Part shown: positions 1 to 64,000 of the stretch, piece by piece
How positions within the stretch are numbered: the stretch's first letter is position 1
Layout: every line of letters starts with the position of its first letter
Assembly (NCBI GenBank): GCA_965208675.1
Contig: OZ242351.1
Span: forward strand, 288,001-352,000
DNA: 64,000 bases
Source of the DNA: Candidatus Poribacteria bacterium
GTDB taxonomy: Bacteria; Poribacteria; WGA-4E; PCPOR2b
Reading direction: 5' to 3'
Translations under genes and position numbers: made by a program
Notes under the pieces: generated by a model
The model's input: only the letters and a program-made list of their open reading frames with translations
Databases searched by the model: none
What the model was told of the DNA's origin: nothing

Positions 1-992
1 CGGCGATTATCGGCGGTCAATCGATCCGCCGACAATTCAATATAACCCGTGTTGGTACTAGGAGATTTAAAACGATGCGTAAACGTCGCTTTGGCCGACT
101 GATGTAATGCCGCTTCAGATTGATCGCCTTGATTAATCTTCAAGTCTGGACTGATGGTTTGCCGCTTTTCACCGTTAATGAAAAGTGTCAAAATCGTTTC
201 AGTCAACGACCCGTCAGAATGAACGCCGACTTTAGTATTCAGTTGAAACGGGCGATTTATACCAATTAGTTGGGTAGATTCGCCAAGTTCTTCAATACTA
301 GTGTTATCTCCAGCTTCCTCCCCGACGGGAAGTAGAAAAATCCGCGCACCTGATCGATTGGGCACGCGAACCCAGTTGTCCCAGCCATTCTGATTAAAAT
401 CGGAAATGAGGTAAATCTCCTTATGCCGATCGATTGACTGTTCGAGAATATCATGCGCCATTTCGAGGCTGGACGGTACGTACGTCGAGCGAAACGAAAC
501 CTGAGCTTCGTCAATGGCGGACTTTACCTGTACAAGATCTTTTGTTAATTGCCGGAATATGGGGTTGGGAATGTCAGACATCAATATGAGAGCTGCACTG
601 TCGCCGCGTGGGAGCAATTGGACGACTTCGCGCGCCATCGCCTTCGCCGTTTCAAACCGTTCTCCCTGAATGCCTTTATACCCCATGCTATAAGAGTTAT
701 CTAGTATGATGACGTTGCTTGCGTTCGCTCTGGCGTCCGCGAGGAGAAACGGACTCTTGAGCAATGGCCGAGCCAGGGCGAAAGCAATAAGTATGATTAT
801 CGCCATGCGGAGCAACAGAATCAAGAGATGTTTAAGTTGAATACGTCGAACGCTTTGTCGATGCGCGGCCAACAAAAACATCAAGCTGCTAAAATCCACT
901 GTCTTTGCTTGTCGGCGGCTCCACAAATGGATAATCAGTGGCACGGCAGCAGCAAGCATTCCAAGCAGAAAAATCGGGTTAAGAAATCCCAC
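1..992 (-). CDS. BatA-domain / von Willebrand factor A protein (5' part; runs off the window start)
   Basis: Not in the ORF track because it is truncated. Manual translation from GTG at 992 gives MGFLNPIFLLGMLAAAVPLIIHLWSRRQAKTVDFSSLMFL...LLLRMAIIILIAFALARP (BatA N-terminal signature), then VIILDNSYSMG (vWA MIDAS DxSxS). Confidence 0.85.
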   Translation of the reverse strand, partial: MGFLNPIFLLGMLAAAVPLIIHLWSRRQAKTVDFSSLMFLLAAHRQSVRRIQLKHLLILLLRMAIIILIAFALARPLLKSPFLLADARANASNVIILDNSYSMGYKGIQGERFETAKAMAREVVQLLPRGDSAALILMSDIPNPIFRQLTKDLVQVKSAIDEAQVSFRSTYVPSSLEMAHDILEQSIDRHKEIYLISDFNQNGWDNWVRVPNRSGARIFLLPVGEEAGDNTSIEELGESTQLIGINRPFQLNTKVGVHSDGSLTETILTLFINGEKRQTISPDLKINQGDQSEAALHQSAKATFTHRFKSPSTNTGYIELSADRLTADNR

Positions 993-1429
993 AGTTTCTC
1001 TCTTCTCTATGAATTACGGCGATTAAACCAAAATGCGCCTAACCTCAAATTATAGTTTAAACACTGATCGAAATTCAAGGCGAAAATAGGTGCCAATTCG
1101 CCGACTAAATGGGACCGAAGGTCAGTGGCAACAGACGATTGGGGATTCAAAATAGGCGGCGATTGATCGCATTCTACCGCTGGCGGTTTAGCGTCAGCTA
1201 AATGACTGTATTTTGTTGTTGCTTCTGCACGCCGTTTATGATATATTGTGAATTATCTGCGTTTGTGCCGTGTAGCATTGCCGGTTAAAATTTTGAAAAA
1301 AGATTCGTCACTGAAGTAAATGAGAGGCAGGCGATTTAATTGATTTTTATTCACGATGCAGGACCTCCGTAGTGGTTCTCAAAAAAGGGCAAGACATTAC
1401 GGAAGTTGAAATCCGAAAGGAGTTTCGCG

Positions 1430-2446
1430 ATGCGGATGAAATACACAACGGCCCTGTACATGGTAACGCTCATCTCTGCAGCGTTATTTTACGGAATGAT
1501 GCTAAGCGAAGTGCTTGCAGAGGCGCCCAAGGATGAACTGATTGCGTTCTCGACAAATCCAGTTCAGGAGAGTGGTATCTGGTTGATGGATCCTGATGGT
1601 AAGAACCAACGTGCACTTTTAGTAATTGAGGGGAAACCAGTGCCGCTCGGGTTGGTTTGGTCGCTAGACGGAACCCGGATTGCATTTCACACAGAAATAA
1701 ATGAAAACATTGATGTTTATGTAGTTGATGCTAATGGTCAAAATCTTTTGCAGCTCACCAATCATGAGGCGGAAGATAGCTGGCCAACATGGCATCCGGG
1801 CGGTCAGAAACTCGCCTTTTGCTCCAACCGCGATGGTAATTATGAAATTTATGCGGTCACATTGGCTGGACAAGGATTGGTCAACCTCACCAACGACCCC
1901 GTTAGGGACAGAGAGCCGGCATGGTCCCCAGATGGCCGAAAGATTGCCTTCGCTTCCAAGCGAGGCAAGAGCCTAGGAGATATCTGGGTGATGGACAATC
2001 ATGGCGGCAACCTTCAAAATCTTACAAATGTCCGTGGTCAAGACTTACAACCTAGATGGTCGACGGACGGTGAGAAGGTTGGGTGGACCTCGCGTCGTGA
2101 CGGCTCGGAGGAGATTTGGGCAATGGACGCAGATGGTGCCAACGAGTTGAAAGTCAGCAGCAAGCAAGACCCAAATCCCGGCGGCAGTTTCGACTGTTCA
2201 GAGCCAAGTTGGAAACCCAACGGTAAAGAGATTGCGTCAACCGCGCTAGGCGGGGGTAGTGCAACTATCCGCATTCACGCTGCGAACGGTAGTCTACAGC
2301 GGTTAGACCTTACACGCCAGGGCAAGCAAAACCGTTCTCCCGCGTGGTTTGACCCAGACTTCGTAGTTGTGGAATTTTCGGTATCCCCAGCCGAGAAACA
2401 GGTTTTAACGTGGGGTTGGCTCAAGCGGATGGGGCGGGAAAATTGA
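1430..2446 (+). CDS. Secreted TolB-like (PD40 repeat) beta-propeller protein, paralog 1
   Basis: AGGAG RBS before ATG at 1430; signal peptide; repeats WSLDGTRIAF, WHPGGQKLAF, WSPDGRKIAF; C-terminal FSVSPAEKQVLTWGWLK tail. Confidence 0.85.
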   Translation: MRMKYTTALYMVTLISAALFYGMMLSEVLAEAPKDELIAFSTNPVQESGIWLMDPDGKNQRALLVIEGKPVPLGLVWSLDGTRIAFHTEINENIDVYVVDANGQNLLQLTNHEAEDSWPTWHPGGQKLAFCSNRDGNYEIYAVTLAGQGLVNLTNDPVRDREPAWSPDGRKIAFASKRGKSLGDIWVMDNHGGNLQNLTNVRGQDLQPRWSTDGEKVGWTSRRDGSEEIWAMDADGANELKVSSKQDPNPGGSFDCSEPSWKPNGKEIASTALGGGSATIRIHAANGSLQRLDLTRQGKQNRSPAWFDPDFVVVEFSVSPAEKQVLTWGWLKRMGREN

Positions 2447-2510
2447 AACGCTCCCAGCCACTCAATTTTCGGCCTCCCCCTTATCAAAACTCGCTTCATG
2501 ACGCCAAGAA

Positions 2511-3572
2511 ATGAGGCGGTCTATGCGATTTAAAAACACATTGTCCATTCACATGACAGTGTTCGCTGTTGTTATTCTTGCTGGCTTTTTCACGCTGGTC
2601 GGCGCATTTGCGCAAGCACCCGATAGGGCAACTATTGCATTCTCCACCAACGACGAAGCCCAAGGCGGCATCTGGTTGGTAGACATTGATGTGCGCGGTG
2701 GACAGGGAAAAGGCGATGTGCATGTCCAAAATCAGCGCGTGCTTCTGGCAATTGACGGAAACCCTATTCCATTGGGTTTGGTGTGGTCGCCGGACGGGCG
2801 AAGAATTGCCTTCCATACGGAGATTGATGAAAATATTGATGTCTATGTGGTCGACGGCGATGGACAGAACCTGCGTCGACTCACCGACCATGAAGCGGAG
2901 GATAGTTGGCCGAGTTGGCATCCGGGCGGTGAAAAAATTGCGTTTTGCACTAACCGAGATGGGAATTTCGAAGTCTACGTGATGTCGTCAACTGGGCAGG
3001 GGTTATTCAATCTCACCAACGACCCCGCCAAGGATAGGGAACCCGACTGGTCGCGAAACGGCCGCCTAATCGCATTTGCTTCCAAGCGTGGAAAAAGCCT
3101 GGGGGATATATGGGTGATGGATAGCAGCGGCGGAAACCTGAAAAATATTACGGATGTCCGCGGTGAAGATATGCAACCTAGATGGTCATGGGACGGTCAG
3201 AAAATTGCTTGGACATCTCGCCGAAACGGGAACGATGAAGTTATGACGATGGACGCCGCGGACGGCGGCAACCTACTAAAGATTAGCGATCTCAAGGATG
3301 CAAGATCGCAGGGGCGGCCCAATCGGGAACCGAGCTGGAAACCCGACGGCAGGGCAATCGCCGCGCCTGCCCTTGGCGGTGGCAAATCGTTCATCATGAT
3401 ACATCCAGCAGATGGGAGTTTGCAATGGCAGGACCTGCCCGCTGTAGGCATTCAAAACCGTTCCCCGACATGGTTCGATCCTGAGTATGTTATAGAAGAA
3501 TTCTCCGTATCCCCCGCCGAGAAACAGGTCTCAACGTGGGGTTGGATTAAACAGACGGTACAAAACAATTAA
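2511..3572 (+). CDS. Secreted TolB-like (PD40 repeat) beta-propeller protein, paralog 2
   Basis: Signal peptide (AFA-Q); PD40 repeats; tail FSVSPAEKQVSTWGWIK. Start may be ATG 2523. Confidence 0.85.
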   Translation: MRRSMRFKNTLSIHMTVFAVVILAGFFTLVGAFAQAPDRATIAFSTNDEAQGGIWLVDIDVRGGQGKGDVHVQNQRVLLAIDGNPIPLGLVWSPDGRRIAFHTEIDENIDVYVVDGDGQNLRRLTDHEAEDSWPSWHPGGEKIAFCTNRDGNFEVYVMSSTGQGLFNLTNDPAKDREPDWSRNGRLIAFASKRGKSLGDIWVMDSSGGNLKNITDVRGEDMQPRWSWDGQKIAWTSRRNGNDEVMTMDAADGGNLLKISDLKDARSQGRPNREPSWKPDGRAIAAPALGGGKSFIMIHPADGSLQWQDLPAVGIQNRSPTWFDPEYVIEEFSVSPAEKQVSTWGWIKQTVQNN

Positions 3573-3652
3573 CGTATTTCTCGTCATGAATGTACCTGAA
3601 AACCCTGGTCTCCAATCCGCTTAAAGGCTTGGAGTTCGAAAGGAGATTAGCT

Positions 3653-4633
3653 ATGCGCGTGGTTACATTTGTAGCTTTCGTGCTCCTTGGCGGCATGTTA
3701 GCAAACGTGGAGTCGGCAGAAGCACCCAAAGAAGAGACGATGGCGTTTTCCACCAATCACGTTGGGGAAGGCGGCATCTGGTTAATGGACCCTGACGGGG
3801 GTAACCAACGCCCGTTTCTGGCAATAGGCGGGAACCCAATCCCGCTGGGTTTAGTGTGGTCTTCTGACGGCAGCAAAATTGCCTTCCATACGGAAATAAA
3901 TAAAAATATAGACATCTATGTGGTTGATGCCGACGGGCAAAATCTTCGGCAACTCACCGACCATGAGGCAGAGGATAGTTGGCCGACCTGGCACCCCGCC
4001 GGTCAAAAACTTGCCTTTTGCACCAACCGAGATGGGAATTTTGAAATCTATTCGGTCACGTTGATCGGGCAGGCATTGAAAAACCTCACTAATGATGCGG
4101 TTAAGGACAGGGAACCAGCGTGGTCCCCAGATGGTCGTCAGATTGCTTTCGCTTCCAAGCGAGGCAAAAGCCTTGGGGATATATGGGTGATGGATAACAG
4201 TGGCGGAAACCTGAAAAACCTTACAGACGTTCGCGGACAGGACACAGAACCTAGATGGTCATGGGACGGTCAGAAAATAGGGTGGACCTCCCGACGAAAT
4301 GGAAACGACGAAATCTGGATTATGGACAGTGCTGATGGCGGAAATCTGTTGCAAATTTCGGACGTCAAGAACAATAGCGACCCGAATCGGGAACCGACTT
4401 GGAAACCGGATGGCAAAAAAATCGCTTCTCCGGCGCTGGGAGGTGGGTCCGCGACTATTCGCGTACACCCGACAGACGGTAGTCTAAAGTGGAATAACCT
4501 GCAACGCGTCGGCACGCAAAATCGTTCCCCAGCTTGGTTTGACCCGGACTTTGTTGAAGAATTTGCCGTATTCCCCGCCGATAAAAAAGCTTTGACTTGG
4601 GGTTGGCTAAAACAGGCGGGAAGGGAAAATTGA
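3653..4633 (+). CDS. Secreted TolB-like (PD40 repeat) beta-propeller protein, paralog 3
   Basis: AAGGAG RBS before ATG 3653; signal peptide; PD40 repeats; tail FAVFPADKKALTWGWLK. Confidence 0.85.
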   Translation: MRVVTFVAFVLLGGMLANVESAEAPKEETMAFSTNHVGEGGIWLMDPDGGNQRPFLAIGGNPIPLGLVWSSDGSKIAFHTEINKNIDIYVVDADGQNLRQLTDHEAEDSWPTWHPAGQKLAFCTNRDGNFEIYSVTLIGQALKNLTNDAVKDREPAWSPDGRQIAFASKRGKSLGDIWVMDNSGGNLKNLTDVRGQDTEPRWSWDGQKIGWTSRRNGNDEIWIMDSADGGNLLQISDVKNNSDPNREPTWKPDGKKIASPALGGGSATIRVHPTDGSLKWNNLQRVGTQNRSPAWFDPDFVEEFAVFPADKKALTWGWLKQAGREN

Positions 4634-4814
4634 GTCGTATTTCGCAGTGAATTAATCAGACAATGTTCGGTCTGCCGACACCATCGTACCGCGATGATTC
4701 ACCTGCACACAATCTGTCTTTAATTGGATTGACAAGCTGTCGGCAGCTTAACGCTTGTCTTGAACTCGTTTCGAAAATGGTTAACAAGGTTGATTCACCA
4801 GAAAGAGGCTGAAC

Positions 4815-5546
4815 GTGCAAATTCTCCATCTTGAAGCGGGTACGCCGTTCAAAATGGGACAGGGGCAAAACTGGCGCGTCGTACATCCAGACATGGGTGC
4901 CAAGCAACTGACGCTAAATCACGGCGTGCATGCACCAGGGCAAGAATTTACACAACATTTCCACGACAATTCTGAGGATATGATTGTGGTTCTTGAAGGC
5001 GGAAGCAGCGTGCGCCAGGGAGATGTCTACACACCCGTTTCGGCAAGAGAAGCTATTTTTGTTCCGGTCGGCGAGGTTCACGGCACAGTCAACGATACGG
5101 GCAAAATGGCGCGCCTCATCAGTTTCCAATCTCCGCCGGACATGGCGCTATACCGCGGCGAACGCGATCACGCTCCCAATCAAATCCCTAAACCCAAACA
5201 CGGCCACCAAAGCGCCGTGCAGGTTGTCGACATGGCGCGGAGCGGCCCAGTTTTTGGAAAATCGGGCGACTGGCGTTGTGTAATCTCGCCAGAGCGAGGA
5301 TCGAAACACATCTCGCTTGAGTATATACGGCTGTCTTCGGGTGAAGGATTTGAACACGAACACGGTGCCGCAGAAGCTATTTATGTGCTGGTCGATGGCG
5401 AAGCTGAAGTCAAAGCCGGCCGCCAGACATGGAACTTGGCCGCGAAAGATGTTATTTTTCTCAAACCGGAAGAATCTTGCTCGATTTCACCGGTTATAGG
5501 CGGTCAGTTGCTTACATTGTTGCATTGTCGGGCTGTCGGTGGGTAG
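4815..5546 (+). CDS. Bicupin (two cupin_2 domains) protein
   Basis: First cupin has HFHDNSED...EVHG metal motif; second has HEHGAAEAIYVLVDG. Confidence 0.75.
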   Translation: MQILHLEAGTPFKMGQGQNWRVVHPDMGAKQLTLNHGVHAPGQEFTQHFHDNSEDMIVVLEGGSSVRQGDVYTPVSAREAIFVPVGEVHGTVNDTGKMARLISFQSPPDMALYRGERDHAPNQIPKPKHGHQSAVQVVDMARSGPVFGKSGDWRCVISPERGSKHISLEYIRLSSGEGFEHEHGAAEAIYVLVDGEAEVKAGRQTWNLAAKDVIFLKPEESCSISPVIGGQLLTLLHCRAVGG

Positions 5547-5634
5547 TATTGTGCAGAAAAACTAAAATTTTGTGGCAAAATTTGCTTACGCCCGTGATTT
5601 GACATTGCGCCTGGACGAAAACGAGTAGCATTCA

Positions 5635-6432
5635 GTGGTGCTGATAACAAAAAAGGAGAAATCCAAAATGCTGACAGAAGTGCAGGTGGAGGCTTATAAA
5701 CGAGATGGCCATGTCAAAGTTGAGGGTGTTTTTACTCCGGAGGAGATTGAAGAACTCAAGAGCGAGATGATTCGGATTATTGAGGAGTGGGGTGAAGAAA
5801 CCATCGGATGGCACGGTCCGTGGCGTGACCGCTATTTGCCCGAGGATGAACGCCAGAACACTAGGGCTGTTCTTCTTCATAGACCCCACTATTATTCATC
5901 GGCTTGGGGGCGTGTCCTCTTTCACCAGCGTTTAATTGGCTGCGTTCAAGCATTAATCGGTCCCAATGTCCAGTGGCATCACACATGTCTGCATGCGAAA
6001 CCGCCGGAGTTGGGTACGCCGTTCCCAATGCACCAAGATTATCCCTTTTACCCGCACGACGGTCCAGACTTCGTGGATTGCCTAGTTCACCTTGATGACA
6101 CACCGCTCGAAAGCGGCTGTCTTCGAGTGGTTCCGGGCAGTCATAAGCACGGTCCGTTGGAACACATCACAGGTTCACATACCTCACCCCATCTCCCTCC
6201 CGAAAAATACCATCCGGACTAGGTTGACTCGGTCGCTGTCCCCGCAAAGTCCGGTGACGTGATTTTCTTTAGTTACTATACGATTCACTGGTCCGGCGTC
6301 AATCGGACGCACGAATGGCGAAAGTCGGTGCGATTCGGCTATCACGCGCCCGAGATGCGCCCGGTCGGGAGTGATCCGAGCCAACCTTACGAAAATATCA
6401 TTACCGGCGGCTTTAAAGAACATAAAGCGTGA
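5635..6432 (+). pseudogene. Phytanoyl-CoA dioxygenase (PhyH) family Fe/2OG dioxygenase interrupted by one in-frame TAG (6220-6222)
   Basis: HQD motif and GCLRVVPGSH lie before the stop. The same frame continues VDSVAVPAKSGDVIFFSYYTIHWSGVNRTHEWRKSVRFGY to TGA 6430-6432. Likely start is ATG 5668 after AAGGAG. Confidence 0.8.
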
Positions 6433-6589
6433 GTCGAAACGGCGCAATGCCGCTTATACGCTGCCCACCACCCACCACCAGTCCATATTAAAGTCGCATT
6501 TCGTTTCTGTTTGACGCGCGGCAGCACACCCCGTTAATCGTTCAGTTGAATGAAATTTCCCACGGCGTGGAACACTAAGTCGAAATCCA

Positions 6590-8251
6590 ATGAGTCAGAA
6601 TTTATCACAAGCGCACCGTGACGCGGTGAATCGGAGCCGGCGAGTAATTGTCAACTACGACACCAATTTCGGGGCTCCGTCTGTGATTTGTCCGTTGGCT
6701 GGCATGGAAATAGATCGCTTAGTGAAGGGCTACTTCAGCATGATCGATGAAGCCGGCGTCCAGATAGACAGCATCTGGTGGTGTTGGCTGGACGGCAATT
6801 TCGCAAATTATCCGAGCCAGATTCTACCCGTTTGGCAACTGCCCGGATTCCAGCAGTGGTGGGATGCCGGAATTGACCCGGTGCAGATCTTCGCCGAGGA
6901 GACCAAGAAGCGCGAAAAAGAAGTTTTTTTCTCTTACCGCCTGAATGGGACCGATATGGCGAGTGTCGTACCGTTAAGTGTGCCGTTATTGAAAGAAGCT
7001 CACCCCGAATGGTTAATCCCTACTTGGGAGGCGTTTCGAAATCCCGGTTACTGGAACTTCACCGTGCCAGAAGTGCGCGATTACAAGGTGAGAATCCTAC
7101 GCGAGGTGGCGGAAAACTACGATTACGACGGTATAGAGATAGACTTTTCTAGGGTACCTGTAACACTGCCGCCCGGACACCAATGGGAGAACCGAGAGTG
7201 CTTGACCGAATTCATGCGCGCCGTTCGGGCCATGACGCTCGAAATCGAAAAGAAACGGGATCATCCGTTTCTGCTGGCTGCTCGAATTCCGGAGAACCTA
7301 GAAGGTTGTCATTTTGACGGGATGGATGTTGAAACTTGGGCGAGCGAAGGCTTGCTGGATATCTTCGTTTTGGGCAATCGCTCATTCGACGTGGATATCT
7401 CCGCTTTCCGTCAAATCACGGCAGGGACCGGGATAAAGCTCTATCCGTGCATGGACGATCATCACGCGACGGACGGTTATCTGCATCCGCCAATCTCAGT
7501 TTTCCGCGGCGTTTTTGCCAACTGGTGGCATCAAGGTGCGGATGGCATTCAGACGTTTAACTTTAGCAATTGGACGCCGGCTGGTGCTGCACTTCTCGGT
7601 TGGGATGCGATTGACCCCGTGTGGGCGGCGCACCTTCAAGCGTACCGGGAGATGGCAGTTCCGGAGTCGCTCAAATACAAGGACAAAACTTTCGTTGCCG
7701 AACGGCGTGGCGGAGGGCATGGCCCGGTGGTTGTGCCCAATCCGGAGGATTGGACGACACCGCGGTGGATGTATTTTATCACAAATATGTTTGCTCCGTT
7801 GCCAGCCGCTCTCGCGAACGACGGAAAAGCCGACACCCTGTTAAAGCTCTACGTCTCCGATAACCTCGCAGATGAAGCCAATCACATTGAGCGGGTTACG
7901 GTTCGCGTTTTGCTGTCCGATCCGGGTGCGGAACGCCTCCCGTCCAATCAGCGGCTTCAGGTCGTCACCGTTGCAACCAAGGCGCACACCCTCCAAAACA
8001 TCCCCCCAGCAGTAGGGATTGGCAACCAAACTGAGCTAAGGCTAAACAACACTCTCCTGCATCCCCCTGTAATTGAAGAAGGCTGGTTAGCCTTTTCAGC
8101 GCTACCAAATCAATTCGCTGTTGGCAACAACCTCATTGGATTGCGCGTCACCGGCCGGGCGCAAGATGCCCAAGCCGAAATCCTGATTGAGAAGTTGGAA
8201 GTCCATGTAGTCTACCACAAACCCACAAAGGACAGAAAAAACCGAAAATAA
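6590..8251 (+). CDS. Glycoside hydrolase-like 10 (GHL10/DUF187-type) TIM-barrel protein
   Basis: WNFTVPEVRDYKVRILREVAENYDYDGIEIDFSR and GADGIQTFNF motifs. Confidence 0.6.
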   Translation: MSQNLSQAHRDAVNRSRRVIVNYDTNFGAPSVICPLAGMEIDRLVKGYFSMIDEAGVQIDSIWWCWLDGNFANYPSQILPVWQLPGFQQWWDAGIDPVQIFAEETKKREKEVFFSYRLNGTDMASVVPLSVPLLKEAHPEWLIPTWEAFRNPGYWNFTVPEVRDYKVRILREVAENYDYDGIEIDFSRVPVTLPPGHQWENRECLTEFMRAVRAMTLEIEKKRDHPFLLAARIPENLEGCHFDGMDVETWASEGLLDIFVLGNRSFDVDISAFRQITAGTGIKLYPCMDDHHATDGYLHPPISVFRGVFANWWHQGADGIQTFNFSNWTPAGAALLGWDAIDPVWAAHLQAYREMAVPESLKYKDKTFVAERRGGGHGPVVVPNPEDWTTPRWMYFITNMFAPLPAALANDGKADTLLKLYVSDNLADEANHIERVTVRVLLSDPGAERLPSNQRLQVVTVATKAHTLQNIPPAVGIGNQTELRLNNTLLHPPVIEEGWLAFSALPNQFAVGNNLIGLRVTGRAQDAQAEILIEKLEVHVVYHKPTKDRKNRK

Positions 8252-8306
8252 CATAAAGAGTTTAGCCATTTACATCATGTTTACACACACTGAAATACCC
8301 CCTGAT

Positions 8307-8328
8307 AAGGGAGTTGGCATCCCTTTTT
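8307..8328 (+). terminator. Possible intrinsic terminator
   Basis: AAGGGA-GTTGGCA-TCCCTT followed by TTT, downstream of the GHL10-like gene; short stem. Confidence 0.35.
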
Positions 8329-8380
8329 GATCGGATTATTCTGTGTAAATTTCGGTTGCGGCGACTTTAGGAACAAAAAC

Positions 8381-9484
8381 ATGGATCTTACGGACGCGAA
8401 ACTGCAGTTGGAGGATGAAGGGTATTGCGTACTGGAAAATCAACTCGACCCGCGGCAAGCTGAACACCTCGACACCCTCGCACGGACCTTAATGGAACCC
8501 CGTGACGGGTATATCAGTATGGAGACCTCTCTGAATCACATTCCTGAGTTGGCTCCGCTGTGCATTCATCCCACGCTAGTAAAACTTGCTGAAAAGATGC
8601 TGGGGAAGGACTTTATACTAGCGAACAATGTGGCGATGAAATGGTGCAAGCCCGGTGCGCCGGAAGGACCGTTGCATTGGGGCGGACGGTTCAAGGATAT
8701 TCCCCAATTGACAGAGTTTCAGGTCTTCTGGATGCTCACAGACTTCACCGCAGAGAACGGTGCTACGCTTGCCGTTCCGTTTAGTCATCACACCGGGCGT
8801 CCGCCCGGACGCACTGCCTATCCCCAAGAGATTCCGATCGTCGGAGCAAAAGGGTCGGTGTTGATCTTTGACGGAAGGATTTGGCATCGCAGCGGCGCCA
8901 ACACAACGAGCGGCAAACATCGTATGGCTGCCAATATGATGTATCTGCCCGGCAGCGTCGATCGCGGCGGAGAGTGGCCGCTGGTGGCGCGAGAACGCTA
9001 CCATGAATTCCCGCCGCAATTGCAAGGCATGCTTCCGCAGTCAGTTGCGCCGCCGGATACGACGCCAGCCGCCGCGCAACGCCCACTTATATGGACTATG
9101 CTCGACTATCAGGGCGTTAAACACGCCGCGGGCGGAAAGCTTGCGGTGAACTTAACCATTAAATCAGGTTCCGAATTCTCGACCGCAGTACGCTTTCCGC
9201 AAGCGTCCGCGTTGGAAGTAAAACAGACGAGGGATTGCTGGGTGTTCCTAGAGCGAGCCCGGGCAATTGGAGGAAATGCTGAGGTCGAACTGTACGTAAA
9301 CGATGCGAAGGTTTCACATTTCACAGTCGCCGTGGGCGAAAATGACGCACAAGTTCAGTCCTTAGCGGAGCAAGTGACCTCACGGATAACCGATACATCG
9401 GTGCTTTACAAAATCACGCTCAAGAACATAGGCGGTCACGACGTGCGAATCCGCGAACTTCGCCTCCAATGGCTGGCGAGCTAG
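8381..9484 (+). CDS. PhyH-family Fe/2OG enzyme with H-W-G in place of HxD, plus a C-terminal domain of unknown function
   Basis: EDEGYCVLEN, FWMLTDFTAENGATLAVPFSH, GSVLIFDGRIWHRSGANTT..R; about 140 extra aa after a PPDTTPAAAQ linker. ATG 8381 preferred over TTG 8327. Confidence 0.8.
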   Translation: MDLTDAKLQLEDEGYCVLENQLDPRQAEHLDTLARTLMEPRDGYISMETSLNHIPELAPLCIHPTLVKLAEKMLGKDFILANNVAMKWCKPGAPEGPLHWGGRFKDIPQLTEFQVFWMLTDFTAENGATLAVPFSHHTGRPPGRTAYPQEIPIVGAKGSVLIFDGRIWHRSGANTTSGKHRMAANMMYLPGSVDRGGEWPLVARERYHEFPPQLQGMLPQSVAPPDTTPAAAQRPLIWTMLDYQGVKHAAGGKLAVNLTIKSGSEFSTAVRFPQASALEVKQTRDCWVFLERARAIGGNAEVELYVNDAKVSHFTVAVGENDAQVQSLAEQVTSRITDTSVLYKITLKNIGGHDVRIRELRLQWLAS

Positions 9485-9511
9485 AGCATTATCAGAACCG
9501 CTGTATTATTC

Positions 9512-9655
9512 CACCGCGGGGGAGGGTGACCTCCATGTCCGGACAATCAGGCCTAGAAATCCTCTCCCACATAGGGTAGTCCTCCTGTGTAATTCAAACT
9601 TCAATCCCTCCGTACCAAGGAGGAGGGAGGTCATGGTAGGATGCACCGTGATCCG
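9512..9655. repeat. Degenerate REP-like palindromic cluster
   Basis: GCGGGGGAGGG...CCTCTCCCACA and TCCCTCC...GGAGGGA inverted segments and a GGTAGGATGC motif between convergent genes. Confidence 0.3.
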
Positions 9656-9689
9656 AATTTTGAATCGTCCTAAATAATCTGAACCGTTA

Positions 9690-10307
9690 TCAGTTTTCTG
9701 AAGCGTGAATTTGACACGTAAAGTTTTTGTCTTCCGTTACGATACGGTCCAACGGGACATCCCACGGCTGCGGCAGTGTATCTTTAACGAGCTGTTCCTC
9801 AAAAGCGAGTCCAATCCTAACTGCCTTTGGGCATTGGCGGAGAAACCGGTCGTAATAACCGCCGCCGTATCCGAGGCGGTGACCATTCTTGTCAAATGCA
9901 ACGCCGGGGACAATAATTATCTCAATCTGATCTGGCGGAAAGGCCTTGCAGGAATTCCGGTCTGGCTCGCGCATACCGTAAGGGTGGGAAACGAAATCTG
10001 TTTGTAGGTTCGAAATATGGTGCGGATTTAGTGTTCGTCGGTGGGTATCCGTCACCGGGGCAAGCGCAGTTTTTTCGTGCGTGAACAGATAATCAAGCAG
10101 TCCATCGGTTTCCACTTCACTCCGCATACTTAGATAAAGCTGAACCGCGTTAACCGCGTTGTCCTCAATCCAATCAACAACCCGGTTGATAATCCTCTGG
10201 CTCAATTCAGACCTTAACGCCGGGGGTATACCGTCGCGTCTACGAATCGCTTCCGCGCGAAGACATTTTCTCGATTGTCTTTCGCTGTAGTCCGGTGTTC
10301 TCGCCAT
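9690..10307 (-). CDS. ygfA: 5-formyltetrahydrofolate cyclo-ligase
   Basis: IIVPGVAFDKNGHRLGYGGGYYDRFL signature; DVPLDRIVTE. Confidence 0.92.
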   Translation of the reverse strand: MARTPDYSERQSRKCLRAEAIRRRDGIPPALRSELSQRIINRVVDWIEDNAVNAVQLYLSMRSEVETDGLLDYLFTHEKTALAPVTDTHRRTLNPHHISNLQTDFVSHPYGMREPDRNSCKAFPPDQIEIIIVPGVAFDKNGHRLGYGGGYYDRFLRQCPKAVRIGLAFEEQLVKDTLPQPWDVPLDRIVTEDKNFTCQIHASEN

Positions 10308-10342
10308 TATTTTGAGATTTCAACCTAACTGTGAGCCACGAA

Positions 10343-11701
10343 TCACGCGTCCCATTCAATCTGGCCAATATTCTTGGTGAGTGCGTCGCGGAAGGTTGAG
10401 GGTTTCATCTTGAGAAGTTTCGCTGCCTGAGTTTTGTTTCCGTTCGATTTTTTCATCGCCCACGCGATAAGATCGCGCTCGGTGGAACGGATAATGTCAT
10501 GAAATGATACCTCGCTCATTGAATCATTCAGACGAATATGGGTTCCGAGTTTCAAATCTATCGGAATTGCGTCGGCTGTGATTTCCCTTCCGCCGCTAAC
10601 CGCTACGAGCCGTTCAACCATGTTTTCAAGTTCGCGTACATTGCCGGGCCACGGATATCCCGCCAACAGTTCAACAGCTTGCGGGGTGATGGGGATAGGT
10701 TGATTTGGAGAAAACAGTTCCAAGAAGTGATTGATGAGAAGCGATATGTCTTCGGCGCGCTCCCGCAGCGGCGGCAGAAAGATTGGGACAACATTAAGGC
10801 GATAAAACAGGTCCGCTAAGAACGCACCGTTTTGCACCTTCTCCCGTAGATTCTCCGTTGTCGCTGCAATTACCCTGACATCAACCTCGATTTGCGCGTC
10901 GCCGCCAACACGTTCAAACGCACCAAATTCCAGTGTGCGCAGGAGTTTAATTTGTAAACTCATAGGCAGCGAATCTGGATCATCTAGGAAGAGCGTCCCC
11001 TTATGTGCTAATTCAAATCGTCCAACCCGGCGCTGCTCCGGCGGACACTCACGGCCGAACATCTCAAGCTCCAACATCGCCTCCGAAACGCTTGCACAGT
11101 TGACAGACGCGAAGGGGTGATGTCCGCGCGGACTATTGAGATGGATGGATTTCGCCAGAAGTTCTTTCCCTGTGCCGTTTTCACCGGAGATGAGCACATT
11201 GGCGTTTGATTCCGAAATCGTCTCAATCAAGTTAAGTATTTCCTGCACAGACCGGCTTTTTCCGATGATGTTTTGATAAATGCGCCACGGCTCAAGGTGG
11301 GACGTCTGGGGGTGGGGTTCAAGCCCGCCTTTGTCTATCCCGTCCCGAATCTCCTTTAGTTTATCCAGCATAGCAATCAATTCGCCGCTCGAAAATGGCT
11401 TCTTGATGTAGTTGTATGCCCCCCATTTCATGGCTTCGACAGCAGTTTCCACGCTGGCATAAGCCGTCATGATAATCACTGTGACGTGAGGGTGGTCCTT
11501 TTTGACGCGCTTAAGAAATTCGATGCCGTGCATCTTCGGCATGCGGAGATCTGTCACGAGAACGTCGAAGTGCTCATTCTGGAATAACTGCAGCGCAATC
11601 GCCGGGGACTCCACCGCAATTGTGTCGTAGTTTTCCTCACGCAAATCGTCTCGCAGCGTGATGCGTTTAATTTTTTCGTCGTCAACAACCAGTATTTTCA
11701 C
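10343..11701 (-). CDS. NtrC-like response regulator (REC-AAA+-Fis HTH), lacking the GAFTGA loop
   Basis: ILVVDDE and TDLRMP receiver; GENGTGKE Walker A; DLFYRLNV; WPGNVRELEN; GNKTQAAKLL HTH. Confidence 0.9.
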   Translation of the reverse strand: MKILVVDDEKIKRITLRDDLREENYDTIAVESPAIALQLFQNEHFDVLVTDLRMPKMHGIEFLKRVKKDHPHVTVIIMTAYASVETAVEAMKWGAYNYIKKPFSSGELIAMLDKLKEIRDGIDKGGLEPHPQTSHLEPWRIYQNIIGKSRSVQEILNLIETISESNANVLISGENGTGKELLAKSIHLNSPRGHHPFASVNCASVSEAMLELEMFGRECPPEQRRVGRFELAHKGTLFLDDPDSLPMSLQIKLLRTLEFGAFERVGGDAQIEVDVRVIAATTENLREKVQNGAFLADLFYRLNVVPIFLPPLRERAEDISLLINHFLELFSPNQPIPITPQAVELLAGYPWPGNVRELENMVERLVAVSGGREITADAIPIDLKLGTHIRLNDSMSEVSFHDIIRSTERDLIAWAMKKSNGNKTQAAKLLKMKPSTFRDALTKNIGQIEWDA

Positions 11702-13428
11702 CCTTCAACCTCAGCCTGCGGTATGGGTAGTTTAATCGTGAACACAGAACCTTGCCCCTCTTCGCTCTCGAATTCGATGACACCGCCATGCTCCCTAACA
11801 ATTCGATTGGACACAGAAAGCCCTAGCCCTGTACCTTTTCCCGTAATTTTCGTCGTGTAAAATGGATCCAAAATCCGATCTCGAACCGAACTCGGAATAC
11901 CTATTCCGGAATCCGTGACTTGGACGTATGCTACTGCTTCGTCTAGCAACGAATCAAATTCAATAGTACCGGTTTTGAATGTCAGCACGCCCCCGTTCGG
12001 CATTGCTGCAACAGCGTTCAGTCCAAGATTCAGTGCAACTTGTTCCAGCAGATGTTTGTCTCCTAGAATGGGGGTGAGACTGTCTTGAAACCGTCTTTCG
12101 ATTTGAATGTGCTTTTCTTCCGTACTGTATTCAATCAGCCCTATCACCTCATTTATTACTTCGTTTAACGACACCGTCGTGAGGGTTAGTTCATGTTTTC
12201 GTGAAAAGTTCAGAAGTTGCCTGACCGTGGATTCAATACGCCGAATGGCTTCTTCCATGAGATCTAGGTATTCTTGGATCTGCTCTTCGTTCTTGGGATT
12301 GCGTCGAATTCGAAGCGTACAGTTGAGTAACCCGTCGAGCGGATTATTGATTTCGTGCGCAACGCCCGCCGCTAATTCTCCGATCGCAGCCATTTTTTCG
12401 GATTGAATCATCTGTATCTCCATCCGCTTCCGATCCGTTACGTCTCGGCAAACTAACACTGTTCCCAAATAGACGCCGTTGTCATCGCGCACTGCAGCGT
12501 AAGTATTTTCGAAGAATTTATCCTTGATTTGGGTGCTCTGTTGTTCAATTACATCGCCCCCTTCTGATAGGTCTTTTGCGATTTGTGGATGGATGCCGTA
12601 CGTCTCGGGGGACATGCTGTCGTCAGTTTCAAGTCCGAACTGCTCTTTTCTAATCTGCTGCGCCGCCTTGTTGAAAAGCGACACACGGTTTTCGCTATCA
12701 ACGAAAACCACTCCCTCCTGCATACACTCAATAATAGACTTGAGTTTATTGCGTTCAAACAGCACCTCGCGCCGCGCATCTTCTAATTCAACCACTTTTT
12801 CCTCAAGGCTCTCTTTCAGCTCAAACGTTTCCCCTTCACGCGCCCGCGCTGTATCCATTATTGAGGTCGCCAAGTAAACGGAAAAAAACAGTGTGCTCGT
12901 GAACACAAAGAACACGCTTACAATATAAATCGGATTTCGCCACAGGTCTTCAGGCAAAAAACCTAAATGGTAATGGTGGATAATACCGTAGTGCTCAAGG
13001 AAAATTAGGGAACTCAATAAAAGCGTGTTTAGCGTTGCGAGGATATAGCTGACTTTCTTAGAAAGGAGAATGCTTGCAATGACCAAGTGAAAGATGAAAT
13101 AAAATATGAACGGGTTTTCGATACCCCCGCTGAAATGGATGAGCGCAGTTAACGATAGCAAGTCCAAAACGATATGCGTGCCGGCGTGCCGTGTGATTGA
13201 TGAGAGCGGTTTTTCAGCAATATGCCTCGGGTAAATTTGCGCCTCAAGGTTGTAGAGTACCATCAACCCGGCAATGAGGAATAGCGGCAGCGAAGGCGCA
13301 ATTATACTAAATCCCCAGCTTGCGACGCTGACGGTAAGAAAGACGCCCGCGATCGCTATCCAACGGAGTTTGACTAACCACCCAATCCGCTCAATTAGTT
13401 CAGTTTTGAGCGATAATTCCCGAGACAT
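11698..13428 (-). CDS. Membrane-bound PAS-domain sensor histidine kinase
   Basis: N-terminal TM helices; PAS-like region; AAGVAHEINNPL H-box; DSGIGI and GTGLGLS G-boxes; overlaps the regulator start by 4 nt. Confidence 0.92.
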   Translation of the reverse strand: MSRELSLKTELIERIGWLVKLRWIAIAGVFLTVSVASWGFSIIAPSLPLFLIAGLMVLYNLEAQIYPRHIAEKPLSSITRHAGTHIVLDLLSLTALIHFSGGIENPFIFYFIFHLVIASILLSKKVSYILATLNTLLLSSLIFLEHYGIIHHYHLGFLPEDLWRNPIYIVSVFFVFTSTLFFSVYLATSIMDTARAREGETFELKESLEEKVVELEDARREVLFERNKLKSIIECMQEGVVFVDSENRVSLFNKAAQQIRKEQFGLETDDSMSPETYGIHPQIAKDLSEGGDVIEQQSTQIKDKFFENTYAAVRDDNGVYLGTVLVCRDVTDRKRMEIQMIQSEKMAAIGELAAGVAHEINNPLDGLLNCTLRIRRNPKNEEQIQEYLDLMEEAIRRIESTVRQLLNFSRKHELTLTTVSLNEVINEVIGLIEYSTEEKHIQIERRFQDSLTPILGDKHLLEQVALNLGLNAVAAMPNGGVLTFKTGTIEFDSLLDEAVAYVQVTDSGIGIPSSVRDRILDPFYTTKITGKGTGLGLSVSNRIVREHGGVIEFESEEGQGSVFTIKLPIPQAEVEG

Positions 13429-13626
13429 AACTGTTCATACCCTAATACATAATGGATTCAGGAAGTGTTAAGATTCTGCCGGCAACCAGCGCCGCGGCAA
13501 AGAAATAAACTCGCAATCAAAATTGAACGTCTATTAGTCCAATCCCGCGTATTGTATTATCTTTGTCGTTGGGTATCAATACAAAAACGCATCGGCGTGT
13601 TTTCTTTGTCCTTGTTGAATTTTGGC

Positions 13627-13656
13627 TTGACATACCTTAAGGTTGTGTCCTATTAT
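13627..13656 (+). promoter_or_regulatory. Putative sigma70 promoter for the ClpX-like gene
   Basis: TTGACA-N18-TATTAT. Confidence 0.5.
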
Positions 13657-13798
13657 CACGGTGCCCTAAGGTTTCGCGGCTAAATCTGTGATTGTGGTAA
13701 TCGCTAGTGCCCCGTTGTTTTAGGTGGACACCAGTGATAGCTTCGAACCCTTGCGTTTCACCCGCTGCGGGGCAATACGCTGTGAATGGAGAGTGACA

Positions 13799-15400
13799 AT
13801 GTCAAACGATACAGAAAACAAAAAAATTCCCACCGCAGAAGAGCTTCAAAGAGAATTTGAGTCGTTTGTGAAAGATAAATACGGCGGCACAGTCCGATTT
13901 GTAACACCAAAAGTAAACCCATCTAATGACACACCGGAGGATGCAGAAGCACCGCCGGCGAAAGAGTCGTTCGACCTGAAATTCGATCTCAAACCAAAAG
14001 ACATTAAGAATTACCTAGATCGCTACATCATCAGGCAAGATGAAGCCAAAAAAGCCTTGGCAATCGCTGTGTGCGACCATTACAACCATGTGCGTGAATG
14101 TCATGAGAATCCGAAAATCGCCGACACCGACTATTCAAAACAGAATGTCATCATGCTCGGCCCCACAGGAGTGGGCAAAACTTATCTAATCCGCCATGTC
14201 GCCAAACTGATTGGCGTGCCGTTCGTGAAGGCGGACGCGACTCGATTCAGCGAGACGGGTTACGTCGGCGCGAATGTCGATGATCTCATCCGCGATCTTC
14301 TGACGCAAGCGGAAGGCGACATTGAACTAGCGCAATATGGGATTGTTTATCTCGACGAAGCGGACAAATTAGCGACGCCGCCAAACCTGATTGGTCGGGA
14401 CGTGAGCGGTAGAGGCGTGCAGATTGGGCTGCTCAAACTGATGGAGGAGACGGAGGTCGATCTCCGCGCCGGTCACGATGTATCTTCTCAAATTCAAGCC
14501 GTCATGGAATTCCAGAACAAGGGAAAAGTTGAAAAGCAATTAATCAACACACGTCACATTCTGTTTATCGTTAGCGGCGCATTTTACGGACTCTGCGACA
14601 TCATCAAAAAGCGCCTAAATGAAAGAAATATCGGATTTAGCGCAACGTTAACCGCGCAAGACGAGAAGGAAGATTGGCTGGAACACGTTACACCGCAAGA
14701 TTTCATCGAGTTCGGTCTAGAGCCCGAATTCATTGGGCGATTACCTGTTCATGTCGTCTGTCAAGATCTATCCGTAGACGATCTCTATCAGATTTTGAAA
14801 GGATCGGAAGGATCGATTATCCGTCAGTATGAGGGGGCATTCCGTGCGTATGGGATAGACGTTTTGTTTTCTGATGAGGGGCTCCAGAGCATTGCGCAAA
14901 AAGCGCACACCCACAAGACGGGAGCGCGCGCTTTGATGACGGTATGCGAGAAAATTCTGCGAGACTACAAGTTTGAACTGCCGTCATCTAGTGTGCACGA
15001 ATTTGTGGTGACCAAAAGAACGGTGGAAGAATCAAAAAGTGAGTTGAATAGGCTGATTGAGGATGGGAATTACAATCGTCAACATGTAATTCGGGAATGT
15101 GTTCGGCGTTACGAGGAAAATTTCCGTCAGAAATACCAAATGTCCATTCATTTCGATGATGAAGCGACAAATCTCATCTGTCAAAGAGCCATTGGCGAGG
15201 GTAGGACGCCGCAAGAGATTTGTGAAGATCTACTCAAGACCTATCAACACGGCCTAAATCTCGTGAAACAGAACACAGGGCAATTCGAGTTTAACCTTAC
15301 CAGAGAGGTTGTGGAGCATCCTGACGCAGCGCTTGAACGATGGATTCGCAATTCTTACGCGGGAAAATCGAAGGAGGGTGAGGAAGCCGCAGACGGCTAA
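13799..15400 (+). CDS. clpX: ClpX-like AAA+ ATPase (no N-terminal zinc-binding domain, extended C-terminus)
   Basis: GPTGVGKT Walker A; ETGYVG pore loop; IVYLDEADK Walker B; RDVSGRGVQ; IGF loop; PEFIGRLP; TGARAL. Confidence 0.8.
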   Translation: MSNDTENKKIPTAEELQREFESFVKDKYGGTVRFVTPKVNPSNDTPEDAEAPPAKESFDLKFDLKPKDIKNYLDRYIIRQDEAKKALAIAVCDHYNHVRECHENPKIADTDYSKQNVIMLGPTGVGKTYLIRHVAKLIGVPFVKADATRFSETGYVGANVDDLIRDLLTQAEGDIELAQYGIVYLDEADKLATPPNLIGRDVSGRGVQIGLLKLMEETEVDLRAGHDVSSQIQAVMEFQNKGKVEKQLINTRHILFIVSGAFYGLCDIIKKRLNERNIGFSATLTAQDEKEDWLEHVTPQDFIEFGLEPEFIGRLPVHVVCQDLSVDDLYQILKGSEGSIIRQYEGAFRAYGIDVLFSDEGLQSIAQKAHTHKTGARALMTVCEKILRDYKFELPSSSVHEFVVTKRTVEESKSELNRLIEDGNYNRQHVIRECVRRYEENFRQKYQMSIHFDDEATNLICQRAIGEGRTPQEICEDLLKTYQHGLNLVKQNTGQFEFNLTREVVEHPDAALERWIRNSYAGKSKEGEEAADG

Positions 15401-15436
15401 TCCGGCAACGCCGTGCGTAAATCAAATCATCTGTTC

Positions 15437-18034
15437 TTAACGAAGTATTGCTAATCGCCCTAAAGCTTGAGTGTTTTCGCTGTCGGCAACCGCGTAGACT
15501 CTGTAAAGATAAACTCCATTGGCAAGCATTGTTCCGTGTTCATCTCGCCCGTCCCACATTGCCTCATTGTAACCTTCCCGTGCCGAAACCCCTTTTAATA
15601 CGCGAACGCGGCGGCCGGCTTTGGAATAGATGGAGATTGACGCTTCATCAGCATCTTTTGTCAATTCGTACATCAATGTCGTTTCTTTACCGAATGGGTT
15701 AGGGTAGTTGCGCAGCGTGTCAATTATAAGTGCGGGTTTTTGGGGAGAATCGTAAGCGGCGTCCCTAATCAGTACTTGCGGGTCAAAATTTGACAACCAG
15801 GTAATCTCTTCATTAATCTGTTTGAGCAGAATCGCTTCATTAATTTTCCGATTGTAGCCGAATATTGTGACGAAAGTATGGAAGGTCTTGACGGTGGAGG
15901 TCAACGATTTGGAATATTCTTTGGCACTGTGTAGCTTTGTGCGAATTAGGGTTTCCTTGCCCTCTTCGTATCCTGCCTGAACCGCTTCCGTTAAACGGAG
16001 CCGGCTCTCAAAAAACTGCACCCAAAGGTGCATCAGGCTGACCGCATCTTCCAGATTTCGTGCAGCCTCGTCGGAAACAGGGCGTGCAATTCCCAATGCT
16101 CCTTCAATTTCATTGGCTGCGCGCTGCTGTTGCGGAAGAAGAGATGAAAAACGGTTCACGGCAGACCGAGCCGTCTTTAAATTAGGCATGTTGAGGGTAT
16201 CGGAAACCGCTTCCGGTCCAATAATGTCCCAAAAACGAGTGGCAAGCCCTGCAGAACCGCGTCCGTAGTTCCCCGCAATGGAAAGCGAACCCGCGTAGTC
16301 GCTAAAGTAACTCTCCAAAACCCATGTGTTTATCCGCACGGCGTTAAGAATGAACTTAGCGGCGTCAGCGCCATACTGATTGACCAGGTAGTTTTCCATT
16401 AGTTGGAGGTGATTTGTCTCAACGTCCCAATTTATCCTCGCGCTCACGAGTCGGTCCAAATGTCCCAAGTTGTTTTGAGTACCTTGGACCGTAAACCCTC
16501 CTAAACCAGTCACAGCAGGATTATTCGACAACTCACGGACACCATGGACGAATAGGTCGCCTTCAACCATCCAAAACGGAACCACCTCTTCGACATCGTG
16601 TGAGAGAATAATTAGGCGGTGTCCCAATTCTCCCAGCGTATTAATTCGATCGATTGAAATTCTAGCATCCGCAGTCGGCTCACCGTCCGCTCCCCATTTT
16701 TGTGAAAAGATTGTGCCTGCTGGCAACTGGCGTGCGTAGTCGCTAGCGGGATCTTTCAGCCAAAATCTATCGTACCCTGAGATATAGAATTTAAAATCCG
16801 GGCGTACCTGCTGTGCAGCCTCAATGATTGTGAACATCACCTGCCACAGCAAATCTTGCCCTTTTTCTGATGTGTCGCCGCACTCCGGACAGTGGCATGC
16901 ACGGGTTTCAACACCCCAAGCCCGCAAGTGGAAACCCGCAAGCGTCGGATACGTCTTCACAATCTCTTGAATCAATCCCCGCGCAAAACTGTGAAATTCG
17001 GGCTTTGACCAACAAAACGGTCGATAATCAACGCGGTTCCGTGAGCCGCTGTAGGGCACTCGCGGTCCCAGAACATCTGGACGCCGTTCAATCACGGCTT
17101 TTGTCGGCTCGCCTGTAACATACATAAAGAGGTATGAATCGATTCCCCGCCGATTCAACGCATCGAATCGGCTTCGGAGTGTTTGGATGCGGTGCTGACG
17201 CTGGTCGAGAGGCTCATCCTGTAACGATTCAAAGTCCGGCGAATTTATGTATTTGACGGCTGTACCGAGTCCATCATCAATGCCCGTACCCGTCCATACC
17301 CCTTCCCCGCCGCTCATGTTGAGCCGATGCCGTGCAAACCAATTCACATTTTCAACCTCCAATCCCGCCCTGACCGGGTAAAATGGCTGTGACGTTTTTT
17401 CCAAGAATGGCAGGTCAAGATTTGGCGAGGGCTGAACCACGAAATCAAGATCTGCCGGTGAAAGGCCCGTCAGCCGCGTGATGCACGCTTCAATTAGATC
17501 GTAAGAGCCATAGAGCACGCCGCGGGATGCGTTGCCTGCGATTGCAATAACCAATTCGTTATCTAATTCGACTGTGTTTAGCACATATCCCTCGTCGCCG
17601 ATATCGGGGCTGAGGTGGAGCAGTCCTTCAGCCAACAACAGGCGAATCGCGGGATTCGAGTTGGGGGTGCCCAGCGCAATCACTGTTGGAGTTGTCGTCG
17701 TTTGACGATTGGTAAAGATGTCCAGTTCAGCGCCGGTGAATCGCCGAATAAATGTCTGAATCTCCTCGGCTGCAAATTCCTCCTGCGCCGACGCGGTGGC
17801 GCCGATTTGAATTGTCGCCATTGGTCGTCTTGACCGAACGATTGGAACTTCTGCCGCATTTGCCCACCCATGCACGCAAACAAGTGTTATGTATAACAGA
17901 AGATAAGCAATCACCGAAGAAAATGTAAGTTCAATGCGCTTGCGTTGCCTAAAAAGCGCACCTCTTTCCAAATTCCGCACCGGATTCCTTATGCGCTTTA
18001 GTGCATCAACCCAACTGCTATGAATTTGCGTCAT
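15437..18034 (-). CDS. Secreted glycoside-hydrolase-like protein with C-terminal NYPNPF/FlgD-Ig domain
   Basis: AAEEIQTFI...EGYVL...RGVLYGSY resembles the GH20/GH67 N-domain; C-terminal NYPNPF...WDGRDEHGTMLANGVYLY. True start may be downstream of 18034. Confidence 0.65.
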   Translation of the reverse strand: MTQIHSSWVDALKRIRNPVRNLERGALFRQRKRIELTFSSVIAYLLLYITLVCVHGWANAAEVPIVRSRRPMATIQIGATASAQEEFAAEEIQTFIRRFTGAELDIFTNRQTTTTPTVIALGTPNSNPAIRLLLAEGLLHLSPDIGDEGYVLNTVELDNELVIAIAGNASRGVLYGSYDLIEACITRLTGLSPADLDFVVQPSPNLDLPFLEKTSQPFYPVRAGLEVENVNWFARHRLNMSGGEGVWTGTGIDDGLGTAVKYINSPDFESLQDEPLDQRQHRIQTLRSRFDALNRRGIDSYLFMYVTGEPTKAVIERRPDVLGPRVPYSGSRNRVDYRPFCWSKPEFHSFARGLIQEIVKTYPTLAGFHLRAWGVETRACHCPECGDTSEKGQDLLWQVMFTIIEAAQQVRPDFKFYISGYDRFWLKDPASDYARQLPAGTIFSQKWGADGEPTADARISIDRINTLGELGHRLIILSHDVEEVVPFWMVEGDLFVHGVRELSNNPAVTGLGGFTVQGTQNNLGHLDRLVSARINWDVETNHLQLMENYLVNQYGADAAKFILNAVRINTWVLESYFSDYAGSLSIAGNYGRGSAGLATRFWDIIGPEAVSDTLNMPNLKTARSAVNRFSSLLPQQQRAANEIEGALGIARPVSDEAARNLEDAVSLMHLWVQFFESRLRLTEAVQAGYEEGKETLIRTKLHSAKEYSKSLTSTVKTFHTFVTIFGYNRKINEAILLKQINEEITWLSNFDPQVLIRDAAYDSPQKPALIIDTLRNYPNPFGKETTLMYELTKDADEASISIYSKAGRRVRVLKGVSAREGYNEAMWDGRDEHGTMLANGVYLYRVYAVADSENTQALGRLAILR

Positions 18035-19491
18035 AGTGCTCTCTCCCTTTTGGCAATGTTTACTACGGCCGGAAGCAAGCCGTAGATTATCCAGAAGGGT
18101 ACCCCAATTCTATCTCCGTTCAACAGGTTGTTGACGGTAAAATGTACAAGCAGTGATAATTCCGCTGTCATCAGGCCAATGATGGCGAATCGATAAAATC
18201 CATCTTCAATACGCGGTAGTGCGCGCAGTCCAAAGCGAAAAAAGGCGAAAATCACCCACATCCAAACCGCAAATCCCACAATGCCCAACTCCGCTAGAAC
18301 TTGTAGATATTCGCTATGCGCCCCTAACCGGTATTGCGCCACAAACTCTCCGATGAGAGACACGTTGGGTTCATAGATCATGGCAAATGCTCCGTATCCA
18401 TTACCAATGATGGGATTTTGCAGAAACATGACGATCGCTTGACCCCAGCGCAGCAGACGCGACTGATTGGAGGCAAACTCTAAACTGAATGCAGTTGAGA
18501 TTCGATTTAACACCACATTGGAAACTCCGGGCACGGAAAAAATAAATAGTAAAATCCCGCCAACCAATACCACAAACAGCATCTTTTTGTGTTGCTCACC
18601 GGTCAGCATCAGCAGAAAAGTGACTGCGGCAATCGCGGACAGCCATACACCGCGCGAGAAACACATCATGAGTCCCACGCCGAAGATTATAAACATCATG
18701 GTCCACAGCACTCGATCGTAATGGGTACGATCGAGTAGCAGTCGGCTAAGCACGATTAAGAAGAAGATTGCCGTGAACGATCCGTAAACAGAGTAGTTCG
18801 TAAACGGGGATCCTCGATATGCAGAAGTCCACTGCCACTCATCAATATTGTAGATCAATACGACTGCTGTCCAGATAACTGCAATCAATGCGGATGGGAA
18901 GGCGGCAACGAAAAGCCTTCGCAAATCGCGGCGGTTCTTAATCAACTCATAAGCTAAGAAACTCGACATTATGTAAACAGCCGCTCGAAATGCACCTTTC
19001 GCTGAGACAAAGAGTTGGGGTGCGTTGAATATCGGCAGAAAGTGTACGAAAATATAAATACACACTGGAATGCGGAATGGAAATCGTCCATCTGTCGTAT
19101 CGTCCCTTTCGCGCACTTTCGCACGCATCACTCGGTCAACAACCTTTCGAATGAAAAAGGCAAACACAAGCATTCCCAATAGCGGTTCGGTGGGCGTCTG
19201 GACTTCGGCTTCAGCCGGCAGGATGTATCGGCGTGAAAAGGGCAAACAGAGCAGCAGGGCATAGAGCGAGAAATCCATCGACATAAACACCAAAAACCCT
19301 ACGATTGCTAGACCGAGCAAGATAACAATCGGCGACTCGGCGTAAATCGCGCATGCTGTACCCAACAGAATACACGCGATGCCATAGGTTGCTAGGTAAA
19401 CATGATGATTCAGATATTTTGAATAATGGGTTAGGTCTGTTTGCATAATAATTATGCTGAAGGATGGCAATCCACAAAAACGGCTAGGCAC
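18031..19491 (-). CDS. O-antigen ligase (Wzy_C/WaaL-like) family membrane protein
   Basis: Many TM helices; FSRGVW; NPIIGNGYG; AHSEYLQVLAELGIVG. Start possibly 19446. Confidence 0.85.
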   Translation of the reverse strand: MPSRFCGLPSFSIIIMQTDLTHYSKYLNHHVYLATYGIACILLGTACAIYAESPIVILLGLAIVGFLVFMSMDFSLYALLLCLPFSRRYILPAEAEVQTPTEPLLGMLVFAFFIRKVVDRVMRAKVRERDDTTDGRFPFRIPVCIYIFVHFLPIFNAPQLFVSAKGAFRAAVYIMSSFLAYELIKNRRDLRRLFVAAFPSALIAVIWTAVVLIYNIDEWQWTSAYRGSPFTNYSVYGSFTAIFFLIVLSRLLLDRTHYDRVLWTMMFIIFGVGLMMCFSRGVWLSAIAAVTFLLMLTGEQHKKMLFVVLVGGILLFIFSVPGVSNVVLNRISTAFSLEFASNQSRLLRWGQAIVMFLQNPIIGNGYGAFAMIYEPNVSLIGEFVAQYRLGAHSEYLQVLAELGIVGFAVWMWVIFAFFRFGLRALPRIEDGFYRFAIIGLMTAELSLLVHFTVNNLLNGDRIGVPFWIIYGLLPAVVNIAKRERAL

Positions 19492-19637
19492 ACTTCTATC
19501 GTCTAGCGATTCAGCCTGCCGAATCTGTGAGATTAAAATGGTGGGTACTGGCGGGAAACCGAAAATGTGAATTGCTAACCGCTAACTGTTCGAGGCGAGC
19601 TTTGACCATCAGGTGTTCCGCACAGGACTAGCTATCT

Positions 19638-20366
19638 CTATTCAATCTTTAGCGCTGCCCATACCGTCGCCAAATTGTCTTTGGGTTGCACCGCGATTTC
19701 AATCTCTTCGGTTGCAACATCGTAGCTGACGAGTTCAAACGTGACATCTCTTCTATCAATCGTTTTCACGATACCCACATTGGGAGCCAACCACATCGTC
19801 ATATCCACTTCGACGTTTCCAATTAATACAACGTTCGTGACTTTCTGCTCAATTTTAAGAGAATTTGGGAAACTTCCCGCCGGAACGGTGACATCGTCGA
19901 TAGCAACGACTTCCGACTCTATGATGCTTTGAATTGTGCCGAGAAGCGGAACTGAGGCTTCACCCTCAATAGTCCACTTCGTGCCGAGATCCAATGGATT
20001 GGGTAAATAATCCTGCGGCGGCGTAATGTCATAAACCACCTCTCCAATCAGAGGAACCTCCGCTACCAACCGGTGCAATTTAATCCCATCCGGTTCCGTT
20101 TTGATATACAATTTACTCAAATCTTCCGGTGACTGATCCATTATTATTCTGAGTTCCTCGCCGTTGACGATTTCGGGGCCTTCAATCGTCACAATTTTCT
20201 CTTCAACACCATCGGTGCTGCGTAAACGCCATGTATTTCCAAACTCATCCGGATAATAGTTTTGGGCATGGCTTTGCACAGTGAGGTAAAATACACCCGC
20301 AATACAGAAGACGCAGACGACTGGGTAAACTAGCCGAAGCAACATTTTATCTTTCTCAATGTTCAT
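19638..20366 (-). CDS. Secreted hypothetical protein with C-terminal AVQPKDNLATVWAALK tag
   Basis: AGGAG RBS before ATG 20366; signal peptide (SHA-Q); VTVPAGSF and WLAPNVGIVK motifs. Confidence 0.75.
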   Translation of the reverse strand: MNIEKDKMLLRLVYPVVCVFCIAGVFYLTVQSHAQNYYPDEFGNTWRLRSTDGVEEKIVTIEGPEIVNGEELRIIMDQSPEDLSKLYIKTEPDGIKLHRLVAEVPLIGEVVYDITPPQDYLPNPLDLGTKWTIEGEASVPLLGTIQSIIESEVVAIDDVTVPAGSFPNSLKIEQKVTNVVLIGNVEVDMTMWLAPNVGIVKTIDRRDVTFELVSYDVATEEIEIAVQPKDNLATVWAALKIE

Positions 20367-20397
20367 TAAATCACTCCTATTCGTAAATAATTTGGTC

Positions 20398-21420
20398 TTA
20401 CAAATGAACCTCGACATGGAGTAGCTGCCAGAAGATGATTTTCCAACCCGACTCCTCCTTGCTAAAGTCCATGCGGCAATCAGCAGAGAGACGGCCCATA
20501 TCAAGTTGAGGATCTTTCTGTGAAATAACATCAAGCATAAGTCGCGTGGATACCTCCCGGGCGTGAGCTGCATTGACCTGAATATCGTGGAATTGGAATT
20601 CAAGCACGCTGTATTTTTCAAACAGATCGGTTACGAGAGGAATAACATGTTCATAATCTGCAGGAATGCTTCCCGACTCCACACCGAAGCGCGTGATAGG
20701 ATCGTCCGCCGCTCGGTAGGACTCCGAGGATTGGTTCTGGATGATTTCAATGTTGTTCGCATCCGTCAATGCAATCAAAGCTGAAAACCCGTTGAGAAAT
20801 TCGCCAATCTCCGCTTCGGTGTTGGTCAACGGGCTCAGAGGAATCTTTAACACCAGGCGTTCAACGTCGAGCGTAAAGGTGCGCGTACTCCCTTGGTAAT
20901 CTGCATCTTTGGCAGTCAACATTAACCCATCAGAGTACGGAACGTGAATAAAATTGTACCGCCCATCGCTGTCGGTTGTCACCGTCTGATCCAATAAACT
21001 GACCGACACACCGGGGACCGGATTTCCTGTTCTTGTATCAGTAATAATGCCGGAAACTGCGCCGAATAACCGGTCTAGGGAAACGTTCAACGTGAGGTTT
21101 TCGGCATTGAGGGAGAAGCCTAGCATTTTTGTCTCGCGGTGCTTTGCTTCGACCGTTAGATTTAAAGAGTCTGAATACTGAATGCGCGTGAACACATACC
21201 TGCCGTCACCGTCTGCTTCCACTCGCTGACCCAATAGAGACACCTGTGCACGGGGGATAGGATCCCCCGTTGCCGCATCGGTGATAATACCCGACACATT
21301 GCCAAATTCCGTGGTTTCCGGCGGCTGAATTTTAGGAACCGGAGACTCGTCGCTGCATCCAACGTAAGCAACCGTCAAGCTGAGTATGATAAGAAGATGG
21401 CAAGTGTTCTTAATTTCCAT
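20398..21420 (-). CDS. Lipoprotein with two carboxypeptidase-regulatory-like (Cna-B-type) repeats
   Basis: GAGG RBS; lipobox VAYVG-C; repeated VSGIITD..TG.P.PG..VSL...DGRY.F. Confidence 0.75.
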   Translation of the reverse strand: MEIKNTCHLLIILSLTVAYVGCSDESPVPKIQPPETTEFGNVSGIITDAATGDPIPRAQVSLLGQRVEADGDGRYVFTRIQYSDSLNLTVEAKHRETKMLGFSLNAENLTLNVSLDRLFGAVSGIITDTRTGNPVPGVSVSLLDQTVTTDSDGRYNFIHVPYSDGLMLTAKDADYQGSTRTFTLDVERLVLKIPLSPLTNTEAEIGEFLNGFSALIALTDANNIEIIQNQSSESYRAADDPITRFGVESGSIPADYEHVIPLVTDLFEKYSVLEFQFHDIQVNAAHAREVSTRLMLDVISQKDPQLDMGRLSADCRMDFSKEESGWKIIFWQLLHVEVHL

Positions 21421-21485
21421 ACCCACCTCTACATCAGCGGCGGGAACCCGAATCACTGTAGTCCGGTGAGATTCCATGTTGTATG

Positions 21486-22628
21486 TTAACCCGCAGCGAT
21501 ACCAACTAACTCAACTTGTGCTCCCCGGATGGCTTCGCAGAGGTAACTTATGCCTTCAGGAATGTCTTCAACATGGCAGTAGGCGTAAGCGAGGCGGATA
21601 CACTTGATGGGAAGGTTATGATAGTGGAACGCACTGCCGTGTGTGAAACCGACCTTTTTCGCCGCTGCAAGCATTTCTAGCATTTTCATATCCGTTGATT
21701 CTGGTAGATGCATCCAGAGAAACAGCCCGCCTCGCGGTTTCGTCCAAGTACAGATGTCACTGACATGGCTCGCAAGTGTTTCTATAACGGCGCGGCACTT
21801 TGCTCTTACGGCGGCATTGGTTACGGCGAGGTGCTCGTCAAGGTGTTTCTTGAAAAAGTTCGCCACAATAGCGCTCGCCAACGCGCTTGTACCCGCATCC
21901 CAACGGTTCTCATGAATCAATCGGTGATACGGCGGTCTTGCAACGAAATATCCCTGGCGTACGCCGGCGCCGAGTATTTTAGAAAACGTCCCCACAAAAA
22001 TGACCCTGTTGGCACTGTCTAGTTTGAATAGCGAATCTGGCGTCGGGTTCGGCACAAAATCAATGTCGCCGTAACAATCATCCTCCACAATCAGGAGGTC
22101 ATACTCATTCGCCAACGCTAGTAGGTGTTTACGGCGATCCAGCGAAAGAATTGCGCCCGTAGGGTTTTGATGATTTGGCGTGGTATAGATTATCTTGGGA
22201 CGGATGTGCTGCGTTCTTAAATCTTTAAGGATTCCCTCAAGTGCATCAATGTCCATACCGTCGCTGTAGTCCATCGGCACACCGACAAGATTAGCTTTTA
22301 GGTGCCGCAAAAGTCCAAGCGTTCCACTGTAGGTTAGCTCTTCCGTAAGAACAGTGTCTCCAGGATTAATGAAGGTTCCCAACACAAGATCCAGTGCCTG
22401 CATGGAACCGGACGTAATCGAGATGTAATCAATAGGCAGCGGTATGTCCTCTCGCCTTTCAAAGCGCATTGAAGCTAACTCACGCATGCCGAGAAACCCA
22501 TTGTCGCCCGGATAGTTGACAAGACTGCCGCCTAACTCGCGCAGCGCTTCAGCACTCGCTTCAATCAAACCATCCGTTGGAAATGTGTACGGGTCGGGGC
22601 GGCCGCCAGTGAACGCAAAGTCTTTCAT
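21486..22628 (-). CDS. PLP-dependent class I/II aminotransferase (2-aminoadipate transaminase/MocR-like)
   Basis: TSGSMQAL, HQNPTG, IVEDDCY, GTFSKILGAGVRQG, GGLFLW. Confidence 0.88.
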   Translation of the reverse strand: MKDFAFTGGRPDPYTFPTDGLIEASAEALRELGGSLVNYPGDNGFLGMRELASMRFERREDIPLPIDYISITSGSMQALDLVLGTFINPGDTVLTEELTYSGTLGLLRHLKANLVGVPMDYSDGMDIDALEGILKDLRTQHIRPKIIYTTPNHQNPTGAILSLDRRKHLLALANEYDLLIVEDDCYGDIDFVPNPTPDSLFKLDSANRVIFVGTFSKILGAGVRQGYFVARPPYHRLIHENRWDAGTSALASAIVANFFKKHLDEHLAVTNAAVRAKCRAVIETLASHVSDICTWTKPRGGLFLWMHLPESTDMKMLEMLAAAKKVGFTHGSAFHYHNLPIKCIRLAYAYCHVEDIPEGISYLCEAIRGAQVELVGIAAG

Positions 22629-22912
22629 ACCAGTTCCCTCCGTTCAAAAGTTCGCCGTTTACTTGGAGTTCAGAGTTGAATGTAGGCAACATCGCAATTA
22701 TATCACATTACACACCAAAATCCTATATCAAATGATTTAACAGTTCACAGACAACATTTCGATACAAAGTATATAATCACGGATTTCCGTGAGGCAACAA
22801 ATATCAGGCGATCTTTATGGATTGCTTTCAGTGAAATTTTCATGTTATAATTAACGCAAACGTTCTTCCACCGCATTAGATAATCTTGCCCCGATAAAGA
22901 AGGAGCTCTTGA

Positions 22913-23371
22913 ATGGCATACTATATTACAGACGAATGTATTGGGTGCATGGCGTGTCTGACGAATTGTCCCGTTGATGCAATTACCGGCGAACGTAATA
23001 AACTGCATGACATAGATGCGGATATTTGTATTGATTGCAGTGCTTGCGGAATGGTTTGCCCTGTTGAAGCAATTCGAGATCAATACGGAAATGTCTGCAA
23101 ATTCATTAGACGCCCAACCAACCGGCCGATCGCTGTAATTTATGAAGAACTCTGCTCAGGTTGTGATTTCTGCGTGCACATTTGTCCGTGGGATTGCCTT
23201 GAACTCCTCGATCCGGCAACAGGGGAACATGCTGAAAGTTTCTTTGGCATTTGTGAGCTTGTCAAACCCAAGGATTGCACCGGCTGTAAGCTGTGTGAAG
23301 AGGTGTGCATTAAGGATGCAATCCGCGTTGAGTCGCCGGTTTTGACTCAGTTGGAGGAAGCGGCGGATTGA
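22913..23371 (+). CDS. Multi-cluster 4Fe-4S ferredoxin
   Basis: Four CxxCxxCxxxC motifs; AGGAG RBS. Confidence 0.9.
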   Translation: MAYYITDECIGCMACLTNCPVDAITGERNKLHDIDADICIDCSACGMVCPVEAIRDQYGNVCKFIRRPTNRPIAVIYEELCSGCDFCVHICPWDCLELLDPATGEHAESFFGICELVKPKDCTGCKLCEEVCIKDAIRVESPVLTQLEEAAD

Positions 23372-23374
23372 TCG

Positions 23375-24259
23375 ATGATAAAAAGCATGACGGGTTACAG
23401 CCGATTTTCATCTGAAACCCGGTTCGGTGCACTGACAATTGAACTGAAAGCTTGGAACCATCGATACTGCAACGTTACTGTTCGCTCACCCAACTCCCTC
23501 TCCCAATTTGAACATCGCATACAAAATCTGATAAAGCACCAAGTCTCCAGAGGACAAATCCAAGTTTCAATCGAGTTAGTTAAGACTAACTCATCTTCGG
23601 CTGGCAGTCTCATTCTTGATTTGGCGTTAGCGAAGCAGTATTACCAGAAACTTGTGCGGCTGCAAAACGAATTGGAATTAAGTAGTGATATTTCGGTGAG
23701 TCTTTTGGCGGGTCTCCCCGGTGTCTTTGTCCTTCAGGAACCGGCCGTAGCCGAAGAAGAGACATGGGCTGAACTAAAATCCACACTAGAAGCCGCTTTG
23801 GATCGACTGAATGTAGCGAGGCAAACCGAAGGCAATGCGATGTGCGAAGCCTTAAGCCAACATCTCGGTTCGGTGCGTTCATTAGCAAAGGAAGTCCAAT
23901 CCTGCAGTGAGGGTATAATGCAGGAGGTTCAGGAAAAACTGGAAATTCGCCTGAATGAACTGCTGTCGAAACGCATTGAGATTGATCCGGATCGGATAGT
24001 GATGGAAGCCGGTCTAGTTGCTTCCCGATCAGACATCTCCGAAGAACTGGTCAGACTCGATAGCCATTGCAAGCAGTTTGAACAAACTCTACAGGTGAGC
24101 GAACCAGTCGGTCGGCGCCTTGATTTTTTAAGCCAAGAGATGAATCGTGAGGTGAATACCATAGCCTCTAAAACCGCATCGCGGGCTGCGTCATCCCGCT
24201 GTGTCTCGCTCAAGGCCGAGATTGAAAAAATTCGGGAGTTGGTTCAGAATGTGGAGTGA
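23375..24259 (+). CDS. yicC: YicC/YloC family endoribonuclease
   Basis: SMTGY N-terminus; DISEELVRL; GRRLDFLSQEMNREVNTIASK; REL-QNVE; next to gmk. Confidence 0.92.
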   Translation: MIKSMTGYSRFSSETRFGALTIELKAWNHRYCNVTVRSPNSLSQFEHRIQNLIKHQVSRGQIQVSIELVKTNSSSAGSLILDLALAKQYYQKLVRLQNELELSSDISVSLLAGLPGVFVLQEPAVAEEETWAELKSTLEAALDRLNVARQTEGNAMCEALSQHLGSVRSLAKEVQSCSEGIMQEVQEKLEIRLNELLSKRIEIDPDRIVMEAGLVASRSDISEELVRLDSHCKQFEQTLQVSEPVGRRLDFLSQEMNREVNTIASKTASRAASSRCVSLKAEIEKIRELVQNVE

Positions 24260-24893
24260 ACAGATTTCCCGCCAGGGCTTACTCATCGTTATATCGGGAC
24301 CTTCTGGATCCGGCAAAACTAGTGTTGTCAAAGCGCTCTGTCAAGCCGATCCGGCGTTGACGCACTCCATCTCCGCAACAACCCGCCCGCCTCGCCCCGA
24401 CGAAGTTAATGGGGTCAACTATCATTTTTTGTCCTCCTCTGAATTTGATGAGTTAGTCCAACAGCGTGGCTTTCTTGAATCAGCAAAATATGGCGACCAT
24501 TACTACGGCACCTTAAGATCGGAAGTTGAGCCAAAGTTAAGGGAAGGCAAAAATGTTGTCGTAGAAATTGATGTTCATGGAGGCATGCAGGTCAAGGAAC
24601 TTCCTTTAAAGCACGTGTGCATCTTTATATTGCCGCCATCATTTGCTGTGTTGGAAAAACGGCTTCGCGGTCGAAAAACCGAGTCCGATCCGGAGCTACA
24701 GCAACGCCTGCAGAGAGCGCAATCAGAGATTGTGTTCATGAAAAACTACGATTTTTACGTCGTCAACTTGGAAAACAACATAGACCAAGCTGTCAAAAAC
24801 ATCCGTGCCATCATCACCGCCGAGCACAGCCGAATTGACGATCAGCTTTTCAATGCAATTTCTCAAGAGTTTTCCCCATCTTGTGCTTCGTAA
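24249..24893 (+). CDS. gmk: Guanylate kinase
   Basis: SGPSGSGKT; SATTRPPRPDEVNGVNYHF; YYGT; EIDVHG. Confidence 0.95.
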   Translation: MWSEQISRQGLLIVISGPSGSGKTSVVKALCQADPALTHSISATTRPPRPDEVNGVNYHFLSSSEFDELVQQRGFLESAKYGDHYYGTLRSEVEPKLREGKNVVVEIDVHGGMQVKELPLKHVCIFILPPSFAVLEKRLRGRKTESDPELQQRLQRAQSEIVFMKNYDFYVVNLENNIDQAVKNIRAIITAEHSRIDDQLFNAISQEFSPSCAS

Positions 24894-24956
24894 TCAATTT
24901 TTGAAATTCAACGGGATATCGCGCATCAAGAGGAAATCCATTCACAAAGAAATCAG

Positions 24957-25763
24957 ATGAACACCTCACCGAAGCCAAATTCCCACTCCGGCGATCCTGA
25001 ATCTCAACAGTCGGCGCATCGGACTGGAAAACAGCGCGGGCAGTCGCAGACGGAGGAAGAACTACATCATAACCGCCTCGCCGAGAATCGGGACATTGGG
25101 AGAAAGCGTACGATAAAACGTGTTACGGCTTGGTCTGGCTTGATTCTAGGGCTATTTTTTTTAGTATGCGGACTGATTTACGTCACAGACAACCCTGAAC
25201 GGGAAACATCGCCGCAGGGACTTCATGCAGTGCCGGATTCCGAATGGGTCCTAGGCAATCTCGACGCCGCGGTCACTTTAGTAAAATATAGCGATTATCA
25301 GTGTGCTCGGTGCGCATACTATCACTTGATTGTGACGCAGCTCGTGGATGAGTTGGGCGGCCAGTTTCGGTTCGATTTCCGCCACTTTCCGCTGCGTAAC
25401 CACGTAAATGCCAAAACGGCAGCGACAGCGGCGGAAGCCGCAGGTCGCCAAGGCAAATTCTGGGAAATGCATGATTTGCTGTTTTCCCAACAGGAGCATT
25501 GGGCGAGGAAAGCGCAGCCCGAAGCGTTCGAGATTTTTTTGCAATTTGCGGCTTCGCTTAATTTAGATATGAACCAATTTCAAGAAGATTTTACATCGAC
25601 GGAGATTTCGGACAAGATCGCCAATGACTATTTGGATGGCCGCCGTGCAGGTGTGCGGTCAACACCAACTTTTTTCTTGAATGGCGAGAAAATCATGAAT
25701 AAACCGCCGACATATGAGGGATTTAAAGCGCTTATTCTCGAATCTAAATCTAAACTCGATTGA
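24957..25763 (+). CDS. Membrane-anchored DsbA-like thioredoxin-fold oxidoreductase
   Basis: TM anchor; YSDYQCARC (CxxC); RHFPL; GVRSTPTFFLNG. Confidence 0.85.
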   Translation: MNTSPKPNSHSGDPESQQSAHRTGKQRGQSQTEEELHHNRLAENRDIGRKRTIKRVTAWSGLILGLFFLVCGLIYVTDNPERETSPQGLHAVPDSEWVLGNLDAAVTLVKYSDYQCARCAYYHLIVTQLVDELGGQFRFDFRHFPLRNHVNAKTAATAAEAAGRQGKFWEMHDLLFSQQEHWARKAQPEAFEIFLQFAASLNLDMNQFQEDFTSTEISDKIANDYLDGRRAGVRSTPTFFLNGEKIMNKPPTYEGFKALILESKSKLD

Positions 25764-26190
25764 ATGGATAACGGTGGGCTGGTTGACCGTTGGTCTGATT
25801 GGCTTCGTAGACGCTGCATATCTCGCCATTCAACATTATCGCGGCGCGTCACTGGACTGCTACCTTCTGAGAGGATGCGAGGAGGTTACCACTAGCCGAT
25901 ATGCTACAATTGGCTCTATTTCTATTGCCTTGCTGGGTGCGCTATACTACTTGTTAATCATTTTTTTATCCGCGGCGTATTTAGATACCAAACGCAACTG
26001 GTTGTTAACAATCATATCCTCCTTAACAACTGTGGGCTTTTTGGCGTCGATTTTCCTAGTTTATCTGCAAATCTTTGTCATCCGCGCCCTCTGCTCGTAT
26101 TGCCTACTATCGGCGTTTGTAGCCGCTGCACTTTTTGTTTTGGCTGTGATTCTCACAAGAATCTCTAGAAAACCGACAGTTAGTTCGTAA
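25714..26190 (+). CDS. Vitamin K epoxide reductase (VKOR) family protein
   Basis: Loop cysteines C..GCEEVTTS; CSYC motif; four TM helices; adjacent to the DsbA-like gene. Confidence 0.88.
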   Translation: MRDLKRLFSNLNLNSIEWITVGWLTVGLIGFVDAAYLAIQHYRGASLDCYLLRGCEEVTTSRYATIGSISIALLGALYYLLIIFLSAAYLDTKRNWLLTIISSLTTVGFLASIFLVYLQIFVIRALCSYCLLSAFVAAALFVLAVILTRISRKPTVSS

Positions 26191-26245
26191 ATTTTTTGCG
26201 TCAAATGAAAAAGGAAAAGATGTAAACCGCATCAATTAAAATCCG

Positions 26246-26749
26246 GTGCGCGAGGCAAATCCCATTGGAGAAATTGAAGTGTTAGAGCTGCACCGTGAAA
26301 CACTAAATCAGATCCACGGCCACGCCAAAAGGGAATTTCCCTACGAATGCTGCGGTATCATCTTGAGCGGCGGAAATCAGGAGTTTGTGAGAGTGTGCAG
26401 GAATATTCAAAACCAGCGCCATGCCGAAGATCCGGAAACATATACACGCGATGCGCGTACAGCATATCTGATGGATCCAAACGATCAGATGAGAGTCTAT
26501 AAAGAGTCTGAAACCGAAAACCGGCCCATCAAGGCATTCTATCACTCTCACCCCGACCACGATGCGTACTTTTCTGACAAAGATAAAGCAGACGCGACAG
26601 CGTGGGGCGAACCGACATATCCCAATGCGGCTTACATCGTAATATCCGTCTACAATCGGGTGATTAAGGCCACGCGAGCTTACGCTTGGTGTGTAGCTGA
26701 GACCGATTTCGTCGAGGCGCCGATAATCGTGAAGCATCGGTTGGATTAG
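26246..26749 (+). CDS. JAB/Mov34 (M67) metallopeptidase
   Basis: PYECCG and FYHSHPDHDAYFSDKD JAMM motif. Confidence 0.88.
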   Translation: MREANPIGEIEVLELHRETLNQIHGHAKREFPYECCGIILSGGNQEFVRVCRNIQNQRHAEDPETYTRDARTAYLMDPNDQMRVYKESETENRPIKAFYHSHPDHDAYFSDKDKADATAWGEPTYPNAAYIVISVYNRVIKATRAYAWCVAETDFVEAPIIVKHRLD

Positions 26750-26789
26750 CGTTGAATTTGACTCATCATTTTTGGCAGGGATTGTACAT

Positions 26790-27029
26790 ATGGCAAATTT
26801 AAGAGTGCGCTTGACTTTTCCGCCGGAGCGCGTCACCGAGCCTGTAGTCTACAACATCGGGCATCAATACAATGTTGTCACCAACATCCGGCGCGCTAAC
26901 GTCACGGCTGACGAGGGGTGGATTATTTTGGAATTGATCGGTGACACGGACGAACTTGAACGGGTGGTCGATCATCTCAGATACATTAGAGTACAAGTCG
27001 AACCGGTCGAAGGTGACGTTGTCCTGTAA
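26790..27029 (+). CDS. NIL domain protein
   Basis: RVRLTFP...EPVVY...VVTNIRRANV...GWIILELIG pattern; ATG 26790. Confidence 0.8.
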   Translation: MANLRVRLTFPPERVTEPVVYNIGHQYNVVTNIRRANVTADEGWIILELIGDTDELERVVDHLRYIRVQVEPVEGDVVL

Positions 27030-27070
27030 CTGTTTTGTTAAGGGCGCACCGCCCCGGCCGTGATGTCTTG

Positions 27071-28966
27071 CTACAGCTTCTTCAAGGTTACCTCTAGCAC
27101 AAAGTCGGGAACGAGATCGAAAAATAGCACCATGTGGTGTTCGCCGTCCGTATTCTTAGCAATCATGAACTCTTTCGCGTTGGTTTCGACCCTGATTAGA
27201 TCTGGGTTCCTCGCAAATTCGTCTGGCAACTCCCAAAGCGCAATCGCATAATCTGGAAATTCCGCTTCGGTGAGCATTCTCAACGCTATCCGAAACCCCT
27301 CCTCGACCGGCATCCATTTCGGTTTTGACCGAAGCGTGGGAATTCTTGCCGGATCGACGCCTGAATAGACGGGCCACGTCCGATTTGACTGGAAGAATCC
27401 CACGTCAGGCGTCTCCACGTGTGAAATCGAACTCCCTTCAGGTCCAATCATTGCTTCCTGGTTCGTGTAGTCGAACCACCAGATGGGGTTGAGACATTCC
27501 CGCTCAAACCGGATGGAACGGCGCTGGTCCTCGACGACGATGTACTCGTAAGACCACGGGTCTTTGCCTCCGTAGCGCGTATTTTTCCTCAAATCCATGA
27601 TGGGTGGGATGCGCGTATTCCAAGGGAGCCGCTCGCGTGTCAACAATATATGCGCTCCAGCCCACCCGTTAATCCAGTTCATATCATAGAAGATGTGATC
27701 AGTCTTGCTGACGAATACAGTGCGCGGGGTAACTTTATAGTGGCGGCGATAGTAGTCGGCAACATCAAGCGATCGTGCGTAGACTAGCTTGAAGGCTTTG
27801 GGTATTTCGAAAGCCATGTAACGCTGGAATCGTTCTACAAACTGAAACACCGGATACAAATTGTGCTCAACTCCCCAATCGCTGTCATCTAGCGGGCAAC
27901 GGAGTGCGCTGTCGCGAAGCTGGCAAGTAAAGGCAGCGTCATAGAGCGGGAACAGAAAAGCCGGGTGCTCGCTCATCTCCGCAAGATTCTTAGCTTCATT
28001 CACACCCTGGCGAAAACACCTCTCAGCCTCGTCCCAATGGTTTTCTGACGTGTCAAACTGGTTGTGCCAAGTCACGGGTCCCAAGAAATGCCAGCCGGTA
28101 CAGAAATCCCATTGATTCGCCACGACCGAACCGCCTTCTGCCTGATTCGTCTTGCGGAAATCCAACGGCGAGGCGAAGTAGGGAAATTCCGGCATTCCGA
28201 GCCAGGATCCCCCGTTTGCCATCTGTAGTCCGAAGTGGCTGTTGATACCGAGATTCATGAACGTTGCCGCATAACCGGGGTCGTTTGAATGCCACATTTC
28301 AACCCGTCCAGCACGGGCGTCGTTTGTATCGGGTAGAAGTTGCTTGACTCGGTCCAGCGCTTCACCGTACACGCTCACGCGCTCTTCTTGGCTGAGCCTT
28401 GGCGTGTCCGGATATTGCGGAACGACTGCATCGCCGTAATATCGGTGAAACTCCAGAAATTTTTGGCACAGCGGATCACCAGGATCGAAACTCACGGTAT
28501 AGTCGATTTTCGCAATTTTCTCGTAATATCTCTCTACCGGGAGAGGATAGTCGATTGGAATGCCGGTGGCGTGCAAAGTCGGTCGCTGCAAGGCGGGATA
28601 ACCGCTGAAGCGTATTACAATCCAATCATCTTCGATCGCCGCGAAATAACGGTAGAACACCTCGTCGCCAGCACGCCACCGCGCGATGTAGTTGCCGGGA
28701 GCCGGTGGCTGATAGCTTAAAAACGCACGCCCATTGTCGAATCTCAATTCAAACTGTTTTGACTCGAGTGTGTCCAGCCATCCCAAATCTCCGCCGGCGG
28801 TAAAAGCGTCCCCCGGTTCAGCGCGTTCAAGATATCTCGGGAATATGGTTAGCGGCTCGGCTTCGATTCCATCCGGGAGGTAAAAGGTGAATTCTACACG
28901 CTCCCCCACCTGCAAAAGCCTGGCGCCCGTAGTCCATTGCGGTTTTTTCAAAAGTTTCTTATTCAT
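27071..28966 (-). CDS. Hypothetical protein (631 aa)
   Basis: Long ORF with normal protein composition; no motif recognised. Confidence 0.7.
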   Translation of the reverse strand: MNKKLLKKPQWTTGARLLQVGERVEFTFYLPDGIEAEPLTIFPRYLERAEPGDAFTAGGDLGWLDTLESKQFELRFDNGRAFLSYQPPAPGNYIARWRAGDEVFYRYFAAIEDDWIVIRFSGYPALQRPTLHATGIPIDYPLPVERYYEKIAKIDYTVSFDPGDPLCQKFLEFHRYYGDAVVPQYPDTPRLSQEERVSVYGEALDRVKQLLPDTNDARAGRVEMWHSNDPGYAATFMNLGINSHFGLQMANGGSWLGMPEFPYFASPLDFRKTNQAEGGSVVANQWDFCTGWHFLGPVTWHNQFDTSENHWDEAERCFRQGVNEAKNLAEMSEHPAFLFPLYDAAFTCQLRDSALRCPLDDSDWGVEHNLYPVFQFVERFQRYMAFEIPKAFKLVYARSLDVADYYRRHYKVTPRTVFVSKTDHIFYDMNWINGWAGAHILLTRERLPWNTRIPPIMDLRKNTRYGGKDPWSYEYIVVEDQRRSIRFERECLNPIWWFDYTNQEAMIGPEGSSISHVETPDVGFFQSNRTWPVYSGVDPARIPTLRSKPKWMPVEEGFRIALRMLTEAEFPDYAIALWELPDEFARNPDLIRVETNAKEFMIAKNTDGEHHMVLFFDLVPDFVLEVTLKKL

Positions 28967-29013
28967 CTGATATCGCTCCGACGGCAGGTAGCGTTTCAGT
29001 TGCTTTGACGCAA

Positions 29014-29646
29014 TTAAATCTCTAGACGAATCAAGGGTTTGACAGTCGGACGTGAATAGGTACGGTTCGAGACAGCGTCAGCGAAGAACGGCGCAAAAAA
29101 GGTATCATGACAGGTTAGAAATTCATTTAAGTTAATTCCCATATACATGGTTGGGTTGCCAAGGTTCGTCCGCACGCGGCGAACCTTATCGCGGCCGGCT
29201 GTTGAAAGGCTTCGCAACGGTCGGAGTTGACGCGAATGGTACTTGATGAGCGACGCGGAAATTTGAATCAACCCCTGCAAAAACAGCCGGTATTCATCTT
29301 CGGCTATCTGCCACAGTCCCTCCCACGCCTCGTGCGCTTCCCACCAGTAGGCAAAGTTGTAGAGGTCTACGCCGTAGAGGTAATCCTCATTTTCTCGCCA
29401 CGCCTCTGCTGGCGGGATATATTCGTCGGTTTCTTCGTTCAATCCGTAACTATGACCATGAACGTCGTTGATTGGGTGAGGCGTGGCGCCCGGCACATGC
29501 CGATACGACGGAAAGGGGCGTTGCGGACAGTAACGTATCCAATCAGGATTAAACGGCACAGGTTGCGGGATGCTCGAATCTCTTTCCTCGGTACGTCGAA
29601 TAACGCGCTTTCGGCGTCTGAGAAATCCTAATCCCGTGATTTTCAT
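29014..29646 (-). CDS. DUF309 domain protein
   Basis: GVDLYNFAYWWEAHEAWEGLW...LQGLIQ signature. Confidence 0.85.
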   Translation of the reverse strand: MKITGLGFLRRRKRVIRRTEERDSSIPQPVPFNPDWIRYCPQRPFPSYRHVPGATPHPINDVHGHSYGLNEETDEYIPPAEAWRENEDYLYGVDLYNFAYWWEAHEAWEGLWQIAEDEYRLFLQGLIQISASLIKYHSRQLRPLRSLSTAGRDKVRRVRTNLGNPTMYMGINLNEFLTCHDTFFAPFFADAVSNRTYSRPTVKPLIRLEI

Positions 29647-29723
29647 GAAGCTAACAACCTCAAGATTTGGCCGGGGAGTGATGGCTTGGTGATGGTAGAT
29701 GGCGGGTTTGGCTCGGATAGTTC

Positions 29724-29990
29724 CTATGCAGTATTATCGCGTTTTTTATCTAGATCAAAGCCGTCCTTTATCCAATACACAAACGTGCATACACCTTTTG
29801 GTAAGAAGTACAATGTGGCGCCGCCAATTAAGGTGAAAAACAGGCAAATTGATGCGTCACTACGACTGTGATGAATAAGACTGTAGACCATGCATAAACA
29901 CCCGATAGCCACCCATACGCCACTTAATCCGGCCGAACAAGCGACAACAATTCTTCTAACGCCCTCGGATCGAGGCTGCCGTTTTTACAA
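29724..29990 (-). pseudogene. Small two-TM membrane protein, possibly with a nonsense codon at position 2
   Basis: GGAGG-N5-TTG(29990)-TAA, then open in-frame KRQPRSEGVRRIVVACS...VYWIKDGF to TAG; it could instead start at GTG 29912. Confidence 0.4.
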
Positions 29991-30125
29991 CTTATCCTCC
30001 TCACGATGCATTGAATTCTACGCTAGCAAGACTGCGATATGTCACTTTAAAGGCAACGTCAACCGCAATAACACGTAATTTAACAATTTTCCGACATTTA
30101 TTTGGATTTTTCAAACAAGGTCTAA

Positions 30126-30359
30126 TCAAGCGGTTTGAACTTTGGCAAGCGAAGGTATCTTTGCGTGTACAGTTTCCAAAGTTGAATCTCGAATGAAGGT
30201 ACTAGCATTTAGAATTTCGATACCGATTAGTTCTCCGGCGTCATTTAATTCTACCGTAATATTTGGATTCAGTTCAACACTTCCACTTTCTGGTTCATCA
30301 GAAATCTCCAAATGCAATATGTCTTCTCGCTCAAAATATGCCATCTTTGTCTTATTCAA
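30126..30359 (-). CDS. DUF2283 domain small protein
   Basis: YFEREDILHLEIS...SVEL...GELIGIEILNAS; GAGG RBS before TTG 30359. Confidence 0.8.
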   Translation of the reverse strand: MNKTKMAYFEREDILHLEISDEPESGSVELNPNITVELNDAGELIGIEILNASTFIRDSTLETVHAKIPSLAKVQTA

Positions 30360-30542
30360 GTGTATACCTCTGATTTGCAGCGATTCACAAACTCTTAACT
30401 TATTGAGATTTGCTTCAAATAGAAACGGGTTTAAGATTAACCGCCAAAAGAAACCATATCTCTTGGTAAAACTGCAAAACGGTATATTCTGCCTTAGCCG
30501 TAGGTTAAGGAAAGTACATTGACTATTGCTCTTCAACCGATG

Positions 30543-32006
30543 CTATAGATGAAGCAAAACTTTATGGATTTCAACCATAGCAAGTGTGTCCATCCTGCAA
30601 TATTCCTTCAAGTGATAAATCATATTGCCTTTTTCTACGTCCCCCGTAGTGTTAATCATCAAATCCCAGACAGCCTGGGCGTCATCGCCGTCTTGAACAT
30701 CCAAATTCTGGTAGGAAAGAGAAGGTACTAAAATAGGAAGTACGTTCTTTAGAGAATTTGAACCACCAAAACCGGGGTGTTTATAGTGATTGTTAAAAAT
30801 CAATAGCTGGTCCCATAGTCTGGAAACAACTGACTGAAGTGCTCCAGAGTATTCAGGGAAATATTGAGCCAATTCCTCAAATCTCTCGCGTTCAAAAGAA
30901 GCAGAATAGACTACCACCGAACCGACATCGAAGATATGATTAAGCATAGATTCCACTAAAGGCAAACGTGGATCCGTGGTATCGGTGTGCAAGTATTCGT
31001 GATGTGTAATCGAGCCATCTGATTGCAAAATTTGGCAACTGTATTGAAATGGAAAGTGATCATACGGACTTAAACCCTCAATCCTCGGAACCGCAGGGTT
31101 GAGTGTTTCAAAATCAAAGAAATGAATAGGATATTCTAATTCTGATAATTCGTTTCTGATTGCCTCAACATCAATCTCTGGCTGATTATTCAGAACCATA
31201 TCAACGTAAGCGCGCTGATTTTGAGTCAATGCAAAATCGGCAGGGAGATCTTCAAGACTAAAGACTCCGCTTTCTATCAACTGGTTTTTTTTATCCCAAC
31301 TAAGTCGCGGAATGGTGAAAATTGAGGGTTCAGGAACGAACTCCCAACAATGGTCCTTAAACGGGCAAGTGTAGGGCTCGTCACATTGCTTTCCTGTCGA
31401 GACGACCGGTTCAACGTCTCCCTCAAGTATTGTTTTGAATGTTTCTAAATCGCCGGAGACATTATCAATCAATGGGTCAACTCGACCGGTTACATCCTCA
31501 AAAACAAACAAATTAGAGAGGTCCGGATAAACACATTCTCGATTTATATGCATCAACTGTGTTCTAGAGATGGACACGCCGATTTCACTCAAGACGTACT
31601 TTAGGGCAGCTAGTTCATGCAAATGCTCTTCTTTGACATTTTTTGACGCGGTGACTTTAATGATTTTCCACGACTTTGAGTCTTTCTGAAGAACATCACA
31701 TCGTGCCGAAATACCATCAAAACTAAAGATAGGTTCAAAGATGTACGGTACGCCGCGTCGCATGGCATCTTGGGTTTGCTCTGAAGATTCCTCATGATCC
31801 AAGGAATCAATCAACATGCCCCCCGGAAAATTATCTCGAGCAAGAACTCTGACCTCTGTGCTTTGATCGATAATTCGCTGTTGCGATCTGGATACTGTAG
31901 ATGCTCTCTGTGGATGGCTCTTTTCACACCAAAGGCGTTCATACCAGAGGCGTTTGTGACATTGCACCCCGCTCATAAATTTGGAATTCTCAACGAACAT
32001 TTCCAT
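30543..32006 (-). CDS. DUF2779 domain protein (RecB-like nuclease N-terminus plus RNase H-like domain)
   Basis: SKFMSGVQCHKRLW; QCDEPYTCPFKDHCW; YPIHFFDFET; PFQYS; SLKNVLP; YCRMDT. Confidence 0.85.
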   Translation of the reverse strand: MEMFVENSKFMSGVQCHKRLWYERLWCEKSHPQRASTVSRSQQRIIDQSTEVRVLARDNFPGGMLIDSLDHEESSEQTQDAMRRGVPYIFEPIFSFDGISARCDVLQKDSKSWKIIKVTASKNVKEEHLHELAALKYVLSEIGVSISRTQLMHINRECVYPDLSNLFVFEDVTGRVDPLIDNVSGDLETFKTILEGDVEPVVSTGKQCDEPYTCPFKDHCWEFVPEPSIFTIPRLSWDKKNQLIESGVFSLEDLPADFALTQNQRAYVDMVLNNQPEIDVEAIRNELSELEYPIHFFDFETLNPAVPRIEGLSPYDHFPFQYSCQILQSDGSITHHEYLHTDTTDPRLPLVESMLNHIFDVGSVVVYSASFERERFEELAQYFPEYSGALQSVVSRLWDQLLIFNNHYKHPGFGGSNSLKNVLPILVPSLSYQNLDVQDGDDAQAVWDLMINTTGDVEKGNMIYHLKEYCRMDTLAMVEIHKVLLHL

Positions 32007-32316
32007 CTCAATACTTACCCTTGAATATCAATTCAGTCGCCACAGTCCAAAAATCTACCCGTTGCCAGAAAGTGCCCTTATTTGTTCCCATCGCTCTAAA
32101 TTTTTTGGATGTTGTTGGTATGCCTCAAGCGATCCATATTTTTTAATCATCTCCTGTTTCCACGTGCGCTTCGTCTATGTCCGACACGCTGTTTATTCCT
32201 ACCTATCGCCTGTGTTGCTATTGAAGGCTGCGTACTAATTCTCACTGCTCCACTTTGAATCGTTCCGTATCCTTATAAAGTTGCACTGTTCTTATCAAGC
32301 GTCACACACCCGCCCC

Positions 32317-32362
32317 AAAAAAATAAAGCGTGACAAACCCCGCTTCCGTTCATCACGCTTTA
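32317..32362 (-). terminator. Intrinsic terminator of the sulfite reductase gene
   Basis: TAAAGCGTGA (32324-32333) / TCACGCTTTA (32353-32362) inverted repeat followed by a T-run on the minus strand. Confidence 0.55.
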
Positions 32363-32389
32363 ATTTGACGACGCTATACGCTTGATGAT

Positions 32390-34828
32390 TTATTCGCCTT
32401 TTCGAATCATGAGGCGATAGTGACTACCAATCTTCTTGGTGTCGGTAATCTCATGCCCGTCATTCGTCAGGCTCTTGGGGACGTTTTCAATCGGTTCACC
32501 GTCGTCAATCGTGATTTCGAGGAGTTGACCGGCATCCATCGTCTCCAACCGGATTTTGGCTTGCACGTAGTTGAACGGACACGCAACGCCTTTGAGATCG
32601 AGGCTATCGACGATTTCCTCGACCGGCTCAGCCTTGGGCTCTGCTTTCGGGATCCGGGCTGGACGGGCTTCCCGTTTCTTGCTCCCGGCTTCTTCCTCTT
32701 GACGAATCCGCATCCGTCCGTAGACGTTGTGTGCCTCCTCAACGAAGAGGGTCGCCTCTTCGACGCGCCGGTGGGTCAGCTCCCTATCAAACGCGCTGGT
32801 ATCTTCCTCTACCGCCTTAAACAGGTGCGCTCCGAATCCCGGGAAGACGATTCCCGGCTCAAAAAACCGAACTCGGAATTCCTTGACCGTTGTCTCATCG
32901 TCAATGTGCTGCAGCCCTTCTGTCGTTAGCAACGCGTCCGCAGCCTTTATCATAGCCTCAAAGGCGTGTTGGGCGGAATCGACATATTGATCTCGTTCGA
33001 GATCCACGCCCGCCTCATAAATCAGCCGGTCGGCTTCCTCAAGTATAAACGAGACCAACTCGACCAATTGTCCCGCGCACTCGCCAACAGCTTTCTTGAG
33101 TTGAAACTCCTTTGTGTCGCCGGTGTCGATGTAATAGCTGGGGTCTTCTTCAAATGTGGGGATTTGGTCGTATTGGCGGAGTATCGACTTAACTTCGGCT
33201 TTGCCCAGTTTTTCGATATAGTCCGTGAACGATTCCTCGTCGGTGCGTTCATCAATGTACTTGCCGGTCAAGTGCTCGATAAATTGCGGTATGTTCTTAC
33301 CGTGGATTTTTCCAGCGGCAAGTCCATAAGCGCCTGCGTTATCAGTGGCATGGCCGCCCAACATCACCTGATAGTACGGGGCGATATGTTCACCCATTCG
33401 TCGAGAGGAGCCGAAGAACCCAATGTTCGCAATGTGGTGCTGGCCGCACGAGTTGGGGCAGCCGCTAATCTTGATTCGCAAGTCTTGAATCTCGTCTTTA
33501 ACACCGGTGTCGAGAAGATAATTCCTCAGGTGCGCAGCCAACCCGCGCGAAGACGAAATTCCCAGTTTGCATGAATCCGTGCCCGGGCAGGCCGTAATGT
33601 CAACCAAAGTCTCCGCACCCGAAGCCGCTAATCCTATCGCATCAAGATCACGGTATAGTGCGGGCAAATCGCTCAAACTGACCCATCGCAGCACAAGATT
33701 CTGCTCGACCGTGGTACGAATCGTGTCCTTGACGTACTGGCGGGAGATTTCCGCCAACGCCCGCGCCTGGTCAGCCGTAATGTCTCCGAGCGGCAACGTG
33801 ATGTTGACCACCGTATAACCCGGTTGGCGCTGGGTACGCACATTGGAGGCGTGCCACTGATCGAATCCTTCAGGTTTTGACGCGCCGTTAAGTTGGGACG
33901 GCGGTTTCAACGGCGTTTCATCATACGCATCCAGATTGTCGAGATGTGCAGTCCACGCGGGGTCATGCCGCAACTGTTCGCGCTCCTCCAATACAAGGCG
34001 GCGAAACTCTTCTACGCCGAGTTTTGCCACGACGAACTTCATCCGCGCCTTGTTCCGATTTTTTCGCTCGCCCAACCGCGTGAACACCTTCGAAATCGCC
34101 TGCGAAATCGGCAATAACTCCTCTTCAGGTACAAACTCGTCAAAGACTTTTGCCTGATGCGGCACTGCGCCAAGCCCGCCGCCAACAAGCAATTTAAACC
34201 CGCGCTTCAGCTTTCCGTCAACCTCTTTTAACACCGCAACCGCGCCGATATCGTGCATGTAACCCAAGCCGCAAGCGTGTTCATGGCATCCGGAAAATGC
34301 AATCTTGAACTTTCGTCCAAAGTCCTGCGCATCTTGATGTCCCAACAAAAATGCTGAGAGTGCCATTGAATGCGGTGTGACATCAAACGGCTCGTCGTTG
34401 CAGACGCCGGCAAGCGGGCAAGCCGTAACATTGCGGACGACATTGCCGCACGCCTCCTTGGTTGTAATGCCGACGGATGCCAGCCGGCGCATTAACTCAG
34501 GCGTGTTGTTTATATCGACATAGTGGTACTGCACATCCTGCCGCGTCGTGATGTGGATGATGTTGTCCGAGAATTCTTCGGCAATATCGGCAAGCATTTC
34601 CAATTGCAGGGCGTCTAATCCGCCGAAAGGAATCTTCACGCGAATCATTTGAGAGCCGTCGTCGCGCTGTCCATAGACGCCGTGGCGCAGTCTGAATTCA
34701 AGGAAAATCTCTTCCGGCATTTGCCCCGCCTGTACACGGCCTAGTTGCATCTCATAAATTTCAATCGCGCGGCCGTCATCTGGGGAAATTGTACCGGGGT
34801 CATATGGGGCTAAACTATCTGTGGTCAT
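32390..34828 (-). CDS. Siroheme nitrite/sulfite reductase fused to HEPN-like and TusA (SirA-like) domains
   Basis: RLRHGVYGQR; HITTRQDVQ; RKFKIAFSGC; ACPGTDSCKLG and SGCPNSCGQH siroheme/4Fe-4S Cys; C-terminal LDLKGVACPFNYVQAK...DDGEPIENVP. Confidence 0.88.
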   Translation of the reverse strand: MTTDSLAPYDPGTISPDDGRAIEIYEMQLGRVQAGQMPEEIFLEFRLRHGVYGQRDDGSQMIRVKIPFGGLDALQLEMLADIAEEFSDNIIHITTRQDVQYHYVDINNTPELMRRLASVGITTKEACGNVVRNVTACPLAGVCNDEPFDVTPHSMALSAFLLGHQDAQDFGRKFKIAFSGCHEHACGLGYMHDIGAVAVLKEVDGKLKRGFKLLVGGGLGAVPHQAKVFDEFVPEEELLPISQAISKVFTRLGERKNRNKARMKFVVAKLGVEEFRRLVLEEREQLRHDPAWTAHLDNLDAYDETPLKPPSQLNGASKPEGFDQWHASNVRTQRQPGYTVVNITLPLGDITADQARALAEISRQYVKDTIRTTVEQNLVLRWVSLSDLPALYRDLDAIGLAASGAETLVDITACPGTDSCKLGISSSRGLAAHLRNYLLDTGVKDEIQDLRIKISGCPNSCGQHHIANIGFFGSSRRMGEHIAPYYQVMLGGHATDNAGAYGLAAGKIHGKNIPQFIEHLTGKYIDERTDEESFTDYIEKLGKAEVKSILRQYDQIPTFEEDPSYYIDTGDTKEFQLKKAVGECAGQLVELVSFILEEADRLIYEAGVDLERDQYVDSAQHAFEAMIKAADALLTTEGLQHIDDETTVKEFRVRFFEPGIVFPGFGAHLFKAVEEDTSAFDRELTHRRVEEATLFVEEAHNVYGRMRIRQEEEAGSKKREARPARIPKAEPKAEPVEEIVDSLDLKGVACPFNYVQAKIRLETMDAGQLLEITIDDGEPIENVPKSLTNDGHEITDTKKIGSHYRLMIRKGE

Positions 34829-34933
34829 TATTTCTCTCCTTTGCACTATTCAACTTATGAAGACTCCAATGCCTTACGAATTTCATGTTTAGAATGGGGG
34901 AGATTGCACGCTGCATAGATCTATCAGACTATA

Positions 34934-34962
34934 ACTATAACGCGAATGCCCGGAGAAGTCAA
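34934..34962 (-). promoter_or_regulatory. Putative sigma70 promoter of the sulfite reductase gene
   Basis: TTGACT-N17-TATAGT on the minus strand. Confidence 0.55.
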
Positions 34963-35024
34963 GTCAAATTGTCTGTATATGGCATTTTGCGCGTGCCCGC
35001 CGGTGTTGTTCCAACGAAAATGGC

Positions 35025-35053
35025 TTGACGGAAAATTTCCTGCGCATTAAACT
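35025..35053 (+). promoter_or_regulatory. Putative sigma70 promoter (divergent)
   Basis: TTGACG-N17-TAAACT. Confidence 0.45.
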
Positions 35054-35184
35054 GTTATTATAGTCACGCCATTATTGCCCCAAACAGTGATTCGCGCACA
35101 TTCGAGCTCAGCAGAATCCCATTTGAATTATTCCCATTCTTGCAAATTCGTTTTTACCAACCATACCAACGCCTAGGTGCATTT

Positions 35185-35460
35185 ATGGAACCCTTAACGC
35201 TTAAACTGTACACAAAACCTGATTGCCCGCTCTGCGATGATGCCAAAGACGCACTCAATGCGGTCGCAGCGGACTCACAAATTCAGATCGAGGAAATTGA
35301 CATCACGTCTAATCTAGGATTGTTCACGAAATACAAAAACCTGATACCTGTCTTGGAGTTGGACGGCAAACGCATGTTAGAACATCGCATTGATGTGCGG
35401 GTACTCAAGCGAAAGTTGAAGTGGAGGCGATTGTATCGGAAGTTGGTAGAATCACTTTGA
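35185..35460 (+). CDS. Glutaredoxin-like (DUF836) protein
   Basis: LYTKPDCPLCDDA; EEIDI; IPVLELDG. Confidence 0.85.
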   Translation: MEPLTLKLYTKPDCPLCDDAKDALNAVAADSQIQIEEIDITSNLGLFTKYKNLIPVLELDGKRMLEHRIDVRVLKRKLKWRRLYRKLVESL

Positions 35461-35507
35461 ACGTTGAGCACAATTGCAGTATCCATGATTGAGGTGCAAC
35501 GTTTGAG

Positions 35508-35536
35508 TTGACTATCATGCCGGATTATGCTACATT
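35508..35536 (+). promoter_or_regulatory. Putative sigma70 promoter of the aldo/keto reductase
   Basis: TTGACT-N17-TACATT with extended -10 TG. Confidence 0.45.
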
Positions 35537-35632
35537 GAGAGTTGGAATCTAGAAGTCAGAACATCCGAGACGTGGACTGCGGATTATGATATATCGTGAC
35601 GGCGAATAATAAACACAACGGGAGGTCAAACT

Positions 35633-36655
35633 ATGGAATATCGTCCATTTGGGCGGACAGGGCTCCAAGTTTCTGCGATTGGATTCGGTTGCTGGGAGAT
35701 GGGGGGAGATTACGGTTCAATTGATGAAACAGAGGCGGCGAATGCTGTGCATCGTGCCATTGATTTGGGCATAAACTGTTTTGATACGGCTGAAGCCTAT
35801 GGTATGGGTAAATCAGAGGAGGCGTTGGCTAAAGCGTTGGGGCATCGGCGGAAAGATGTTATCATCGTAACGAAGTTCGGCGTCGGCTACGAGAACGACC
35901 GTCAGAAAGGGAAAGACAGCAGCCGAAAAATGGTGCATGCCGCCATTGATCGCAGCTTGAAAGCGCTAAACACCGACTATGTGGATGTCTATTTAGTCCA
36001 CTGGCCCGATCGCTCGACTCCTTTTGAAGAAACGATGGGTGCGTTTGATGAGATTGTACAGCAAGGTAAAGTCCGTTACGTTGGGCTGTCGAATTTCACC
36101 CTCGATGAAATCAAGGCGTGCATGGCAATACGGCCAATTCATGTTTTGCAGTACGGCTGCAATCTGTTTGATAGGCGTATGGCGAAATGGATCTTCCCTT
36201 ACGCTCAAAAACAACAGATTGGCGTAATGTCGTACGGATCGCTTGCCTATGGATTGCTATCCGGCACCTTCACGAAGGAGACAACCTTTGGCGACAAGGA
36301 TTGGCGTAGCAGGGACGAATGGCTGCACTTGTTGAGGTTCTTTACACCGGAGGTTTTCGAAAGTAACGTCGAGGTCGCCATTGCGATTTCTGACATTGCC
36401 GAACGGTTAGGAAAAAAACTTCCGCAATTTGCTCTCAATTGGGTTTTGTCGCATCAGGCGGTTAGCACCGCGCTTGTTGGCGCAAGGCGGCCCCTCGAAG
36501 TTGAGGAAAACATGGGTGCTATCGGCTGGAGTTTGTCTGATGAAGTGATTGCCGAAATTGATAAAATCTTTGCTGATAACGATGTAGATCCCGCCCCGAA
36601 TACGTGGGTGGAAGAGATTGAAACGCATGACACGGATACCTCCAACGCCAACTAA
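35633..36655 (+). CDS. Aldo/keto reductase
   Basis: IGFGCW; FDTAEAYG; TKFG; DVYLVHWPD; GKVRYVGLSN. Confidence 0.92.
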   Translation: MEYRPFGRTGLQVSAIGFGCWEMGGDYGSIDETEAANAVHRAIDLGINCFDTAEAYGMGKSEEALAKALGHRRKDVIIVTKFGVGYENDRQKGKDSSRKMVHAAIDRSLKALNTDYVDVYLVHWPDRSTPFEETMGAFDEIVQQGKVRYVGLSNFTLDEIKACMAIRPIHVLQYGCNLFDRRMAKWIFPYAQKQQIGVMSYGSLAYGLLSGTFTKETTFGDKDWRSRDEWLHLLRFFTPEVFESNVEVAIAISDIAERLGKKLPQFALNWVLSHQAVSTALVGARRPLEVEENMGAIGWSLSDEVIAEIDKIFADNDVDPAPNTWVEEIETHDTDTSNAN

Positions 36656-38586
36656 CCGTCGTGCCACCCCATGTTATATGTCGCAACTCTGAACACGGCG
36701 CTGATAATGCTCCAGATGCAGCCCATTGAGTAGTCCCCTAGAATCAATCCAGCAAAGAACGGGATGGCTCTCCGATATGCTTTCAACCCGCCGTACCGAA
36801 GGATGGAAAACTTCAGTGCCCAACTGATAAGGACTGGCACCCAAATATAGACCATCTCGCCCGGACTCATCCCTAGTACATAACCGACGGGGTGGAGCGG
36901 CCACCAGAGAAAACGCATCTTTAAAGCTAATAAAAGCGCGGTGATTCCCGTGCCTAGTCCCATGAATCCCATTGTCACGTAATCGTGTCCCCGTGGGAAA
37001 CTTAACCACAGTTGGAGGCGTTGGGTAAAGGTCTCGTATCCTACTCTCAAAATAAATGAACGCGAATTTGCTGCGCCGTGTTCATACAAGAGATGAAGGT
37101 ATATCAAAAAAGTCAAAGGTATGCCGACAGCAAGCGTGATGAGCATCGCCCGCAGTAGTTTGCGGTTATTGATGCTTGCCTGCTCGCCAATCCGAAATGA
37201 TTCTAGTTGGTTCGGCATGGGATGGTGGGGTTGATCCCGACTTAACCAATAGAAGAAGGAGAGTACGGTCAAGTTGCGAGGTCCATACGTGCGTGTGCCG
37301 AGCGACGTCACCATCGTCCGCGCCGGATTTAGGAATAGTATCTCATGCACAGCGACGCCAAGTCCAGCTCTGACTTTAGTTACTCCAATGGCGCTGCAAC
37401 AGTATATGCCAAAGAACAATAGCAAGACCCAAAAGGAAAGCCCAGCTTTGTAGGCGAACCAGAGGAGGAACAGCAGACCGCCGACAATCCCCAACAGCGC
37501 AGTCCGGTACCGCATGGGCTCGCTGATTTCATTCATTTCGCCCCTGCCCGCGAAGACGTGTGTGAAGACCCGTTTGATATGTTTGCGTCCAACCCATAAT
37601 GCAAGAAGCCCCAGTCCAATCCACGCCCCCTGTGCCTGTTCATCAAAATAGAGGGTGCGCCACCCCATGACACCCAGAAACATCCGCATCATTTTCTGTA
37701 ATAGGAAAAAGAACCACGCGGAAAATGCGAGATCTAGAGGCATAAAAAAGGAGAGTCCAATCACAAATGGCTGGAAAGAGATGAGCGTCCGGCCGGTATA
37801 AACCCACGGCTTCTCCCGCGGCGTAATGTTCTGCCACCCCACCGGTATAGCAGGAATGGCAGGATATAAGGCGTGCAAACCGTTCAGCAAACTGATTCCA
37901 GCCGCGACACCAAAACCGGCCCACATTAGCTTTTTTCTGAAGAATGACGATGGGTCTCTTCCCATTTCCAGAGGCATCCAAGTAATCGGATAAGTAAGTC
38001 TCTCGTGTTCCGTGAATTGCCGTCGGATTAGGGTGTTAATACAGATAAGAACAAAATAGATGACGAACGTGAAGGCGGACCAATAGAACATTGGACCAAT
38101 CCAAGCCTTAAAGCGATGTCGCGTGAAAACGGAGGACTCGCCGAGAAAAAAGCCGCTTAGTACGCTCTTGTCGTTCGTCGTGAACCATGGCGGGATATAC
38201 TGCCAGAACAAGTTTCGCCAGTCATTTTCCGCAGTGTCGAACCAGAACGGGTGGGCGAGCGTCCCCACCAATTTGTTCATCGTGGTGTGCCCCGACACCG
38301 TTGTTACCATTACAGCCATCACGTAGATGACTAAAAGGTTTGATGGACTGAGCGCATGCCTAGGAAGGAATTTCCGTAGTAGGAGGTTAAGTAAAATCAG
38401 AACAAACAGCGTGAATACGGCGTTACTGAAGAGCGACATGTAGTTGTGCACCAGACCGATGATGAGGTTGTTTACCGAAACCCAATAGGTGTTTACGATA
38501 ACCACAACAAGTCCGATGACTACAACTTTCAGAGGAATGTCAGTAGACTGTTTGTCTTCAATAGGTGGGAATTTTTCCACAGGCAC
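36652..38586 (-). CDS. Polytopic membrane protein, DUF6785/DUF6784-like (putative peptide-transporter-like)
   Basis: RRQFTEHERLTYPI; WWPLHPVGY; PFFAGLILGD; many TM helices. Confidence 0.65.
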   Translation of the reverse strand: MPVEKFPPIEDKQSTDIPLKVVVIGLVVVIVNTYWVSVNNLIIGLVHNYMSLFSNAVFTLFVLILLNLLLRKFLPRHALSPSNLLVIYVMAVMVTTVSGHTTMNKLVGTLAHPFWFDTAENDWRNLFWQYIPPWFTTNDKSVLSGFFLGESSVFTRHRFKAWIGPMFYWSAFTFVIYFVLICINTLIRRQFTEHERLTYPITWMPLEMGRDPSSFFRKKLMWAGFGVAAGISLLNGLHALYPAIPAIPVGWQNITPREKPWVYTGRTLISFQPFVIGLSFFMPLDLAFSAWFFFLLQKMMRMFLGVMGWRTLYFDEQAQGAWIGLGLLALWVGRKHIKRVFTHVFAGRGEMNEISEPMRYRTALLGIVGGLLFLLWFAYKAGLSFWVLLLFFGIYCCSAIGVTKVRAGLGVAVHEILFLNPARTMVTSLGTRTYGPRNLTVLSFFYWLSRDQPHHPMPNQLESFRIGEQASINNRKLLRAMLITLAVGIPLTFLIYLHLLYEHGAANSRSFILRVGYETFTQRLQLWLSFPRGHDYVTMGFMGLGTGITALLLALKMRFLWWPLHPVGYVLGMSPGEMVYIWVPVLISWALKFSILRYGGLKAYRRAIPFFAGLILGDYSMGCIWSIISAVFRVATYNMGWHDG

Positions 38587-38726
38587 ATTATCAGAATTTT
38601 ACCAAAATTGGTAGGTGATTGGCGGCCAATTCGTAACGCCAAATTCAATACGGTCACGTCAAGCTGAACGGGAATTGAAGCGAAATTAGCTGCAATTTGT
38701 GACAATTCGAAAGGTGGCATTGTCCC

Positions 38727-39695
38727 CTATGCCGACAGGATGCAATCGAAATAGTGTTCTATGAATCCCTCCGCGTTCACGCCTACACAGACGCGGGCGT
38801 TCGTTTTCAGAGGACGCCGTCCAGGACGCAAATCGGCAATCGTCATTCCCTGCGTCAAATGTCCCAATGTTTCCACTTGCACGAAGGCATCAGTTGTATC
38901 AAAAAGGTCCGGCCGGGTTATTAGACCAATAGGAAGTGCATCGTGAATGTAGATACCGTCAAATCCCTCGCGTTGATGATGATACGCCATACTCACACGC
39001 GTAGCGTCCCGAAGAAACTTTGCCAGCCTATCACTCCGTACACCGCACTCGGCATTGAGGCGTTCGCTCTTAAGCATGACCCGGTGGGTCACATCCAGTG
39101 GCACTAGTGTAATAGGAACTCCAAAATCAAGTACCCGTTGAGCAGCGTGAGGATCGACGAAAATATTAAATTCAGCCGTTGTCGTGACGTTCCCGTAAGT
39201 CTCGAAGGCCCCTCCCATCAACACAATCTCTTTGATATTCCGCATGTGTTTAGGATTCTTGTCCATCGCTTTGGCAATATTTGTGAGAGGCCCAAGGGCA
39301 ACTAACACAAGTTCATAGGGGTGTTGGCAGGCGAGATCAATTATCAAATCGACCGCCGAGGCTGTTGACAATCGCAGTTCAGGATCTGGATAGCAACGCG
39401 AGCCATCTGGTCCATTGAGTTTCGTCACATCACCTAAGCCGTCAGATCCGTGTACGTGCGCCGCCGTCTCGAGCGGTTTGACCAGCGGTTGCGGCTCGCC
39501 TTGCGCAATGATTGGATATTCACCCAAATCCATTGTATTTAAGGTCAGCATCACATTGCGCGTACAAAAATCTACGTAAACGTTGCCGCTGACCGTCGTG
39601 ATTGCTTCAACCTTCATCTCCGGTGTTTTTAGTGCTAATATAATTGCTAAGGAATCGTCCACGCCGGTGTCAGTGTCTAATAGAATGCGTTGCAT
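38727..39695 (-). CDS. Inosine/uridine-preferring nucleoside hydrolase
   Basis: DTDTGVDD; HGSDGLG; GPLTNIA; AEFNIFVDP; HD. Confidence 0.92.
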   Translation of the reverse strand: MQRILLDTDTGVDDSLAIILALKTPEMKVEAITTVSGNVYVDFCTRNVMLTLNTMDLGEYPIIAQGEPQPLVKPLETAAHVHGSDGLGDVTKLNGPDGSRCYPDPELRLSTASAVDLIIDLACQHPYELVLVALGPLTNIAKAMDKNPKHMRNIKEIVLMGGAFETYGNVTTTAEFNIFVDPHAAQRVLDFGVPITLVPLDVTHRVMLKSERLNAECGVRSDRLAKFLRDATRVSMAYHHQREGFDGIYIHDALPIGLITRPDLFDTTDAFVQVETLGHLTQGMTIADLRPGRRPLKTNARVCVGVNAEGFIEHYFDCILSA

Positions 39696-39768
39696 TGATG
39701 TCGTTCCCTGCTAAGGGCAAGCCATACATCAGACGGTTGCAAACTCGCCCCAAACCTTTTAAGCGGTT

Positions 39769-41511
39769 TTATTCGGTCGTCAACAGTCCTAGTCCTTCCT
39801 GAATTACGAGAATCTGATTAGGAACGATGTTACGAATAGTGTCAACAACACCGCTTGGCCACCGCACTTCGACGAGGTCAATCTTTTTTCTTTCACCCAG
39901 CCCAAAGTGCAGGCGGAGATCGTTCTGGGAGAGATAGCCCGAACCGCTCCTCACCTCGTCAATCTGCGTTAAGCCCAATGCGCTTATCTTTACCTTTGCT
40001 CCGATGCCCGCCCGATTGCTCTTGGTGCCGATGGTTTTAATCGTAACCCAATTGCACCGGTTCCCCCCATCGTTTCGGATAAGGTCGGGCGAATCGCTTG
40101 CGTTGCTAATCAACAGGTCCAGGTCACCGTCATTATCGTAATCACCAGTTGCAAGCCCGCGGCTTACCTTGAGCAATCCCAGCGCACTCTGCGATTCGGT
40201 CATACCGTCGACAAACACGCCCTTTCCGCTATTTATCAGTAGCTGATTGAGCTGTGCATAGGTGGTTGTATTATCGTATTTCTCGACTTCATCCTGCAAA
40301 TGCCCGTTTGCGATGAAGAGATCTTTGTCGCCATCGTTATCCACGTCAAAGAAATCCACGCCCCAACCTACGTAAGGGAGGCTATACCCCATGCCCGCGA
40401 TGAACGAAACATCGTTGAAGAAACCGTCGCCATCGTTACAATAAACCGCGTTCGGTTGTTCTTGGTAGTTTAGCGCGACGAGATCGAGAAGTTCATCGTT
40501 GTCGCAATCCCCAAAATCCACCCCCATAGTTCCCTGAACATTGCCGTTCTCATCTGCCTCCACCCCGGCCATCCAGCCGACGCTTTCAAAAGTGCCGTCT
40601 CCCGCATTGCGGTAGAGCAAGTTTTCGCCCGCATCAACGCCGACGTAGCAATCGACAAATCCGTCGTCGTCATAATCACCGAAAACAACCGCCATGCTCC
40701 GGCTCTCGGCGTTGTATACCCCAGCTTCCCGCGTAACATCAGTAAAGGTACCATCGCCATTATTACGATACAGGATGTCCGGTAATCCGGGAAAACTCTC
40801 GGGAGGGCAATACGTCGCTACTCCGATTTGAGTGCAGGATTTGTGTGCTTCCAAGCGAAAGTTGATGTAGTTGGTCACGTACAAATCTAAAAAACCGTCG
40901 TTATCGTAATCTGCAAACGCGCAGCCGAGGCTCCAGCGAACGTCTCCGACCCCGGAACGTTGTGTTACATCTGTGAAGCGTCCATCACCGTTATTGCGAT
41001 AGAGTACATTTTCGCCAAAATTCGTCACATACAAATCCAAATTGCCGTCGTTATCATAATCGCCGACTGCACATCCGCTGCCGTAACCGGTGTCTCCAAC
41101 GCCGGCAGATTCGGTTACATCGGTAAACGTGCTGTCTCCATTGCTGCGGTAAAGTTTGTTGGTCGGTGGAGTCTTTGAAGTGAAACCGGGAAGGTCTGCT
41201 CCGTTGACGAAGTAAACGTCCACGAACCCATCCCCGTCGTAGTCGAAAAATGCAACCCCTGATCCGACCGTTTCCAAGAAATACCGTCTACCCCCTCTAC
41301 CGTCAACATGCTGAAAGTCTATGTGTGCGCGCTCCGTAACAGCGGTGAGCATGATGTTATTCGCGCAGTTTGTCTCCGCGTTTCCGTCCGTGAAGCCCGC
41401 AAGTAGGATAAGGAATAAAACAATTTTCGCATTACGCAATATCTGATGCGCGGTACGTAAAAGGCGTGCCGTCAAATGCCCGCCTTCCGCCTTTTCTTTC
41501 ATCCCATCCAC
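39769..41511 (-). CDS. CRTAC1 family protein (FG-GAP repeats plus ASPIC/UnbV domain)
   Basis: Repeated DYDNDG.LDLYV.N; C-terminal GSGYLSQNDLRLHFGLG...VRWPSG. Confidence 0.9.
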   Translation of the reverse strand: MDGMKEKAEGGHLTARLLRTAHQILRNAKIVLFLILLAGFTDGNAETNCANNIMLTAVTERAHIDFQHVDGRGGRRYFLETVGSGVAFFDYDGDGFVDVYFVNGADLPGFTSKTPPTNKLYRSNGDSTFTDVTESAGVGDTGYGSGCAVGDYDNDGNLDLYVTNFGENVLYRNNGDGRFTDVTQRSGVGDVRWSLGCAFADYDNDGFLDLYVTNYINFRLEAHKSCTQIGVATYCPPESFPGLPDILYRNNGDGTFTDVTREAGVYNAESRSMAVVFGDYDDDGFVDCYVGVDAGENLLYRNAGDGTFESVGWMAGVEADENGNVQGTMGVDFGDCDNDELLDLVALNYQEQPNAVYCNDGDGFFNDVSFIAGMGYSLPYVGWGVDFFDVDNDGDKDLFIANGHLQDEVEKYDNTTTYAQLNQLLINSGKGVFVDGMTESQSALGLLKVSRGLATGDYDNDGDLDLLISNASDSPDLIRNDGGNRCNWVTIKTIGTKSNRAGIGAKVKISALGLTQIDEVRSGSGYLSQNDLRLHFGLGERKKIDLVEVRWPSGVVDTIRNIVPNQILVIQEGLGLLTTE

Positions 41512-43112
41512 TATTTCTGCGCCGCCTCGTTCGTTTGACTGTTTAATTGGCGGTCAATCCGCGCGAGATGGTCTAAAATCTGTTGATTGGTCGAATCCAA
41601 ATCTATAGCTCGCCGAAGTGTTGACTCTGCCTCCGCGTAGTCGCCCATTACGTAGTAAATTGATGCCAATGCGTCTAGATTATCGGCAGTCGGCTCGGAT
41701 TCAACAACTTTTCGGGTAAGGTCTCGGGCAATCACTAAATGTCCAGCCGATTTTTTCGATTGGCCGTCTGCGCGATAGAGTAACCCAAGCATCAAATGTC
41801 CTTTGATGTATTTGGCGTCAACGCCAACGGCCGTTTCGTAAACTGAAATCGCCCTCGGCTTCTGTTTATTTTGGATATAAACCGTCGCGATTCCGTCATA
41901 TGCTTCCAAAAGGCTTGGATCTTTCCGTAGCGCTATTTTATACTGATCGAATGCTTTTTCCGGGTGGTTATTATCAAGGTAAACACGCGCCAACTCCATG
42001 TATCCGCGTGGGTCGTTGGGGGCTTCTTGGGTTTTTCTTTCCGCAGCATCAATCGCCTCCCCCAGCTGCCGAAGTTTTCGCGCTATCTCCCGTTCCTTCT
42101 TCGCCTCCTCATGTCTCCCAAGCCGCATATAGCAACGGGAAAGATTGTGGTGAAGCCGAAGGTTGTCCCCGCTTTCCGGCAATAATTGTTCGTACTCGTT
42201 GGTAGCTTCCTTGAATTGTCCCTGCTGTTGATATGTGAATCCAAGTTCCATGCGGGCAAAACTGTTATCCGGGGCAATTCGCAATGCTCGCTGAAAATCT
42301 TCCATCGCTTCCGTAAACATCCCCTGTTTCGAATAAACTACGCCGCGGTTACAGTGCACTTCAGACAGGTTCGGCTGTAGAACCAGCGCGCGGTTATAGG
42401 CTTCCAGCGCGGATGAAAACTCCACCTGCATCACATAGATATTTCCCAACCCAAAATGCGCTTCGTATAGACTCGGATCTAACGCAAGCGCCGATTGGTA
42501 ATGTCGGATTGCTTCCGATTCACGGCGCTGTGTCGTAAGGGCATCTGCTAATTTCGCGTGCAGCCAACCTAATTTCGGGTCAATTTCAATCGCCATTTCA
42601 TAGTGGGCGATGGCTTCTTGGTGTTCTCGTTGCTCAGAGAGGAGATGTCCGATTCCTACGTGAGCCTTCAGTATTCTATCATTGAGCGTAAGCGCCTTTC
42701 GAAAGGCATTGAACGCCTGTTCTGGATGTCCGGTTTGCCAATAAACGTAACCGATGCCGCCGTACGCTTCGGCGAACGCTGGGTCTTGGTGGATGACCTT
42801 CTGGTATTCAGTCAACGCCGCATCATATTTTCCCTGATCGGCGAGCAACTCCGCATGTTGGAAATAACGCTGTGTAGCTTCCGTGGGTTGTGCGTAGATA
42901 CGCAAACACGGTAAAGCGACGATGAGGATGGAAAGTAAGCCGCAGAATATGGGCCGTGCTTTGTGGTATGGTTCCAGTTGCTTGAGTCTAGAAATATTCG
43001 TCCAAAAATTGTCGCAGACCACAAATGAGACGAAACATACTCGAAAAAAAACAATGGCTTGGTAGGTAAAACCCGAAACACTATGTGTCACAGTTCGCCA
43101 GTCCAATCGCAC
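41511..43112 (-). CDS. Tetratricopeptide repeat protein
   Basis: About ten TPR repeats (e.g. AEAYGGIGYVY, EAHFGLGNIY); start uncertain. Confidence 0.88.
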   Translation of the reverse strand: MRLDWRTVTHSVSGFTYQAIVFFRVCFVSFVVCDNFWTNISRLKQLEPYHKARPIFCGLLSILIVALPCLRIYAQPTEATQRYFQHAELLADQGKYDAALTEYQKVIHQDPAFAEAYGGIGYVYWQTGHPEQAFNAFRKALTLNDRILKAHVGIGHLLSEQREHQEAIAHYEMAIEIDPKLGWLHAKLADALTTQRRESEAIRHYQSALALDPSLYEAHFGLGNIYVMQVEFSSALEAYNRALVLQPNLSEVHCNRGVVYSKQGMFTEAMEDFQRALRIAPDNSFARMELGFTYQQQGQFKEATNEYEQLLPESGDNLRLHHNLSRCYMRLGRHEEAKKEREIARKLRQLGEAIDAAERKTQEAPNDPRGYMELARVYLDNNHPEKAFDQYKIALRKDPSLLEAYDGIATVYIQNKQKPRAISVYETAVGVDAKYIKGHLMLGLLYRADGQSKKSAGHLVIARDLTRKVVESEPTADNLDALASIYYVMGDYAEAESTLRRAIDLDSTNQQILDHLARIDRQLNSQTNEAAQK

Positions 43113-43154
43113 ATCTGAACAAATGCGCTCATTTGAAAGGATTAGTTGGCTTCG

Positions 43155-43895
43155 TTATACCGCCGGCTTCACAATCCGAAAACCAACATTGTGCACCGAT
43201 TGTATGGGTTCGTAAGCGGCGCGGTTGGCGCACCGTGCTGCGAATTCACCTCGTGCGACCCACGAACCGCCCCGAATTACTTTCCGTCTGCCGCGTGCCG
43301 GTCCCCGGGGATTCTCCGCCGGGGAATTTTTGTAAGTTTCCGGGTGAAACCAATCGCTGCACCACTCGTAAGCATTTCCCGCCGCATCATAGCAGCCATA
43401 AACACTGGCGCCGTCGGGGTAACTCCCAACAGGTGTGAGCCGCTTGATACGGCTTTCCGATGTGTTCGCTTTGGAAGAGTCCCACTCATCTCCCCAGGGA
43501 TATTCGCGACCACCTGTGCCTCTGGCAACTTTCTCCCATTCCGCTTCGGTCGGGAGGCGATACGATTCGTCTGTGCATTCCTCAATCCACACCAAAAATG
43601 CCTGTGTGTCGTACCAGGTCACCCCAACGACGGGACAGTCGGGAGCGTTGAAACGCGGGTTGGCGTGAAACTGTGGAAGTTGATGCCGCGTGGTGTCGAC
43701 GAATTGTAAGTATTGGGCATTTGTAACATGGTATTTTCCAATATAGTACTCGTCAAGAGTTACCTTTCGCTGCGGTTCTTCGTGATCGGTTTTTCTGATT
43801 CCCGTGGGATTCGTCCCCATTAGGAATTGACCTTCAGGCACCCTTGCAAGCGGATAGTTAATCTGTTCAATGATTAAATCCTGATTCCCTGACAT
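43155..43895 (-). CDS. FGE-sulfatase (SUMF1) domain protein
   Basis: PVVGVTWYD; RLPTEAEWE; YPWG; RGGSW; GFR. Lacks the catalytic Cys pair of true formylglycine-generating enzymes. Confidence 0.88.
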   Translation of the reverse strand: MSGNQDLIIEQINYPLARVPEGQFLMGTNPTGIRKTDHEEPQRKVTLDEYYIGKYHVTNAQYLQFVDTTRHQLPQFHANPRFNAPDCPVVGVTWYDTQAFLVWIEECTDESYRLPTEAEWEKVARGTGGREYPWGDEWDSSKANTSESRIKRLTPVGSYPDGASVYGCYDAAGNAYEWCSDWFHPETYKNSPAENPRGPARGRRKVIRGGSWVARGEFAARCANRAAYEPIQSVHNVGFRIVKPAV

Positions 43896-43981
43896 TCCTT
43901 TATCTCAGTAAACAACCCATGCAGCGAGCATTTCAGCGCGCGGCGTTTTCCTAAAATTGAAGGTTGCCTGTACCTTGTGGT

Positions 43982-44698
43982 TCATGCCCTTCCATAAACT
44001 GGAATCGCCGCGCCGTTGATGATGGCGGCATCATTAGAGGTGAGGAACAAAATTACTTTGGCAATATCGCTCGGTGATACCCAGCGAGAGTGGTCTTCAT
44101 CCGGCATTCCCTTGCGATTCGCGGGCGTATCGATGATACTGGGCAGGATTGAATTGACATTGATACCCGAATCTTTTACCTCTTCTGCAATTGACTCTGT
44201 GAGTACGCGGAGACCGCTTTTCGATGCGCAATATGCTCCTAATCCGGCGATGCCACTCAAGCCGGCGCGCGCTGAGACGTTCACGATTTTGCCATACCTG
44301 CGTTCTAACATCTGCGGAATGACGGCTTTGCAGCATAAGAAGGTCGCTTTCAGGTTCAAATCCATCATGAAATCCCATTTCTCCAAATCTGTCTCCGCAA
44401 CCGGAACTCCGCCAAAAAAACCTCCCGCGATATTCGCCAATATGTCAACGTGCCCTAGTTCATCGTAAACTGTGCGGAAAAATTTCTTCACCTCGGATTC
44501 AACCGTCAGGTCTGCACTGACGGTCATCACTTGCGATTTCAGTCTTCCTATCGTTTGCTCAAAATCGGCAATGTGACGGTCGGACGTGCATGGTATAGCG
44601 ACTTTGCAGCCTTCCATAAGCAATGCTTGCGTAACAGCCACGCCAAGTCCGCCCGTCCCGCCGGTGACAACAGCAGAACGGCTTGGATTTTCCATTAT
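43982..44698 (-). CDS. Short-chain dehydrogenase/reductase
   Basis: TGGTGGLG; YCASK; LPSIIDTPANR. Confidence 0.9.
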   Translation of the reverse strand: MMENPSRSAVVTGGTGGLGVAVTQALLMEGCKVAIPCTSDRHIADFEQTIGRLKSQVMTVSADLTVESEVKKFFRTVYDELGHVDILANIAGGFFGGVPVAETDLEKWDFMMDLNLKATFLCCKAVIPQMLERRYGKIVNVSARAGLSGIAGLGAYCASKSGLRVLTESIAEEVKDSGINVNSILPSIIDTPANRKGMPDEDHSRWVSPSDIAKVILFLTSNDAAIINGAAIPVYGRA

Positions 44699-44780
44699 GG
44701 ATCCTTTCTTGAGAGATGCCAAATATCATGCGAGAAACCTAGTAATTTGAACGGTTTAAATCAAACCTGTCCCACTCATA

Positions 44781-46571
44781 CTATTCATTCCGCAGGCGTT
44801 CTTCCAAAGATTCTAGCTCCTGAAGTAACGCTGCTGGAAGTCTGTCCCCGAAACGGCGATAGTGTTCCCGGATGCTCTCAACCTCCTGCCGCCACTCTTG
44901 AACATCAACCGACAAGAGAAGTTCCATATTTTTCGGCGGGATTTCTGATCCACTGATATCAATCGCATCAGGTGTTGGCAAGTAACCAATCGGGGTTTGT
45001 ATTGCCTTTCCGTCACCAGAAACACGTTCGTAGATCCATTTGAGTACGCGGCCATTTTCACCGTAACCAGGCCAGAGCCATGAACCGTCGGCTGATTTTC
45101 TGAACCAATTGACGTAGAATATTCGTGGCAACTTGTCCGGCTCCGTCTGACTGCCAATGGTAAGCCAATGCTGAAAGTAATCCCCCATATTGTAACCGCA
45201 GAAGGGCAGCATCGCCATCGGATCTCGCCTCAATTCGCCCACTTTTCCGGCTGCGGCAGCCGTTTTTTCCGACGATGCGATTGATCCGATGAACGTTCCG
45301 TGCTGCCAATTAAACGCTTCATGAACGAGCGGTACCACAGCCGCTCGCCGCCCGCCGAAAAGGATTGCTGAAATAGGTACTCCTTTTGGGTTTTCCCAAT
45401 CTGGATCAATCGTCGGGCATTGCGCAGCTGGTGTAGTGTAACGGGCATTCGGGTGTGCTGCCGTCTTTGGACTCGCCGGCGTCCACGCCTCGCCGAGCCA
45501 GCTCGTAAGTTCTTCAGGTGGTTCCTCCGACATTTCTTCCCACCACACATCGCCGTCTGGTGTCAAGGCAACATTCGTGAAGATCGAATTTGACTCTAGC
45601 GTAAACATAGCGTTAGGATTCGATTCCATTGAGGTACCGGGCGCCACTCCAAAAAAGCCGGATTCCGGGTTAATCGCATAAAGCCGGCCGTCTGCACCGA
45701 ACTTCATCCAGGCAATGTCATCACCGACTGTCTCAACTTTCCATCCTGGGATTGTCGGCGTCATCATCGCTAGGTTAGTTTTGCCGCAAGCGCTCGGGAA
45801 AGCGGCAGCAACGTAAATTTTTTCCCCATTGGGAGGAGTGATGCCTAGGATGAGCATATGTTCAGCCAGCCAGCCTTGCTGACGCGCCATGAAAGAAGCG
45901 ATTCGCAACGAAAAACACTTCTTGCCCAACAACGCGTTCCCGCCGTAGCCGCTTCCATAAGACCAGATCGACGGTTCATCAGGAAAATGTACAATATATT
46001 TGTTGTCGGGATCGCATGGCCAAGCCGCGTCCTTTTGACCTTTTTCAAGCGGCGCACCGATGGAATGAAGGCACGGAACGAAATCGCCGTCTTTACCCAA
46101 GACCGCCAGCGCAGCAGTTCCAATTCGAGTCATAATGCGCATATTGACCACTACGTACGGAGAGTCGCTAATCTGAACGCCAATGCGCGAAATCTCGGAT
46201 CCCAGAGGACCCATACTGTACGGTATTACGTACATCGTGCGTCCCTTCATGGAACCGTCAAAAAATTTCGTCATGACAGATTTCATTTCGTCGGCGTCTC
46301 GCCAATTGTTTGTCGGTCCCACATCATCTTCGTCTTTTGTACAGATAAAGGTTCGATCCTCGACGCGGGCTACATCGCCGGGATCGGAGTGGGCTAAGAA
46401 GCAGCCGGGACGTTTTGCCGGATTCAATCGAATAAACGTTCCCGCGTCTACCAGCACGTCGCACAAAGCGTCGTTTTCAGCTTGAGATCCATCGCACCAG
46501 TGAATATCATCCGGTTGGCAAAGCGCCGCTGTTTCATTTACCCAATTGAGTAATTTTTCATTGTTTGTCAC
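44781..46571 (-). CDS. pckG: Phosphoenolpyruvate carboxykinase (GTP)
   Basis: DVARVE; [14 protein letters not shown]; [12 protein letters not shown]; VGDDIAW; VNWFRK. Confidence 0.96.
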
Positions 46572-46645
46572 TGAATATATCTCCTTTTATGCGTTCTTAC
46601 ACGAATATTTGGTAGCACTCAACCACCGCGCCCTGTAGTCGGGCA

Positions 46646-46783
46646 TCAAGCGACTGAATAAGGAGCGCGATAGAGTTCTTCCTTGCCCCGCCCTATGCTG
46701 GTGTAAGGTATTTGGTAGAATCAAGCGACCGATTGGGATCAACTGAGCGAATAGCGAAAACCATAGTAAATCCCGCGCGATAG
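46646..46783. repeat. Copies of a TCAAGCGAC..GAATA...GCGCGATAG motif also found in the REPIN spacers
   Basis: 46646-46673 matches 51025-51052 and 52539-52566; a split second copy starts at 46721. Confidence 0.5.
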
Positions 46784-46884
46784 AAGTTCCTCCGGTTATT
46801 ACGACTCAAACGCTCAAGATCGGGATTCCCGCCTAATTTTCAATCAGGATCTTAGCCCGGCCACGTCTATCTGCCTAATATTGA

Positions 46885-49437
46885 CTATTGTGAAATTGAC
46901 ATACAAAATTGCTTCAGCGGTCCAGTCAATCGCGTGCCGCCCGGTACAAACGCCAAGATTAACCCGTCAACGGTAGCATCTCTGTTAGCAACGACTCCGG
47001 TTGAACGCTCTGCGGTCACGCCTTTGGAGAGGAAAAGATGGAACGCATCTCGCTTTAACCCTTGCGTCGTATAAAAATTCCCTTGTCCTTTGGAAATGAC
47101 AACATCTGCATCTAGCAGGGCATTCAAAAATTCCGGTGTCGCCTGATACAGGTCTGTTCCAATCGTCGCCGAGCCGGAAGAGATGAACGACACATCCCCG
47201 AATTGAATCTGGTCTCGAAGGTTTTGGAAGAGAGGATGTGCAGCAATCTCCAACAAATCATCAAATGTTGCATCGTTGCCTGCCGGACACCCCTTGCCAG
47301 CTACCGTAATCTGATGACCGCATTCGGCGAGCATCCGGATGAACCATAAATCGAAAACCGCTTCGCCGTCATTGTCGGCAAGCCAAATTAACCGCTTCGG
47401 TTCGCCCAAGATTATCATCGAGTTGAACTTTTCAAAACAGTCGATTGCAAATGGTACATTCAATGCTTCTCTTAAGGCGTGGACGAAGTAATCGGGATTT
47501 TCTTCTATCTTCATGACTACCCTAGCACTGTTGTAATCAATGATGTTGGCTGCAGTAATGAGTTTCAGCCGTTCGAGCCAATTACATCCCGAAAATTCAT
47601 TGATGAGGTTTATCGCAGTCTGTCTAGCTCCGCGTTTATCTCTGCGGTAAGGATCGCGGTTTCCTGTACACATGGCGGCAATCTCAAAGATACATCCCCA
47701 AAGTTGCTCGGGAGTCAAATCGTCAATAACGTGTGCACCGTCGTCTTTCTGCATTTTCAACAAATCGTTGACGGCTTGGATTGCGGTTATACGCAACGCT
47801 GGGTCGCGCGTTGCCCGTGGAATCAATTCACGCGCCGAATGTGATTGAACATGCTTGCGGAGGTTTTCCCAGTCAGGCTTCCCGCGCTTTTCAAAAAAAG
47901 TGAACATGCCCGGTTTGTAGTCCGGCAAAGCCAGTCGGCCAATGGCGCGCAATCCCTTCTCATCCGAATTAGTTTGACTTTCCTTTTGAACCGGTTCGAA
48001 GGATGGCAACCCCAACCCGGTATCAACACGTACGCCAAAATGGACATCGTTAGCTGAGATTCCCGGTGGTATAACCGTTGCATTCGCATGTACAGATTTC
48101 AGGCTTACCGAACGGCCGATTTTCACGCGATCAAAATGGCTGTTTTCAATGTGGCTTTGGACGGCTAACCCGGCAATGGGTGCTGCGACTTCCGTCGAAA
48201 TCGAGTTTGATTCAATTACGGTGTCCCGTGCTGTCACATCCTTCAAACCGACAAGGTCCCCGACCGTTGTATTGTGCCCCAACACCACATTTTCAAGCCG
48301 GCAGTAATTTCCAATCCGCACTCCTGCGCCGAGATGAACGCGTCCCAACAGGTAACAACCGTGCCCAATCTCAATTTCTTCGCTTTCCATAAAGATCTGT
48401 GCGTGCGGATCGACACGTATGCCACGTTGCGCCAGTCGGCGGCGCGAATTCTCGAATAGGCTGTCCTCACCGGCGAGGACATTTGCCCAACGGTTCACTC
48501 CGGAAATGATTTCTTCCTCATAGATATAAGCGTTTGTCCTTAGCCCATCATCGTAGCAATGGCGAATCAAATCTATATGATGAAGTTCCAATTTACTACT
48601 GTGTGGCTGCAATCTATCCATCCGATCAATCGCAGCATCGCGGCGAATCAGCGTGATACCGGTATTCGTAATAGCCTCCCCGCGTTCGAGGCGGCGCCGC
48701 ATTTCGCGCTGTTCAGCATTAGTCATGTCGAACCACTCTTTCGTACCCATGAATTTGCCGCCGCTATCGAAAAACAAACCCCCTTTGTCGATTACAGTCT
48801 CTGGAATTTTTCCGCAAAGGGTGACATCTGCTCCGGTGATGACGTGCGAAATGAGTGTATTTAGGTACATGGCACGGTTTAAAAAGGGTTCGTCGCCAAA
48901 CCCAACTCCGATTAATTCAGCATCGGAATCGGAAATTGCGCCGAGTGCAGCGCGCAAGGCTGCTCCTGTCCCATAGAGTTGTTCGGGCTGGATGCATAGT
49001 ATTGCGTTGGGGCCAAACAGTCGATGAACTGCTTCTGGATTGAGTGCGGATACCGGAACGACTCCATTGGCAGGAATATCTGTTGTTGTCACTCGCGACG
49101 CCATTTTGGCGTTTATGACGATGATGTGTGGCCGACTGCCTGGCAGGCATCTCCGCGACAGTTGCAGGGTATTCTGTTCACCAAACCACACATCCAAGGT
49201 TTTGTTCAGGTTGCCCAACGGATCAATGCGCGAACCCGTACCCGCAGCTAATACCACCCATTGCGGATCAATCCATCGCGCGAGATTTTCCTCATACTTA
49301 CGATTGGCAACAACCTGGAGGAATTGTTCAATTCGATCTTTGCCATTCGCCGCGTCAGGGATGCCGATTGTGTTTGTGAGATTACATCGAAGAATAGTCT
49401 CAACAATTTCACGCAGGTTTTCGTGAACTATAGCCAT
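46885..49437 (-). CDS. Fusion: GlmU-like nucleotidyltransferase + left-handed beta-helix + DUF89/ARMT1-like phosphatase
   Basis: VVLAAGTGSR; GVNRW; GIRVDP; hexapeptide repeats; DPYRRDK, ANIIDY, DNDGE.VFD, NDAT, SKGQGNF. Confidence 0.78.
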   Translation of the reverse strand: MAIVHENLREIVETILRCNLTNTIGIPDAANGKDRIEQFLQVVANRKYEENLARWIDPQWVVLAAGTGSRIDPLGNLNKTLDVWFGEQNTLQLSRRCLPGSRPHIIVINAKMASRVTTTDIPANGVVPVSALNPEAVHRLFGPNAILCIQPEQLYGTGAALRAALGAISDSDAELIGVGFGDEPFLNRAMYLNTLISHVITGADVTLCGKIPETVIDKGGLFFDSGGKFMGTKEWFDMTNAEQREMRRRLERGEAITNTGITLIRRDAAIDRMDRLQPHSSKLELHHIDLIRHCYDDGLRTNAYIYEEEIISGVNRWANVLAGEDSLFENSRRRLAQRGIRVDPHAQIFMESEEIEIGHGCYLLGRVHLGAGVRIGNYCRLENVVLGHNTTVGDLVGLKDVTARDTVIESNSISTEVAAPIAGLAVQSHIENSHFDRVKIGRSVSLKSVHANATVIPPGISANDVHFGVRVDTGLGLPSFEPVQKESQTNSDEKGLRAIGRLALPDYKPGMFTFFEKRGKPDWENLRKHVQSHSARELIPRATRDPALRITAIQAVNDLLKMQKDDGAHVIDDLTPEQLWGCIFEIAAMCTGNRDPYRRDKRGARQTAINLINEFSGCNWLERLKLITAANIIDYNSARVVMKIEENPDYFVHALREALNVPFAIDCFEKFNSMIILGEPKRLIWLADNDGEAVFDLWFIRMLAECGHQITVAGKGCPAGNDATFDDLLEIAAHPLFQNLRDQIQFGDVSFISSGSATIGTDLYQATPEFLNALLDADVVISKGQGNFYTTQGLKRDAFHLFLSKGVTAERSTGVVANRDATVDGLILAFVPGGTRLTGPLKQFCMSISQ

Positions 49438-49607
49438 CTCTTAATTTGGTCAATCCCAAAATATTAGACATCTTTCCAAAATAATTCCGAAGCCCAATAC
49501 CGCTTAAGTATTGGCTGCAATCATTCTGTATGCCTAAGTCAACGTGATAGTTTATCTGATACGCGCCGCGAAGTCAAGACGAACTTATATATTGCCCGCC
49601 AAAACAC

Positions 49608-49636
49608 TTGACATCAAATTGAGCAACGGGTATGCT
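49608..49636 (+). promoter_or_regulatory. Putative sigma70 promoter
   Basis: TTGACA-N17-TATGCT. Confidence 0.55.
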
Positions 49637-49727
49637 TTCGTTAGGTTCAAACAGAACCTTTATTCTACGGCGCATACCCCCTTATCATACCTACAAATCG
49701 TCAATCTAAACTACTCGGGAGAATTAA

Positions 49728-50897
49728 ATGGTTGTAAACGGAAAACATCTTCCTTATAACCGTAAGTTAAAGGTCGTAGTAATCGGCGCGGGAATAATCG
49801 GGGCGTCTATTGCCTACCGCCTTTCACGCCGCGAGGAAATTTCGGTGACCGTCCTAGAGAGCGGTAAGCCGGGTAACGGCGCGTCGGGCCATAGCTTTGC
49901 TTGGTTGAACGCCTTCCGCAAAGAACCCGAGTCCTATCACCATTTCAATCGGTTGTCAATGGACATCTGGCGCCGCTATGCTGAGGAACTACGCACGGAT
50001 GTCGGCCTGCACTGCCGCGGAATGTTGCGTTGGGAAAACACCGGCGAGGGGGCGAAGGTACTAAACGAACGCGTCAAGCAGTTACAGGAGCGCGGTTATC
50101 CTTGCCGGCTGATTTCGGTCGAGGAAATGCGCCAACTTGAACCGGGAATTTCTCCGGGGACGGTGAGTGCCGTTTCGTTATCCGAAATTGATGGAATTGT
50201 GGAACCGCTCAAAGTTACCGACGCCTGCTTGCAACGGGCAGAGGAGCGAGGCGCCGAATTGCGTACCCAAACCCCGGTCACCGGCCTGCGCTTAGGAAAA
50301 AAAGGCGGCAAGTCTGAATGTGTGGAGGGAGTAAACACGCCGAACGGGGAGATTGACTGCGATATACTGGTGGCTGCCTGCGGTGTAGCCACGACGGCAC
50401 TCGCAGCCATGGCGGGCGTGCATGTTCCGCAGGAGTATAGCCCGGGTGTGGTGATACGGACTGATCCACGCCCAGCGCTGCTGCATAGCGTTTCCGTGTT
50501 ACACACGCCGGCTTCGGAAAAAGATGAATCGGAGATTCATCTGCGGCAAGCCGCCGATGGAACGGTAATAATGGGCGAAGGTTCGCAGGAGAGTTTGCAC
50601 CGGGACGACTCTCAAGGGCATGCTGATGCGCTATTACGGCGTGCAACAAAATACCTGCCAACGCTAAACGGCGCACGGGCTATTCCGGTGCCTCTGGGTC
50701 ATCGTCCGATGCCTATTGACGGTTTGCCAACCCTAGGTTTCGCGGCGGAAGTGCCGAATATGTATATCGCCGTGATGCACAGCGGAGTTACGTTAGCCCC
50801 CCTTGTGAGCGAGCTAGCGGCGATGGAAATCGTTGACAGGGCAGGTGTTGAAATGCTCGCTCCGTACCGCCCGGAGCGATTCCGATTGAAAAAATGA
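49728..50897 (+). CDS. FAD-dependent oxidoreductase (DAO/glycine oxidase-like)
   Basis: VIGAGIIGASIAY; RPMPIDGLP; HSGVTLAP. Confidence 0.88.
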   Translation: MVVNGKHLPYNRKLKVVVIGAGIIGASIAYRLSRREEISVTVLESGKPGNGASGHSFAWLNAFRKEPESYHHFNRLSMDIWRRYAEELRTDVGLHCRGMLRWENTGEGAKVLNERVKQLQERGYPCRLISVEEMRQLEPGISPGTVSAVSLSEIDGIVEPLKVTDACLQRAEERGAELRTQTPVTGLRLGKKGGKSECVEGVNTPNGEIDCDILVAACGVATTALAAMAGVHVPQEYSPGVVIRTDPRPALLHSVSVLHTPASEKDESEIHLRQAADGTVIMGEGSQESLHRDDSQGHADALLRRATKYLPTLNGARAIPVPLGHRPMPIDGLPTLGFAAEVPNMYIAVMHSGVTLAPLVSELAAMEIVDRAGVEMLAPYRPERFRLKK

Positions 50898-50966
50898 GCA
50901 GATTTATAGGTTGGGTATAGCTAAGGACCTACCGAATCGGGAGGACGGTGGTCTTCACGAACGTCT

Positions 50967-51275
50967 CTGTAGGAACGGCTTCCTAGTCGCGATAATCAAC
51001 GTCAATCGTCCGTGCATGAGCGGATCAAGCGACCGAATAGCGGGCGCGATAGCATCAAATACCGCTACCGTAAGAATAATCGCGGCTAGGGAGCCGCTTC
51101 TACAAGGTTAGTCAATAATAAATGGTTGACGCTAGGAAGCCGTTCGTAAAGGGAGGGGCGAAAGGGTTAATACCTGTAGGAGGGAAATCCTTTTCCCAAT
51201 TTTGGAAAAAGTCAACGCTGGGAAGCCTTTCCTACGGGGATAGTAAAAAGTCGCGGCTGGAAAGCCGCTCCTACG
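50967..51275. repeat. GTAG-family REP/REPIN cluster (left copy)
   Basis: CTGTAGGAACGGCTTCCTAGTCGCGA ... TCGCGGCTAGGGAGCCGCTTCTACA inverted pair plus additional TCGCGGCTGGAAAGCCGCTCCTAC halves. Confidence 0.8.
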
Positions 51276-51297
51276 GAAAAAAGGAGAAAGGGACGCA

Positions 51298-52365
51298 ATG
51301 AGCCAAAAATCGGTCGAACTGCTAATGGAACTGACCCACGCCGACGCCATTCCTGGGCACGAGGAGGAGGTCAGGCGAATTTTCCAATCCCGGTTGGAAG
51401 GGGTTGGAGAAATCCAAAGAGATCGATTGGGCAGTATTTTTTGCACCAAGAGAGGCAGCGCAGATGAACCGCGAGTTTTGGTCGATTCGCACATGGACGA
51501 AGTTGGATTCATGGTGCAGAATGTTACGGCGACGGGATATGTCAAATTTCTTCCAGTCGGCGGATGGTGGGCGCATACACTGCTTGCACAGCGGGTCAAC
51601 ATTTTGACGAAAAAGGGTAAGGTCCCCGGCGTGATTGGGTCAACTCCGCCGCATCTCCTAAGCGACAATTCGCGAGATGTGGTGATGGCTATTAAAGACC
51701 TTTACATTGATATCGGGGCGGACAATTCTGTTCAGGCGGCGGAAGATTTTGGCGTGAAGCCCGGTTGCCCAATTGCGCCGTTCGGACCGTTCATGCAGAT
51801 GAAAAACCCGAAGCTGTTTTCCGCGAAGGCGTTCGATAATCGGGTCGGTGTGGGATTGGTAATAGAATCCCTTCAACAGCTAAGCAATCACCCAAATACG
51901 GTCATCGCTGCCGGATGTGTGCAGGAAGAGGTCGGGCTGCGCGGCGCACGGACAGTAGCGGCTGCAGTGAAGCCTGATGTAGCAATCGTGATGGAAGGGC
52001 CGCCTGCAGACGATTTGCCGGATATTAGCAGCGATACGTTGCAAGGCAAGCTGGGCGGGGGTGTGCAGATTCGGTTGTATGATCCCACAATGATCGCCAA
52101 TCCGCAATTAGCGGAATTTGTAATTGACACTGCGGCCGCGCACCAGATACCGTATCAGATTGCTGTGCGTACCTCCGGAGGCACGGATGCCGGGGCCATC
52201 CATCAGGTCGGGCGCGGTGTGCCAGCAATCGTGCTAGGCGTACCAGCCCGTTATGTCCACAGCCATGTGTCTGTCATAAACATAGACGATTACCGTGCGG
52301 CATTAGACCTGCTGTTGTGTCTGATTCCTCAACTCGATACGTCAGTCGTTGATAGTCTGGTATAA
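51298..52365 (+). CDS. M42 family metallo-aminopeptidase (TET-like)
   Basis: SHMDEVG; KAFDNR; QEEVGLRGA; GGTDAG; HS; AAGGAG RBS. Confidence 0.93.
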   Translation: MSQKSVELLMELTHADAIPGHEEEVRRIFQSRLEGVGEIQRDRLGSIFCTKRGSADEPRVLVDSHMDEVGFMVQNVTATGYVKFLPVGGWWAHTLLAQRVNILTKKGKVPGVIGSTPPHLLSDNSRDVVMAIKDLYIDIGADNSVQAAEDFGVKPGCPIAPFGPFMQMKNPKLFSAKAFDNRVGVGLVIESLQQLSNHPNTVIAAGCVQEEVGLRGARTVAAAVKPDVAIVMEGPPADDLPDISSDTLQGKLGGGVQIRLYDPTMIANPQLAEFVIDTAAAHQIPYQIAVRTSGGTDAGAIHQVGRGVPAIVLGVPARYVHSHVSVINIDDYRAALDLLLCLIPQLDTSVVDSLV

Positions 52366-52380
52366 AAATTTGAGGTAGCA

Positions 52381-52425
52381 AGTAATGAGTAATGGGTAAT
52401 GAGTAAAGCGTAATGCGTAATGAGT
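52381..52425 (+). repeat. Heptamer tandem repeat (NGTAATG) x6
   Basis: AGTAATG AGTAATG GGTAATG AGTAAAG CGTAATG CGTAATG AGT. Confidence 0.8.
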
Positions 52426-52429
52426 TTGT

Positions 52430-52755
52430 GTAGGTTGGGTTTGGCGAGCGTGTTCAACGCCGCCCCAATCATTCCTTTACCTGTAGGAGCGGCTTCCCAG
52501 CCGCGATAATCAACCTCAATCGTCCGTGTATGAGCGGGTCAAGCGACTGAATAGCGAGCGCGATAGCATCAAATACGGCTACCGTAAGAATAATCGCGGC
52601 TGGGAAGCCGCTCCCACAGGGTTAGTCAATAATAAATGGTCGCGGCTGGGAAGCCGCTCCTACGGGGAAGGGAATAATCGAGGCTAGGAAGCCGCTCCTA
52701 CAGGTACATACAGGAATTATCGAGATTTGTTCAGTTGATCTGAACCCAACCTGTA
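52430..52755. repeat. GTAG-family REP/REPIN cluster (right copy) nested in a GTAGGTTGGGT / ACCCAACCT pair
   Basis: GTAGGAGCGGCTTCCCAGCCGCGA at 52483 with three inverted copies downstream; outer GTAGGTTGGGTT (52430) and AACCCAACCT (52743). Confidence 0.82.
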
Positions 52756-52759
52756 AATG

Positions 52760-54589
52760 CTATTTCATGATAAGCATTTTCCGCGCTGCGAAATGGGTGC
52801 CTGCGGATAGGTGATAGTGATACACACCGCTTGCGACCCGTTCGCCCAATTCGTTGCGTCCGTCCCAGTAGGCGGCGCGTGACCGATGTTGATAAAAGCC
52901 TGCAGATTGGAATCCGAGCGAAAGCGTCCGAATCTGCCCGCCGTTCGCGTCATAAATTGACACGGTTACCGGTGCAGCTTCGGAAAGGTGGTACGGTATC
53001 CATGTTTCGGGGTTGAACGGATTGGGATAGTTCTGCAGTAGAAGCGTTCGTTCGGGCGTTCCGACGCTGTCAAGCCTAACCTGTAAAACCGCGTTTATAA
53101 GTGCGTCGGGTGTTACTGTGAAATCGAACATTTCTGAGGCAATCGCCCCGGTAGTGTCGGTCACGGTAACCGCTAAGGTATCACCAACTTGTGCAATGTT
53201 GCGGCGCGAAACATTGGCGGTCGCTGCGGCGAAGTACCCATTTCGCACTTCGCCTGTCATGGTATCCCCGGTGTCCAAGTTTTGCACAGAGACTAGGTAA
53301 CCATCGTGGTTTCGCTCGCCCTCTAAGTGTCCGCTGATAACAAATGCCCAAACACCTGGAATCGTTGCCGCGCTAGGCGCCGCAACAATTGGCGGTTGAT
53401 TCCTCCACGCAGCGCCAACAAATGAGACCTCCCGTGGCTGCAAGAGGTTGACGATGTAACCTTTCCAGCCTTCAATTGAAAATCCGTCGTCTGGTGCGTC
53501 CGGTGTCCAGCCGACAAAGCTCTGATTCACCTCATCAAGGTCAATTACTATTGTCGCACCAACCATCTGCGCTAAGGAACGGGCGGTCATCGGTGTGGTC
53601 GGTTTAAGGGGAACTGAGAGCATGTTCAAACCTTGAGCCAGAGGTACATGAAAAACGTTACTATAATCTTCAACAGTCTCACCCGTAAGGGGTTTGGCAA
53701 TAAATCCGTACCTTCGTCCATCTTGAGCGTCGTAGTATCCAACCACCTGCCCCGCCTTGTCAATATCCCGCCCCACCGTGGTCACGCTGCCCGGGAATTT
53801 CAACTCCTTCATCGTGCCATCCTGGTGGCGGATGTAAGTGCGCTCTGAATTATCCAGCTCTTTGGCTCTGAACACGATGATACCGGCATCATTGATTGCA
53901 TTCACGAAAAGGTACTCTAAATTTGACAACATACCCGGAAAATTAAAAGTGATAAAGCTGCCATCCGCTTGGCGCAAATACCCGTGATATGCCCCATCGC
54001 CGTCGACGTAACTTCCAACTAGGATTCCGTCGGCGTTCATATCGTCGGCATAGGTTGTCATTGATCCGGGTACATCAAACAATTCCTCACCGACAAAACC
54101 GTGAATAGCACCATCAGCATCAAAAATGTCTCCAATTAGCAACCCCGATTCACTAACGCCAAAAATCTCCGTTTCGGCTGCACCCGGAAAATCGAATTTT
54201 TTCAATTCACCGTGCTGCACGATTACGCCGTGCGAGACCTCGTCCGCATCTTGATAGAAGCCGACAGCCACGCCAGCGTTATTGAGTCCGTAAAAGCCAA
54301 AAGTGCGGGAGTTGGGGACGTTATAGGTGGCATAAACTCCGTCGATCAGCGTAAAACCGACCATTTTTTCACCATCAGGGCTGCGGGTGTTGCCTGCGAA
54401 ATGTCCGATGTCATTGGTTGACGTCAACTCCAGAAATTCGACGCCGGGCACCTCAATAGTCTCAAATACATAGTCTAAGGTAGGTTCAGTTGCCTCAGAC
54501 TGCGCCCAAAGTAGTGCGGCGCCATTTACCGATACAATAGTGAGGAAGATGGTCGTGAGAAGGGCAAATCGAAAAACGAGTATTTTCAT
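52760..54589 (-). CDS. Secreted repeat protein with C-terminal NYPNPFN/FlgD-Ig (T9SS-CTD-like) domain
   Basis: Signal peptide; five to six F.(V/F)PG...(I/M)N..G..VG repeats; TLLLQNYPNPFNPETWIPY...WDGRNELGERVASGVY...RKMLIMK. Confidence 0.82.
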   Translation of the reverse strand: MKILVFRFALLTTIFLTIVSVNGAALLWAQSEATEPTLDYVFETIEVPGVEFLELTSTNDIGHFAGNTRSPDGEKMVGFTLIDGVYATYNVPNSRTFGFYGLNNAGVAVGFYQDADEVSHGVIVQHGELKKFDFPGAAETEIFGVSESGLLIGDIFDADGAIHGFVGEELFDVPGSMTTYADDMNADGILVGSYVDGDGAYHGYLRQADGSFITFNFPGMLSNLEYLFVNAINDAGIIVFRAKELDNSERTYIRHQDGTMKELKFPGSVTTVGRDIDKAGQVVGYYDAQDGRRYGFIAKPLTGETVEDYSNVFHVPLAQGLNMLSVPLKPTTPMTARSLAQMVGATIVIDLDEVNQSFVGWTPDAPDDGFSIEGWKGYIVNLLQPREVSFVGAAWRNQPPIVAAPSAATIPGVWAFVISGHLEGERNHDGYLVSVQNLDTGDTMTGEVRNGYFAAATANVSRRNIAQVGDTLAVTVTDTTGAIASEMFDFTVTPDALINAVLQVRLDSVGTPERTLLLQNYPNPFNPETWIPYHLSEAAPVTVSIYDANGGQIRTLSLGFQSAGFYQHRSRAAYWDGRNELGERVASGVYHYHLSAGTHFAARKMLIMK

Positions 54590-55000
54590 ACGTGTGGGTC
54601 TCCTTGGTTGAGTGGATTAGTGCCGGTTTGCGCGAGAAATTGATGACCAATCAGTTAATTGTTGTGTGATTAATTTGAAGGACAAGTCGCTTTATCGCTG
54701 CGTATTCAATGGTAAGCGATGCATTCGTTTTAGCGTAGCCTTAAAATGCTCTAATCGAGTGTTCAAGAGGTGGCGTTCGTTGCAACTGTCGTCAAAGCGA
54801 TTCCAATGCCTTCACCCTTCATTGAAGGTGCGGAATGGGCAGCGTACGTGCCGAGGAATCATCTGTTTTATCATGGAAGGGTAAAACTAACTTGACGTTT
54901 ATTTCCGTCCAAGGATTGCATGAGGGTTGCGTCCGCGTGTCGACCTAACTGGCGTGTGAACATGTGCACTCTGTATCAATACAAAATACCGTCCTGCGAT

Positions 55001-56446
55001 TCATTCCCCAACCAAGCGTTGCATTAACACCTTGCGTGTTATGGGTTGAGCGAAATCCATTAGGTATATTTGGAAGACATCGCTTCGATCCGAAACAAAC
55101 GCGAGTTTTGTACCGTCTGGCGAGAGCGAGGGCTGCATGGAGACGCCGATGCCGTTTGTAATTCGCCGCTCGTTCGTTCCATCGGCGTCCATCATGTAAA
55201 TCTCCATATCCCCGTCCCGTGCTGACACAAAGACAATCGTTCTACCGTCTGCCGACACGACGGGGCTATAACAGTCGTAAGGATTTGGGTTAAGACGCAT
55301 TTCGCCGCTTCCATCTAAGTGTATTGTGTAAATCTGGTGCACTCTTTCTCGCCAGTGACCTCGTGAAGATACAAATGCAAGCCGCTCGCCGTCGGGAAAG
55401 AAACTCGGGCTGCCGTCGTCCACTTCGTTATGCGTTACCGGACTCGGTTCAATCGCGTCTGAATCCATGGATTCAAGGTCTATACCCCTAAGGTCTAGTG
55501 AGTACAGTTCCAGATTGCCCTCGCGGTTGGATTCGTAAACCACTCGCCGCCCGTCCGCCGATACACACGGTGCACGGACACCAAAGCCCACAGGCAACAG
55601 TTCCCGTGTCACTTTGCTGAAAATATGAGTCACAGAAAACCCGGCATACGTCTTCGTTGAACCGCTGCTTTGGAGCAAGAGTTTTACCTCTCGCGTGGTT
55701 CTCGGTTCACGGCTGTAAAGAAGATAATGTGGATTACTGAGGAACACCGGAGAGCTCTCATTAAAGTCAGCCGTGTAAGTGACGCGCTGGAGGATACGGC
55801 CATTTAGGTTCATTACATAGATGTCGCCGTTATCCGCTCGATACGACGCAAACGCGATTTGCGAGCCATCGGGTGAAAAAGCGGGCGAATAGCTGTCTTT
55901 TTCTCCATTTGTGAGTTGTGACACTTTGTAGGAATCGCCCACCAACCGGCCGACTTCTTGTAATATCAAGTTGTCTGAGGTAGATTTCACAATTGCCCGC
56001 AACTCATTAATTTCCGATTCCCGATCGCCTAACTTGAGGTAGGTTTTTGCCAATCGTAGACGGGCTTGCACCCGCAGTTCCGGTTGCGCCGTATATAGAT
56101 TAATCGCTATTTTCCAGTGTGCAATTGCTTCATCGTACCGCCCTAATCCTTCATGAGCCGCTCCGAGCAGGTCGTGCACCCTAGGATTTCGCCTATCCCG
56201 GTCTACAGTAACTTCCAACAGTTCAATTGCTTCTGTGTACTTGCCCGACCGAATGTGTTCCTCAATGTGTTGAAGAGAATTATCCTCCCCTGCGCAGCCT
56301 ATGGCTACAACCATCAACGCGATCTGAAAGATTTTACATCTTATGTGTGATAAGTAATGTGTAGTATGGAATGCGATTTGGGTTGCTCGTAATCTGAGCA
56401 GTAGATTGTACATAAGGGTAATTAGGTGACTTTCAAGGCGTCGCAA
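55001..56446 (-). CDS. TPR plus TolB-like PD40 repeat putative lipoprotein
   Basis: VAIG-C lipobox; TPR helices; FSPDGSQIAF, FFPDGERLAF, LSPDGTKLAF. True start is likely downstream of 56446. Confidence 0.82.
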   Translation of the reverse strand: MRRLESHLITLMYNLLLRLRATQIAFHTTHYLSHIRCKIFQIALMVVAIGCAGEDNSLQHIEEHIRSGKYTEAIELLEVTVDRDRRNPRVHDLLGAAHEGLGRYDEAIAHWKIAINLYTAQPELRVQARLRLAKTYLKLGDRESEINELRAIVKSTSDNLILQEVGRLVGDSYKVSQLTNGEKDSYSPAFSPDGSQIAFASYRADNGDIYVMNLNGRILQRVTYTADFNESSPVFLSNPHYLLYSREPRTTREVKLLLQSSGSTKTYAGFSVTHIFSKVTRELLPVGFGVRAPCVSADGRRVVYESNREGNLELYSLDLRGIDLESMDSDAIEPSPVTHNEVDDGSPSFFPDGERLAFVSSRGHWRERVHQIYTIHLDGSGEMRLNPNPYDCYSPVVSADGRTIVFVSARDGDMEIYMMDADGTNERRITNGIGVSMQPSLSPDGTKLAFVSDRSDVFQIYLMDFAQPITRKVLMQRLVGE

Positions 56447-56607
56447 GGGACTTCTCGAATGCGAAATTCAATGAGACGCATTGGCGTTCATGGGGAAAGT
56501 CAACTAGCAATAAATGATGTGTAACCTAAGGTTCCAAGCCCGGTGGATAACGAAAATGCCGCTCAATCAACGCACCCATATCGGCGCCGAAGTAGTTCAA
56601 ATCTTGT

Positions 56608-57711
56608 TCATTTTATCCATCCGCCGCCGATTACGGTATCTCCGTCGTAGAACACCGCAGCTTGCCCCGGCGTGACTGCGCGGCGCGGCTGGTCAAACTT
56701 GACCTCAGCTTCTGTTTCGCTCAATGGGGTAATTTTTGCTGGCGCCCCCTCGTCCTTGGAACGAATTTTTACGTGAGCATGGATTGGCTCGGTTAAGGTA
56801 TCTGCTGCAATGAGATTCATCCGCTCCACCTGCAGCGTGTCCCGTAAAAGCGACGCTGCCTCACCGACAATAATGGTGTTGTCGCGAACATTCACTTCGG
56901 TGACATAGAGCGGTGTCCCGGTTGCAATACCTAATCCCCGGCGCTGTCCAACTGTGTAGAATGGCACCCCGATATGTTTGCCGAGCACTTTGCCTACTTG
57001 ATCAATAATGTCTCCATCCTGTATATTACCAGGTGTACGATCCTTTAGGAAGCGTCTATAATTCCCGTCCTCAATGAAGCACAACTCCTGACTCTCCATT
57101 TTTTCCGCACTTCGCAATTTGTATTTTCTCGCAATATCCCTCACCTGGTTTTTCGTGTACCCGCCGAGCGGCATGAGTGACTGACTCAACTGTTTCTGGG
57201 TCAAGGCAAACAAAAAATAAGATTGATCTTTCCGGATATCCACTCCCTTTCTGAGGATGTAGCGTCCGGTGTCGGGGTTCTGTTCAATTCTAGCATAATG
57301 CCCGGTAGCGATATAATCCGCCTCCAGATTCGCTGCAAGATTGAGGAGTTTTCCGAACTTCACCTCTCGATTACAAACCACACATGGATTCGGCGTCCGT
57401 CCAGAAAGGTATTCCTTGATGAAGTAATCAACCACATTTTGACGGAACTGCTCCTCATAATTCACCGCGTAGAAAGGTATACCCAACTTCATGGCAACAC
57501 GGCGTGCATCATCTATCACATCGGGAGAAATGCAATTTGGTTTATCGGTCTCAACGTCAATGGTATCTAGGGCGCCGAGTCGCATGGTTACGCCGATAAC
57601 GTCGAATCCGGCTTCAACCAGCAATGCTGCGGTCACAGAACTGTCAACGCCGCCGCTCATTGCTGTGACAATTCTCACTCTATCGGCAGAATCAGATTTG
57701 GGTTTTGACAT
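56608..57711 (-). CDS. mnmA: tRNA 2-thiouridine(34) synthase
   Basis: AMSGGVDSS; TPNPCVVCN; ATGHYA; KDQSYFL; YTVGQRRGLG; VTPGQ. Confidence 0.96.
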   Translation of the reverse strand: MSKPKSDSADRVRIVTAMSGGVDSSVTAALLVEAGFDVIGVTMRLGALDTIDVETDKPNCISPDVIDDARRVAMKLGIPFYAVNYEEQFRQNVVDYFIKEYLSGRTPNPCVVCNREVKFGKLLNLAANLEADYIATGHYARIEQNPDTGRYILRKGVDIRKDQSYFLFALTQKQLSQSLMPLGGYTKNQVRDIARKYKLRSAEKMESQELCFIEDGNYRRFLKDRTPGNIQDGDIIDQVGKVLGKHIGVPFYTVGQRRGLGIATGTPLYVTEVNVRDNTIIVGEAASLLRDTLQVERMNLIAADTLTEPIHAHVKIRSKDEGAPAKITPLSETEAEVKFDQPRRAVTPGQAAVFYDGDTVIGGGWIK

Positions 57712-57798
57712 AACAAACGCAAAGATTCAGAGGGGTTTTTGGAAGAGGTAGTTGAGAACTTAGCGTTACGATTGATGACGGTGAGTCAACTGCAATGT

Positions 57799-59529
57799 TC
57801 AACACGCCCCGCATTTTTTGCACACAACTGTATCGCACGAACTCGTCATGAATCCCTTCTGATGCTTGTTGTGTTCCAGTCGCAAGAATTCTGGCATGAC
57901 ATTTAGGTCGAGGTGGCCCCACGGATGGCGCTCGTCGATTAATCGAGGGCGTAGCGCATAGAAGTCAGGATCCAAGCTGTGATTTTTGAAAGCTTGTTTC
58001 CATGGTGTGCCTCTTGAGAGATCTAGTATCACCGGGCCAAGCCGTCGATCGCCGCGTGCAAAAACCGCCTCCTGATAAGCGAGCCGAGCGCTTGCTGACG
58101 ATACCTTCATTCCTCCCAAGCGCCCTATCTCAGTTTTCAGAAATGCCAGTTTTCGAGAGAGTGTTTTTGAATCTTCCATTGCTACCCACTGGAATGGGGT
58201 GTGCGGTTTGGGAACCATAGGGGAAATCGTAAAGCTAATTCGGGCCATTCGTCCACATCTTTTTGCATGAGGCAGCAAGATGGATCTCATCTCCTTTGCC
58301 ATGTCCACAATGGCTTCAACATCACGTACGGTTTCGTACGGTACGCCGATGAGGAAATAAAGGCGGAGATTTAGGATGTTTCGCTTTAATGCCTCCTCAA
58401 ACACGTGATACAGTCGTTCGCGCGGTATGGCTTTATTTACAACCTTTTGAAGATTATCGGTGGCGACTTCGGGCGCAATAGTGATTGTACCTTGTTCGCT
58501 TTCAGCAAGCGCGTCTAGCAATGGTGCCCGAACGGTTTCGGCCCGTAGCGACGCGCAAGAGATTCGAAACCCTCGATTTACCAAGCCCGTCGCTATTTCA
58601 TCAATCTGTGGATGATCTGAAATCGAGGCACCAACTAAGCCAATGCGGTTTGTGATGCCGCTTGCCTGCTCCGCAAGTCGTAACGTGTTTTCGACAGAGC
58701 GGTGTCGGGGCCAACGCCGCGCATAGTCAGCAACACAGAATCGGCATTGCCGTCCGCAGCCTCGCACAATCTCAATCAGATGGGCGTTGGAAAACTCTGT
58801 TTCAGGGGTGAAAATTTTGGTGCAAGTTTCAGCGTTATCAAGGTTGGATATGGCGGCGGCGGTTACTTTTTCGGAAGCAGGGGGTTTTGAATGGATGTTT
58901 TTGATTGTGCCATCACTCTTGTAGCTGACTTGGTAGAATCGGGGGACATAAATCCCAGGTTCGCTGGCAAGTGTGTGCAATAGGTCTGCTTTGGACGCTT
59001 TACTTGCTTTCCACTCCCCGAATCTATCCATTAGATGCTGGATCGAATTTTCAGCTTCACCGACCACGAAGACATCAATAAAATCTGTAATGGGTTCGGG
59101 ATTATAAGCGATATTAATGCCGCCCGCAATAATCAGTGGGTGGGTTTGAACTCTATCAATAGCAAGCGGTGGGATTTTGGAAGTCTCTAACGCGAGGGGA
59201 ATATTGACATAATCCGACTCAAATGAAACAGAAAAACCAACCAGATCAAATTCGTTCAATCGAGTCTGGGTTTCAAAAGAAAAGAGGGAAGTCCCGCTCC
59301 GTTTGAGTTGATGGAGGGTTTGTGCTTCGGGAATGAATGCCCGCTCACAAGCGGTGTCTTCCCGGTGGTTCAATGTGTCGTAAATTACTTGCACCCCAAG
59401 ACTGGACATCCCGAGGTAATACGTGCTGGGATAGACCAACGCGAACCGCACCGGCTTTCGGTAATTGAAGCGCGGACGATGCTCACTATCCAGCAAATTC
59501 CTGTACGTTTGGCGCAAGTCGTGTCGCAT
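57799..59529 (-). CDS. B12-binding-like / radical SAM protein (YgiQ/TIGR03960-like)
   Basis: YPSTYYLGMSSLG; EIVRGCGRQCRFC; PKPHTPFQW; C-terminal CKKCGAC. Confidence 0.85.
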   Translation of the reverse strand: MRHDLRQTYRNLLDSEHRPRFNYRKPVRFALVYPSTYYLGMSSLGVQVIYDTLNHREDTACERAFIPEAQTLHQLKRSGTSLFSFETQTRLNEFDLVGFSVSFESDYVNIPLALETSKIPPLAIDRVQTHPLIIAGGINIAYNPEPITDFIDVFVVGEAENSIQHLMDRFGEWKASKASKADLLHTLASEPGIYVPRFYQVSYKSDGTIKNIHSKPPASEKVTAAAISNLDNAETCTKIFTPETEFSNAHLIEIVRGCGRQCRFCVADYARRWPRHRSVENTLRLAEQASGITNRIGLVGASISDHPQIDEIATGLVNRGFRISCASLRAETVRAPLLDALAESEQGTITIAPEVATDNLQKVVNKAIPRERLYHVFEEALKRNILNLRLYFLIGVPYETVRDVEAIVDMAKEMRSILLPHAKRCGRMARISFTISPMVPKPHTPFQWVAMEDSKTLSRKLAFLKTEIGRLGGMKVSSASARLAYQEAVFARGDRRLGPVILDLSRGTPWKQAFKNHSLDPDFYALRPRLIDERHPWGHLDLNVMPEFLRLEHNKHQKGFMTSSCDTVVCKKCGAC

Positions 59530-59561
59530 GCTAATTGCAGGTACTCAACGTTAATATTCTC

Positions 59562-60746
59562 CTACTTTTTTTCCTTTGAGCCCCGCAGGCGTATGAACGT
59601 CGGTACATCCCACTGATCCTCGGTGTTTTCTGAACGATCCGGGTTTTTCTGTTTGCCAGCGCCCTGCTGACTCGTACGTTCTTGATCTGATGGTTGGTTC
59701 TTGCCAACGAGAAACTTCTCAAAATCAATTACGTCGCCATCCCGCTGGGCGGTCTGCATCCCGGTTTTTATGTTGGAGTCGAATCCGGTAGCGATTACAG
59801 TTACGCGGAGTTCATCTTCCAAATCATCATTGTAGGCAAGCCCGAAAATTAACTGGTCAGTGTCCGACGCATCTCTAATTACATCCATGGCACCCTCCAA
59901 CTCATGCATCATCATATCAGAGGGGCCCGTGATATTTACTATGATTCCAGATGCACCTTCAATGGAACTCTCTTCTAATAATGGTGAGGAGATGGCGTGT
60001 TGTGCCGCAATCTGCGCACGGTTATCTCCGGATGCAAAACCAATCCCCATTAATGCACCGCCGGAGTCAGACATTATCGTCTTGACATCAGCAAAATCAA
60101 GATTAATCTCGCCCGGTACCATAATAAGATCGGAGATGCTTTGGACAGCATGGAGTAGAATCTGATCTCCCATACGAAAAGCCAAACGAATAGGTAATTT
60201 CCGATCTACAACCTCCATCAAGCGTTGGTTGGGAATAACAATTACGGAGTCAGCACATTCCTGGATATTTTGCAGACCGTCTTCGGCTTGGTTAGCTCGC
60301 TTGCTACCCTCAAAGTCAAATGGTCGTGTCATGACGCCAATAGTCAATGCCCCACTTTCTTTAGCGAGGCTTGCAATAACGGGGGCTGCACCCGTCCCAG
60401 TACCACCGCCCATTCCGGCAGTCACGAAAACCATGTCTGCCCCTTCAACGATGCTTTTCAGTTTATCTTTATCCTCTTCCGCAGCTTTACGTCCTTTTTC
60501 GGGATCTGCTCCTGCGCCAAGACCGCTCGTCGTATTGATGCCCACTTGCACCCTTGTTGTGTTATGGCATGTTCGCAGCGCTTGCAAATCTGTATTGACG
60601 ACATAAAACTCTACTCCAGTCAACTCCGCTTCAATCATGCGCTTGACTGCGTTACTTCCTCCACCGCCAACGCCGATAACTTTAATTTTTGCTAAATCTT
60701 CAAATTCTTCCTGTTCAAATTCAATCATGCTAATTTCGATTACCAT
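59562..60746 (-). CDS. ftsZ: Cell division protein FtsZ
   Basis: GVGGGGSNAV; GMGGGTGTG tubulin signature; INLDFADV; C-terminal DVPTFIR core. Start may be ATG 60728. Confidence 0.97.
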   Translation of the reverse strand: MVIEISMIEFEQEEFEDLAKIKVIGVGGGGSNAVKRMIEAELTGVEFYVVNTDLQALRTCHNTTRVQVGINTTSGLGAGADPEKGRKAAEEDKDKLKSIVEGADMVFVTAGMGGGTGTGAAPVIASLAKESGALTIGVMTRPFDFEGSKRANQAEDGLQNIQECADSVIVIPNQRLMEVVDRKLPIRLAFRMGDQILLHAVQSISDLIMVPGEINLDFADVKTIMSDSGGALMGIGFASGDNRAQIAAQHAISSPLLEESSIEGASGIIVNITGPSDMMMHELEGAMDVIRDASDTDQLIFGLAYNDDLEDELRVTVIATGFDSNIKTGMQTAQRDGDVIDFEKFLVGKNQPSDQERTSQQGAGKQKNPDRSENTEDQWDVPTFIRLRGSKEKK

Positions 60747-60960
60747 TTAACAATTTCAGTAATCTTATTCCTCCTTTGTCTTGCACCGCACGAGATAGAT
60801 AAGACCTTTAAACATGCCGGATAATGTAACTTCGCAAATCAATTTGTTGTCGGAGATTCAGATGTCATGCAGGCTTGAGGGCACTCCAGCCGTGATTGGA
60901 TGAACATCACGGACTAATCCACAACTAGACTTCGCCCCATCATACGGGAATACGATAGAG

Positions 60961-60989
60961 ATTATAAATTACTACTCAGTTAAAGTCAA
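60961..60989 (-). promoter_or_regulatory. Near-consensus sigma70 promoter upstream of ftsZ
   Basis: TTGACT-N17-TATAAT on the minus strand. Confidence 0.65.
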
Positions 60990-61008
60990 TGTTTTTTTGA
61001 TAAATTGT

Positions 61009-61920
61009 CTAGGTTTTATTTTCCTTGAGCGGATTGGTTAACGTTTGGATTATATCCATGAAGTCGTAAGAAGAACCACGGCTATCGGGCGGGTGATTCG
61101 AAGAGAGGTTTTCATGAACAAAGCGGTATACGTCCGCGGCCCCCGCCAAAATTTTAGGGGTCAAACCCACGTGCGCGAACGTCGCAGAAATTTCCTCCAT
61201 TTCAGCTATCCAACGATGCGATTTCGGCGGCATCATCGGTACGTTTCGTTCCATGCGTTCATATAGCATGGACTGGCTCATTTGAAGTTCGTTCTGAAGC
61301 GGCTCCAAGACATCCATGGCTGCCGCCGCGGTTAAAAGTTCGGTGCAAAGTGCGGTCAACCCTTTGGTCAGAGACGCGTAGCACATCTTAATTGCCGAAG
61401 CTAACCCGATTTCTCCGCCCAGCACACGGACATCTAGCCCGCACAGATTTAACGATTCAATGATGCTGGCATCAGGGCCTGATACATAAAAACGAGTAGA
61501 TCCAAAGGTTCTGGGCGGAGGTCCAATTATCGAGGCATCAACAAATCGCCCTCGCACATCTGTGATAATGCCTTCAATTCTGCGAACGGTCTCAGGGGAG
61601 ACCGCATTGCAATCGGCATACACGAGTTGCATGTCGGTTTCCGCAAGTGCATTTGCAACTTTTTTTGCAGCATTCACTGCCTGGCCAGGGGGAAGAATCG
61701 ACAATATGACTTCAGCGTCGCAAACAAGCGAGTCGTATGTTGGCACATCAACGATACCGGCGCGCGCAGACAAGGTTCGCGTGCGTTTTCTCCTCCCCTG
61801 CAAACACGTAATCACATCCAAACCATGTGAACCTAATACACGCCCAACGATATGTCCCATATCACCAGGACTCAGAATTCCTATGGTTTTCAACGGCATT
61901 GCGTCAATCTCCTCGTTCAA
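61009..61920 (-). CDS. NAD(P)-dependent oxidoreductase, 6PGD/3-hydroxyisobutyrate DH-like with DUF1932
   Basis: IGILSPGDMG; DCNAVSP; ASAIKMCYA; RWIAEMEEI. Confidence 0.85.
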   Translation of the reverse strand: MNEEIDAMPLKTIGILSPGDMGHIVGRVLGSHGLDVITCLQGRRKRTRTLSARAGIVDVPTYDSLVCDAEVILSILPPGQAVNAAKKVANALAETDMQLVYADCNAVSPETVRRIEGIITDVRGRFVDASIIGPPPRTFGSTRFYVSGPDASIIESLNLCGLDVRVLGGEIGLASAIKMCYASLTKGLTALCTELLTAAAAMDVLEPLQNELQMSQSMLYERMERNVPMMPPKSHRWIAEMEEISATFAHVGLTPKILAGAADVYRFVHENLSSNHPPDSRGSSYDFMDIIQTLTNPLKENKT

Positions 61921-61961
61921 TGTTTTTCATTCGGTTGGACAATTTGCACTCCAGTCGTCTT

Positions 61962-63467
61962 CTACAAATCGTACATCTCCCCGTATTTTGTGCGCAGATA
62001 CCGAATATACGGAGCAATGCTCAATGTACCGCCGGTGACACGTTCAATAAGTTCAGGTGCGGCGTATTTTCGTCCGTGCCGGTAAATGTTGTCCCTAAGC
62101 CATCCATACAGGGTGCCAAACTCCGCAGCTTCGATTTGGTTCATAATCTGCGGATGCGCATGCAAAGCGGATTCGAAAAACTGTGCACCCAGTATGTTTC
62201 CGAGTGTGTAACCTTGGAAATTGCCTCCAATAACATCACAGAACCAATGTACATCTTGCAGCACGCCATCACGGTCATCGGGTGGAACAATGCCCAGGTC
62301 AGCTTTGAATCGCTCGCGCCACGCCTCAGGGAGATCGTGCACTTTCAGATTACCCTCAAGTAAATCTAACTCAAGGTCGAAGCGCATCATGACATGTAGG
62401 TTGTAAGTTACCTCGTCCGCATCTGTACGAATAAGCGATCGCGTAACCTTGTTAATTGCGCGGTAAAACGACTCTAGCGGCGTAGTGTTCAGTTGTTGCG
62501 GGTAAATTTTTTGAAGTTTGGGATAGAAGAACTTCCAGAAGTTTCTGCTGCGCCCAACAATGTTCTCCCAAAGACGAGATTGGCTTTCATGGACGCTTGC
62601 GGAGGTGCCTCGCGCAAGCGGCGTCCCTTCAAGTTCCATTCGAATGCCCTGTTCATACAGCCCGTGTCCTGCCTCGTGCATCGTACTAAAGAGCGCTTCA
62701 CTCAGGTCGTTTTCTCGAACCCGTGTCGTAATGCGGACATCGCCTAACGAGAATTTAGTAATAAATGGATGATGGGTTTTGTCTTGCCGTCCACGATTAA
62801 AGTCATATCCAAAGCGTTTGATGACCTCGACGCCGAAATCTATCTGCTGTGGTTCAGGGAAGATGTGGCGCAAGCAAGAATCATCTGCAGCAGGTTGACT
62901 CGTAATCGCCGTTACCATGGGAACAAGCGCCGCTCGCAACTCTGCAAAAATGGTACGCACCATTGAAGCCTTCATTCCGCTGTCTGCAAAGTCGATTAAC
63001 GGGTCGGCGATGTGTTCATACCCAGGGAAAAAGTCAGCCAATTGGCGGCTTAAATCCAGTGTTTTTTCAAGGTATGGTTTTACCGCGGAAAAATCATTTG
63101 CTGGTCTAGCCTTAGTCCATGCCTGATAAGATTCAGAACCGTGGCTAGAGAGCTCAGCCACGAAAGTCGGCGGTACTTTTATCGCTCGCTCATAATCACG
63201 CCTCGTAACGCGGATGAGACTTGCATCGTCCGAGTCATAATGTAAACGGTCCTCGTAGGACTGCAACTCTTCAAGTAATCGTCCTATGTGTGGGTCAATG
63301 AACTTCTCGTGTGCAAGGCGGTCAAGGGTAGCAATCTGGCGGGCGCGAGCATCGTCGCCGCGCGGCGGCATGTAGGTTGACTGATCCCATTGCAGCAACG
63401 CGGCGGCAGAATTTAGATCGTTGATTTCTGCTAGGTGGCATTTGAGCTTTTTTAACTTGGCTTCCAA
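61962..63467 (-). CDS. Carboxypeptidase M32 (Taq-like)
   Basis: WDQ; HPF; DVRITTR; HEAGH; HESQS; IRTDADE; QDVHW; YTLG. Confidence 0.95.
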   Translation of the reverse strand: MEAKLKKLKCHLAEINDLNSAAALLQWDQSTYMPPRGDDARARQIATLDRLAHEKFIDPHIGRLLEELQSYEDRLHYDSDDASLIRVTRRDYERAIKVPPTFVAELSSHGSESYQAWTKARPANDFSAVKPYLEKTLDLSRQLADFFPGYEHIADPLIDFADSGMKASMVRTIFAELRAALVPMVTAITSQPAADDSCLRHIFPEPQQIDFGVEVIKRFGYDFNRGRQDKTHHPFITKFSLGDVRITTRVRENDLSEALFSTMHEAGHGLYEQGIRMELEGTPLARGTSASVHESQSRLWENIVGRSRNFWKFFYPKLQKIYPQQLNTTPLESFYRAINKVTRSLIRTDADEVTYNLHVMMRFDLELDLLEGNLKVHDLPEAWRERFKADLGIVPPDDRDGVLQDVHWFCDVIGGNFQGYTLGNILGAQFFESALHAHPQIMNQIEAAEFGTLYGWLRDNIYRHGRKYAAPELIERVTGGTLSIAPYIRYLRTKYGEMYDL

Positions 63468-63491
63468 AATTCTTTTTCCCTGCTAATACAC

Positions 63492-63697
63492 TAGGTTCTG
63501 TTGACATTTTGAGGCTACTGATTCGGCAAACGTTGTCACCATTGGATAATCTGATATAAGTAGCGCAAACTGTTTAGTTTGCGGGCTCGGATCGCAACCT
63601 AACAGATTGTGTTACAAAAGATTCCTTTGTACTTGATAGGGACTGCCGTTTAACCGTTCAATTCAACCTACGGGATGCCAAATGTCAACACGCCCTA
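63492..63697. mobile_element. Putative MITE with IS5/IS630-like terminal inverted repeats
   Basis: Left TAGGTTCTGTTGACATTT versus reverse complement of the right end TAGGGCGTGTTGACATTT (15/18 match), TA at both ends; non-coding. Confidence 0.5.
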
Positions 63698-63718
63698 ATG
63701 TTTGACCTCGTCATTTTT

Positions 63719-64000
63719 TCAACTCATTCGTTCTGGGCAGCTATAAACTGTCATGTTTTTATCCCGCATAAAACCGATTAACATCATTCCACTCCCTTTC
63801 GCCAAGTCAACCGCCAAACTTGACGCTGCAGAAACCGCGGTGATTACTGGAATGCGGGCAAACAACGCTTTCTGGATAATCTCGAAACTTGCGCGGCCGC
63901 TCACCATAAGGATGTGCCTATCTAAAGGGATTTGTTCGCTCAACAACGCTTGCCCAATTACCTTGTCTACTGCATTGTGCCGACCGATATCTTCACGTGC
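63719..64000 (-). CDS. fdhD: Formate dehydrogenase accessory sulfurtransferase FdhD (3' part)
   Basis: [14 protein letters not shown]...[12 protein letters not shown]...SAASSLAV...GFMR. Confidence 0.93.

Follow-up and report, generated by a model that had tools for sequence, protein, structure and literature searches.

A poribacterial PhyH-type protein with a conserved H-W-G in place of the HxD iron-binding motif and a predicted CBM6/35/36-like C-terminal domain

A gene in a 64,000-nucleotide stretch of Candidatus Poribacteria DNA (the window) encodes a PhyH-type Fe(II)/2-oxoglutarate (2OG) protein whose first iron-binding motif lacks the textbook carboxylate. The first-pass annotation, made from the letters of the window, had reported an H-W-G at this site and proposed a halogenase with a novel C-terminal domain; the codons CAT TGG GGC are found exactly where it had placed them. 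The loss of the Asp is real and under selection. Our preferred reading, to which we assign a probability of roughly 45%, is that the gene encodes a non-canonical Fe/2OG oxygenase with a carbohydrate-type substrate.

Domain organization and iron site

The features of the gene are collected in Table 1. The ATG start at 8381 is consistent with the N-termini of homologs in alignment. The protein carries no hydrophobic N-terminal signal and is apparently cytoplasmic. PhyH is the sole Pfam family matched at E values up to 0.1, with no match to the AspH sequence family. In the predicted model, the PhyH fold continues beyond the Pfam match to approximately residue 222-230, giving a domain of residues 1-220/230 made up of the double-stranded beta-helix and PhyH-type N-terminal helices, with pLDDT above 90 across most of residues 1-220.

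The first-pass annotation was also right that the distal His and the 2OG-binding Arg are intact, both being present and spaced 12 residues apart. Assigned by alignment and spacing, H169 and R181 are presumed to serve as the distal iron ligand and the binder of the 2OG C5 carboxylate, and T123 is what we take to be the contact to 2OG C1. Compared with the canonical HADWPLxG loop, the HWGGRFKDIP loop lacks 4-5 residues, and the residues after H99 are highly variable between sister lineages, where HW-GG, H-GGG, H-NGG and HCCPAD are all found.

Table 1. Coordinates of the gene, its domains and motifs, and its syntenic neighbors in the window
Feature	Coordinates	Strand	Remarks
Three tandem PD40 beta-propeller paralogs	1406..4633	+	syntenic
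Bicupin protein	4815..5546	+	syntenic
Canonical HQD PhyH paralog	5635..6450	+	interrupted by in-frame TAG at 6220-6222
GHL10 glycosyl-hydrolase-like protein	6590..8251	+	directly upstream; syntenic in 4/4 congeners
Whole CDS, 367 aa	8381..9484	+	PhyH-type Fe/2OG domain, linker and beta-sandwich domain
Pfam PhyH (PF05721) match, residues 11-181	8411..8923	+	E 7.9e-16, 59.4 bits, cut-off 22
H99-W100-G101 (CAT TGG GGC)	8675..8683	+	stands where HxD is expected
E112	8714..8716	+	acid particular to the Asp-less clades
D121-F122-T123 of LTDFT motif	8741..8749	+	invariant in both Asp-less and canonical members
D164-G165-R166	8870..8878	+	corner preceding distal His; G165 is H-4, D164 is H-5
H169 (CAT) in IWHRSGAN	8885..8887	+	presumed distal iron-binding His
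R181 (CGT)	8921..8923	+	presumed 2OG C5-carboxylate-binding Arg; His+12, the usual PhyH spacing
Pro/Thr/Ala-rich linker SVAPPDTTPAAAQRPLIW, residues ~221-238	9041..9094	+	low model confidence
C-terminal all-beta domain, residues ~239-367	9095..9481	+	predicted CBM6/35/36-like / galactose-binding-like jelly-roll

Conservation of the Asp-less motif

The gene belongs to a poribacterial PhyH clade of 38 rows without the HxD Asp, in which pairwise identity falls to 49% and 52 of 223 columns are invariant. H99, D121, T123, H169 and R181 are each conserved in 38/38 of these rows. H169 is likewise found in 40/40 canonical HxD rows, and H99 is invariant in the 46 rows of one alignment and the 78 of another. 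Whether the Gly is shared by homologs was a question raised by the first-pass annotation. It is: HWGG occurs in all 14 distinct rows of the gene's own clade, which come from several sequence sources, and is kept in 4/4 genomes of the genus. Among these congener orthologs, the PhyH domain has a dN/dS of 0.07-0.12 and the C-terminal domain one of 0.10-0.23, with dS reaching 0.93.

These data bear on the suggestion that a private mutation or sequencing error turned GAC into GGC in an ordinary HxD hydroxylase. GGC is one base away from GAC, but the clade-wide HWGG and the synonymous codons at Gly101 (GGC at two congener loci, including that of this genome, and GGA at the other two) refute a read error. 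GGA is two changes away from GAC, and the loop itself is also shorter than in HxD relatives. We therefore regard an error as extremely improbable.

Relocated carboxylates in sister clades

In the sister clades, the missing acid usually reappears elsewhere. Asp is found four residues before the distal His (H-4) in 23/24 rows, comprising 17/18 rows with HSA and 6/6 with HGG/HCC. The same trend is seen in 190 distinct motif combinations, where 12 of the 21 proteins lacking the +2 acid have an acid at H-4, against 0 of the 169 that carry it. Analogous to this arrangement is HygX, the hygromycin B orthoester-forming enzyme of the PhyH superfamily (PDB 4xc9/4xca/4xcb/4zpi), a sugar-modifying oxygenase for which the available part of PMC13374393 describes a relocated H-X-G...E-X3-H triad. 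A paralog in the same genome with HGS...E-x3-H has HygX as its best PDB match (4xc9/4xcb, E 1.3e-8). The poribacterial clade possibly gave up the HxD Asp a single time, and most members of the Asp-less subfamily appear to have re-created a HygX-type triad, separately from the genome's own HygX-like paralogs. The HSA and HGG/HCC clades share the HygX pattern, with Asp at H-4.

The HWGG clade does not. G101 corresponds to the Gly at +2 of the first His in HygX, but H-4 is Gly (G165) in 14/14 rows and the Asp lies one residue earlier, at H-5 (D164), so that the HygX triad is absent. HygX is not close to this gene in sequence, being absent among the profile matches listed, and does not have the extra C-terminal domain. 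Since HWG and G165 are both fixed in 14/14 rows, the HWGG clade, unlike its sisters, is without both known carboxylate positions. With Gly at H-4 and D164 at H-5, the iron site would therefore be either a true 2-His site, which on these alignments is fully possible, or one completed by another acid, for which D164 or E112 could serve.

Candidates for such an acid differ in their distribution. Residue 112 is Glu in 14/14 HWGG rows, Asp in 18/18 HSA rows and Arg in 5/6 HGG/HCC rows, and is mainly Gly, Leu, Ile or Met in 40 HxD rows; E112 could thus belong to the second sphere or act as an alternative ligand. D164 is not the obvious relocated ligand, as 56 of the 169 canonical HxD proteins also have D/E-G-R at H-5 to H-3, and in these the acid at this position cannot be the primary carboxylate ligand. 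The first-pass annotation had raised the Asp of RFKD (D106) as a possible site filler. This is unlikely because one homolog (P0011) carries Gln at that position and keeps HWGG. Four residues past H99, R103 is Arg in 14/14 HWGG rows, where canonical members have Ile, Val, Met or Leu.

Nearest known systems and the halogenase proposal

The nearest solved relatives of the N-terminal domain are the fungal PhyH-type oxygenases DhiD, SptF, PrhA/AusE, AndA, FtmOx1, AsqJ and TlxI/J and the bacterial KanJ. Profile matches to DhiD, SptF, PrhA, EasH, AusE and FtmOx1 have E values of 1e-31 to 1e-24. Across the group that includes DhiD, SptF, TlxI/J and KanJ, E values are 1e-31 to 1e-12 and 213-230 residues superpose at 2.1-3.7 A. 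In the structure alignment of the full model (VIA), SptF (7eyu_B) is matched with Z 24.6 over 216 aligned residues at 2.3 A, and the 50 structural matches listed (Z 24.6-22.4) are HxD oxygenases, among them the aminoglycoside oxygenase KanJ. Members of the DhiD/SptF group share the LTDFT..NGAT..PGSH and WH..G.N...R motifs with this gene. They differ in having only 17-24% identity to its N-terminal domain and in the lack of a C-terminal beta-sandwich, and DhiD and SptF keep HxD in the alignments where this gene has HWG. The 50 structural matches listed for the full model include no halogenase, a result that does not by itself exclude relatedness.

In known Fe/2OG halogenases, the first motif is HxA in SyrB2, which has the PhyH fold, or HxG in WelO5 and BesD. 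This gene resembles them in combining a carboxylate-less first motif with a retained distal His and 2OG Arg. One possible hypothesis is thus that it encodes a true 2-His Fe/2OG radical halogenase, in which a halide would occupy the open iron site and pass from there to a substrate radical. Such an enzyme would be free-standing and would recognize its substrate through the beta-sandwich. The fixed Gly at both +2 and H-4, the retention of H99, H169, R181 and T123 under purifying selection, and the clade-specific R103, which could favor an anion, all fit this proposal, as does the seawater halide available to a sponge-dwelling organism. PhyH-fold halogenases exist, and SyrB2 itself gives a weak local match (51 residues, E 4e-4) within the common Pfam PhyH fold. 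HXG/A is also an accepted halogenase motif in the available part of a mining preprint (PMC12871659), which itself cautions about HXA/G false positives.

Several observations argue in the other direction. First, the sister clades usually compensate for the missing acid, which makes HxG/HxA a poor predictor of halogenases in this family; with relatives often moving the Asp elsewhere, its loss alone is no proof of halogenation. Second, D164 and E112, both invariant and specific to the clade, may ligate iron. Third, a 2-His site need not halogenate, because human aspartate/asparagine beta-hydroxylase (AspH) is a hydroxylase with an HXG...H two-His iron site, as described in the available part of PMC12816917. 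AspH resembles this gene at the level of the motif only, and belongs to a different 2OG-oxygenase family with a different domain architecture. Beyond the short SyrB2 match, no relationship to a characterized halogenase clade was found, and the gene shows no close homology to Fe/2OG halogenases, so that halogenation, if true, would have had an independent origin. The variability of the loop past H99 among sister lineages also speaks against it. The first 22.6 kb of the window (1-22.6 kb) hold no carrier protein, NRPS/PKS or biosynthetic gene by Pfam, so the adjacent carrier or NRPS partner of a SyrB2-type carrier-dependent halogenase is absent, and the context is instead glycan-processing-like.

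Of the first-pass halogenase claim, the part that stands is that the HxD carboxylate is truly absent and that its absence is conserved; relocation of the Asp in sister clades, oxygenases as the nearest relatives and the missing biosynthetic cluster weigh against the rest. We consider a halogenase unlikely. A more specific version, in which the HWGG clade lost first the canonical and then the relocated Asp, leaving a site open to halide or another anion in a free-standing radical halogenase of independent origin that would carry a CBM-like module and act on a glycan or glycoconjugate, is rather doubtful.

The C-terminal domain

The C-terminal domain is modeled with a pLDDT of 84.9. Its predicted fold matches the carbohydrate-binding domain of BcsB (6yg8_A; Z 11.5, 112 aligned residues, 2.5 A), CBM36 (7ay3_A; Z 10.5, 100 aligned, 2.2 A) and CBM6/35 entries (Z 9-10), with 96-106 residues aligned at 2.2-2.8 A for CBM6/35/36 overall. 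Identity to these structural matches is approximately 10-18%. Pfam gives no match at residues 182-367, and NCBIfam none above cut-off. In the ESM Atlas, the domain as query reached a best score of 0.79, and 0.76 to CBM_35_2, values that serve as leads only, while a word-index search with the domain alone returned a near-identical fragment (P0192) as its sole match.

By fold alone, the domain is thus predicted to be a CBM6/35/36-like beta-sandwich, and a shared fold shows no function. The beta-jelly-roll of residues ~239-367 is common to CBM6/35/36 and the BcsB domain, with which it has no sequence-family match. Beta-jelly-rolls are common folds. It differs from CBM modules also in being joined to a cytoplasmic-type oxygenase and not to a glycoside hydrolase. 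Stand-alone homologs of the domain have signal peptides, unlike the protein studied here, and the only one with genomic context (L040) adjoins a secreted LamG+GH32 enzyme, a single case. The first-pass description of a beta-rich tail behind a Pro/Thr/Ala linker is borne out, while 'novel' gives way to a known CBM-like fold (Z 10-11.5).

Locus and genome context

The order of genes at the locus (three PD40 paralogs, bicupin, PhyH, GHL10 and this gene) is syntenic in 4/4 congeners. The Pfam matches of the 15 ORFs scanned at positions 3-22628 of the window include neither a carrier protein nor NRPS/PKS or any further biosynthetic gene, and the locus context looks like glycan processing. A promoter and terminator scan of positions 4500-10400 gave counts no higher than shuffled sequence. 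The congeners carry 2.2 kb between the ortholog and a folate gene, occupied by two minus-strand hypothetical ORFs that are uninformative. Several studies have sponge metagenome runs with contigs that carry the stretch, and the runs listed as containing it include no RNA datasets. The genome has 85 PF05721 matches; in Poribacteria, PhyH proteins of unknown function make up approximately 2% of genes according to the available part of PMC3909097.

The canonical PhyH paralog two genes upstream does read HQD, as the first-pass annotation had stated, which left its nonsense codon unmentioned; the TAG is TGG in the three congeners. Related HSA paralogs, too, are paired in tandem with a canonical paralog, an arrangement conserved in 11/11 genomes of family f2 and present in this genome as well. 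The HSA paralog of this genome (C1:3712801-3713511) has the motif D-x3-H. In this genome, the neighbors of the HVD+HSA tandem are a TonB receptor, an ADP-ribosylglycohydrolase and an M3 peptidase, and are uninformative.

Such pairings could indicate that the protein is a non-catalytic PhyH-fold protein that, having lost both carboxylate positions, would no longer activate O2, and is either a binding module or an auxiliary partner of the canonical paralog, with the beta-sandwich adding ligand binding. A precedent is TlxI, which the available part of PMC12141560 describes as catalytically incompetent and as assisting TlxJ, and chains of TlxI/J rank high in the list of structural matches. The D177A/G variants of PAHX are inactive in vitro, as given in the available part of PMC12816917. 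Both the tandem and syntenic arrangements and the wide variation of the loop after H99 are in line with lost catalysis. However, TlxI has lost the 2OG-binding Arg, whereas here R181, T123 and both His residues are kept in 38/38 rows at identities down to 49%, a retention not easily accounted for unless the protein binds metal and 2OG. The dN/dS of approximately 0.1 likewise indicates constraint, though not catalysis. An obligate partnership with the HQD paralog is unlikely, because that paralog is broken here while this gene is intact. Overall, we judge a non-catalytic role to be improbable.

A non-canonical oxygenase as the preferred reading

Under the preferred reading, the N-terminal PhyH-type domain would still be an active Fe(II)/2OG enzyme, working as a hydroxylase, oxidative cyclase or demethylase. 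The iron would be held by H99 and H169, with its third site taken up by a clade-specific acid close by (D164 or E112), a water molecule or an anionic substrate group. The beta-sandwich would help to hold a carbohydrate-type substrate. Three observations point toward such a substrate, namely the fold of the C-terminal domain, the GHL10 gene upstream in the syntenic block and the position of L040 beside LamG+GH32. That the enzyme is catalytically competent, which group provides the third ligand and that the substrate is a sugar are inferences.

Full-text searches on poribacterial PhyH proteins, on non-heme halogenases in Poribacteria and on genome mining of PhyH-type halogenases turned up no account of the Asp-less clades, although Tables S10/S11 of PMC3909097, which cover PhyH clusters, may list them. 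One poribacterial PhyH subfamily has abandoned the textbook HxD carboxylate, and within it the HWGG clade lacks both carboxylate positions under strong purifying selection. A practical consequence is that mining by HxG/HxA will yield false halogenase calls among PhyH-fold proteins. The natural series from canonical to relocated to carboxylate-less sites could be used to probe oxygen versus anion transfer at non-heme iron. The fusion of a PhyH domain to a predicted CBM-like module would point to oxidative glycan chemistry in sponge symbionts.

Conservation of the carboxylate loss

The gene encodes 367 residues, of which 11-181 are assigned to PhyH (PF05721; E 7.9e-16; score 59.4 bits, threshold 22 bits); residues 182-367 matched no Pfam family, and an NCBIfam search of the product gave no further family. 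Codons and positions confirm the first-pass annotation, which had read H-W-G in place of HxD with the distal His and the 2OG-binding Arg intact. It had also allowed for a read error or a private mutation. Homologs were collected by a word-index search (45) and an exhaustive representative search (1803 at E ≤0.001; 13 at E ≤1e-30), and in alignment A1 LHW-GGR is present in all close relatives (P0002-P0011), at identities down to 61%. Among 176 genomes of the phylum, the full-length 367-aa form is confined to the window's genus, where all four genomes have it. All four copies read HWGG, with the Gly encoded by GGC in L001 (own genome) and L002 and by GGA in L003 and L004. Pairwise dN/dS (NG86; dS 0.2-0.93) ranges from 0.07 to 0.12 in the PhyH domain and from 0.10 to 0.23 in the C-terminal domain. 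The shared motif, the synonymous Gly codons and the low dN/dS refute error or private mutation: the loss of the carboxylate is genuine, ancient and maintained by selection, and the chance that the motif is an artefact is negligible.

Coordinates of features in the window (W), in contig C1 of the window's own genome (G000:C1) and in related genomic loci (L0xx)
Feature	Position	Strand	Remark
The gene	W 8381-9484	+	367 residues
H99-W100-G101	W 8675-8683	+	codons CAT TGG GGC
Distal His H169	W 8885-8887	+	within IWHRSGAN
R181	W 8921-8923	+	12 residues past H169
Three tandem PD40 beta-propeller paralogs	W 1406-4633		60-70% mutually identical; order kept in 4 congeners
Canonical HQD PhyH	W 5635-6450		two genes upstream; in-frame TAG at 6220-6222
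Second PhyH match with in-frame TAG	G000:C1:146810-147160
Five distant PhyH paralogs	G000:C1:229015-230043, 1863899-1864840, 1560715-1561527, 214994-215899, 1323279-1324127
Tandem PhyH pair	G000:C1:3712053-3713511 (L025, L042); L006-L014, L016, L017
Split TonB-dependent receptor	G000:C1:3708302-3710779; L042 4303-6090, 6130-6780		Plug + barrel, then barrel end
Congener insert	L035 9744-11573; L037		minus-strand genes

Distribution of Asp-less forms

With 85 PF05721 matches in 4.89 Mb, the own genome fits the PhyH expansion reported earlier for Poribacteria (PMC3909097). When the motif was tabulated with a profile from alignment A1 in own-genome paralogs (79 ORFs), related loci and representative hits, HxD was found in almost all rows. 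The close subfamily (signature FWMLTDFT ... WHRSGANTT.DQHRMAAN) contains several Asp-less forms, namely HWGG, which defines the clade of the gene, HSAGGS, HSAGES and HSAWAA, HGGG, HNGG and HGAG, and HCCPAD. The last belongs to the metagenomic sister-lineage proteins P0021 and P0033, an odd metal-site variant with two Cys adjoining the proximal His, an inserted PAD and an Asp four residues before the distal His (H-4). Six representative hits (P0112, P0121, P0140, P0184, P0074, P0120) belong to another PhyH subgroup and read HVG, HCT, HVS, HAT, HIT or lack the His, with no acid at H-4 or H-5; they may have iron sites that are likewise non-canonical, or be inactive.

A quick IQ-TREE was computed without the motif-loop columns from 78 rows, made up of 8 outgroups and 70 family members whose profile score reached 340 or more. 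Excluded were rows filled in under 205 columns, rows with identical cores, P0098 with its two domains, a query duplicate and the broken P0038-P0040. Asp-less rows fall in two groups, HSA (18 rows, SH-aLRT 95) and HWGG+HGG+HCC (20 rows, SH-aLRT 94), with HWGG a single clade of 14 rows (SH-aLRT 90). A tree constrained to unite all 38 Asp-less rows, a group defined only after the tree was seen, is not rejected and scores 4.5 lnL better than the free quick tree (p-AU 0.605), so a single ancient loss is compatible with the data. H99, H169, R181, T123 and D121 are each conserved in 38/38 of these rows, in which pairs are as little as 49% identical and no more than 52 of 223 columns are invariant.

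Relocation of the acid in the family

Asp occupies H-4 in 17 of 18 HSA rows and in all six HGG/HCC rows, versus an acid in 0/40 canonical HxD rows (N 30, G 8, S 1). The sole HSA exception, P0027, looks chimeric: its N-half is of the HSAW type and its C-half (YHNGLWH...HRMFANIYY) is that of the HADWPT clade, a combination that could stem from misassembly or from gene conversion between paralogs. A wider count took 275 aligned rows and dropped those lacking His at both columns and repeated motif pairs. Among the resulting 190 combinations, an H-4 acid occurs in 12 of the 21 lacking an acid at +2 from the proximal His (two of which, P0084 with D at +3 and the split P0146, are probably alignment artefacts), against 0 of the 169 with one. 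The HSA and HGG/HCC clades resemble HygX, described as H-X-G...E-X3-H (PMC13374393), in lacking the +2 acid and having one at H-4. Five more distant own-genome paralogs combine HGG, HGS or HAT with [E/D]-x3-H ahead of the distal His; a PDB search with the first (from 229015) gave HygX as best match (E 1.3e-8), its E-x3-H aligned to HygX NEALMH. By their motifs these five appear to form a HygX-like relocated-triad subfamily. The genome has no obvious orthosomycin cluster. The counts and the HygX arrangement suggest that a missing HxD acid in this family usually means an acid that has moved, not an open halide site.

A canonical HxDWPL PhyH directly followed by an HSA...D-x3-H paralog occurs in 11/11 family f2 genomes and the own genome; adjacent pairs also occur in three congeners, as judged by coordinates only. 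The arrangement suggests coupled function or a heterodimer. Around the own-genome pair, a TonB receptor, an ADP-ribosylglycohydrolase and an M3 peptidase are uninformative. At this locus (L042) a TonB-dependent receptor appears as two consecutive ORFs, which may reflect a frameshift or stop.

The iron site of the HWGG clade

Unlike HygX, the HWGG clade has Gly at H-4 (G165, 14/14) and an Asp one residue earlier, at H-5 (D164, 14/14). Parsimony on the tree suggests that HxD gave way to H-x-A/G...D-x3-H and that the HWGG lineage then lost the Asp at H-4. The sister proteins P0013, P0016 and P0030 carry Asp-Asp at H-5/H-4, a state from which the ligand could shift by one residue. D164 may be a mere structural corner residue, because D/E-G-R at H-5 to H-3 is shared by 56 of 169 canonical HxD proteins, where the acid cannot be the primary ligand. 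Position 112 is Glu in 14/14 HWGG rows, Asp in 18/18 HSA rows and Arg in 5/6 HGG/HCC rows; D106 (13/14), D194 and E198 are further clade-specific acids. Aligned with HxD relatives, the loop from H99 to strand III is remodelled and 4-5 residues shorter, and it carries a clade-specific R103 (14/14; Ile/Val/Met/Leu in canonical members). From these patterns, either a non-standard acid would complete the site or it would be truly 2-His.

Fold, C-terminal domain and genomic context

For the full-length chain, the AF2 model reaches a mean pLDDT of 81.5, and residues 1-220 mostly exceed 90. By profile, the nearest solved structures are the HxD oxygenases DhiD, SptF, PrhA, EasH, AusE and FtmOx1 (E 1.8e-31 to 1e-24), and the sugar oxygenase KanJ is among the nearest solved relatives; SyrB2 matched weakly, over 51 residues only (E 4e-4). 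Foldseek on the model gave E 3e-14, and VIA-align, among the matches listed, Z 24.6-22.4 (213-230 residues aligned, 2.1-3.7 Å).

Modelled alone on a nine-row alignment, the C-terminal domain is all-beta (pLDDT 84.9, pTM 0.79). VIA-align against 48,161 chains matched it to the BcsB carbohydrate-binding domain (Z 11.5, 112 aligned, 2.5 Å), CBM36 (Z 10.5, 100 aligned, 2.2 Å), the XynJ CBM (Z 10.4, 102 aligned, 2.8 Å) and CBM6/35 entries (Z 9-10, 101-106 aligned, 2.4-2.8 Å), and Foldseek concurs with CBM36, CBM6 and lectin-like jelly-rolls. Since both methods agree, the domain called novel in the first-pass annotation is so as a sequence family, without Pfam or NCBIfam match, but its predicted fold is a known one. 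It occurs in 4 of 176 phylum genomes, only in the window's genus and always fused. The first-pass annotation had asked whether Gly/Ala is conserved together with this domain: the Gly is conserved (14/14 HWGG rows), but the HWGG proteins P0011 and P0009 lack the domain, and the Asp loss therefore preceded the fusion. Stand-alone metagenomic homologs of the domain have N-terminal hydrophobic or signal-like segments, and the sole one with genomic context (L040, a single case) lies directly upstream of a secreted LamG+GH32 enzyme.

All four congeners share a block of three PD40 propeller genes, a bicupin, the HQD PhyH, a GHL10 glycosyl-hydrolase-like gene and the gene, followed on the opposite strand by a folate cyclo-ligase and a two-component system. 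By Pfam, none of the 15 ORFs scanned in window 3-22628 is a gene for a carrier protein, NRPS/PKS or any other biosynthetic step. Sponge-metagenome runs of other studies also yielded contigs that contain the stretch. The PhyH paralog at 5635 has HQD, as first described, and is interrupted by TAG in the own genome. Three congeneric genomes read TGG (Trp) there, position 6221 is G in contigs of three other-study runs and A in the run containing the exact DNA, and the 75 codons 3′ of the TAG remain 89-99% identical to congeners; the TAG is either a nonsense mutation of recent date or the mark of a strain-specific pseudogene. In congeners, about 2.2 kb with two hypothetical genes, one encoding a GKDG-motif protein that is rich in repeats and has an N-terminal membrane helix, separates the ortholog from the folate cyclo-ligase; the own genome lacks this insert. 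G034 has a second, partial cyclo-ligase copy.

Functional interpretation

We give a probability of roughly 45% to a non-canonical Fe/2OG oxygenase acting on a sugar-type substrate. That the product is a halogenase, as first proposed from HxG, seems unlikely: the carboxylate is indeed lost and the loss conserved, but the step from HxG to halogenase is unsafe because the family shows HygX-type relocation, two-His hydroxylases such as AspH exist (PMC12816917), a preprint on halogenase mining itself cautions on HXA/G false positives (PMC12871659), and the context and CBM-like domain suggest carbohydrate chemistry over natural-product halogenation. A non-catalytic or auxiliary role, for which TlxI would be a precedent (PMC12141560), we regard as rather improbable; a small remainder of the probability is assigned to none of these readings. 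Both known carboxylate positions are absent in the HWGG clade, and a true 2-His site is therefore possible; such a site would be compatible with halogenation or with the transfer of another anion.
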